In this document: one piece after another, positions 1-39,586 of the stretch
Numbering within the stretch: the stretch's first letter is position 1
Layout of the letters: every line of letters starts with the position of its first letter
DNA from: Candidatus Zixiibacteriota bacterium
Lineage (GTDB): Bacteria > Zixibacteria > MSB-5A5 > GN15 > FEB-12
Direction of reading: 5' to 3'
Assembly: GCA_041742355.1 (NCBI GenBank)
Contig: JBGSIV010000196.1
Location: forward strand, 1 to 39,586
Length of the DNA: 39,586 nt
Translations under genes and position numbers: made by a program
The notes under the pieces: generated by a model
What the model was told of the DNA's origin: nothing
Databases searched by the model: none
The model's input: only the letters and a program-made list of their open reading frames with translations

Positions 1-400
1 CGTCATCATCGTCGTCGTCGGATCGCCGCGAACGGCGGCGGCCGTCGTCTTCGCGCTCAGCCACAGGCTCGCGCAGTTCGCCCGGTTCGGGCCGGCGTGA
101 TGCCGCCTCGAGATCCCCTTCGAACAGCAGTGTCAGGTTGCGCATGTACGCCTCGTTGATGCGGAAGAACCGCTCCAACTCCGGCAGCACCTCCTGCGGC
201 GCCTCGAAGATGAACGAATGGTAGTACCCCTGGGTGAGCTTATTGATCGGGTACGCCAGACGGCGCGTGCCCATGCGCTCCTCCCGGAGGACTTTCCCGC
301 CGTAGCGGGTGATCAGTTCGGAAATGGCCACCACCTGAGAATCGATCGTGGCATCATCTGTCTGGGGGTTGACAATAAATGTCGTCTCGTAAACGCGCAT
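1..400 (-). CDS. rpsF: 30S ribosomal protein S6 (3' end runs off the window)
   Basis: Not in the ORF track; translated manually from ATG at 400: MRVYETTFIVNPQTDDATIDSQ...EERMGTRRLAYPINKLTQGYY...RINEAYMRNL, a typical S6 signature (YE..., G-RRLAYPI). GGGAG RBS upstream; charged, Asp-rich C-terminal extension. Confidence 0.95.
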   Translation of the reverse strand, partial: MRVYETTFIVNPQTDDATIDSQVVAISELITRYGGKVLREERMGTRRLAYPINKLTQGYYHSFIFEAPQEVLPELERFFRINEAYMRNLTLLFEGDLEAASRRPEPGELREPVAEREDDGRRRSRRSDDDDDD

Positions 401-407
401 TCACTAT

Positions 408-481
408 CTCCCTTCGGTCGTTAGTTAAATGGTTCAACAAACGGCTCGGCGAGTCGCCGGGAGGCGACCTACCGGGCAGGG
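408..481 (-). promoter_or_regulatory. Putative rpsF leader (S6:S18-binding autoregulatory RNA motif)
   Basis: mRNA reads CCCUGC-CCGG..[GUCGCC-UCCC-GGCGAC hairpin]..CCGA-GCCG...GACC-GAAGGGAG. This resembles the S6:S18 leader layout (CCCU pairing with the SD, hairpin followed by CCG). Confidence 0.55.
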
Positions 482-1044
482 TTCGCGTTAAATGTACTCA
501 TCGCTTCATCGAAACGATGATCTATGGTAAAGACAACCGCTTCAGCAGCGGTTCCAATCATAGCCGAAACAGCTTCGCTTTCGCTTTTTTCAAACGGCGC
601 CAGGACAAAATCGGCCGGATCGATACCAGCGGGCGCCGGGCCGATGCCCAGCCGAAGCCGGGGGAAACTCTCGGTGCCGATCGTCTCGATAATCGACGCC
701 AGCCCGTTGTGCCCGCCGTCGCTGCCGGTTTTGCGGAGGCGCAGGCGGCCCAGAGGGAGGGCGAAATCATCGACCACAACCAGCATCTCTCGCGGCGAAA
801 GCGAATAGAGTTGTAAAAGAGCTTCGACCGCCAAGCCGGACAGGTTCATGTACGTCGTCGGCCAAGCCAGAATAATCCGGCGGTCATTGCGGCTGACTTC
901 CGCACGCTCGTCGAACCGGGTCGATACCGGCTTCGGCGCTTTGAGCACCGCGGCAGCCCGGTCCAGAGTGTCGAATCCGACATTGTGGCGGGTGCCCCGG
1001 TAGCGTCGGCCGATATTCCCAAGTCCAACAACGAGCGAAATCAT
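469..1044 (-). CDS. pth: Peptidyl-tRNA hydrolase
   Basis: MISLVVGLGNIG..Y..TRHNVGF, PTTYMNLSG, GGHNGL, RLRLGIG motifs. Start trimmed to ATG at 1044. Confidence 0.96.
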   Translation of the reverse strand: MISLVVGLGNIGRRYRGTRHNVGFDTLDRAAAVLKAPKPVSTRFDERAEVSRNDRRIILAWPTTYMNLSGLAVEALLQLYSLSPREMLVVVDDFALPLGRLRLRKTGSDGGHNGLASIIETIGTESFPRLRLGIGPAPAGIDPADFVLAPFEKSESEAVSAMIGTAAEAVVFTIDHRFDEAMSTFNANPAR

Positions 1045-1243
1045 AGTCAGCCGTTTTCCGGCACAGCGGGTAAGTATAGCGTATGGCGGGTGAAAGTCAA
1101 CACCTTCCGTACAACTCATGGGGAACGTATGTGATAGCTGCGCCCCTTCCCCGCCATAAGGCAATGAATGACAATGGATTATAGCGGTGGAGCTACGGAT
1201 GATTTTGCAGAAACCTTTACCGAGAAAATGCCAATTTTGGCAG

Positions 1244-2188
1244 CTAGTCCAAATATAGGTCACTATCAGTTATAAACCACTCCGGCCTTATCACTGGCGC
1301 GTCATTAGGGTCCATTTCTAGAGCGATGCTTAGTGCCGAACATGCAAGGGTGGCAGTCTCAAACTTCAGATCAGTTAAGTCAGCCAGTATCTCCGAATTA
1401 ACGGCCTTGCCTCCATGAACAGTGATCGCATTTCTCGCACGAATAATGCGTCCCGCGATATCATCATCGCACTTGAGAACATCTCTCAGGAGTGCTTTGA
1501 GGGAGGCCATTGCACCAGCATCTCGCCTTCGTTTTTCACCACACTTGCCGCAAACGTCCATGACCACAGGCAGAGGGTGTACGAGACGCTTGGAGAGTAT
1601 CTCTAGACACGTGACTAACGCGTTAAAAGTGTTTATCGAATCCTGCTGCGCCAGCCCTCTTCGGAACCAGAACAGCGCATTAAACACCGATTCGTCGATC
1701 AACGGAAGCACTCCGGATGTGAATGCCACCGGAAAATCGAGGTTCCGAGTGCTCTCGCCAGTCCGATTTGAAGGACGAATGGTTTTCGTACCACCTCCTT
1801 CGTGCAAGATGGTGAATTGCAGGTGCAGTCCCCTAAGTTGGATCCCTAATGCGAAACTCAGTAGTCCAAGAAATCGCTCAAGAAGCAACCGGCTTATGTT
1901 GCTCAGCGACCGGTGAAGGTGATTGCCGTCAGTGTCTTCGTCGATTTCAAAACCTATAGACACCAACACACCGGGACACCCTTCTTTGTTCTTAACGGAT
2001 TCGAAGACCGCGTCGCTGACGTGGGTTTCACAACAGCGTGCAATCTTGCGAAGGACAGGGATTTCTCTTTCTTGAAAGATGAAGTCGGAAACTATAAACT
2101 GAGCGACTGCTGCCTTCGTGTGAGGCGCGTTAGAGAAACTCATCTCGGGTACTTTCAAGAATTGGAACCCGCCAAACAACTGATTCAC
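1244..2188 (-). CDS. Hypothetical protein with C-terminal HEPN-like (ApeA/MauJ-like) domain
   Basis: 314 aa; GTG start with GGAGAG RBS; 'ALFWFRRG...F.AL..CLEILS', a CxxC (CGKC) and an Rx5H motif (RNAITVH). Visibly lower GC than the flanks. Confidence 0.6.
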   Translation of the reverse strand: MNQLFGGFQFLKVPEMSFSNAPHTKAAVAQFIVSDFIFQEREIPVLRKIARCCETHVSDAVFESVKNKEGCPGVLVSIGFEIDEDTDGNHLHRSLSNISRLLLERFLGLLSFALGIQLRGLHLQFTILHEGGGTKTIRPSNRTGESTRNLDFPVAFTSGVLPLIDESVFNALFWFRRGLAQQDSINTFNALVTCLEILSKRLVHPLPVVMDVCGKCGEKRRRDAGAMASLKALLRDVLKCDDDIAGRIIRARNAITVHGGKAVNSEILADLTDLKFETATLACSALSIALEMDPNDAPVIRPEWFITDSDLYLD

Positions 2189-2300
2189 CTGATGCTCTCC
2201 TCGACCTGCTCAAACCGATTTTGGATTCACTGAATATGAGTGGAGACGGGACGGAGTGCAATGCGAAACATGACGACAATGGGTTACCGTCGGCGTTGCC

Positions 2301-3956
2301 CTACCCCCGGCCGGTGCGGATAATCCGCCAGGCGAGGTACAGGCCGAGTCCTGCGGCCACGATCAGCCCGCCGGCGAATACTATTCCCAGCCAGTGATCG
2401 GTCCCACCGGGATGGTAGACAAGCATCAGCACCGACAGCCCGATAATGAACGCGGCTGTTATCACCCCGAGTACTATACGGTTAGCCAGGCGTTCGAGCC
2501 GATCTCCCAGTGGATCGAGGCTCTCCCTCCGTATCCCGAACTCGAAGCCTCCCCGGTCGAGGGTCTTCAGAATCCGGTGGATCCGGCGGGGGAGTTCGGC
2601 TGCCAGACGGTCGGCATCGAGCATCGTTCGACCGGCCCGTTTGGCCCATGCGACAGGGGAGTAGCGCCGCAGTAAAATCCTTTCGCCCAATGGCTTAAGC
2701 GTCGGTGCGACATTGAACTCGGGATCCAGCCGCAACCCCAGGCCTTCGCTCACAATGAGCGCCCGGAACATGAGCGCCAGGCTCGATGGCAACTGCAGCC
2801 GATGGCGCCGTACCGCCGCCAGTGCTTCATCCAGCAGTGGCCCCAATGGTACTTCGCCCAGTGGACGGTCATAGTACCGCACCAACAGCCGCTCAATATC
2901 CCGCTTCAGTCCCTCCCGGTTGACCTTTCCCCGGCCCGTGCTCAGGTCGAGCACCGCATCGACGAGCCGCTCCGGATCACGGTCCACAAGCGCGTCGAGC
3001 AGGGCGGCCAGTCGCTCCCGCGCTTCTTCGTCGATCCGCCCGACCATGCCGAAGTCGATCAGCCCGATCCGTCCTCCCGGTTCGACGAGGATATTTCCCG
3101 GGTGCAGATCGGCGTGGAAAAACCCATCTTCGAGAATCATCTTCAGCAGCACACGGGCGACCCGTCGGGCCAGCACGGCCCGGTCAATCCCGGCGGCGTC
3201 GAGCGCCGCGAGGTCATCGATCTTGATTCCGCGAATCCGTTCGAGCGTCAGGATCGACGCGGTGGAACGTTCCCATATCACCCGGGGGATGTGCACCTCG
3301 GGGTCACCTGCGAAGTTCGCCGCAAACCGCTCGGCGTTACGTCCCTCCCGCAGGTAATCCAGCTCACCCCGAAGCGTTTCGGCGAATTCGTCGGCCAGTC
3401 CGACCAGATCATACTGCTCCGCCGGGGGCCACCGCCGGCTTGCCACCATCGACAGGTTGCGGACGATCTCGATGTCTTCGGTTACCTGCTCGACCACTCC
3501 CGGCCGACGGACCTTTACTACCACCTCGGTCCCATCCGGGAGCATTGCCGCATGAACCTGCCCGATCGAGGCTGCCGCGATGGGCGCCGTTTCGAATGAG
3601 GCGAAAGACTCCGCGACCGGCGCTCCGAGTTCCTCGGCGATCAGGCACTCGGCCGAATCGCGCGGAATCGGCTGGGCGTCATCCTGGAGTTTGGTCAGTT
3701 CGCGGAGATAATCGGGGGGGAGAAGGTCGGGGCGGGTTGACAGAATCTGCCCGAGCTTGATGAAGGTGGCGCCGAGATCCTCGATCGCGAGCCGCATGTG
3801 CTCGGCCGGCGATATCCTCTCCTCGCGGTGGCCCTGACCGAACACACTCCGGGGAAACGGGACAAACCGCTCGAGTCCGAACACGCCGACGAGGTAGTTC
3901 AGGCCGTGGCGGACCAGGGCTGTCGCAATTTGCCGATATCGCTTGAGATGTCCCAT
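2301..3956 (-). CDS. ABC1/AarF/UbiB family atypical kinase
   Basis: LGATFIKLGQILSTRPD, PIAAASIGQVH, VVKVRRP, FFHADLHPGN, LIDFGMVG motifs; two C-terminal TM helices. Start trimmed to MGHLKRY (3956). Confidence 0.92.
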   Translation of the reverse strand: MGHLKRYRQIATALVRHGLNYLVGVFGLERFVPFPRSVFGQGHREERISPAEHMRLAIEDLGATFIKLGQILSTRPDLLPPDYLRELTKLQDDAQPIPRDSAECLIAEELGAPVAESFASFETAPIAAASIGQVHAAMLPDGTEVVVKVRRPGVVEQVTEDIEIVRNLSMVASRRWPPAEQYDLVGLADEFAETLRGELDYLREGRNAERFAANFAGDPEVHIPRVIWERSTASILTLERIRGIKIDDLAALDAAGIDRAVLARRVARVLLKMILEDGFFHADLHPGNILVEPGGRIGLIDFGMVGRIDEEARERLAALLDALVDRDPERLVDAVLDLSTGRGKVNREGLKRDIERLLVRYYDRPLGEVPLGPLLDEALAAVRRHRLQLPSSLALMFRALIVSEGLGLRLDPEFNVAPTLKPLGERILLRRYSPVAWAKRAGRTMLDADRLAAELPRRIHRILKTLDRGGFEFGIRRESLDPLGDRLERLANRIVLGVITAAFIIGLSVLMLVYHPGGTDHWLGIVFAGGLIVAAGLGLYLAWRIIRTGRG

Positions 3957-4235
3957 TCGCTGCCAATCTCCATTGTGAGGGCACGATGTCCGATACGCCT
4001 GTCCCTCTTGATACGACGCCGGGGGGATTCGGATCCGCGGCATTCTGCCCATGAGGCGCCCGGTCCAGACAGCGGCGGCCTCACCGAATTCTACAGGTGC
4101 GTTGCAGGCGGTGTCAACTTTGATATATGGGCGATGGCAGCGGGGTACTGTACGGGGAGACCTTGTCATGGTCTCCTGAGCACACCGCAGCGGTACGCCG
4201 GCCCGCGCCGGGGAAGGACCGTCGGTGCCCGCGTA

Positions 4236-4937
4236 TCAGGCCAGGTCGAAGAACAGGAAGTCGGCTGCGCGAAGGCCGGTAAACAGCACCTCCCGTTCGT
4301 CACTGATCGCCGCGCCGTCGCCAGCCGAAAGCGGCTGTCCATTGACCGCCACCTCTCCGGAAATCACTTGCACCCAGCCGTGGCGGCCTTCGGCGAGGTC
4401 GGCTTTGGTCGTTTTGCCCTCGTCGAGGCGGCAGGTGTAGAGCTTTGCGTCCTGATTGATCCGGACGTTGCGGCTGTCTGGCTCATTGGGTGAGCCGACC
4501 AGGAGCAGTTCATTCTGCCGCGACAGCTCGTCGATCCTGATCTGCTGGTAATCGGGCGGCAGTCCCTTCTGGCTCGGGATGATCCAGATCTGGAGGAAGT
4601 GGGTCACCCTGTCCTCGGCGTTGTTCCGTTCGCTGTGCATGATTCCCCGCCCGGCCGACATCTTCTGCACTTCGCCGGGCCGGATCACCGAGCCGGTTCC
4701 CATACTGTCTTTGTGCGACAGCTCGCCGTCGATGACGTACGAGATGATCTCCATGTCCCGGTGGCCGTGGGTCGGGAATTCGGTTCCCGGCTGTACGCGA
4801 TCCTCGTTGATGACCCGAAGCGACCGGAAGCCCAAGAACATCGGGTCATAGTATTCGTTGAATGAGAAGGTGTGGTAGGTGTTGAGCCAGCCGTAGTCGA
4901 AGTGGCCCCGTTCGTTCGCTTTGCGCACCGCGATCAT
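4236..4937 (-). CDS. Pirin family protein (YhhW-like)
   Basis: GWLNTYHTFSF..YYDP..GF..LRVINED, FPTHGHRDMEI, MSAG.GI.HSE, FLQIWI motifs. Confidence 0.95.
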   Translation of the reverse strand: MIAVRKANERGHFDYGWLNTYHTFSFNEYYDPMFLGFRSLRVINEDRVQPGTEFPTHGHRDMEIISYVIDGELSHKDSMGTGSVIRPGEVQKMSAGRGIMHSERNNAEDRVTHFLQIWIIPSQKGLPPDYQQIRIDELSRQNELLLVGSPNEPDSRNVRINQDAKLYTCRLDEGKTTKADLAEGRHGWVQVISGEVAVNGQPLSAGDGAAISDEREVLFTGLRAADFLFFDLA

Positions 4938-5115
4938 GGTGTCAAGCCTTCCTTTCTGGTCCGGTTAAAGAACATTGTCTTTCCGAAACAAGGAAGGCGG
5001 GCTTCAGGTTTCCCGGCCGGGAAGTGCTGCCCGGCAGGTTCCGGTTGCCCTCATTCGCCGCCTCTGCTATCTTGAGCCAAAACATACCCGTGCAATAGGC
5101 GAACGAACAACTGCG

Positions 5116-6312
5116 ATGACTACCAGGGATCCACACGACCAGATCGTCCACAAACTGCGCGAACGCGTCAAGGAACTGACGGCACTCCACAGCACCGCCC
5201 GGATACTCCAGGACGATTCCCGTCCGCTTCCGGCCGCGCTTGCAGAGATTGTCGCGTTGTTGCCCGGCGCCTGGCAGTATCCGGAGGTCACATCTGCGAG
5301 AATTCATCTGGGAACGGCCGCGTATGCTTCCGCCGATTTTGCCGAGTCTCCCTGGATGCAGAGCGCCACGTTTCCAACCCGGGCAGGTGAGACCGGCCGC
5401 ATCGATATCGCCTACCGGGAATTTCGCCCTGCGGAATCGGAGGGGCCCTTTCTGGCCGAGGAGCGGGAGTTAATCGACTCGATCGCGGATATGCTGCGCT
5501 CACACATCCAGCGGCGGCACGCGATCGAGGATTTGCAGGCGGCACAGGCCGGGCTCGAGAAGACGGTCTCACAACGTACGGCCGCCCTGCAGGCGCAGAT
5601 CGAGCAGTACCGTCAGGCTCAGGTGGAGATCGTCCGGTACCAGGCGCAACTCCGGCGGCTGGCTTCCGAGCTGTCCCTGTCCGAGGAGCGCCACCGACGG
5701 CGCATAGCGACCGATCTCCACGACCATATCGGCCAGGCGCTCGCGCTCATCCGTATGCGCGTGGCGCAGTTCCGTGGGAACAGCGTCTTTTCCGGCCTCT
5801 ACGACAACCTGAGCGAAGTCCTCACCCTGCTCGATGAGACTATTGCGTACACCCGCACCCTTACGTTCCAGATCAGTCCGCCGGTGCTGTACGAACTCGG
5901 CCTGGAATCGGCCCTTGAGTGGCTGGCCGAGCAGTCCCAGAAGCGATTTGGATTCAGCGTGACCGTTCACATCGCGTCTCCCGCCGGTCAACTCGACGAC
6001 GATCTGCGGGTCCTGCTTTTCCAGGCCGCCCAGGAGCTGCTTCTCAATGCGGCCAAACACGCCTCGGCCCACTGCGTCGATATCGAGCTTCAGCGACACG
6101 TGGACCGTCTCACTCTGGTCGTAAGCGACGATGGATCCGGTTTCGACGCTGCCTGCCTGATGACTCGATCCGGCGACGCCGAAGGCTTCGGGCTGTTCAG
6201 CATCCGCGAACGCCTCAGTTGCCTGAGCGGAACGATGGCTGTCGAGTCCGCTTCCGGCCGGGGCACCACTATCCGGATCGACGTGCCGGCAGGCACACTG
6301 GCAGGAGGGTGA
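5116..6312 (+). CDS. Cytoplasmic sensor histidine kinase (GAF-like N-terminus, HisKA_3 + HATPase)
   Basis: ERHRRRIATDLHDHIGQ H-box, ELLLNAAKH N-box, DDGSGFD, GFGL, G.GT. No TM segment. Start at MTTRD (5116) is inferred. Confidence 0.9.
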   Translation: MTTRDPHDQIVHKLRERVKELTALHSTARILQDDSRPLPAALAEIVALLPGAWQYPEVTSARIHLGTAAYASADFAESPWMQSATFPTRAGETGRIDIAYREFRPAESEGPFLAEERELIDSIADMLRSHIQRRHAIEDLQAAQAGLEKTVSQRTAALQAQIEQYRQAQVEIVRYQAQLRRLASELSLSEERHRRRIATDLHDHIGQALALIRMRVAQFRGNSVFSGLYDNLSEVLTLLDETIAYTRTLTFQISPPVLYELGLESALEWLAEQSQKRFGFSVTVHIASPAGQLDDDLRVLLFQAAQELLLNAAKHASAHCVDIELQRHVDRLTLVVSDDGSGFDAACLMTRSGDAEGFGLFSIRERLSCLSGTMAVESASGRGTTIRIDVPAGTLAGG

Positions 6313-6313
6313 T

Positions 6314-6964
6314 ATGCCGATTCGTATGCTGCTGGCCGATGATCACAAGCTCTTCCGCGATGGACTGCGCACGCTTTTCGGCAACCTGAAGGATGTTGTC
6401 ATTGCCGGCGAAGCCAGCTCCGGTTCGGAGGCTCTTCGGCTTGCCCGGGAGCTCGCTCCAGACATCATTCTCATGGACATTTCGATGCCTGACCTCAATG
6501 GTATCGAGGTGACGCGGCAGGTCCTGGCCGAACGCCCGTCGATCAAAATCATCATCCTCTCCATGCATTCCGACCGCCGCTATGTCGCTGAGGCTCTCCG
6601 CGCCGGGGCGGCAGGATACCTGCTCAAGGACTCCGCCTTCGAAGAGCTTGTTGATGCTATCCGCGACGTCCTTCAGGGTCGCATCCGGCTGAGCGATCGC
6701 ATCACGAACATCGTCGTCAACGACTATGTCAAACTGTCCACGGGCGAGCAACCCACCGCCTTCACGCTCCTCAGCGCCCGCGAACGGGAGGTGCTGCAGT
6801 TGCTGGCGGAAGGGAAGTCGACGAAGGAAATGGCCACTCGCCTCAATATCTCCGTCAAGACCGTCGAAACCCATCGCAAGCAGATTATGGATAAGCTCGA
6901 TATTCGCTCGGTGGCCGAACTGACCAAGTACGCCGTGCGCGAGGGACTTACCCCGCTCGAGTGA
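6314..6964 (+). CDS. NarL/FixJ-family response regulator (REC + LuxR HTH)
   Basis: LADDH, MDISMP, GYLLK; C-terminal LSAREREVLQLLAEG...SVKTVETHR HTH. Starts 1 nt after the kinase stop. Confidence 0.95.
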   Translation: MPIRMLLADDHKLFRDGLRTLFGNLKDVVIAGEASSGSEALRLARELAPDIILMDISMPDLNGIEVTRQVLAERPSIKIIILSMHSDRRYVAEALRAGAAGYLLKDSAFEELVDAIRDVLQGRIRLSDRITNIVVNDYVKLSTGEQPTAFTLLSAREREVLQLLAEGKSTKEMATRLNISVKTVETHRKQIMDKLDIRSVAELTKYAVREGLTPLE

Positions 6965-6999
6965 TCTCTCTGCCGGGCCATCAGGGATAACGCCGCCCA

Positions 7000-7020
7000 C
7001 AATCAGGGTTTCCCTGATTG
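7000..7020. promoter_or_regulatory. Palindromic operator candidate upstream of amtB
   Basis: Perfect inverted repeat CAATCAGGG-TTT-CCCTGATTG, plus an extra half-site ATCAGGGA at 6980-6987. Confidence 0.6.
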
Positions 7021-7104
7021 TCTATCTCCTCAACTTTCCTCTCCTTAATGTAGATTAAACAGGCGACGTCCGGTCGCCGTGTCCACACAACAAGGAGTCG
7101 CTGC

Positions 7105-8334
7105 ATGTTCGACACCGGAAATACCGGCTTTATGCTGGTGGCCACCAGCCTGGTGATGCTCATGACACCGGGCCTGGCCTTTTTCTACGGCGGACTGGTT
7201 GGCCGGAAGAATGTTCTGGCCATCATGATCCAGAGCTTTGTTTCCATGGGGCTCACCACCGTCATCTGGTGGGCTGTCGGTTTTTCGCTCTGCTTTAGCG
7301 GGGGAGAGGGGGGCATCATCGGTAACCTTGATTGGGCCTTCCTGCAGGGTATCGACCCGATGACCCCGTACGGCGTGGGCAAAATTCCCCTGCTGGTCTT
7401 CATCGCGTACCAGATGATGTTCGCCATCATCACCCCCGCCCTCATCAGTGGCGCGTTTTCCAATCGGGTGCGCTTTCCCGCCTATCTGCTGTTCCTGAGC
7501 GCGTGGCTGATTCTGGTGTATTTCCCGTTCGTCCACATGATTTGGGGCGGCGGTCTGTTGGCTAAGTGGGGCGTGCTCGATTTCGCCGGCGGTATTGCCG
7601 TGCACAACATCGCGGGCATGGCGGCGCTCGCGTCGGTGCTGTTTGTCGGTCGACGGCGGGTCGCCGATGCTGTGCCGCACAGCATTCCGCTGGTGGCGCT
7701 GGGCACCGGATTGCTCTGGTTCGGCTGGTATGGCTTTAACGCCGGCAGCGAGTTGCAAGTCGACTCGATCACGGCGCTCGCTTTCCTGAACACCGATATC
7801 GCCGCTTCCTTTGCGGCTATCACCTGGATGCTGCTGGCCTGGAGCCTTGAGAAGAAGCCCAAATTTGTCGGATTGCTCACCGGGGCAGTGGCAGGTCTCG
7901 CGACGATCACTCCGGCTGCGGGTTACGTTTCGACAACTAGTGCGGCACTGATTGGCATTACCGCGGGCCTTGTCTGTTACGCCGCGGTCAACCTGAAAAA
8001 CAAGCTCCGCTGGGATGACGCTCTCGATGTCTGGGGAGTGCACGGCGTCGGCGGAGCGCTGGGTGTCGTCATGCTCGGGTTGTTCGGCACCCTTTCGGTC
8101 AATCCGGCCGGCGCGAACGGTCTTTTCAACGGGGGCGGCGACTTCTTCGTCAAGCAGCTTGTGGCCATTGTCGTGTCATCGATTTACGCTTTCGCATTCA
8201 CCTACGGCATGCTCTGGGTGATCAACAAGGTAACGAAGGTACGCACGACCGAATCCGAGGAAGCCATGCTCGATATGACTCTGCATGGCGAAGAGGCCTA
8301 CTATGACACGACCGCGAGCGGCCGAAGCCTCTAA
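7105..8334 (+). CDS. amtB: Ammonium transporter (Amt family)
   Basis: MTPGLAFFYGG, YQMMFAIITPAL, DFAGGIAVH, WFGWYGFNAGS, DDALDVWGVH (both pore histidines present); AAGGAG RBS. Confidence 0.97.
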   Translation: MFDTGNTGFMLVATSLVMLMTPGLAFFYGGLVGRKNVLAIMIQSFVSMGLTTVIWWAVGFSLCFSGGEGGIIGNLDWAFLQGIDPMTPYGVGKIPLLVFIAYQMMFAIITPALISGAFSNRVRFPAYLLFLSAWLILVYFPFVHMIWGGGLLAKWGVLDFAGGIAVHNIAGMAALASVLFVGRRRVADAVPHSIPLVALGTGLLWFGWYGFNAGSELQVDSITALAFLNTDIAASFAAITWMLLAWSLEKKPKFVGLLTGAVAGLATITPAAGYVSTTSAALIGITAGLVCYAAVNLKNKLRWDDALDVWGVHGVGGALGVVMLGLFGTLSVNPAGANGLFNGGGDFFVKQLVAIVVSSIYAFAFTYGMLWVINKVTKVRTTESEEAMLDMTLHGEEAYYDTTASGRSL

Positions 8335-8367
8335 CGACCTCAACACTCGAAGGACAAGGAAGACACC

Positions 8368-9093
8368 ATGAAGTACTTCGCCGTATGCCTGCTGCTGGTC
8401 GCGGCGCTGCCGTTGTGGGGCGCTTGGGCCCAGCAGCCCGTGACCGCAGATGCATCGGTTGATTTCGTCAGCCGGTATGTCTGGCGCGGCCTCGACATCG
8501 GCAACACCGCGAGCCTCCAGCCGACTGTGGCCGTCAACTACTCCGGCGCTCAATTTGGCGCCTGGGGAGCCTACACTATGTTCAGCGATCATTCCGATGT
8601 CGATGAAATCGACCTCTGGCTCAGTTATACCCATGCCATCGAAAACAAGGTGACCCTCACGGCCCTGGTCACCGACTACTACTTCCCCAACAAAGGGGTG
8701 CGGTTCTTCAATTTCAACGACTATGACGATCCCTCGGGCGCGGGCGCTCACACCTTGGAAGTCGGCGGAACGATCGGCGGACCGGAGAAGTTCCCGCTCT
8801 CCTTCTCAGGATTCGTCAATGTGTACAACGATGCCGGCAACAACACCTACTTTCAGCTCGATGCGTCTTTCGCGCTTGACGCGACCACTCTCGACCTGTT
8901 TGTCGGGGCCGCCGGCGGCAGCAAGGAGAACCCTGCCTACTACGGTACTGACGATCTGGAAGTGATTAACCTGGGCGTGACGGCGGGGCGGGAGATCAGG
9001 GTGAGCGAGAGTTTTACGATTCCGCTGAGCGTCTCGTTTATTCTGAATCCCGAAGCTGAGATCGCCTATCTGGTGGCGGGCATCAGCCTTTAG
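8368..9093 (+). CDS. Putative outer-membrane beta-barrel protein (TorF/Gcw_chp-like)
   Basis: Signal peptide, then 'DFVSRYVWRG...SLQP' and 'EIDLWLSY', alternating beta-strand pattern; directly follows amtB. Confidence 0.7.
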   Translation: MKYFAVCLLLVAALPLWGAWAQQPVTADASVDFVSRYVWRGLDIGNTASLQPTVAVNYSGAQFGAWGAYTMFSDHSDVDEIDLWLSYTHAIENKVTLTALVTDYYFPNKGVRFFNFNDYDDPSGAGAHTLEVGGTIGGPEKFPLSFSGFVNVYNDAGNNTYFQLDASFALDATTLDLFVGAAGGSKENPAYYGTDDLEVINLGVTAGREIRVSESFTIPLSVSFILNPEAEIAYLVAGISL

Positions 9094-9158
9094 AGAGAGG
9101 GTTAGTTCCCCGTTATGGGCATACCGTCCTCCCCTCGGACGATCGGCCTCCTCAAAAC

Positions 9159-9189
9159 GGCAACGGCTTCCCCATGGGAAGCCGTTGCC
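9159..9189. terminator. Strong hairpin between convergent genes (probable terminator)
   Basis: 14-bp stem GGCAACGGCTTCCC-CAT-GGGAAGCCGTTGCC; no clear U tract. Confidence 0.6.
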
Positions 9190-9209
9190 ATATGATCTGT
9201 CCCTCCCTC

Positions 9210-9911
9210 TCACGCCTGCGGCTTCGAGAACCGGTAGCCCACGCCGCGGATGGTCTCGATATACTGCGGGTTCTTGGGATCGTCCTCGAACACCTTCCGC
9301 AACTTCAGGATAAAATTGTCGATCGTCCGATTGGTCGGATAGGTGTGGTATCCCCATACGGCGTCGAGTAGTTGATCCCGGCTGACCACCTCGCCGGTTC
9401 GCTCGACGAGGTACTTCATGACCATGCACTCTTTGTGGGTCAACGGCACCGTGCCGCCCGGTCCCGAAGCCTCGAACGTCTTGAAGTTGATTCGCCGTCC
9501 GTTGAACTCATACTGCTCGCCCAGCTGATCGTCCCCTGAGGCCAGCCAGGCCTGCCGGCGGAAGATCCCCTGAATGCGTGCGAGCAGCTCGGCCATATCG
9601 AATGGCTTGATGATGTAGTCGTCGCCGCCGGCAACCAGGCCCTCGATCTTCTCTTCGGTCTGGCTGCGCGCCGTGATGAAGAGGATCGGTATACGGTATC
9701 CCTCGGTTCGAAGGCGTTTGCAGATCGTCAGCCCGTCCACCCCGGGCAGCATGATATCCAGCAGCACGAGGTCGAAATTCCCCCGTTTGAACTCCTCGAC
9801 CGCCTCGTTTCCGTTGGCGATGTGCACCACCTGGTAGCCCTCTGCCTCGAGATTGAGAATCAGGCCGTCGGCCAGATTCGGGTCATCCTCAACCAGCAGT
9901 ATCGTCTTCAT
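9210..9911 (-). CDS. OmpR/PhoB-family response regulator
   Basis: LLVEDD, LDIMLP, GGDDYIIKPF; winged-helix C-terminus RTIDNFILKLRK...ETIRGVGYRF. Confidence 0.95.
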   Translation of the reverse strand: MKTILLVEDDPNLADGLILNLEAEGYQVVHIANGNEAVEEFKRGNFDLVLLDIMLPGVDGLTICKRLRTEGYRIPILFITARSQTEEKIEGLVAGGDDYIIKPFDMAELLARIQGIFRRQAWLASGDDQLGEQYEFNGRRINFKTFEASGPGGTVPLTHKECMVMKYLVERTGEVVSRDQLLDAVWGYHTYPTNRTIDNFILKLRKVFEDDPKNPQYIETIRGVGYRFSKPQA

Positions 9912-10887
9912 TTCCCGGCTCCACCTTCAGGGTTATGGTAAACCGCGCGCCTTGCCCGGGTCCGTCCGATTCCGCGGTGATTGTGCCGCCGTGAGCCTGC
10001 ACGATCTCCCTGGCCAGGTACAGCCCCAGTCCCGACCCGGGATGCGATCGGCTCAGTTCCGAGCCGACGCGGTAAAACCGATCGAAAATCGCCGTTTGAT
10101 TGTCGCGGCTCAGCCCGATGCCGTTGTCCGCGATCACCAGCCGGGCCATCCGCCCGTCCGATTCCAGCGTCACCGCCAATTCAACCGCATCTTCATCGTT
10201 ATACTTCAGGCTGTTCTCCAGCACGGCATCGAATGCCCGGGACAGCGCCTCCGTATCAGCCGTAACGAACACCTGTGGCGGAAGGTTCTTTCGCACCTGC
10301 AGTGGTTTCGGCCTGGGTATTCTTCCCAAAGCCTCGAGTCGTTCAGCGGCCAGCCGTCCGAGGTCGGCCGCCTGACGGTGCAGGCGGTACCCCGACCGCT
10401 CGAAGCGCCCCGCTTCCAGGATGTTGTCCACCAGCTTCTCCAGCCGCTCCAGATCCTCTCGCATCCGGGGCAGCACCCCGGCCTTTTTCTCGTCCGGGAT
10501 CTTCGGTGATTTCAGCGTGTCGATATAGAGCTTGATCGACGCCAGCGGCGTCTTGAGTTCGTGGGTCACGGCCATGAGGAAATTCTGCTGGTGAAACTTC
10601 AGTTCCTCTCCCTTGACCAGCGAGCGGTAGATCAGCCAGCCCCCGCCGAGAATCAGGACGAGGAAGAAGATCCCCTCCATGCCGACCATAATCTGCCGGC
10701 CGATCTCCTGATCGTGCAGCTGTTCGATCGTGGCCGGGTCGGCGCCATACTGAGCGGCCAGATCGACCTTCTCATCGACCAGGCGGGCCATGAAAATGAT
10801 CCACCAGACCATCTGGGCGATGGCCGCCGTCGAAAGCACGACAAAGGCTATAAGTGCTCCCCGAGGGGTCAAATGAAACCGGGCCAT
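9889..10887 (-). CDS. Membrane sensor histidine kinase (HisKA)
   Basis: Two TM helices with a short loop; VTHELKTPL, ENSLKY, DNGIG, FDRFYR, GSGLGL. Start MARFHL with GAGG RBS; overlaps the regulator start. Confidence 0.93.
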   Translation of the reverse strand: MARFHLTPRGALIAFVVLSTAAIAQMVWWIIFMARLVDEKVDLAAQYGADPATIEQLHDQEIGRQIMVGMEGIFFLVLILGGGWLIYRSLVKGEELKFHQQNFLMAVTHELKTPLASIKLYIDTLKSPKIPDEKKAGVLPRMREDLERLEKLVDNILEAGRFERSGYRLHRQAADLGRLAAERLEALGRIPRPKPLQVRKNLPPQVFVTADTEALSRAFDAVLENSLKYNDEDAVELAVTLESDGRMARLVIADNGIGLSRDNQTAIFDRFYRVGSELSRSHPGSGLGLYLAREIVQAHGGTITAESDGPGQGARFTITLKVEPGNEDDTAG

Positions 10888-10979
10888 GCTACCTCTTCGT
10901 TTGCCGACAGAAGGCAATGTAACACCTGAGGTTCCGTTTGGCAAAAGGGGAAAATTCTCCTCTCCCGGGCGCACGGCAC

Positions 10980-11010
10980 AAAAAAACGCCGGCCAAAACA
11001 TGACCGGCGT
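10980..11010 (-). terminator. Intrinsic terminator
   Basis: Minus strand ACGCCGGTCA-TGTTT-TGGCCGGCGT followed by a T run; lies about 90 nt upstream of the kinase start with no convincing CDS ending there. Confidence 0.7.
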
Positions 11011-11366
11011 ACGCGACCAACCCTGACTGTGGCTCGCCCGAATTGCCAGTACCCCAAGGCTCGCCCAACGCGAACCCATGCGGCGTCGTTTTCCCGTGGA
11101 ATGGACCCTGCCCCCAGGGTCGCATCAGCCTGCTACCATCAGTATCGGCGGATGCATGGCCGAGTTGAGGCGGAGGGCGGCGGTGGTCCGTCAGGTTGTG
11201 TCAGACAGCTCTTTCCGACGAGAAAAAAGGTGCAATCACCCGTTTCACGGGGACAACTTTGTCGCTATTTTTGCGTATGCCCGAGTATGGAGCGTCCGGT
11301 CGCCTATGCCCGCCCTATCCGGTCGCACTTCAGAGACCTGTCCGTCGTCACATGGAGGAATTGCTA

Positions 11367-12908
11367 ATGGCTTCATTCACCCGCAGGCAGTTCATCGTCG
11401 CTGGAGCCAAGGTCGCGGCTTTGGCCGCCGTGCCGGCCATCCTGCGTTTTGACCCGGTCCGCGCCTTCGCCGGTCCCGATGAATCCGCCGTTCTTGCCGA
11501 CTACCTGTCATGGTTCGAAGTTGATGAGACCTTGATCCGTCGCGTCATGGCGACCGCCCTCGAACGCGGCGGCGACTACTGCGACCTCTTCTTCGAACAT
11601 ACTGTCTCCAACTACGTTGGCCTGCAGGACAACGCCGTCAATCGCGCCGGTACGTCGGTCGACTACGGCGTGGGGATCCGCGTCATCGAAGGGGACCGCA
11701 CCGGCTTCTCGTTTACCGAGGAACTGACCGCCGAGGCGATGCTCAAGGCGGCCCGCACCGCGGCCAATATCGCCCGCTCCGGTTCCACCGAAGCGCCGTC
11801 GGGCCTTCTGTACAAACCGGCAGCGAGCTACTACCCGATTCAGGTCCCGTGGGAGGACATCGGTATCGACCGCAAAATCCCCATTCTCCAGCACCTGGAC
11901 CAGCAGATCTCAGGCGCCGACAGCCGCATTGTCAAGACCAGCGTCACCTACCGCGACGCGACGTCGCGAATTCTGGTGGCGACCTCCGAGGGCATTATTC
12001 GCAGCGACTACCGTCCGATGGCCGAAATCAGCGCCAGCTGCTCGGCCGAACAGAACGGCCGCCGGGAAGAGGGCTGGTACTCGCTGACCAGCCGCAACGA
12101 TATCAGCTTCTTCAGCCCTGAGACCATGAATCTGGTGTCCGGTGAGGCGGTGCGTCGCACCCTCAACCAGCTCGATGCAATCCAACCCGAGGGCGGGGAA
12201 ATGCCTGTCGTGCTGGCTGCCGGCGGATCGGGAATGATGCTTCACGAAGCGATCGGGCATGGCATGGAAGCCGACTGCAACCGTCGCAACGAATCAATCT
12301 ACTCCGATGCCATCGGCAAGCCGATTGCCGAACCGATCGTGTCAATCGTCGACGACGGCACGTACCCGCACGCCCGGGGCTCGATCAACATCGACGATGA
12401 AGGCAGCGACACCGAGAAGACGTTCCTCGTCAGAGACGGCATCCTGCAATCCTACATGCACGACCTCATCAGCGCGAAGCACTACGGGGTCCGGCCAACC
12501 GGCAACGGGCGGCGCGAGTCCTTCCGGTACCCCCCGGTTCCGCGCATGCGCTCCACGTACATGCTCCCCGGACCGCATACGAAAGACGAGATCATCGCCA
12601 GCGTGAAGAAAGGCGTTTACTGCGACGACTTCACCAATGGCGAGGTGCGCATCGGTCCCGGCGACTTCACGTTCTATGTCAAGAGCGGTTACTTGATCGA
12701 GGACGGCAAGCTAACGCGCCCGATCAAGGACGTCAATCTGATCGGCAACGGCCCCGAGGTGCTCAAGCGTGTGACGATGGTCGCCGATGACTTCGCGCTG
12801 GCCTCGCGAGGCGGCACATGCGGTAAGGACGGCCAGTGGGTACCGGTTTCCATGGGCTTGCCCACGATACTCGTATCGGCCCTGACGGTCGGCGGGAAGT
12901 CCGCCTGA
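11367..12908 (+). CDS. tldD: TldD-family metalloprotease with twin-arginine signal peptide
   Basis: HEAIGHGMEAD zinc motif, GNGRRES...PRM, CGKDGQ conserved Cys; N-terminus MASFTRRQFIVAGAKVAALAAVP...RAFA; GGAGG RBS. Confidence 0.93.
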   Translation: MASFTRRQFIVAGAKVAALAAVPAILRFDPVRAFAGPDESAVLADYLSWFEVDETLIRRVMATALERGGDYCDLFFEHTVSNYVGLQDNAVNRAGTSVDYGVGIRVIEGDRTGFSFTEELTAEAMLKAARTAANIARSGSTEAPSGLLYKPAASYYPIQVPWEDIGIDRKIPILQHLDQQISGADSRIVKTSVTYRDATSRILVATSEGIIRSDYRPMAEISASCSAEQNGRREEGWYSLTSRNDISFFSPETMNLVSGEAVRRTLNQLDAIQPEGGEMPVVLAAGGSGMMLHEAIGHGMEADCNRRNESIYSDAIGKPIAEPIVSIVDDGTYPHARGSINIDDEGSDTEKTFLVRDGILQSYMHDLISAKHYGVRPTGNGRRESFRYPPVPRMRSTYMLPGPHTKDEIIASVKKGVYCDDFTNGEVRIGPGDFTFYVKSGYLIEDGKLTRPIKDVNLIGNGPEVLKRVTMVADDFALASRGGTCGKDGQWVPVSMGLPTILVSALTVGGKSA

Positions 12909-12943
12909 AGAATCGCGCAACCAGAGAATGAGGCAATCGAGAT

Positions 12944-14266
12944 ATGAATACTGCAGAACGACTTGATCTGGCCCGATGGGTGGTGCGGCAGGCCCAGGCC
13001 AAAGGCGCCGGCGGCGTCGCCGCAACCCTTAACCACAGCCGCTCGATTACGGTCGAGGTCCGCGACCAGGAAGTCGAACGGCTTCGGGAATCGACCTCCA
13101 GTTCGCTGGGCATCGACATGTATGTCGACGGCCGCTACTCGCTGTATACGACCAGCGACCTTCGCCGCAACTCCCTCGATGATTTTCTGGCCGAGGCCGT
13201 TGCGATGACCCGCTACCTTGCGGTTGACGCGGAGCGGAGCCTGCCTGATCCGAAGTACTACGAAGGGATGCAGCAAATCGACCTCAAGACTTCCGACGAC
13301 ACCTACGAGGGGCTGACCTCCGAGGAACGGGTGGCGCTGGCGCTGCAAACCGAGAAGGCGGCCCGGGCGATGTCCGACAAGATCGTCACCTGCGGGGCCG
13401 CATTCGGCGACGAGTATGCCGAGGAGGTCCGGGTGCACAGCAATGGCTTCGAAGGGGCGCGCCGGGGAACCGAATTCGGCCTTTGGACCGAAGTGTCCGT
13501 GCGCGGCGAAGGCGAGGCCCGGCCCTCAGATTACCAGGATTCGAGCGTCCGATTCCGCAAAGACCTCGCTTCGCCGGAAGAGATCGCCCGCAAGGCGGTC
13601 GGGCGGGCTGTTGCGATGATCGGCCAGAGGAAGCTGGCCTCCGGGCGCTACGATCTGGTTATCGAGAACCGCGTCGCCTCGCGAATGATCGGTATCCTCA
13701 CCGCCGGCATGCGCGCCGGCAACATTCAGCAGAAGCGGTCCTTCCTGGCCGGGAAGCTGGGGGAGAAGATCGCCTCCGACAAGTTCACGCTCATCGATGA
13801 TCCGTTTATCGTCGGCGGCTTCGGTTCCCGTGTGTACGACGGTGACGGTATGGCGACCAAGCGCCGCGTAATGATCGATCGGGGCGTGCTCAAGGAGTAC
13901 TACGTCAACTACTACTACGCCCGGAAGCTCAACCTGGAGCCGACTGTCAGCGGTTCGACCAACACTGTTTTCGAGTATGGCACGCGATCCCTTGAGGATT
14001 TGATCGCCGGCATGAAGCGCGGTATCCTCGTCACCAGCTTCATCGGCGGCAATTCCAACACCGCGACCGGCGACTTTTCTGTCGGCATTATCGGGCAGTA
14101 TGTCGAGAACGGCCGTCGCGTCCATCCGGTGAGCGAGATGAATATCGCCGGCAACATCCTCGAATTCATGAACCAGTTGACCGAAATGGGGAACGATCCC
14201 TGCCCCGGCACGGCCCTCATGCGTCCAAGCATGTACTTCACCGATGTTCAGTTTGCCGGTCTCTAA
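12944..14266 (+). CDS. pmbA: PmbA/TldE family protein
   Basis: SFLAGKLGEKIAS..FTLIDDP, YDGDG, TGDFS, VSEMNIAGN motifs; no HExxxH; follows tldD. Confidence 0.92.
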   Translation: MNTAERLDLARWVVRQAQAKGAGGVAATLNHSRSITVEVRDQEVERLRESTSSSLGIDMYVDGRYSLYTTSDLRRNSLDDFLAEAVAMTRYLAVDAERSLPDPKYYEGMQQIDLKTSDDTYEGLTSEERVALALQTEKAARAMSDKIVTCGAAFGDEYAEEVRVHSNGFEGARRGTEFGLWTEVSVRGEGEARPSDYQDSSVRFRKDLASPEEIARKAVGRAVAMIGQRKLASGRYDLVIENRVASRMIGILTAGMRAGNIQQKRSFLAGKLGEKIASDKFTLIDDPFIVGGFGSRVYDGDGMATKRRVMIDRGVLKEYYVNYYYARKLNLEPTVSGSTNTVFEYGTRSLEDLIAGMKRGILVTSFIGGNSNTATGDFSVGIIGQYVENGRRVHPVSEMNIAGNILEFMNQLTEMGNDPCPGTALMRPSMYFTDVQFAGL

Positions 14267-14287
14267 GAGGGGGTCGGCAGATTAAAA

Positions 14288-14323
14288 CACAAACGGGCGC
14301 TTCATCCGAAGCGCCCGTTTGTG
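14288..14323. terminator. Bidirectional terminator
   Basis: CACAAACGGGCGCTTC-ATCC-GAAGCGCCCGTTTGTG between convergent pmbA and copA. Confidence 0.8.
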
Positions 14324-14347
14324 CCTACCGGTCTTCTGAACACGAAT

Positions 14348-16552
<2,205 letters not shown>

Positions 16553-16655
16553 AGCCTTCTTCCTTCGCTGGGGTACTACCGCCGCCTGCAAGTTATACCA
16601 ATTGAAGGCATAATACACCGTTGCGCCCGGAAGAGGTAGACGAAAATGGGCAATT

Positions 16656-17291
16656 CTACTTAATTCCGAACAGCATCAGCAAGTGCGGGCACTTCCGCGT
16701 CAGTTCGCGTCGGATCTTGGTTCGCGCCCGATGCAGGTACCACCGAACCGTCGCTTCCGGCATGTTCATGATGTTGGCGACATCATCGATTTTGCATCCT
16801 TCGACATCGCGCAGCACGAAGGCCGAGCGCTGCTTGTCATTGAGCGACTCGGTCGCCTGTCGGATGTAGTCATCGATCTGCTGCAGCCGGTAAGAAGCAT
16901 CGGGACCGTGATCCAGGTGCTCCAGGACGTTTTGAAAATTCTCCAGGGGTTCGTGGCGGTGACGGCTGTGTTTGCGGATGTAGTCGATCGAGGCGTTGAC
17001 GGTGATTCGGTACAGCCACGTATAGAACTTCTTCCGTTCATCGTAGCGCCAGATATTGCGGGACATTTTGACGAAGACATTCTGGGTGATATCGGCCGCT
17101 TCGTCGTAGTCGCCGACCATTTTGTAGGCCAGCGCCGCGACCTGGGCCCGATAGCGCCGCACCAGTTCGGTGAACGCATGCTGATCTCCCCGCTTGATCT
17201 CGCGGATCAGTTCCTTGACCCGCAGTTCATCGCGGTCTTCCGCATCCGGCGTCGCATCCTTGAACTCTGCCGATATTCGTTTTTTCATCAT
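16656..17291 (-). CDS. ECF (sigma-70 group 4) RNA polymerase sigma factor
   Basis: [33 protein letters not shown], region 4 (LRDVEG...[11 protein letters not shown]). Confidence 0.92.
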
Positions 17292-17318
17292 GTGCACCGG
17301 TTTATGTCTGTCAGCTAT

Positions 17319-17343
17319 AACGGCACGCTCACGGCAAAGTTCC
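17319..17343 (-). promoter_or_regulatory. Putative ECF-type promoter (likely autoregulatory)
   Basis: GGAAC-N16-CGTT on the minus strand, about 28 nt upstream of the ECF start, matching the general ECF AAC/CGT pattern. Confidence 0.6.
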
Positions 17344-17421
17344 TAGTGGGCTGATTCCCGCAAACGAAACCGATCGCCGGTGCGTTTGGGTGATCGTGCG
17401 GCTGCGTGCGACCGGTCGCGC

Positions 17422-17450
17422 AAAAAAAAACGGCGCCCGGTATGGGCGCC
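17422..17450 (-). terminator. Intrinsic terminator after the M23 peptidase gene
   Basis: CGGCGCCC-ATACC-GGGCGCCG followed by T9 on the minus strand. Confidence 0.85.
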
Positions 17451-17477
17451 GAAATCTTCAGGGGTGTACCGTCTGGT

Positions 17478-18374
17478 TCAGTTGAGGATGAACCCGCGCG
17501 GATCCAGATTCTTGCCGTTGCGCTGAATCTCGTAGTGCAGGTGCGGTCCTGTCGAGTAACCGGTCGATCCCATCAACCCGATCACTTCACCGCGCTTGAC
17601 CTTCTGGCCGCGCTTGACCTTGTAGTCGGAAAGGTGTGCGTAGTAGGTCTCAAATCCGTAGCCGTGATCGATGATCACGGTTTTGCCCATGCCGCCGTTC
17701 ACACCGACGTACTTGACACGACCATCGCCCGACGCCACGATCCTTGTCCCGGTCGGGCCGGCGATATCGAGACCGCGGTGCATCTGTTTCAATCCGGTAA
17801 AGGGATCGAACTTCATCCCGTAACCGCGGGAGAGCCATCCCTGGGTGGGCCAGATCGACGGGGTGTGGTCAAGGCGATCCTTCAGGCGGCGGAGTTCCTC
17901 TTCCACCTCGCCGTACTTCCCCAATTCGTAGGTCGACAGGGTGAGGAGCCGGTCGATCCGGTGATCCGTGACGACCGCTTCGCGGCGTGTCTCGGACATA
18001 ATCGCGAGTTGCGGCGCCGCCGGGCCGCCGACACCGAGCTGCCGGACCTCGACGTCGATTTCGGGTAAGCCGAAGAGCGCCCGAATCTTGACTTCCTTCT
18101 CGACCAACTGATCGTAGCGCTGCTCGACCAGGGTCAAGTCCGACTGGATGCGCTCATACTGGCCCCGAAGGGACTCGTTTTCGGTGCGTAGCCGGGTCAA
18201 CTCCTGAGCATCAACCTTATCCGCAAAAAACTGGGCCGACAAGTAGAAACTCGCGAACACCAACAGCAGAACGCCTCCGATGGCGAGGTAGATGACTGCA
18301 ACGGGAATCCGGACCTGGCGAGAGATGCCCATCGAGTGGGGGATGAGCATGAACGTCAGTTTCTTCTTAAACAT
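17478..18374 (-). CDS. M23 family metallopeptidase (peptidoglycan endopeptidase)
   Basis: N-terminal TM and coiled coil; HRGLD, YAHL, GSTGYSTGPHLHYE motifs. Start MFKKK at 18374. Confidence 0.93.
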   Translation of the reverse strand: MFKKKLTFMLIPHSMGISRQVRIPVAVIYLAIGGVLLLVFASFYLSAQFFADKVDAQELTRLRTENESLRGQYERIQSDLTLVEQRYDQLVEKEVKIRALFGLPEIDVEVRQLGVGGPAAPQLAIMSETRREAVVTDHRIDRLLTLSTYELGKYGEVEEELRRLKDRLDHTPSIWPTQGWLSRGYGMKFDPFTGLKQMHRGLDIAGPTGTRIVASGDGRVKYVGVNGGMGKTVIIDHGYGFETYYAHLSDYKVKRGQKVKRGEVIGLMGSTGYSTGPHLHYEIQRNGKNLDPRGFILN

Positions 18375-18480
18375 GCTGTAAACTCTCACATGGTGCTGTC
18401 GGGTGATTGAGAACCGGCGATAGCCCGTTCTCAACAATTCCCGAAAGTACCGCCGGGCCACAGCATCGTCAAGTCAAAAA

Positions 18481-18639
18481 CTACTTAATCAACACATATT
18501 CCCGGTTCAGAATCTTATTGACGATGCGGGCCAGTTTGTCCGACTCGAGCGTCTGAAGACTGTACAAGTGCCAGTACGTCTTCTTCGGCAATCCGGTCGG
18601 GTTCACTCTCCTTCGGGCGCTTCCATTCGACTGCTTCAT
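18481..18639 (-). CDS. Putative small protein (52 aa)
   Basis: AGGGAG RBS before ATG 18639; MKQSNGSARRRVNPTGLPKKTYWHLYSLQTLESDKLARIVNKILNREYVLIK, in an otherwise empty gap of about 620 bp. Confidence 0.4.
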   Translation of the reverse strand: MKQSNGSARRRVNPTGLPKKTYWHLYSLQTLESDKLARIVNKILNREYVLIK

Positions 18640-18996
18640 GGTGCCGGTCTCCCTGTTGCGTCCGTACACCCGGTGACAGCGCCTTCAATAACTGTATCGG
18701 GTTGAAACGGACAAGAATTTACACTTCTGGGATGAAACACTCGCATACGTCCTGCCACGGCCCGCCGGACGGCCCAACTTGTCGGACATACCTAATCTCT
18801 TGATTAGCAGTAACCTAACATTTACTGTCCCACGACATGTGCAGATTCCAACCAGCCTTCTGTGGTCCGGTCCCCTCACTTGATTGCGTTCGGACTACAC
18901 TCACGGACACTCCTGATCCTTCCGGACATGGGTTGACGGCGCTTCGGCAATTTCCTACATTGCCGCAAAAGCCATCAGCAACGTGAAGGACTACCG

Positions 18997-19755
18997 ATGC
19001 AGGATCTCTCGGGACAGATTGTTATGATTACCGGCGCCTCCGCCGGCATTGGCGAAGGTTGTGCCCGCAAATTTGCTGAACGCAAAGCCCGCCTCATTCT
19101 TCTTGCGCGTCGCAAGGACCGCCTGGAAGAGCTTTCCCGGTCCTTGGGGGTGGAGAGCCACCTGATTGAGGTCGATGTCCGTGACCGAGGCGCTGTGGAT
19201 ACGGCTATTGCGGCTTTGCCCGGACCCTGGCAGTCTATCGATATCCTTGTGAACAACGCCGGACTCAGCCGGGGGCTGGACAAGATCCATGAGGGGGTGA
19301 TCCAGGACTGGGAGGAGATGATTGACACCAACGTCAAGGGGCTGCTCTATGTCAGCCGCGCAGTTATCCCCGGCATGGTGGCGCGACGGAGGGGTCACAT
19401 CATTAATATAGGTTCGATCGCAGGTCACGAAGTCTACCCCCGCGGCAACGTATACTGCGCCACTAAACATGCTGTCGATGCCCTGACCAAGGGGATGCGC
19501 CTCGATCTGATTGATTCTCCGGTGCGCGTATCTACCGTCGACCCCGGTATGGTGGAGACGGAATTCTCTCAGGTGCGGTTTCACGGCGATATCGATCGTG
19601 CCGCCCAGGTTTACAAGGGCGTTCGGCCGCTTTCTGGAGATGATGTCGCCGAGGCAGTAGTCTGGGTAGCTGATCGGCCGGCCCACGTGACTATCAGTGA
19701 AGTTGTCATTCTCCCCACCGATCAGGCTTCGACGACCGTCTACAATCGTAAGTGA
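18997..19755 (+). CDS. Short-chain dehydrogenase/reductase (YdfG-like)
   Basis: TGASAGIG, NNAG, GSIAG, YCATK catalytic motif, PGMVETEFS. Confidence 0.93.
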   Translation: MQDLSGQIVMITGASAGIGEGCARKFAERKARLILLARRKDRLEELSRSLGVESHLIEVDVRDRGAVDTAIAALPGPWQSIDILVNNAGLSRGLDKIHEGVIQDWEEMIDTNVKGLLYVSRAVIPGMVARRRGHIINIGSIAGHEVYPRGNVYCATKHAVDALTKGMRLDLIDSPVRVSTVDPGMVETEFSQVRFHGDIDRAAQVYKGVRPLSGDDVAEAVVWVADRPAHVTISEVVILPTDQASTTVYNRK

Positions 19756-19773
19756 AATAGCGACTTAATATCG

Positions 19774-19799
19774 GCCGGACCGGTTGCCTCCGGTCCGGC
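19774..19799 (+). terminator. GC-rich hairpin downstream of the SDR gene
   Basis: GCCGGACCGG-TTGCCT-CCGGTCCGGC; no U tract. Confidence 0.45.
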
Positions 19800-19806
19800 G
19801 GCGAAG

Positions 19807-19851
19807 TTATCCACACATCCTCGGTTTTCAGCAGCGCCCGCGTTATCCACA
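19807..19851 (+). promoter_or_regulatory. Two perfect DnaA boxes
   Basis: TTATCCACA at 19807-19815 and 19843-19851, same orientation, intergenic. Confidence 0.65.
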
Positions 19852-19998
19852 GACCTTCAGGGAAACGAATCCGCTGTACGCTGGGTTACTGCAATACCAG
19901 CATCGACCGCCATTCCTCTTAATGGCGAACATCTCCATGGGGGTATTCGGACAGAATGTCGAACCTCATGTCCCTGGTTGCTTTGGAATGGATGGTGA

Positions 19999-21336
19999 AT
20001 GAAGGCAAAGATCGCGTCACTGTGGGAGTCCGTCTCCGTCAGTTTCTGGTTCATGCCGGGATTACTCGTTGTCGGCTACATCGTGTTGGCGCATCTCATG
20101 GTCTATATCGATCAGCAGATCTTGTTCTTCTCAGAGTCCCTCAATCCCTGGCTATATGCGGGCGACACCGATGGCGCCCGTGCATTCCTCACCGCTCTCG
20201 GCGCATCGGTGATTACTGTTGCCGGCGTGACTTTCTCTATCACTATGGTCGCCTTGACCATAACGTCGAACCAGTACGGGCCCCGCCTGCTGCGCAATTT
20301 CATGAAGGACCGTGCAAATCAGGTCGTTCTCGGCGCCTACATCGGCACCTTCATCTATTGTCTGCTTGCGGCCAACTCGATCGGCAATGTAAGTTCAGGG
20401 ACCAAACCGCCTAAACTGGCCGTTTCAGTCGGGATCCTCCTCACGATCATAGATCTCAGTCTGCTCGTATATTTCTTCCACCACATCGCCAGTTCCATTC
20501 AGGCTACCACAATCGTCCAGAGAGCTTACCGCGACCTTCTGAGTGCGATCGACCGGATGCTGCCCGAGCGGGGAACCCAATCGTTACCGGTTCATCCGAC
20601 GCCGATCGCCGGTCGGGAATTCCCCGCCGATGCCCCCGTGGTCGTGGCCAAGCTCGATGGCTACCTGAAGGCTATTAATGAGGAAGGATTGATGGATCTG
20701 GCCATAGAACGTGATTTGATCATCAAGTCCCGATACCGTCCGGGGGACTTTGTCTTCTCCCGCACAGCCCTGGCGGCCTATACTCCGAAACGGGACTTTG
20801 ACTTCGATTTCGAGAAAGCAGTCCGCAAGTGTTTTATCGTCGGCGTCCAACGCACTCCTTTGCAGGACATCGAATTCTCGATCACGCAGCTTGTGGAGGT
20901 GGCGTTGCGAGCCCTCTCGCCGGGGATCAATGACGCTTTCACGGCAATGAGCTGCCTCGACCGCCTGGCCGAGGCGGTAAGTATCATCGCGGCCCGTCCC
21001 TTTCCTCAGTCTCGTCGGTACGACTCAAAGGAGCATCTTCGGCTGATTCTGGATGTCACGTCGTTCGACGGCGTCATGAATGCGGCGTTTCACCAGATCC
21101 GTCAGAACGCCACGACCAAGCCGGATGTAAGTATCCGCCTGCTGGAGGTGCTCGGCATGCTGGCATCGACCGTTGCGAGCGGCGAGCAGCGCGAGGCGGT
21201 ACGGCGCCACGCCGAACTGGCCCATCGGGCGGTCAGCCGCGAGGTTGTGGAACCGAATGATCGGGACGACATCGACAGGCGGTTCCGGGCTGTCCTCGAC
21301 ACCCTCGCCGGGCGCGAGGGCAACCCGGTTTTCTGA
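19999..21336 (+). CDS. DUF2254 family membrane protein
   Basis: SFWFMPG, FSITMVALT..SNQYGPRLLRNF, QLVEVALRALSPGIND..TA..CLDRL motifs; four N-terminal TM segments. Confidence 0.85.
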   Translation: MKAKIASLWESVSVSFWFMPGLLVVGYIVLAHLMVYIDQQILFFSESLNPWLYAGDTDGARAFLTALGASVITVAGVTFSITMVALTITSNQYGPRLLRNFMKDRANQVVLGAYIGTFIYCLLAANSIGNVSSGTKPPKLAVSVGILLTIIDLSLLVYFFHHIASSIQATTIVQRAYRDLLSAIDRMLPERGTQSLPVHPTPIAGREFPADAPVVVAKLDGYLKAINEEGLMDLAIERDLIIKSRYRPGDFVFSRTALAAYTPKRDFDFDFEKAVRKCFIVGVQRTPLQDIEFSITQLVEVALRALSPGINDAFTAMSCLDRLAEAVSIIAARPFPQSRRYDSKEHLRLILDVTSFDGVMNAAFHQIRQNATTKPDVSIRLLEVLGMLASTVASGEQREAVRRHAELAHRAVSREVVEPNDRDDIDRRFRAVLDTLAGREGNPVF

Positions 21337-21384
21337 TCCACCATACCGCCTGATTCCGCCTCACTCACTTGGCGGCCATCAGTA

Positions 21385-22572
21385 TCATTGATACCCGTAA
21401 AGCTTCAGTCCCTCTTCCGAGTAGTAATCGTTCCGGTAACCGTCCGCCGGTTTCAATTGGTCGAGCCAGTAGGCTTTGTCATCGCGCTGGCAGACGACGA
21501 GGCGCTGCTCGTCGTGCGCGTTCCTGGCCCGATGGTACTTCAGGTATATATGCCGGTGATCGACTCCGATAATCTCGACCTTGCCTGACTCGTGGGACAT
21601 GCAGTACTTGATCCGCTTGGCCAGACCGGAGCACCTCTTCTTGGCCTGCTCGATTTTGCGGTAGGCTTCCACGATAGGGACTTCGTACGGTTCGTTGCCG
21701 GCTGTGGGGCGTCCCTGAAAGATGTAGTACTGCGCAACCCCCATGTACGATAACTCGTTCCACAGTTCGGCCATTACCTCGGCATCATCGGAGATGCCCC
21801 TGATGATCGGGTTCTGGTTCACGCAGATGACACCGGCTCCGATGACCCGGCTGATCGCTTCGCGGGCCTCGGCCGTGAGTTCGCGCGGATGATCGAAGTG
21901 GCACATGAGATAGATGCGGCGCTCCGGGAGCGAGTAGGCCCGGAACAGATCGATGAGTGCGTCGTCGTTGAGAAACCGGAATGGATTGAACGCCGGCATC
22001 TTGGTGCCGATCCGGATGATCTTAACATGGTCGATCTCCCGCAGGGCGCCGAGTATCGTCCGCAATTTCGGTGTCTGGAGGATCATCGGGTCACCGCCGG
22101 TCAGGAGTACGTTGCTGACTTCCCTGTGCTCGCGAATATACTCCAGACCGGGGGTGATGTCGTAGGTGACTTCGTCGTTGCCGTTGATAAACAACCGTTT
22201 GCGGAAGCAATAGCGGCAGAAAGCGCCGCAGACTTCGTTGACCAGGAGGAGAACCGTGCTCCCGTATTTGTGCTGGACTCCTTTGCGGACGGTGATTTTG
22301 CTCTCTTTCGAGGCATCCAGCTGTCCCCACTCCTGCAACTCGCGTTCGTGGGGAATCACCAGGCGGCGGATAGGGTCATGGGGATCGGACCAGTCGATCA
22401 GACTGAGGTAGTAGTCGTTGGCGCGGAAGGCGTATCGCCGTATCACCTCCTCCAGCTTGATCCGCTCCATTTCCGGTAGGTGCGAGAGCTTGTCGAGGGT
22501 GAACACGTACCGGGCACGAGAACGCCGGTCGCTCGGTTCACGGGCAAGGTAGCGGGTAGACTTGGCATGCAT
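21385..22572 (-). CDS. KamA-family radical SAM protein (lysine 2,3-aminomutase-like)
   Basis: DPIRRLVIP, HKY, CGAFCRYCFRK (CxxxCxxC), LLTGGDP, RIGTK, HFDHPRE, NQNP, SGK (candidate PLP lysine). AAGGAG RBS. Confidence 0.9.
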   Translation of the reverse strand: MHAKSTRYLAREPSDRRSRARYVFTLDKLSHLPEMERIKLEEVIRRYAFRANDYYLSLIDWSDPHDPIRRLVIPHERELQEWGQLDASKESKITVRKGVQHKYGSTVLLLVNEVCGAFCRYCFRKRLFINGNDEVTYDITPGLEYIREHREVSNVLLTGGDPMILQTPKLRTILGALREIDHVKIIRIGTKMPAFNPFRFLNDDALIDLFRAYSLPERRIYLMCHFDHPRELTAEAREAISRVIGAGVICVNQNPIIRGISDDAEVMAELWNELSYMGVAQYYIFQGRPTAGNEPYEVPIVEAYRKIEQAKKRCSGLAKRIKYCMSHESGKVEIIGVDHRHIYLKYHRARNAHDEQRLVVCQRDDKAYWLDQLKPADGYRNDYYSEEGLKLYGYQ

Positions 22573-22752
22573 ATACCAACTCTCCTTTCCAGATGTGCCT
22601 CCGGCAGCGGAGGAGGGTGATTGCTCAGGCGATGCCGCGAAAGGGTAACGAGCGGAGCCGATTCCGGTGCAGTGTCACAGGCTCAGCGATGAGCCGACGC
22701 CGGCAGGTAAGCCGGGATTACTGGTGGCGACGGTGCCTGAATTGTGTGCTTC

Positions 22753-22781
22753 AATATACCATCCTTCGCATCATCTGGCAA
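22753..22781 (-). promoter_or_regulatory. Sigma-70-type promoter for the KamA-like gene
   Basis: TTGCCA-N17-TATATT with a TG extended -10, implying a 5' UTR of about 170 nt. Confidence 0.6.
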
Positions 22782-23023
22782 GATCATCCAAGCAAAAAAA
22801 GTGCCGATCGCAATCGGTGTCTGTAACGCGAAGACCTGCGCATGCAGTGCGATTCCGCACGTTGAGGCATAGAGTTTACTCGAGTGACGAAATGCGTCGC
22901 GCTTTGCATGTTTTTTGTTGAATTACCCGTACCATATTCCTAATTACTCCAAAGTAGCGTGAACTACACGATGCTCCATCAGGATATGAGTCGATTGTAA
23001 ACGCCAAATATGGGAGAGCCTCT

Positions 23024-23515
23024 GTGGACTACAAGGATGGCGTGATAAAGAACACGGAGTTTTTCACGACCACGGAGCTGGCCGAGAAACTGAAAATGAA
23101 CGTCCAGGTGATCACCCGCAAAGTGCAGGCGGGTGAAATAACCGCCTTCAAGATCGGGAAGGACTGGCGCATCCCCGAGCAGAGCGTGTTCGAATGGCTC
23201 CAGCAGCGCTCCAACCGCAACGGCACTGCGGCAACGGCTTCGCCCCGCCGCGCGGTCCGACTCAAGCGCCCGCAGGAGACATCCGCCGAAGTGATCGGCA
23301 CCCCCAGCCGGCGGATCAAACGGAAGTACCTGTTGGAGTACATTCTCGCGCAGTTCGAACCGAACCGGCTCTACGATGAACAGGAGGTCAACCGCCTGAT
23401 TAGCCGCTATAACGAGGATCCTCTCGCGGTCCGGGCCGACTTCATCGAGGAAAAGATGATGGAGCAGATCGGCGGCGGCCTGCGCCGGTCCACCGGGTAC
23501 AAGCTCTCTCAGTAG
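23024..23515 (+). CDS. Excisionase-like HTH (HTH_17) fused to a DUF2087 domain
   Basis: FFTTTELAEKLKM...GEITAFKIGKDWRIP (excisionase-type HTH); C-terminal LEYILAQFEPNRLYDEQEVN...ED...R..FIE pattern (DUF2087-like). Confidence 0.75.
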   Translation: MDYKDGVIKNTEFFTTTELAEKLKMNVQVITRKVQAGEITAFKIGKDWRIPEQSVFEWLQQRSNRNGTAATASPRRAVRLKRPQETSAEVIGTPSRRIKRKYLLEYILAQFEPNRLYDEQEVNRLISRYNEDPLAVRADFIEEKMMEQIGGGLRRSTGYKLSQ

Positions 23516-23532
23516 CCGCTCCACAAGATACG

Positions 23533-23569
23533 AAAACGCCTCCGGTGCTACAGCGCCGGAGGCGTTTTT
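23533..23569. terminator. Bidirectional intrinsic terminator
   Basis: AAAACGCCTCCGG..CCGGAGGCGTTTTT between convergent genes. Confidence 0.85.
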
Positions 23570-23589
23570 CTATTCGCAGCTTGCAGATC

Positions 23590-26361
23590 TTACTGTGTCG
23601 CGCTCGCCCCCTGCGGAATCACCGACGACTGCGCAAAGCCGAGCAACTGCTGAACGTACGGATCCTCGAGGTTACGCGGGTAGTTCGCGTGCATGGTCAC
23701 GGCCCGCTGGATATCCTGGATTCGCCGTTGGTTCCCCAGCACGGTGGCGAGCTTGCGGAAGGTATGGCTCGACTCCGGATTGTCCTCGAAAGCATCCCAC
23801 ATCAGGGCCAACCCCTCCTCGATCATGTCCTGCTTACCCTGTTCCGAGCCTATCTGCACCTTTATCATACCGAGGTCGGTCCGGTAAAACAGGTTGTCCT
23901 CGTTCGACTCTTTGAACGCCTTGAGCGTGTCGTGCAGACGCCACATCACCGAATCCGCCCGAAGGGAGTCACCGGTTCGGTCGTAGTAGTTGGCGACCAG
24001 GAGGTACATTTGCCAGTACTCGGGATACTCGTTCATGATCTTGTTGGCCAGCGCGAAAGCCGAGTCCATCCGCCCGCGCCGCTCAAACTCGTCCCAGAGG
24101 CGGACTGCGTTGATGCCGTAGCCGATGTACACGCCGGTGGCGTTTTCGTCACGGTACACCTCCGAGTTCTCGTAACCGTCGAATCGGTAGGTATTCTTGT
24201 AAAGGTCAAACCCCTTGTCCGTGTCGATCTGCCGTTCCGACTGCCTGCGATCCAGCCGGTACACCATGCCCACCGCAGTCGTCAGCTTGTTCAGCCCCAG
24301 CGGTGAGTCGTACGGCGGGCTCGAAAAGTAGATCGGATCCTTCCACTTGTTTTCGATAACGATTTCGTCGACCATCATGTCCTGCACCTTGATCACGCCC
24401 CCCTCGTACGGCATCGCCACGAGGTAGGCCATGCGGTTGCGCGGGCGGTCGCGGAACATCTTGTCCGGCCGCGGCAGGGTAATCCCGGGCGCAACCTCGA
24501 CATCGTTCCACAGGATCTGTTCGTCGGTGAGCGAGATCGGCACCTTGTACTGGTTCTTCATCTGGTGCACGTACCAGTCGGTGTTCAGAAGCGACAGGTT
24601 TACCACGCGAACATCCTTGCGGTAGTTGTACACCTCCTGGATGGCCCAGAGCGGGAAAGTATCGTTGTCACCGGAAGTGAAGAGGATCCCGTTGGGTTCC
24701 ACCGAGTCGAGCAGGTTCGCGGCGTAATTGTAGGGGATGTAGTTGCCCGACCGGTCATTCGCATGGTAGTTGTGCGCCAGCGCCACGGTCGGCAGCAGCA
24801 CCAGTACCGCCATCACCCGCACCACGGTTTGCCGCAGACCGGGGTTCGAGGCCGCCACGGCATCCCGCACGAGCATCATCACCGCGGCGATTCCCATTCC
24901 AATGGCGATGCCAAAGAAGACAAACGCGGGCGTGAAGAAGTAGTCACGGTCGCGGACCTCGAGGTAGGCATCCCCGGTCCGAGGATTGTACTGCGTGCCA
25001 TCGGCGAAATTCATGTACAGGATCAGGCCGACCGAGCAAATCACAATCAGCGCGAGAAACGGCAGTCCGACCTCCTGGCGCTTGCGGATGGCCACCAGCA
25101 GCCCGATCATACCAAGCAGGAAGAACGGCGCGAAGCCCCAGCCCGACTCCGAGTACTGCTCTTCGAAATATGACCAGAAGCCCATGTGTGGGTGGCGGCC
25201 GAACTGATTTTCCCAGGTGCCGCGTCGATTGAACATCCGCTCGACCATCGATTCCTGACCGTACTGCTTGCGATCCAGGAAGTTAACGAAGGTGCTCCAG
25301 TCCCGGGAGGGGTTATTTTCGTCAATTCGCGGGTTGTGGGCAGAGCGGATCGGAATGTACGCGTGCACCGACATACCGATCAGGCCGACGACCATGATCG
25401 CCAGCCCCAGCCGCCAGTCAAACCGCATCCCGCGCTTCTCGGAGTAAAGCCCCAGCAGGATTATGCCCACGACAAAGACGGGGAGCGCGGTCATGTAGAG
25501 CGAAAAGCTCACCATCACAGTCGCTACCGATGCGATTCCGATCAGCACAGCCCAGTTTATCTTGCGATAGAGCATGGAGAGGAGGATCAGACCGAGGACT
25601 GCGGAGGCGAGGTAGAATATGACGTGCCCGCCGCGGCCGTTGCCGAACAGGATAATCATGACCAGTTCGAGAATGATGAATCCCCCCAAGTAGACATAGT
25701 CACGCGGCGAAGCGTCCCGATTGAGAATGAAGAACAAGGAGACAATGGGGACCACGAGGAACACCGTCATGTGGACCCCGATGCCGAGCGTTGACAGGAA
25801 AATAACCAGGAGGAGCAGCCTGGAGGCTTTGGCCGTGCCCCGCAGTTCATGGAACTGCAGCGCCAGCCAGACAATCATGACCGAAAGCGCCAGCGCCATG
25901 CCATATACTTCGGCCTCGACCGAGTTCCCCCAGTTGGTCCGGGAGAACGCCACAAAAAGAGCGCCGGAGACACCGCCCACATAGGCGATAATCCGATTCG
26001 AAAGCTCCCCTTTCTCGCCATTGAAGAAATATTGCACCAGCCGGACTGTCAGCAGGTAGCTGAACATGGCCGTGAAGGCCGACGTAATCACCGATATGTA
26101 GTTGATACGATGGGAGATATCCTCGACAAAGGGGATTGTCGAGAACAGCCGTCCGACCAACACAAACAGGGGGGTTCCCGGGGGGTGCGGTATGCCGAGG
26201 ATCCGGGAGGCGGCTACGAATTCACCACAGTCCCAGAAAGAGAATGTCGGCTGGACTGTCAAAGCGTAGGTGATAAATGACACCAGCCACACCAGTCCGG
26301 CCAGAATAGCATTGGTGCGGTCAAATCGGTTCGAATCGAGCAAAGGTGTTTGCGCCACCAT
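23590..26361 (-). CDS. DUF2723 / TMEM260-like GT-C membrane glycosyltransferase
   Basis: TFSFWDCGEF, LGIPHPPGTPLF, EAEVY, LDRKQYG, RDRDYFF, GDNDTFPLW, DVRVVNLSLL motifs; multiple TM helices and a helical C-terminal region. Confidence 0.85.
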   Translation of the reverse strand: MVAQTPLLDSNRFDRTNAILAGLVWLVSFITYALTVQPTFSFWDCGEFVAASRILGIPHPPGTPLFVLVGRLFSTIPFVEDISHRINYISVITSAFTAMFSYLLTVRLVQYFFNGEKGELSNRIIAYVGGVSGALFVAFSRTNWGNSVEAEVYGMALALSVMIVWLALQFHELRGTAKASRLLLLVIFLSTLGIGVHMTVFLVVPIVSLFFILNRDASPRDYVYLGGFIILELVMIILFGNGRGGHVIFYLASAVLGLILLSMLYRKINWAVLIGIASVATVMVSFSLYMTALPVFVVGIILLGLYSEKRGMRFDWRLGLAIMVVGLIGMSVHAYIPIRSAHNPRIDENNPSRDWSTFVNFLDRKQYGQESMVERMFNRRGTWENQFGRHPHMGFWSYFEEQYSESGWGFAPFFLLGMIGLLVAIRKRQEVGLPFLALIVICSVGLILYMNFADGTQYNPRTGDAYLEVRDRDYFFTPAFVFFGIAIGMGIAAVMMLVRDAVAASNPGLRQTVVRVMAVLVLLPTVALAHNYHANDRSGNYIPYNYAANLLDSVEPNGILFTSGDNDTFPLWAIQEVYNYRKDVRVVNLSLLNTDWYVHQMKNQYKVPISLTDEQILWNDVEVAPGITLPRPDKMFRDRPRNRMAYLVAMPYEGGVIKVQDMMVDEIVIENKWKDPIYFSSPPYDSPLGLNKLTTAVGMVYRLDRRQSERQIDTDKGFDLYKNTYRFDGYENSEVYRDENATGVYIGYGINAVRLWDEFERRGRMDSAFALANKIMNEYPEYWQMYLLVANYYDRTGDSLRADSVMWRLHDTLKAFKESNEDNLFYRTDLGMIKVQIGSEQGKQDMIEEGLALMWDAFEDNPESSHTFRKLATVLGNQRRIQDIQRAVTMHANYPRNLEDPYVQQLLGFAQSSVIPQGASATQ

Positions 26362-26506
26362 CTCCTCCTAAACGAGTGCTGCAGGCATACCGATAAAGGA
26401 CTTAGGGTTCAGTCCCTCTGTGAAACCGTAAATATAGCGGCAACTCGATGTTGCACAACTCTTAATTTTACCCCCCAGACTGGGGGTGGATTAATCGGAG
26501 GTCGCC

Positions 26507-26755
26507 ATGTTCGTCTGGTGCAGCTTGCTCTTCGTCCTCGGAGTCCTGGCGTTCCTGGACTCTGTGTTCAACATGGGCGAGATTTTTCGGCAGATCAATT
26601 CGGTTCTGTTCATGCTGATCTCGATTGCCCTGCTGGTGCGGACCACAACCAAAATGAAAGAGAAGAAGATCGAGAGTTATCAGGATCGGGTCTTCCAGCT
26701 GGAGCGCCGGATTCGGACTCTCGAAGATGGCCGCAAAAAGCTCGAAACCTACTGA
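26507..26755 (+). CDS. Small hypothetical membrane protein (2 TM + coiled coil)
   Basis: GGAGG RBS; 82 aa; two hydrophobic segments followed by a charged helix. Confidence 0.65.
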   Translation: MFVWCSLLFVLGVLAFLDSVFNMGEIFRQINSVLFMLISIALLVRTTTKMKEKKIESYQDRVFQLERRIRTLEDGRKKLETY

Positions 26756-28621
26756 TCAGCCGGTCTTTACGTCCCACTCCAGCTCGCGTAACTTCTTGCG
26801 GACCTCGGAGATAAAGGGATAATTCGGATGCCGCTCCAGCAGCGTCCGGTAAATTGCTTTGCCTTCCTCGCGGCGTTCCGGGTCAGAAACGTAAGCGTCC
26901 GCCTTGATTTTTAGCCCGAACGGGACATAGTACGATTCCGGGAATCGGGCAGCCAGCCGGTCGATGTACCCGAGAGCCGCCGTGGAATCCTGCAGATCCA
27001 TACACATGCCGGCGAGCCGATACAGCGCGACATCGGCCAGTGAGGAATCGTCCGCGCCCGCAATCTGCTCCAGCCGCACCCGGCTCGAGTCATACCGCCG
27101 CTGCTCGGCAAACAGCAACGCTGTCGAGTAGTCGTGCAGGAGCGGTTGGTTGCCGCCCGCCTCGCCGATCACCAACATCAACTGCAGGGCATCGTTGACA
27201 TAGAACCCGCGGGGGTAATCGACCATAAGTCGGTTAAAGGCCGCCTGCGCCGAGTCGAACCGCTTGTCGTAAAAATCGATCTTGGCCAGCTTGAAGATCA
27301 TCTCCTCGGCGATATCCTCGTTGACCTGCCGGGCCTGAATGTCCCGCAGCGAGGATCGGGCCCGATCCAGTTCACCGATCTGGATATACGCATCGGGCCG
27401 CGCCAGCAGCGCCCGCAGATACCCGAGTCCGCCGGCGTAGGTCGCCGTGACGGAATCAAACATCACCAGCGCCTTTCGCGGGTCACCGCGCAGATCGAGG
27501 TAGATCAGGCCGATCCGGTAGCCGGCTTCGGCCTTGTCCTGCGGACGGGGGTAGGTTGCGATGATCGTGTCGTACACGCTGATCGCGGAGTCGAGCTGTC
27601 CGAGGTGAGTCAGGGCATCAGCGTATAGAAACCGTGCCTCCGCCAGCAGGGGAGAGGCGCCGTAACGCTTGACAATCTCGCTGCCGACCACGGTTGCCTG
27701 GCGATACAACCCGCGCTCGTTGCAGGTTCGCATGAAACTCAGCAGCACGGTTCCGTTGGTTCCGCCCAGCGAATCGCGCAGGAGGGTGAAGTGCATCGCC
27801 TGGTCCATGTCACCCGCCTTGAGGAAGTGACTGGCCAGAATCTGAGTTGCTCGGGCGGCGGTGGAATCGGTCGTGTGGTTCCGCAGCGCCTTAATGACGT
27901 CCTTCGAGGATTCCTGGAACTCCAACAGCAGGAAGAGCTTGTTCTCGGCCTCGATACCGGTGTGCGTGGTATCGGCCATCGCGGTGTAGTATTCCTCGAC
28001 CGCCTTGAGGTAGTCGCGGCGGGATTCATGGATTTCCCCCGCTTCCTTGGCGAAGAGTCCCGGCGACGACAGGTTCGTTCGCAGCCGCGTGATCATGGCC
28101 AGCGCCTGGTCGGTCAGACCGACCGCCTGCATACTGCGCACGATCTGGCCGTACAGCCCAGCGTTGTTGTCCCGAACGAGGCTGTACGCTGTCTCGTACT
28201 CCTTGAGTGCGCTTTCGGTGTTCCCCTGCCGCGCGAGCGATTCCGCCAGGAACGCGTGGAGGATGTGGCTGTTGGGCGAGATTTCCATCATGCGTCGGAT
28301 AAGCAGTTCTGATTTCGCGGGCTGGCCCATCTGATCGTAGCAGGTCCGCAGGAGGTTCATGACCACCTGGTCGTCCGGGCGGCGCTGGTAGACGCTTTCG
28401 AGCAGGCCGGCGGCGCCTTCGAAATTGTTCTGCTGCATCATCTGCCGCACGGTGTTGAGCAGACGCTGGTCGGCCGCCTGCTGTTCGGCCGGGTTGACCA
28501 TCTGCAGACCGGCGGGCGGTTTCTTCGCTTCGACCGGCTGCTCGTCGGCCCGGATAGGTCCGGCCAGCACGAAGGCCGCGAGGAGGGCAACGGCTATTGA
28601 CGCCGAACGAATCTGCGTCAC
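26756..28621 (-). CDS. Exported tetratricopeptide-repeat protein
   Basis: Signal peptide and repeated TPR-like helices (e.g. ARFLYADAL...AISVYDTIIATYP); start overlaps the upstream stop. Confidence 0.8.
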   Translation of the reverse strand: MTQIRSASIAVALLAAFVLAGPIRADEQPVEAKKPPAGLQMVNPAEQQAADQRLLNTVRQMMQQNNFEGAAGLLESVYQRRPDDQVVMNLLRTCYDQMGQPAKSELLIRRMMEISPNSHILHAFLAESLARQGNTESALKEYETAYSLVRDNNAGLYGQIVRSMQAVGLTDQALAMITRLRTNLSSPGLFAKEAGEIHESRRDYLKAVEEYYTAMADTTHTGIEAENKLFLLLEFQESSKDVIKALRNHTTDSTAARATQILASHFLKAGDMDQAMHFTLLRDSLGGTNGTVLLSFMRTCNERGLYRQATVVGSEIVKRYGASPLLAEARFLYADALTHLGQLDSAISVYDTIIATYPRPQDKAEAGYRIGLIYLDLRGDPRKALVMFDSVTATYAGGLGYLRALLARPDAYIQIGELDRARSSLRDIQARQVNEDIAEEMIFKLAKIDFYDKRFDSAQAAFNRLMVDYPRGFYVNDALQLMLVIGEAGGNQPLLHDYSTALLFAEQRRYDSSRVRLEQIAGADDSSLADVALYRLAGMCMDLQDSTAALGYIDRLAARFPESYYVPFGLKIKADAYVSDPERREEGKAIYRTLLERHPNYPFISEVRKKLRELEWDVKTG

Positions 28622-31600
28622 GGGCGACCCTCCGGCTTCGGCGACGATTCCACCTGGAGCAGCGCCTTGAAGTACGCCTTGATTTGCTCTTCGTACTGGC
28701 GGGGGTACTGCTCGCCGAGGTACTTGCGCAGACGATCTTCGAAATGCCCCTGATCGGAGAGCAGGTCGGCCGGAAGGCCCGGCGGCACTTCGTACACCTG
28801 TTCGCCGGCCGAGGTGGCCTTGCGTTGTTCGGCCAGGTCCTTGCGCTGGAGTGAGCGCGAGGCCTGCAGCATGCGGGAGTAGACCCGCAGCTGCCGTTCG
28901 GCCAGCTCGGGGCCGACCTCGCCTTCGGCCAGCGCTTCTTCGATCTCCTGCATTTCGCTGGAGATGTCTTTCAGCCGCCCGAGCACCTGGCGGGAATCGC
29001 CGAACTCATTGGCCAATTCCTCCATCGACTTGCGGATCATCCCCTGTTCGCCGGCCAGCCGCTGCAGCGATTCGCGCATCTGCGGGTTCTGGCTGCCGGG
29101 ATTAAACGAGGGGTTGTTGCACATTCCCTGCGACTTCTGATTCAGTTGATTCTGCTTCTGCGACAGCGACTCCATCATGGACATGTTCTTGTCGCATGCG
29201 CCTCCGTTCTCGCACTGCTTCTGCTGGTTCATCGACTCCATCAGCTTCAGGGAGGCCTGGTTGAGTTTCACCATCGCGTCGCGCTGGGCGCGAACCGCTT
29301 CGGCGCCGCGCTTCTCGGCAAATCCCTGGGTCGCCATATTCATCTGCGCCGTCGCCTCGTTGACCATCTGCGTCAATTCCGAAGCGACGAAAGGCGATTC
29401 CTTGCCCAACTCCGCGATCCGGTTCTTCAATCCGGCCGAAGCATCGACCAGATCCTTCTGCGACTGGGCCAGCTCCTTGAGCACGTCCGACTGCGCCGCC
29501 ATCTCGGCGGCCTTCTTCAGAAGATCTTCCTGCGACCGCGACAGGTAGTTGGCGTCGTCGACGGCCAGCCGCATTTCCTTGCGGAGAGCCTCGTTCTGCT
29601 GGCCGGACATGGCGCCGAACTGCTGTTGCATGGCGGTGAGCATCTGGGCGAGTTTCGACGAAGCCTGCTTGCCCTGGTTTGAGGCCTCCTGCTTCTGCTC
29701 TTGCTGCATCGCCCCGGCCATGTTCTGCATGTTCTGACCGGCGTCGCTCTTCTCCACCGACTCGGCAAATCTCTGGGCCGCTTCCTCCTGGTTCATCTGC
29801 GCCTCTTCCATCAGCTTGCGCAGCTCTTCCACTTGCTTCTGCAACTCCTCGAGGTCTTCTTTCAGCCCCTGTTCTTTCTCGGCCATCGACGGCAGCTTGT
29901 CGGCGGAGCTGCTGTCGGTTTTCTGATTGACCTGGTTCTGCTGCTCCAGGAGCTGTTCAACCTGCCGCATCATGGCCTGCATCTTTTGTTGCACCTGCAT
30001 CTGCTTCAGAAGGGCCAGTGTGCGATCGAGCCGCTGCAGCATTTCCTGCTGGGTGAGCTGAAGTTGCTCCATCGCTTTCTGGATCTCGTTGCGATCCATC
30101 TTCTGCAGTGCCTCCATGAGCTTGCGCTGTGCTTCCTTCAGTTCGGGGGTCGCCACCTCCTCGAAGAGCTTCTGGATCTGCTGCATCTTCTCGATGATCT
30201 CGCGGCTCATCTGGGCATGTTCGCCGAGCTTATCGACGGACTTGTCCATCTCCTCCGCCATCTTTTCGATGTTCTTCACCAGCTCTTCGTTCTTTTCGGA
30301 CAGCGCTTGGAGCTGCTTCTGCTGTTCCCAGTCCGCCTTGGTCTCGTCGCGGTTCTGTGCCTTGAGCTTCCGGGCCATATTCTTGAACTGCTCGGAGATT
30401 TCCTTCCCCTGCTTCAAGAGCGTCTCCGTATTGTCTACCCGCCTGGAGCTTTCTCCCTCGGCTTCCGCGATGATCTCCTCCAGCGACGGGATTCTCGCCA
30501 CATACTGCCGCGACCGGGTGACCTTCGGCCCTGATATGGCGTCGTTGTCGGCCACTTCAAAATAGTAGACGGTGTAATCGCCGGGATACATGTTCAGCTT
30601 GTCCATGTCCCAGTTGAACGAGACCTCTCCTTCGGTTTTGATCCGATCGGAGAAGTGCAGGACGGCGACGTGCTCCTCGCCGGGGCGACCCTGGGAGACG
30701 ATCGAGTACTTCAGCACGAGCGATGAGAACCCGAAATCGTCGAACACCCGCACCTTTAAGGGCAGGATCATCTCTTCGCTCAGGTTGACATTGACGCCGG
30801 GGAAGAGGACGTCAATCGACGGATACTCATCGGGCACCGCCGTGATGTGGTACTGAATCGGATCGGGATTCTCCTCGCCGAGGTGATCGACCACGCGGAT
30901 GTAATACCCTGACGACTGATCGACCCGCAGCGATACTTCGCCCTGCTTGCCGTTCACTTCGAGGGGAGTCCGGCTGGAGTCATCGAACACCAGTTCCCCC
31001 TGTTTGACCGGCAGGTTGGTCTCCACTGCCATGCTTACACGCGAGCCTACAATGGCCGAGAAGGACCCATTGTTCTCGTCAATCACACTCGGCACCATGC
31101 CGGTGTAGTCCGGGTAGAAGATCGACAGCTTGATGCCATTCACCCGCGGGCGATCGACCACATCGACTTTCTGGACTTCAGTCTTGATCCGGCCCGCTTC
31201 GACATAGTAGTCGAACGACCGATTGATCTGACGCAGGGTGAGCGCTGCATTGACCGAATCCCCGTTGTCCATTTGCGCCCGGCGGGCGGACTTCAGGTTC
31301 ACCTCGGTCTGCTGCCAGTTGCCGTCGACCAGGCGGTGGTGGATGACAGCTTTCTCCGGGAGGCGTTCGCCGAAAATCGCGGCTCCGATCTCGATATCGT
31401 TGTATTTCACCCACTCAGTTGTTCCGGGGAACGGCACCACCTTGTAAGCCAGGGGCGGGGCGATTTCGGTGGTCGGATTGGAGTAGACGAGGAACGCGTA
31501 GCTGAATATGCCCGGAAGGAGCGCGACCAGGGCTACTGCGAGCACCGCGGCCACCGCGAAGTAACGCCCGGTACGGAGCACCGGATAGTAGGAGAGGGCT

Positions 31601-32025
31601 TCGTTGAAATTAACAGCGCCGGCCTGCCGGAGGGCCTGGAGTTCGGTGGCGTGAATGAGATCGGCCGAATACCGTTCGGCGTCCTTCATGTGGGCGAACT
31701 GGATAGCGGCAATGAGGCGTCCCTTGAGCGCCGGGTTCTTCTCCTCGAGCGTTACCGCCACTCCTTCGACGGACCCGGCAAAGAGGTGGGCCAGGGCATA
31801 GCGCCCGAAGAGGAATACGGTCACTCCCCCGACGAGCACGAGCAGGCTGATTTTCAACCACACCGGCAGGACCATGACATTGGCCAGGAGCGACAGCCCG
31901 ATCGCCGCGGCCGTGACCGCCGCGATAGTCAGGAGCAGTCCGGAGGCAAACAGCACCAGGCGCTGACGGAACAGCACCCCATTGAGTCTGGCGAGCAATT
32001 CCCGGCTTGAACTCATCTCGGTCAT
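28618..32025 (-). CDS. DUF4175-like large membrane-anchored coiled-coil protein
   Basis: N-terminal TMs, 'PDYTG', 'DDFGFS', 'VADNDAISGPK' motifs, long Q/E/M-rich coiled coil, C-terminal 'YEEQIKAYFKAL'. Confidence 0.75.
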   Translation of the reverse strand: MTEMSSSRELLARLNGVLFRQRLVLFASGLLLTIAAVTAAAIGLSLLANVMVLPVWLKISLLVLVGGVTVFLFGRYALAHLFAGSVEGVAVTLEEKNPALKGRLIAAIQFAHMKDAERYSADLIHATELQALRQAGAVNFNEALSYYPVLRTGRYFAVAAVLAVALVALLPGIFSYAFLVYSNPTTEIAPPLAYKVVPFPGTTEWVKYNDIEIGAAIFGERLPEKAVIHHRLVDGNWQQTEVNLKSARRAQMDNGDSVNAALTLRQINRSFDYYVEAGRIKTEVQKVDVVDRPRVNGIKLSIFYPDYTGMVPSVIDENNGSFSAIVGSRVSMAVETNLPVKQGELVFDDSSRTPLEVNGKQGEVSLRVDQSSGYYIRVVDHLGEENPDPIQYHITAVPDEYPSIDVLFPGVNVNLSEEMILPLKVRVFDDFGFSSLVLKYSIVSQGRPGEEHVAVLHFSDRIKTEGEVSFNWDMDKLNMYPGDYTVYYFEVADNDAISGPKVTRSRQYVARIPSLEEIIAEAEGESSRRVDNTETLLKQGKEISEQFKNMARKLKAQNRDETKADWEQQKQLQALSEKNEELVKNIEKMAEEMDKSVDKLGEHAQMSREIIEKMQQIQKLFEEVATPELKEAQRKLMEALQKMDRNEIQKAMEQLQLTQQEMLQRLDRTLALLKQMQVQQKMQAMMRQVEQLLEQQNQVNQKTDSSSADKLPSMAEKEQGLKEDLEELQKQVEELRKLMEEAQMNQEEAAQRFAESVEKSDAGQNMQNMAGAMQQEQKQEASNQGKQASSKLAQMLTAMQQQFGAMSGQQNEALRKEMRLAVDDANYLSRSQEDLLKKAAEMAAQSDVLKELAQSQKDLVDASAGLKNRIAELGKESPFVASELTQMVNEATAQMNMATQGFAEKRGAEAVRAQRDAMVKLNQASLKLMESMNQQKQCENGGACDKNMSMMESLSQKQNQLNQKSQGMCNNPSFNPGSQNPQMRESLQRLAGEQGMIRKSMEELANEFGDSRQVLGRLKDISSEMQEIEEALAEGEVGPELAERQLRVYSRMLQASRSLQRKDLAEQRKATSAGEQVYEVPPGLPADLLSDQGHFEDRLRKYLGEQYPRQYEEQIKAYFKALLQVESSPKPEGRP

Positions 32026-32160
32026 ATCGTTATCCTCGGCGTTCGTGGTCCGCTGCCAGGGTCGCTGCGGCAGCCTTCTTCAACTGGTGTCGTAAGCCTG
32101 TGTATCTTATCTATATCGACGGTTTGACCGCGGTGAGGCGGGTAGAACAGAAAACCCCGC

Positions 32161-32919
32161 TCAGTATAACAGGGCGTACGCGAGAATGTTCACTCCCATC
32201 TGGAACGCCTTCTCCCGCAGATCGGACGGATCATTGTGCACCTGCGGGTCCTCCCAGCCGTCGCCGATGTCCGACTCGACCAGGAAGTACAATGCAACTC
32301 GGCCGTCAATCACAATCGCCCAGCCGCGCGGCGCCTTGGCATCGTGCTCGTGGACTTTCGGCGGACCATTCGGAAAATCGTAGAAACAATGGTACAGCGG
32401 GTGGTCGAAGGGCACCTGGACGAGTTCCCGCTCCGGAAACAGGTCGGCCACTTCTTTCCTGAATGTTGCTTCCATGCCATAAGAATCGTTGACGAAGAGG
32501 AAACCGCCTGCCTGCAGGTAGCGGCGAAGGCGCTCCCGCTCCTCGGGGTTGAACTTGATCACTCCGTGACCGGTTGCGAACAGGAACGGGTAGCGAAACA
32601 GATCCGGATCGCTTATCGTCACGACATGTTCGATCGTGTCTATCGGGAAGTCGGTGTTCTCCCGGACGTAGTCGAGGAAATTGGGGATGGCCGAGCCCCC
32701 CCAGTACCAGTCGCCGCCGCCGGAGTAGTGCAGGCGGGCTACTTTGAGAGCCGAGGGATTGGCGTTCCCTCTCTGGTTAGGCACGGCTTGGGGGAGACGC
32801 TGCCGGGAGAGGTCGACTGTCCGCTGGGCTGACACCGGCCCCGGGAAAAGCATCGCCTGCCCGAAAACCACTGCCGCCACAAGCGCGGCACTTCCTATTG
32901 TCCGGAGAAACAACCTCAT
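32161..32919 (-). CDS. DUF4159 domain protein
   Basis: ARLHYSGGGDWY, YPFLFATGHG, LRRYLQAGGFL, DHPLYH, DIGDGWED, AFQMGVNI motifs; N-terminal signal. Start trimmed to MRLFL. Confidence 0.85.
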   Translation of the reverse strand: MRLFLRTIGSAALVAAVVFGQAMLFPGPVSAQRTVDLSRQRLPQAVPNQRGNANPSALKVARLHYSGGGDWYWGGSAIPNFLDYVRENTDFPIDTIEHVVTISDPDLFRYPFLFATGHGVIKFNPEERERLRRYLQAGGFLFVNDSYGMEATFRKEVADLFPERELVQVPFDHPLYHCFYDFPNGPPKVHEHDAKAPRGWAIVIDGRVALYFLVESDIGDGWEDPQVHNDPSDLREKAFQMGVNILAYALLY

Positions 32920-33129
32920 ACACGTAATATACAGGTGAAGTCCTTCTTTCGACGCAGAAAAAGTGAGATCCTGACGCCGAATGTCCGGGGGGCACATCCG
33001 GAACCCGATCACGTGTCTCCGGGTTACGCATATACTCACCTTACGCCATGATCGACCCCTTCCGCCCATCATCCGCATCCGGGGCAGGGCGCTTCGTATC
33101 CGAAAACAATCCAGGTCCGGAGGACAGAA

Positions 33130-33567
33130 ATGAGCGGTTTACTCGATCAACTGAAAAAGGAGCACCGTCAGGTGCAGTCTATGCTCGAGGAGATGACACG
33201 GGAATCAGGCACGTCGGCTACCCGCCGGAAAGAGCTTCTGAGCGAATTCGAGCGGGAGATTCAGGGGCACATGGCCGGCGAGGAGCGCGTCTTCTACCCT
33301 CTTCTGCAGAAGACCGGCGACGCCAAGTCCCGCGCGCTGGAGTCCGAGGAAGAGCACAGCGTCACCAAGGTCCTCCTCGGACAGCTCCGTCAGACCTCGC
33401 CCGACTCCGAACGCTGGCTGGCCAAGGCCAACGTGCTCAAGGAGATGATCAACCACCACATCGAGGAAGAAGAAAACGAGCTGTTCAAATCGGCCCAGAA
33501 GATCCTCAGCAAGGAGGATATGGAGCAGATGCTGACCGAGTACCAGCAGGCCAAGGGCCGGTCCTGA
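33130..33567 (+). CDS. Hemerythrin HHE cation-binding domain protein
   Basis: LKKEH, HMAGEERVFYP, EEEH, HHIEEEE motifs; GGAGG RBS. Confidence 0.9.
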   Translation: MSGLLDQLKKEHRQVQSMLEEMTRESGTSATRRKELLSEFEREIQGHMAGEERVFYPLLQKTGDAKSRALESEEEHSVTKVLLGQLRQTSPDSERWLAKANVLKEMINHHIEEEENELFKSAQKILSKEDMEQMLTEYQQAKGRS

Positions 33568-33618
33568 GGATGGTGGCAGCCGCCCGCCCGACCGGGCGGC
33601 CTCGCCGGGGGAACGCCC

Positions 33619-34077
33619 TTACGGCGCAGCGTGAATCGGGATCGACCCGGAATCCGAGAATTCTCCACGCTCGAACGACTCCCAATCGCTCAACAGGGCA
33701 CGCCAGAACCGATCGGGAGAAATCACGCGCAGCCCGAGGCCCGGGTTGGCCGAGACTAATCCCCAGAACTCGCCATGGACAAACAGCAGCGGCGGAGAAG
33801 CCGATAGCGGGTTTCGCGCGCTCAGCGGGCTGTCGGACGATCCGTACGGTCCGTGATAGTTCAGGATGCTGGTTTCACTCTGCCCGCTCCCGAACCGGCC
33901 GACTGCATTGAGCAGAGATTCGGAGTGTTCCGGGCGGGCGACGCGGCCGAGGAATCGGCCGTCGGCCGCCACGAGGAACGACTGTTTCTCGTCAATACGC
34001 CGTCCCATTTCCACCTCGTCCTCGAGGTCGGCCAAGAGCTGATGAAGAATTTCCCGCGTGGGGTCTGCTTTTTCCAT
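33619..34077 (-). CDS. Hypothetical protein with tandem S-x-x-N-x-x-G-x-Y/F-G-S motif
   Basis: GGAGG RBS; DGRFLG..SLLNAVGRFGS..SETSILNYHGPYGS..SPLSARNP..PP. Confidence 0.7.
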   Translation of the reverse strand: MEKADPTREILHQLLADLEDEVEMGRRIDEKQSFLVAADGRFLGRVARPEHSESLLNAVGRFGSGQSETSILNYHGPYGSSDSPLSARNPLSASPPLLFVHGEFWGLVSANPGLGLRVISPDRFWRALLSDWESFERGEFSDSGSIPIHAAP

Positions 34078-34092
34078 GATGTATACCTCCGC

Positions 34093-34449
34093 CTACAGTG
34101 TCCGCAGCAGGCGTCTGATCTCCGCGACCGCTTCGTCGGCCAGCAGCAGTTCAATGAGGGCCGGGGCGATCGCGAGGGCTATGTTCTTGCGACGAATATC
34201 CCGAATCGCTCGCAGGGGCCAGTGCAGGAGCGCAGTCGTTATCACCGGCGGTATCGACCAGCCGTATCGGCCATCAACTATCGCGGCGATGAGGCAGGCA
34301 ATACCGGCCCCGAAAAGGAGTGCCACGAACGTGATATATGTCCACAGCTCTCTCCGGTTGGATTGCAGCACGGCGTCAATACGAGATAACGTACGGTCTA
34401 CCCGGTCCCGGGTGAGCACTGGCAGGTGCTTGTAAGTTTGAACATCCAT
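34093..34449 (-). CDS. Hypothetical two-TM membrane protein
   Basis: ORF from MDVQTY (118 aa) with two hydrophobic helices; ends 15 nt before the next start. Confidence 0.6.
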   Translation of the reverse strand: MDVQTYKHLPVLTRDRVDRTLSRIDAVLQSNRRELWTYITFVALLFGAGIACLIAAIVDGRYGWSIPPVITTALLHWPLRAIRDIRRKNIALAIAPALIELLLADEAVAEIRRLLRTL

Positions 34450-34583
34450 AGATTTGCTCAATGTCAGTATGGACGACACGACTAGTATCGGTCGCGCCCG
34501 ACACCGAATTGAGATTTTTCTCCAAGCCAATATCTCCGAGCACATTGGGCGCTGCTGTGAGGTAGATCCGCCGCGGCACGTAC

Positions 34584-34614
34584 AAAAAAACGGCCGGTGC
34601 TTTCACACCGGCCG
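34584..34614 (-). terminator. Intrinsic terminator downstream of secF
   Basis: CGGCCGGTG-TGAAAG-CACCGGCCG followed by T7 on the minus strand. Confidence 0.85.
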
Positions 34615-34741
34615 CCTCGTCCATCAACAGAAGAGCGTTTCTAATGGACTGAGTCCTGCTAAAGATCCGTCGGCTTCATTGCCGTGAAGAACCGTGGGAT
34701 GCGGCCGAATGTTCCGGATCGGCCGCTCCGACGGTTTTGTG

Positions 34742-35668
34742 TCATTTGAACCGTTTCGGCTTCCTGGCTTCCCACTCGACCACGATCGGGCTGGCCACGA
34801 AAATTGAGCTGTAGGTGCCGATGATGATTCCGAGCACCATCGCGACCGAGAAGGTCCGGAGTGTCTCACCGCCGAAGATTGTCAGCGCCAGAATCGACAC
34901 GAGCGTCGTGCCGCCGGTATTGACTGTCCGCGACAGAATATCGTTGATCGAGCGGTTCACCGCGGGGGCAAATTCCCCTTTGGTCCGCCACTTTTTCAGG
35001 TTCTCGCGAATACGGTCATAGACCACGACCGTGTCCGTCAACGAGTACCCGGCCAGTGTGAGCAGGGCGGTAACCATCAGCAGGTCGAACTCGAATCCCA
35101 AGAGGAGCATGATCCCGAGAACCGCGAGCACATCGTGGAAGGTCGCGATCGCAGCGGCTACACCCGACCGCAGATCGAACCGGATCCAGATGTAGATGAG
35201 AATCCCGATGAGCGAGATGAGGACCGCTTTCTGCGTGTCGGACCGTAGCGTTTGGCCGACCGCCGGGCCGATGATGTGCTCGGAAACAATCTCGAACTTG
35301 TTGCCGGCAAACCGGCCTTCGATCGCAGACTTCATCGCGTCGAGCCGCTGCTGACCTTCTCCTTCGGCCTGCGGCCGCTTGGTCTTGATGATGAATGCGT
35401 TCGGTTTTTCGAAATCCTCCAGGCGGGTAATCTGCGCGTCCGGCACAACCCCGTGCATCGCCGAGCGCAAATCATCAATTCCCACGGGCTGATCGAACGA
35501 TCCGTAGATCATGGTCCCGCCGGCGAAATCAATCCCCAGGTTGGCCTTGCCGGTCCACACGAGGACCGTTGCGATCAGGCCTCCGATTACCAGCACCAGC
35601 GAGATCGCGAATGCGATCTTGCGCATGCCGATAAAATCAATGTTGGTGTCGGGCAATATTCTAAACAT
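34742..35668 (-). CDS. secF: Protein translocase subunit SecF
   Basis: NIDFIG.R, LGIDFAGG, IGPAVG, YIWIRF, ATFHDV, GYSLTDTVVVYDRIRE, GTYSSIFVA motifs. Confidence 0.97.
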   Translation of the reverse strand: MFRILPDTNIDFIGMRKIAFAISLVLVIGGLIATVLVWTGKANLGIDFAGGTMIYGSFDQPVGIDDLRSAMHGVVPDAQITRLEDFEKPNAFIIKTKRPQAEGEGQQRLDAMKSAIEGRFAGNKFEIVSEHIIGPAVGQTLRSDTQKAVLISLIGILIYIWIRFDLRSGVAAAIATFHDVLAVLGIMLLLGFEFDLLMVTALLTLAGYSLTDTVVVYDRIRENLKKWRTKGEFAPAVNRSINDILSRTVNTGGTTLVSILALTIFGGETLRTFSVAMVLGIIIGTYSSIFVASPIVVEWEARKPKRFK

Positions 35669-35683
35669 GCGTTACTCTCCGTG

Positions 35684-37405
35684 TTATATGCTCAAGGCTT
35701 TGTAGGCCTTGCGGATGTCGAAGATCTGCTTGGTGATGACGTACGCCGTGTACAGCGAGAACGACACCCCGAGGAACAACGTGACCGCGAACCCCTTGAT
35801 CGGGCCGGACCCGAGCGCAAAGAGCGCCGCTGCGGTGATCAGGGTTGTGACGTGCGAGTCAAAAATCGCCACGAAGGCGCGGTCGTACCCAGCTTCGATC
35901 GCGGCGCGAATCGTCTTCCCGGTGCGCAGTTCCTCTCGGATGCGCTCAAAAATCAGGATGTTCGCGTCGACCGAAATACCGATCGTCAGAATAATGCCCG
36001 CGATACCCGGCATCGACAGGGTGAACCCGAGGCCGCCCATGAAGGCCAGGAGAAAGAAGATGTTGAAAAGCATACCGACATCGGCGATCACGCCGGAAAT
36101 GCGGTAGTACACTGCCATGTAGAGGATGACCAGGAGCAGGCCGACCAGCGAGGCGTAGAACCCCTTGCGGATCGAGTCGGCGCCGAGCGAGGCTCCCACG
36201 ACGTTCTTCTCAATGATCTGCACCGGGGCCGGCAGGGCGCCGGCCTTCAGGACGATCTCGAGGTTGCGGGCGTCTTCCATCGTCGCCGCGCCACCCATCG
36301 TGATCTGTCCGTTCTGGCGGATCTTGCTGTTGATCATCGGGGCCGATTCGACCCGGTCGTCCAGTACGATAGCCAGCGGCTTGTTGATATTTGCGCCCGT
36401 CAGCTGGGCAAACCGGGCCGCGCCGTCACCCGACAACGTGAAGTCGACCGAGAATTCGCCGTACTGCCCCTGCCCGAGGCGGATGTTTTCGAGGAACTTG
36501 CCGAGGAACTGCACCTTGCGTTTGAGCAGGTACAGCGTGTAGACCTCGCGCGCCTCACGGACTTCCGCCCGCGTCGACCAGGCCCATTGTACGTCGATCG
36601 GCATCAGGTTCTGCACCTCCGGCAGCGTCAGCCACCGGTCTATCAGTTCCTTGTCCGTCTTTTGCACGTAGAACCCCGGCCAGGACTCGTTCGTCTGCTG
36701 CGAGTAGAGGGCGGTCTGCAACCGCGAAGACAGCGGCTTATCGTTGGTGACATCCCCCGCGTTTTCGTCGAACCCGAAAGGATCGTCGCCGGTATCGGCG
36801 GCGCCGGTGTCGGTGCCCATCAGTTCCGAGAGCACGTCCGATTCACCGGTGTCAGAGGCGGGCGGTGTCGCCTGCGGTTCCGGCACGGTCTGGCCGGAGG
36901 TGCCGGCGCGCATCATTTCGTAGGCATGGACGACTGAGTCCGTCTTCGCCATCAGCAGCTGGGCGTTGTCCATGCCCTCGAGCAGCTTGAATTCGAGCAG
37001 CGCTGTCTGGCCGATGAGCTCTTCAGCCCGGTTGGCGTCGGTATAACCCGGGAGGTCGACCACGATCCGGTCTTCGCCCTGTTTGAGAATCGAGGGCTCA
37101 GCTACGCCAAGACCGTCGACACGGTTGCGGATAATGGCGATAGCGCGTTCCACCGCGCCATCCCGCTCGGTCGGGGCCAACGCCGTCATATCGACACGGA
37201 GCACGACGTGAATGCCGCCCTGCAAATCCAGACCCAGCCGAATGGCATCCTGCTGCAACTTCAGCAGCTCACCCGGCTTCTCCTCCTGCATCCGGGCTTT
37301 CTCGGCATCACTCATGGTCCAGAGCCGGAATGTGTCCCAGAATGCGACTACCGCCAGGATCACCAGAGCGATCGTGAGGTAGATACGCCAGTTGCTTTTG
37401 GACAT
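35684..37405 (-). CDS. secD: Protein translocase subunit SecD
   Basis: LGLDLQGG, RNRVDGLGVAEP, LAIVLD...SAP.I, LKAGALPAP, VGASLG, DANILIFERIREE motifs. Confidence 0.97.
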   Translation of the reverse strand: MSKSNWRIYLTIALVILAVVAFWDTFRLWTMSDAEKARMQEEKPGELLKLQQDAIRLGLDLQGGIHVVLRVDMTALAPTERDGAVERAIAIIRNRVDGLGVAEPSILKQGEDRIVVDLPGYTDANRAEELIGQTALLEFKLLEGMDNAQLLMAKTDSVVHAYEMMRAGTSGQTVPEPQATPPASDTGESDVLSELMGTDTGAADTGDDPFGFDENAGDVTNDKPLSSRLQTALYSQQTNESWPGFYVQKTDKELIDRWLTLPEVQNLMPIDVQWAWSTRAEVREAREVYTLYLLKRKVQFLGKFLENIRLGQGQYGEFSVDFTLSGDGAARFAQLTGANINKPLAIVLDDRVESAPMINSKIRQNGQITMGGAATMEDARNLEIVLKAGALPAPVQIIEKNVVGASLGADSIRKGFYASLVGLLLVILYMAVYYRISGVIADVGMLFNIFFLLAFMGGLGFTLSMPGIAGIILTIGISVDANILIFERIREELRTGKTIRAAIEAGYDRAFVAIFDSHVTTLITAAALFALGSGPIKGFAVTLFLGVSFSLYTAYVITKQIFDIRKAYKALSI

Positions 37406-37518
37406 ACTGTCTTCCTTTCAACAGTTTGCTGTCTATACGATTAATGATGGTGTCGTTCTGCGGCGCACCAGTATCGGGCGCGCAATAAACAGAATCTTGA
37501 AAAGCGGGGGCGGCTCGG

Positions 37519-37953
37519 TCAGCCGAGGCCGGAGGGTTTGGCGCCAACCAGCGTGAACTGGCGGCCAACACGAGGATCGACCGCAAAGGCTGAGGTCAGC
37601 AGCGGTCGGGAGGCAATCGTAACGGTAACCCGACGACAGGATTTTAGCGACGGCTGGTCATCCAGTACGAGCCGCTTGTCGCTGTTGTCGGTTTTGATAA
37701 TCAGCGGAAGAATCTGACTGGTCGAACTGGCCGGGAGCGGACGCCCGTTCGGCGTCATGCTCTGCTGCGGATCATCGGACGAAGGAGGAATGTCGCATTC
37801 GTAACCGGTCGCCAACGGCTCCGGCGAAGTCAATGCGATCCAACTGGTCCCGGCAACAAACAGCCCGGCCATCGCCACTGTCAACAGCAGCAACACCGCC
37901 AGGCCCGTCTGGGCCCCCTGCACGACCTGTTCGATCCGTACCCGTTTCGTCAT
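37519..37953 (-). CDS. secDF upstream ORF: single N-terminal hydrophobic segment; candidate translation-arrest (secretion monitor) peptide
   Basis: 144 aa; hydrophobic stretch GLAVLLLLTVAMAGLFVAGTSWIAL, Ser/Pro/Asp-rich spacer, C-terminal RQFTLVGAKPSGLG; same strand as secD, 113 nt upstream, directly after a promoter. Confidence 0.65.
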   Translation of the reverse strand: MTKRVRIEQVVQGAQTGLAVLLLLTVAMAGLFVAGTSWIALTSPEPLATGYECDIPPSSDDPQQSMTPNGRPLPASSTSQILPLIIKTDNSDKRLVLDDQPSLKSCRRVTVTIASRPLLTSAFAVDPRVGRQFTLVGAKPSGLG

Positions 37954-37963
37954 AGGATGCGCG

Positions 37964-37991
37964 AATATACCATAACCGGGGTCGAAGTCAA
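37964..37991 (-). promoter_or_regulatory. Sigma-70-type promoter for the uORF-secD-secF operon
   Basis: TTGACT-N16-TATATT with a TG extension; the uORF ATG is only 10 nt downstream of the -10. Confidence 0.65.
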
Positions 37992-38108
37992 CGCCATTTT
38001 TCCCTGCCCCGACAGGCCGTTGACACCTGCCGGAAACCGACTTACCTTAGTATCGGTAACTACTTGGCTTGGCCTAACCGCCCCCGAGGCGACAAAAGGA
38101 AGACCGCA

Positions 38109-39586
38109 ATGCGTCGAACTACTCTCGGAGCAACTTTCGGAACTGCAATACTTTGCAGCTTCCTGTCCATACTCTGCCCAGCCGGCAGCGCCGGTGCTGC
38201 CGAAACCTACGTGCTGGAGAACGGGATGACCGTGATTCTCAAGGAGCAGCACGGCTCGCCGATGGTTTCCAGCATTGTCTTTGTACGCTCAGGAAGCAAA
38301 TATGAGTCCCGTTACGAGAATGGTATTACCCATTTCCTCGAGCACCTGCTTTTCGATGGTACCGCGACGTTGACTCGGGAGGAGCTCGATGCCTCCATCC
38401 GTGACCTCGGCGGCTACATCAATGCGTTCACGCGCAAAGAGCTGACGGCCTACCTCGTTCTCCTGCCAAAGCAGTACATCGACTATGGCATGACGGTGCA
38501 AACGGATATGCTCTTCAATTCGGTTTTTCCCGAGCAGGAGCTGGCCAAAGAGCGCAAGGTGGTTATCGAGGAGATGAAGCGGGATGCCGATGCCGCCGGC
38601 GCTGCGGCCGACGAATTCTTCACCAGCCGCGCCTACGCCGAAACCGGCTACGAACGTCCCGTCCTCGGTTACCAGGCCTTTATCGAGAATATCCCGCGCG
38701 AGGCGATCATCGACTACTGGCGCCGCTTCTACATTCCCCGGAATATGACCCTGCTGGTTATCGGCGATTTTGAATCGGAAGCAATGAAGAAGACTGTCGC
38801 CGGCATATTTGGCCCGCTCAAGAATCCGGATCTCCCGATCGACCACTCGGGCGCGACCACTGTCCCGCCGGAGAGCGTGAAAGATGTGTCGTCGCCCGTC
38901 GTGTCTCCCTCAACGCAGGAGCGCCACGACACGGTCGCTAATGTCACCTCGACTTACGTTAACTTCTCCGTTGCCGCCCCGCACTACGCGCAGGACGACT
39001 ACTACGCTATGGATATCCTCGCGCAGTACCTCGGTACCGACGGCGTCTCGCCTCTCCTGACCGCTCTCAAGGGTGGCGCCGAGCCGCTCGCGACCGAGGT
39101 ATCGGTCGGTCTCACGCCGTACGAAGAGTTCTCGCGCCTTGAAATTTCCGTTGTCACCGAGCAGGCCGAGAACCGCGACGCCATCATCTCCACTGTCATG
39201 GACCAGTTGGGTGCGATGGCTGCACACAACCCGAACCCGCGGTCGATCGAGGGCATAAAGACGGGTGTCCGCACCAACGACATCTACAACGAGGCGAAAC
39301 TCCATTACTACGGTTTCATGATTTCCCCTTACATTATGTCCGCGGGCTGGGACTTTGTGCAGACGTACGCCGACCGTATCGCCGCCACTACGTGGACCGA
39401 TTGCGTTGCCGCCGCAGGGAAGTGGCTGACCGATCCCCGGTACATCGCCACAGTCGTGCGACCGGTGGGGGAGAGCGGTCTACCGCCGTATGTGCCCACC
39501 GGCATGTTGGCCGAGGAGGTTCAGGCTCATTTTGCTGCCGCTTCATTCCCGGTGTACGACCTTGCCGCGGTGCCCAAAGTCGCCTA
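38109..39586 (+). CDS. Exported M16 family (pitrilysin-like) zinc peptidase; 3' end runs off the window
   Basis: Not in the ORF track; manual translation MRRTTLGATFGTAILC...AETYVLENGMTVIL...RSGSKYE..ENGITHFLEHLLFDGT (HxxEH), INAFT, ERKVVIEE; AAAGGAAG RBS. Confidence 0.92.
   Translation, partial: MRRTTLGATFGTAILCSFLSILCPAGSAGAAETYVLENGMTVILKEQHGSPMVSSIVFVRSGSKYESRYENGITHFLEHLLFDGTATLTREELDASIRDLGGYINAFTRKELTAYLVLLPKQYIDYGMTVQTDMLFNSVFPEQELAKERKVVIEEMKRDADAAGAAADEFFTSRAYAETGYERPVLGYQAFIENIPREAIIDYWRRFYIPRNMTLLVIGDFESEAMKKTVAGIFGPLKNPDLPIDHSGATTVPPESVKDVSSPVVSPSTQERHDTVANVTSTYVNFSVAAPHYAQDDYYAMDILAQYLGTDGVSPLLTALKGGAEPLATEVSVGLTPYEEFSRLEISVVTEQAENRDAIISTVMDQLGAMAAHNPNPRSIEGIKTGVRTNDIYNEAKLHYYGFMISPYIMSAGWDFVQTYADRIAATTWTDCVAAAGKWLTDPRYIATVVRPVGESGLPPYVPTGMLAEEVQAHFAAASFPVYDLAAVPKVA

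Follow-up and report, generated by a model that had tools for sequence, protein, structure and literature searches.

Why does a small ORF of 144 codons stand between a promoter and the genes for SecD and SecF? The question is raised by a 39,586-nt stretch of DNA from a Candidatus Zixiibacteriota bacterium (the window), whose relevant features are collected in Table 1. A first, sequence-only reading had described the ORF as the first gene after a promoter, 113 nt before secD, and both the coordinates and the Pfam SecD and SecF domains encoded downstream agree with this description. It had also taken the ORF product to be a monitoring substrate for SecDF, and comparison among relatives supports this interpretation. 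The ORF probably encodes a new Sec-monitoring arrest peptide that would act in cis on secDF by stalling at or next to its own stop codon.

Table 1. Coordinates of the upstream ORF, its neighbors, and elements assigned within them
Feature	Position	Strand	Basis or remark
Upstream ORF, 144 aa	37519..37953	(-)	ATG to TGA; near-leaderless start, without Shine-Dalgarno (SD) sequence
secD, 573 aa, presumed regulated gene	35684..37405	(-)	Pfam SecD_1st, SecDF_P1_head, SecD_SecF_C
secF, 308 aa	34742..35668	(-)	Pfam SecD_SecF_C; downstream of secD
M16 peptidase gene, divergent, runs off the window	38109..39586	(+)	Pfam; synteny marker predating the ORF
SD of secD (GAAAGGAAG)	37411..37419	(-)	Sequence; behind an A/T-rich stretch
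Sigma-70-type promoter TTGACT-16-TATATT, TG extension	37964..37991	(-)	Sole sigma-70-like site in 37300-38200
Hydrophobic core, residues 19-33, after a basic n-region; signal peptide or signal anchor	37855..37899	(-)	Hydropathy
Spacer element: Met66 (-79), Pro72 (-73), Arg94 (-51), at fixed distance from the C-terminus	37672..37758	(-)	Ungapped counts
Conserved C-terminal motif, residues 129-144 plus stop codon; candidate arrest sequence	37519..37569	(-)	Conservation
Tract rich in C and in pyrimidines, immediately after the stop (12 C, 6 G); candidate Rho loading site	37489..37518	(-)	C>G counts

The ORF, which ends in DPRVGRQFTLVGAKPSGLG-stop, is real and is conserved to a degree that exceeds chance. 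A profile matches it in 137 of 145 genomes from three sister families of Zixibacteria in order GN15 (a placement taken from named records), and the ORF family comprises 259 representatives at 50% clustering. The same profile finds no match in the 14 genomes of a fourth GN15 family and only two weak ones, both without the motif, among 125 genomes belonging to other orders. Where loci were picked out by the peptide pattern alone and then confirmed, 26/26 and 23/23 lie directly before secD, as do 18/18 further motif loci, although these loci are kin and the counts overstate their independence. Of 197,748 six-frame stops in the genome itself, 3 close the pattern L-x-G-x-[KRH]-P-x-G-x-x-stop, one of them being the stop of the window ORF. 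Moreover, pN is lower than pS in all three regions of the ORF and in all 10 pairs tested, save one region without any change. A metatranscriptome library contains one 246-nt contig over positions 37695-37937 (11 differences in 10 codons, 2 of which change the residue), which is weak support for the ORF since DNA may be present in the library.

The sequence-only reading had noted that the ORF occupies the usual place of yajC. However, it is not a yajC remnant, because the YajC profile (PF02699) does not match it, the true yajC lies on another contig (C308), and 23 of 25 relatives lacking the ORF carry the promoter directly before secD, at 27-96 nt and with no intervening gene. Indeed, the promoter motif is found less than 130 nt from secD in 23/25 loci without the ORF versus 0/44 loci with it. 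One sigma-70-like site was found in positions 37300-38200, against 0.3 expected in shuffled sequences. The ATG of the ORF lies 10 nt downstream of this promoter without a Shine-Dalgarno sequence, suggesting a leader of about 4-5 nt. The motif is located 9-22 nt upstream of the assigned ATG in 39/43 loci, and 80-89 nt upstream in 3/4 loci of one family (f2). The M16 peptidase gene is positioned upstream of secD in both kinds of loci, at about 640-790 nt when the ORF is present and 128-341 nt when it is absent. By this comparison, the ORF is an insertion that separated secD from its old promoter, and the same motif appears to drive secD directly in relatives lacking the ORF. The insertion maps to a single SecD branch uniting the three families f1, f2, and f4 (SH-aLRT 100 in a quick tree that leaves out L144, a locus with no anchor motif). 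This stem branch is long, at 0.49 changes per column. Derivation of the ORF from a SecD duplicate was rejected, as the two share no similarity.

Conservation within the protein is concentrated at its end. Mean column identity is 0.82 over residues 129-144 versus 0.24-0.33 over residues 1-128, and whole-chain identity of homologues to the query is 14-52%. The expectation that the ORF and its FTLxGAKPSG ending would be kept upstream of secD while the middle diverged was thus borne out. The family tail reads LGRQFTLVGA(K/R)PSGT(S/G)-stop, all 150 homologues end in P-x-G-x-x, and L(-10), P(-5), and G(-3) are invariant in 44/44 loci, where every synonymous codon for them is used. With PSGLG, the window ORF has an atypical ending that is seen in 1 of 93 loci; 72 have PSGTS. 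The fact that synonymous codons are free, together with the lack of covariation in the tail RNA (permutation p 0.10-0.19), suggests that selection acts on the peptide rather than on the RNA. A hairpin within the ORF that pairs the Leu-Val with the Thr-Ser codons was also considered as the cause of the motif and rejected, since the third-position pair is not enriched (35/62 Watson-Crick, p 0.10; 30/56 after dereplication, p 0.13). Compared with synonymous resamples, native ORF ends show no gain in folding (mean z -0.15).

The tail differs from the published arrest motifs checked. As had been observed for the window ORF, RAPP, RGPP, and RAGP are absent, and these motifs as well as RAP, RGP, and [RQH][AGD][PGS][PG] are found in 0/150 homologues. 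Searches of the last 30 residues for the uA_LPPP, NAP/NSP-stop, DGMK/LudP, and CliM (KYxIW) motifs likewise gave 0/150 each. The proposal that GAKP(SG) represents a different motif class therefore holds insofar as the tail matches no published motif checked, but the motif is longer than proposed and extends through S-G-T to a fixed stop. Because conservation continues in this manner (96-100% for S, G, and T after the proline), a stall at or beside the stop codon is more likely than one at the proline. A variant of the arrest explanation, which we count apart, would instead use the SecM register, placing K/R139 in the P site with Pro140 in the A site, and would control secD translation via lineage-specific local hairpins. 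Its appeal is that V-G-A-K-P aligns with I-R-A-G-P of SecM, the proline being fifth from the end in both (for E. coli secM), and that for some loci (L006, L028, and L066) predictions pair the tract behind the stop with the SD region. We judge this variant quite improbable, since where RAGP/RAPP has arginine this family has Gly almost without exception (149/150), a ribosome stalled at the proline is not expected to impose selection on the residues behind it, and the loci do not consistently show the pairing with the SD. Stop codon usage is uninformative regarding a release-factor preference: the 93 loci use TAA 44, TAG 40, and TGA 9 times, and secD is equally poor in TGA in the same loci (5/43).

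At the other end of the protein, the single hydrophobic segment noted earlier is evident at residues 19-33, with a mean Kyte-Doolittle value of 2.7. Among 149 homologues, this value is at least 1.8 in 142, the n-region carries a net positive charge in 136, and [AVGS]-x-A follows the core in 126 (by our own heuristic rather than SignalP). No lipobox or Tat motif was found in these N-termini. The distance from the hydrophobic core to the C-terminus has a median of 118 residues (5-95% range 112-125). The intervening 82-residue spacer of the window ORF had been described as a Ser/Pro/Asp-rich region of low complexity. Enrichment of Ser and Pro is confirmed (S 13%, P 13%, D 8.5%), but the spacer is not featureless, as it holds residues at fixed distances from the C-terminus. 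Ungapped counts among 150 homologues are 102 for M, 98 for P, 92 for A(-67), and 98 for R, and the Met is found at -78 to -81 in three long f2 proteins. Because no conserved SD precedes it, the spacer Met is read as a residue and not as a second start; loci without ATG at this position mostly have GTC, ATT, or CTG there, and GTG once. An internal start nevertheless keeps some likelihood, as one called protein of 79 aa (P0147) begins at the position of Met66.

The data also agree with the expectation that the ORF would show no confident match to an unrelated folded family. Pfam and NCBIfam gave no family match for 43 members, the family profile has no PDB match under E 1, and searches of the ESM Atlas (with one homologue) and of PDB sequences returned no usable match. 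The AlphaFold model consists of one helix (residues 3-41) and coil, with a pTM of 0.36 and no globular fold. This lack of a fold and the low whole-chain identity argue against an improbable alternative, in which the ORF product is a small accessory protein, exported or anchored in the membrane, that belongs to SecDF/holotranslocon or an envelope protease and does not stall; its free C-terminus would dock into a partner, and co-transcription with secDF would serve stoichiometry. Fixed C-terminal ends are typical of C-terminal binding motifs, and the conserved free C-terminus of the ORF, which would also be expected of a binding or sorting motif, in this respect counts against the arrest reading. 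The signal-like N-terminus, the operon position, the coincidence of ORF gain with the long SecD stem branch, and the absence of a structure for unmasking the SD would all suit an accessory protein as well. In contrast, the ORF invariably opens the operon, lying between promoter and secD and nowhere else in confirmed loci; YajC is encoded separately; and fixed C-terminal distances maintained over 80 coil residues suit the geometry from ribosome to channel better than a flexible tether.

If the ORF is a Sec-monitoring arrest peptide, these elements could operate as follows. The ORF stands directly behind the conserved promoter, and every secDF transcript from it would begin with the ORF. The signal-like segment would bring the translating ribosome to SecYEG, whereupon the last ~16 residues, still within the exit tunnel, would make it stall. 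The A site would then most likely hold the stop codon and the P site the final residue: both S-G-T after the proline and the place of the stop are conserved, yet neither could be read by a ribosome already halted at the proline. Since ~118 residues separate the signal from the stall site, the chain would reach through the channel, where pulling by SecDF could release the stall. By analogy with Arg-85 of VemP, M-79, P-73, and R-51 would tune this release. When export is weak, the ribosome would stay and secDF expression would rise.

A stalling leader could also respond to a small molecule, or to some envelope stress distinct from SecDF pulling, as do CruR and CutF, uORFs of similar size whose arrest is sensitive to copper. 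Candidate ligands for a metal or oxidant are the conserved Met and the Cys residues scattered through the spacer (mean 1.4 per spacer). However, there is no conserved CXXC or His cluster in the homologues, 31/150 have no Cys after residue 37, and the downstream gene encodes the pulling motor itself. We consider this very improbable, together with the notion that a nonregulatory ORF is retained for the sake of an RNA or DNA element, against which stand the coding-type selection along the ORF and the lack of an Rfam match in positions 36800-38300.

How a stalled ribosome would affect secD is a separate matter. The sequence-only reading had assumed control of secD translation, but an SD-masking hairpin that would exert it is not predicted in this family. 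Covering the ORF end alters the predicted opening cost of the secD start by a median of 0.0 kcal/mol in 75 loci, and relief of at least 1.5 kcal/mol is seen in only 3, 3, and 1 of these for three footprints. Duplexes between ORF end and SD do not favor cognate pairs over swapped or shuffled pairs (mean rank 0.48-0.58; z < -1.64 in 2-5 of 81). The method detects SD masking only in part, as judged from the secM control (0.9, 3.7, and 4.1 kcal/mol by footprint, z -2.3). Purine runs akin to the SD of secD are present in relatives.

The sequence directly behind the stop hints at Rho control like that of TnaC. C exceeds G there in 63/75 loci and in 17/18 held-out loci, compared with 7/23, 11/24, and 47% of 521 in controls, and C-minus-G skew is above zero at 87/93 junctions versus 42% of the 521 controls. 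The tract averages 19.2 pyrimidines with C minus G of 4.5, and the first 30 nt behind tnaC similarly contain 11 C, 5 G, and 19 pyrimidines. There is counterevidence. An excess of C is not specific to Rho, as E. coli secM, which relies on SD unmasking, also has 6 C and 0 G behind its stop. The tract is predicted to be about as unpaired (0.41-0.46) as its flanks (0.43-0.48), with a median intergenic folding z of -0.8. The gap to secD has a median of 94 nt, versus 162 nt for cruR-bfrG and 220 nt for tnaC-tnaA. A rho gene was matched in 38/41 genomes and was not found in the window's own assembly, which is 93.8% complete. Given arrest, blockage of a Rho site behind the stop by the stalled ribosome, as in tnaC, is a reasonable possibility that nevertheless falls short of even; RNA refolding, indirect or differing among lineages, by which the SD is freed is slightly less likely; and protection of the mRNA or its tethering at the translocon is rather unlikely. 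The complete scheme, wherein the tail TLVGA[KR]PSGT[SG]-stop blocks its own termination, a Rho site behind the stop is exposed once force has released the ribosome so that SecDF pulling shuts off transcription of its own genes, and the system arose once when a near-leaderless gene was inserted into the secD leader, is unlikely when all its parts are taken together. Two other candidates for the gap were rejected. No intrinsic terminator is present in the gap of the window ORF, and a U-rich tail follows the best hairpin in 15/75 loci; readthrough or frameshifting into a SecD fusion is at odds with gap lengths that occur in all three frames.

The layout of signal, spacer, and C-terminal motif agrees with the four features by which Fujiwara et al. 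(2024) screened for arrest peptides. The ORF is a small uORF without known function directly upstream of a sec/yidC gene on the same strand, it has an N-terminal signal or transmembrane segment (by hydropathy, charge, A-x-A heuristics, and the model helix), its C-terminus is conserved among homologues, and its spacer exceeds 30 residues. The closest likeness is to VemP of Vibrio, which, in the portions of PMC7793623 and PMC10987492 drawn on here, lies upstream of secD-secF (secDF2) and combines a signal, a long spacer (median 133, with 54 for MifM), a conserved spacer residue outside the tunnel, and a non-RAPP motif at the C-terminus. The median of 118 residues in the ORF family falls within the span of long spacers given for Sec monitors in PMC10987492. 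Unlike the ORF family, where conservation reaches the stop and no stem is predicted, VemP stalls elongation and frees the SD from a stem-loop, and it belongs to another phylum. The NAP, NSP, and DG[ME]K groups from Bacteroidota and Bacillota are also uORFs of secDF or secA with a localization signal and a compact ~15-residue motif at the extreme C-terminus. The three -stop groups are shown or likely to arrest while the stop codon occupies the A site, which would apply here as well, although the motifs of these groups do not occur in this family. SecM, ApdA/ApdP, ApcA, and the RQH family share the layout and x-A-x-P spacing, but the residues behind the proline are conserved only here. TnaC resembles the ORF in a possible stop-codon stall beside a C>G tract, and CruR is a 145-aa uORF that uses Rho. 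In the parts of PMC8450073, PMC12360218, and PMC9426467 considered, TnaC, SpeFL, and CruR differ in sensing tryptophan, ornithine, or copper and in controlling metabolic or transport genes, and none of the uORF-Rho cases covered there controls a Sec gene; Rho control in the ORF family is a candidate mechanism.

Export-monitoring arrest peptides form a known class, to which this family adds a candidate motif from Zixibacteria, a phylum for which we found no such peptide in print. The family was not found in the literature searched; a supplement of PMC10987492, outside that search, may list it. Arrest motifs of export monitors are used as force sensors. Of the non-RAPP motifs that have been solved (those of MifM, VemP, CliM, and LudP), every one adopts its own conformation in the ribosome according to the discussion in the LudP preprint. 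If the Rho output is true, a VemP-type input would be joined to a TnaC-type output, a combination not found in the literature searched, and the range of export feedback on gene expression would be wider; if only arrest is true, the family would be a solid addition to a growing list. The 259 sequence clusters already mark the critical residues. The family also offers a predicted stall site and spacer residues at fixed distance, and the sister family without the ORF provides a natural control.

The 144-codon ORF preceding secD and secF is a real leader gene maintained across a clade and a candidate Sec-monitoring arrest peptide, with every comparative hallmark of such peptides. Because its promoter-like site ends only 10 nt before the ATG and an SD is absent, we infer that the message is nearly leaderless. 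The yajC gene of this genome is located on a different contig, and an Rfam search of window positions 36800 to 38300 gave no match. A predicted hairpin of eight pairs and one bulge (37531–37511, minus strand) spans the ORF stop codon, with the UGA in its loop and the codon of the atypical Leu143 in its stem, and was not seen as a conserved feature among relatives. An RNA hairpin within the ORF, tempting at first, showed no covariation.

Features of the secD locus and its surroundings in the window
Feature	Position	Strand	Remarks	Basis
M16 peptidase gene	start 38109	plus	divergent	
promoter-like site TTGACT-16-TATATT	37991–37964	minus	sole such site between ORF and M16 gene	
ORF, 144 codons	37953–37519	minus	C-terminal end VGRQFTLVGAKPSGLG-stop	reading of sequence
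secD	37405–35684	minus	113 nt past ORF	Pfam
secF	35668–34742	minus	after secD	Pfam
two ORFs	33619–34077 and 34093–34545	minus	without significant Pfam family; between secF and DUF4159–DUF4175 pair	
hemerythrin-domain gene	33130–33567	plus	between secF and DUF4159–DUF4175 pair	
DUF4159–DUF4175 pair	32161–33078, 28618–32025			

A profile built from 43 of 44 ORF loci (L007 was omitted) yielded 259 representatives at 50% clustering, 150 of which form the listed set used for residue counts. The encoded proteins are 137 to 200 residues long (median 146). A basic n-region is found in 136 of 149 homologues and a hydrophobic core in 142, and by heuristic checks of the same proteins an [AVGS]-x-A site follows the core in 126, with no lipobox or Tat motif. 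An AlphaFold model includes a confident helix at residues 3 to 41, the remainder being coil. In line with the check proposed by the sequence-only reading, a conserved C-terminal motif before secD accompanies a divergent middle: column identity is 0.24 to 0.33 through residue 128 versus 0.82 across the final 16 residues. All 150 listed homologues end in P-x-G-x-x, and the tail residues are T-11 (145), L-10 (149), G-8 (149), P-5 (150), S-4 (144), G-3 (150) and T-2 (145), counted back from the C terminus. Every synonymous codon is in use at the invariant tail residues, and pN is lower than pS along the ORF, which suggests that selection acts on the peptide.

Certain spacer residues also hold a fixed distance from the C terminus in an ungapped count, namely M-79 (102/150), P-73 (98/150), A-67 (92/150) and R-51 (98/150). 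The window protein has M66, P72 and R94 at the -79, -73 and -51 positions. In three proteins of f2 (one of the families carrying the ORF) with 30 to 55 additional residues, the Met keeps its place, at -78 to -81. In VemP, a conserved Arg-85 is reported to make release depend on PpiD–SecDF (PMC7793623), and by analogy the fixed spacer residues may act on release in the same manner.

The layout of the protein is shared with VemP and LudP, and its median signal-to-end distance of 118 is bracketed by those reported for Sec monitors (PMC10987492). None of the published arrest motifs occurs in the final 30 residues of any of the 150 homologues, which bears out the earlier proposal that the ORF lacks RAPP, RGPP and RAGP. 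Pfam and NCBIfam searches of 43 members gave nothing beyond single weak matches, and a PDB search gave no match under E 1; thus no confident match to a folded protein family was found. The motif falls outside the published classes, and the protein belongs to none of the named families tested. The family would represent a new candidate Sec monitor of a known class, with a new motif. The main text of PMC10987492 does not mention Zixibacteria, KPSG or GAKP, and the readable text of its supplements lacks KPSGT, RPSGTS and KPSGVS. Its genome list includes at least 17 Zixibacteria, seven of order GN15, and its secDF-uORF table (probably MOESM6) may list members unnamed. The literature searched, mostly outside subscription journals, held nothing on Zixibacteria secD, GAKPSG, KPSGTS or FTLVGA, and joined Zixibacteria to arrest peptides only in work on ribosome quality control.

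The position before secD is recovered when loci are sought by the peptide pattern [GS]RQFTLVGA alone. The secD gene lies just downstream in 26/26 confirmed loci among 42 matching stretches of genomes and in 23/23 among 34 of metagenomes (8 and 9 of these, respectively, overlap the earlier set), as well as in 18/18 further motif loci from the phylum search. The gap to secD ranges from 71 to 260 nt, with a median of 94. At loci lacking the ORF, a promoter motif is present within 130 nt of secD in 23/25 cases, versus 0/44 where the ORF is present; there the motif lies 9 to 22 nt before the ATG in 39/43 loci, whose starts were assigned by hand, partly with the help of the promoter. Since the promoter adjoins secD without the ORF and adjoins the ATG with it, the ORF was inserted into the secD leader.

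We gathered secD loci from relatives and read the upstream DNA, leaving out L023 (no upstream sequence) and L031 (a repeat of the window locus). The ORF is present at 44 of 69 loci, comprising all of those in three sister families of order GN15 (f1, 35/35, window genome included; f4, 5/5; f2, 4/4), and is absent from a fourth family, f3 (0/5), and from other orders (0/20). Across 285 genomes of the phylum, the profile matched 103/107 in f1, 4/5 in f2, 30/33 in f4, 0/14 in f3 and 2/125 in other orders; the last two matches are partial (E 0.002–0.007), and both the motif and secD are missing from the regions retrieved. A quick tree of SecD that included 13 outgroup rows groups f1, f2 and f4 as a clade (SH-aLRT 100) with f3 as its sister, a topology consistent with a single gain. 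The branch where the ORF appears is long (0.49 changes per column), exceeding neighboring internal branches except that of f2. The periplasmic P1 region of the window SecD contains, at about residues 170 to 220 (36740–36900), an extended acidic segment of low complexity whose conservation among relatives is poor.

Named records place the ORF clade in Zixibacteria, candidate division GN15, although bins of this kind were given other labels by several depositors. Records titled Ignavibacteriales or Acidoferrum (L073–L098) carry the ORF locus with SecD 65 to 77% identical to that of the window, similar to records titled Zixibacteria or GN15; these labels are probably wrong.

How a stall might act on secD was considered in two ways. 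For SecM, MifM and VemP, stalling is described as freeing the SD from a stem-loop. In 75 loci we placed a 30-nt ribosome footprint whose end lay 9 nt ahead of the ORF stop, at the stop or 10 nt beyond it. The predicted cost of opening the secD start changed by a median of 0.0 kcal/mol, with relief of at least 1.5 in 3, 3 and 1 loci, respectively. The Escherichia coli secM control passed only partly, giving 0.9, 3.7 and 4.1 kcal/mol, where 0.9 belongs to the placement assigned to its true stall. Across 81 loci kept after dereplication, cognate duplexes of the ORF end or post-stop tract with the SD region did not exceed swapped or shuffled pairings in strength, whereas secM gave z -2.3.

The conserved feature of the post-stop tract is composition. 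C exceeds G in the 30 nt after the stop in 63/75 loci and 17/18 held-out loci, versus 7/23 plain secD leaders, 11/24 secF ends and 47% of 521 gaps of similar size in the window genome, among which the window tract ranks at the 87th to 93rd percentile. The same composition follows the tnaC stop, and stalling is reported to gate Rho termination for TnaC, SpeFL and CruR (PMC8450073, PMC12360218, PMC9426467), so the candidate stall might likewise gate Rho termination before secD. However, E. coli secM likewise has more C than G after its stop, in predictions the tract is no more open than its flanks, the gap to secD is shorter than those in tna and cruR, and the Ser/Thr/Pro codons of the ORF may account for some of the skew within it. 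Moreover, 38 of 41 genomes (38 of 40 relatives) gave a rho match and the window assembly (93.8% complete) gave none, probably because of an assembly gap. Rho-gated output on secDF is accordingly a lead rather than a finding.

One metatranscriptome library contains a 246-nt contig that aligns within the ORF with about 95% identity. Its 11 differences fall in 10 codons, and two residues are altered. These differences agree with the coding frame, and are mute on transcription, strand and level.

Several loci deviate from the typical arrangement. The four f2 loci (L030, L053, L054 and L057) have longer gaps to secD (166–260 nt), tails reading LLG[HQL]KPSGVS or LVGQKPSGVS and intergenic folding z of -0.9 to -4.9; three of them have longer ORFs (173–200 aa) and promoter-to-start spacings of 80 to 89 nt. 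At L007 (genome G013) the promoter is intact and a TAA interrupts the n-region, reflecting an assembly error, a lost signal or a new start; a later ATG would yield a protein of 132 aa whose hydrophobic segment is shortened. Genome G185 carries two ORF copies (L124 and L125), 74% identical over 540 nt and each ahead of a secD start, consistent with either a duplication or a mixed bin; the second secD match nearest the ORF spans residues 1 to 55 only.
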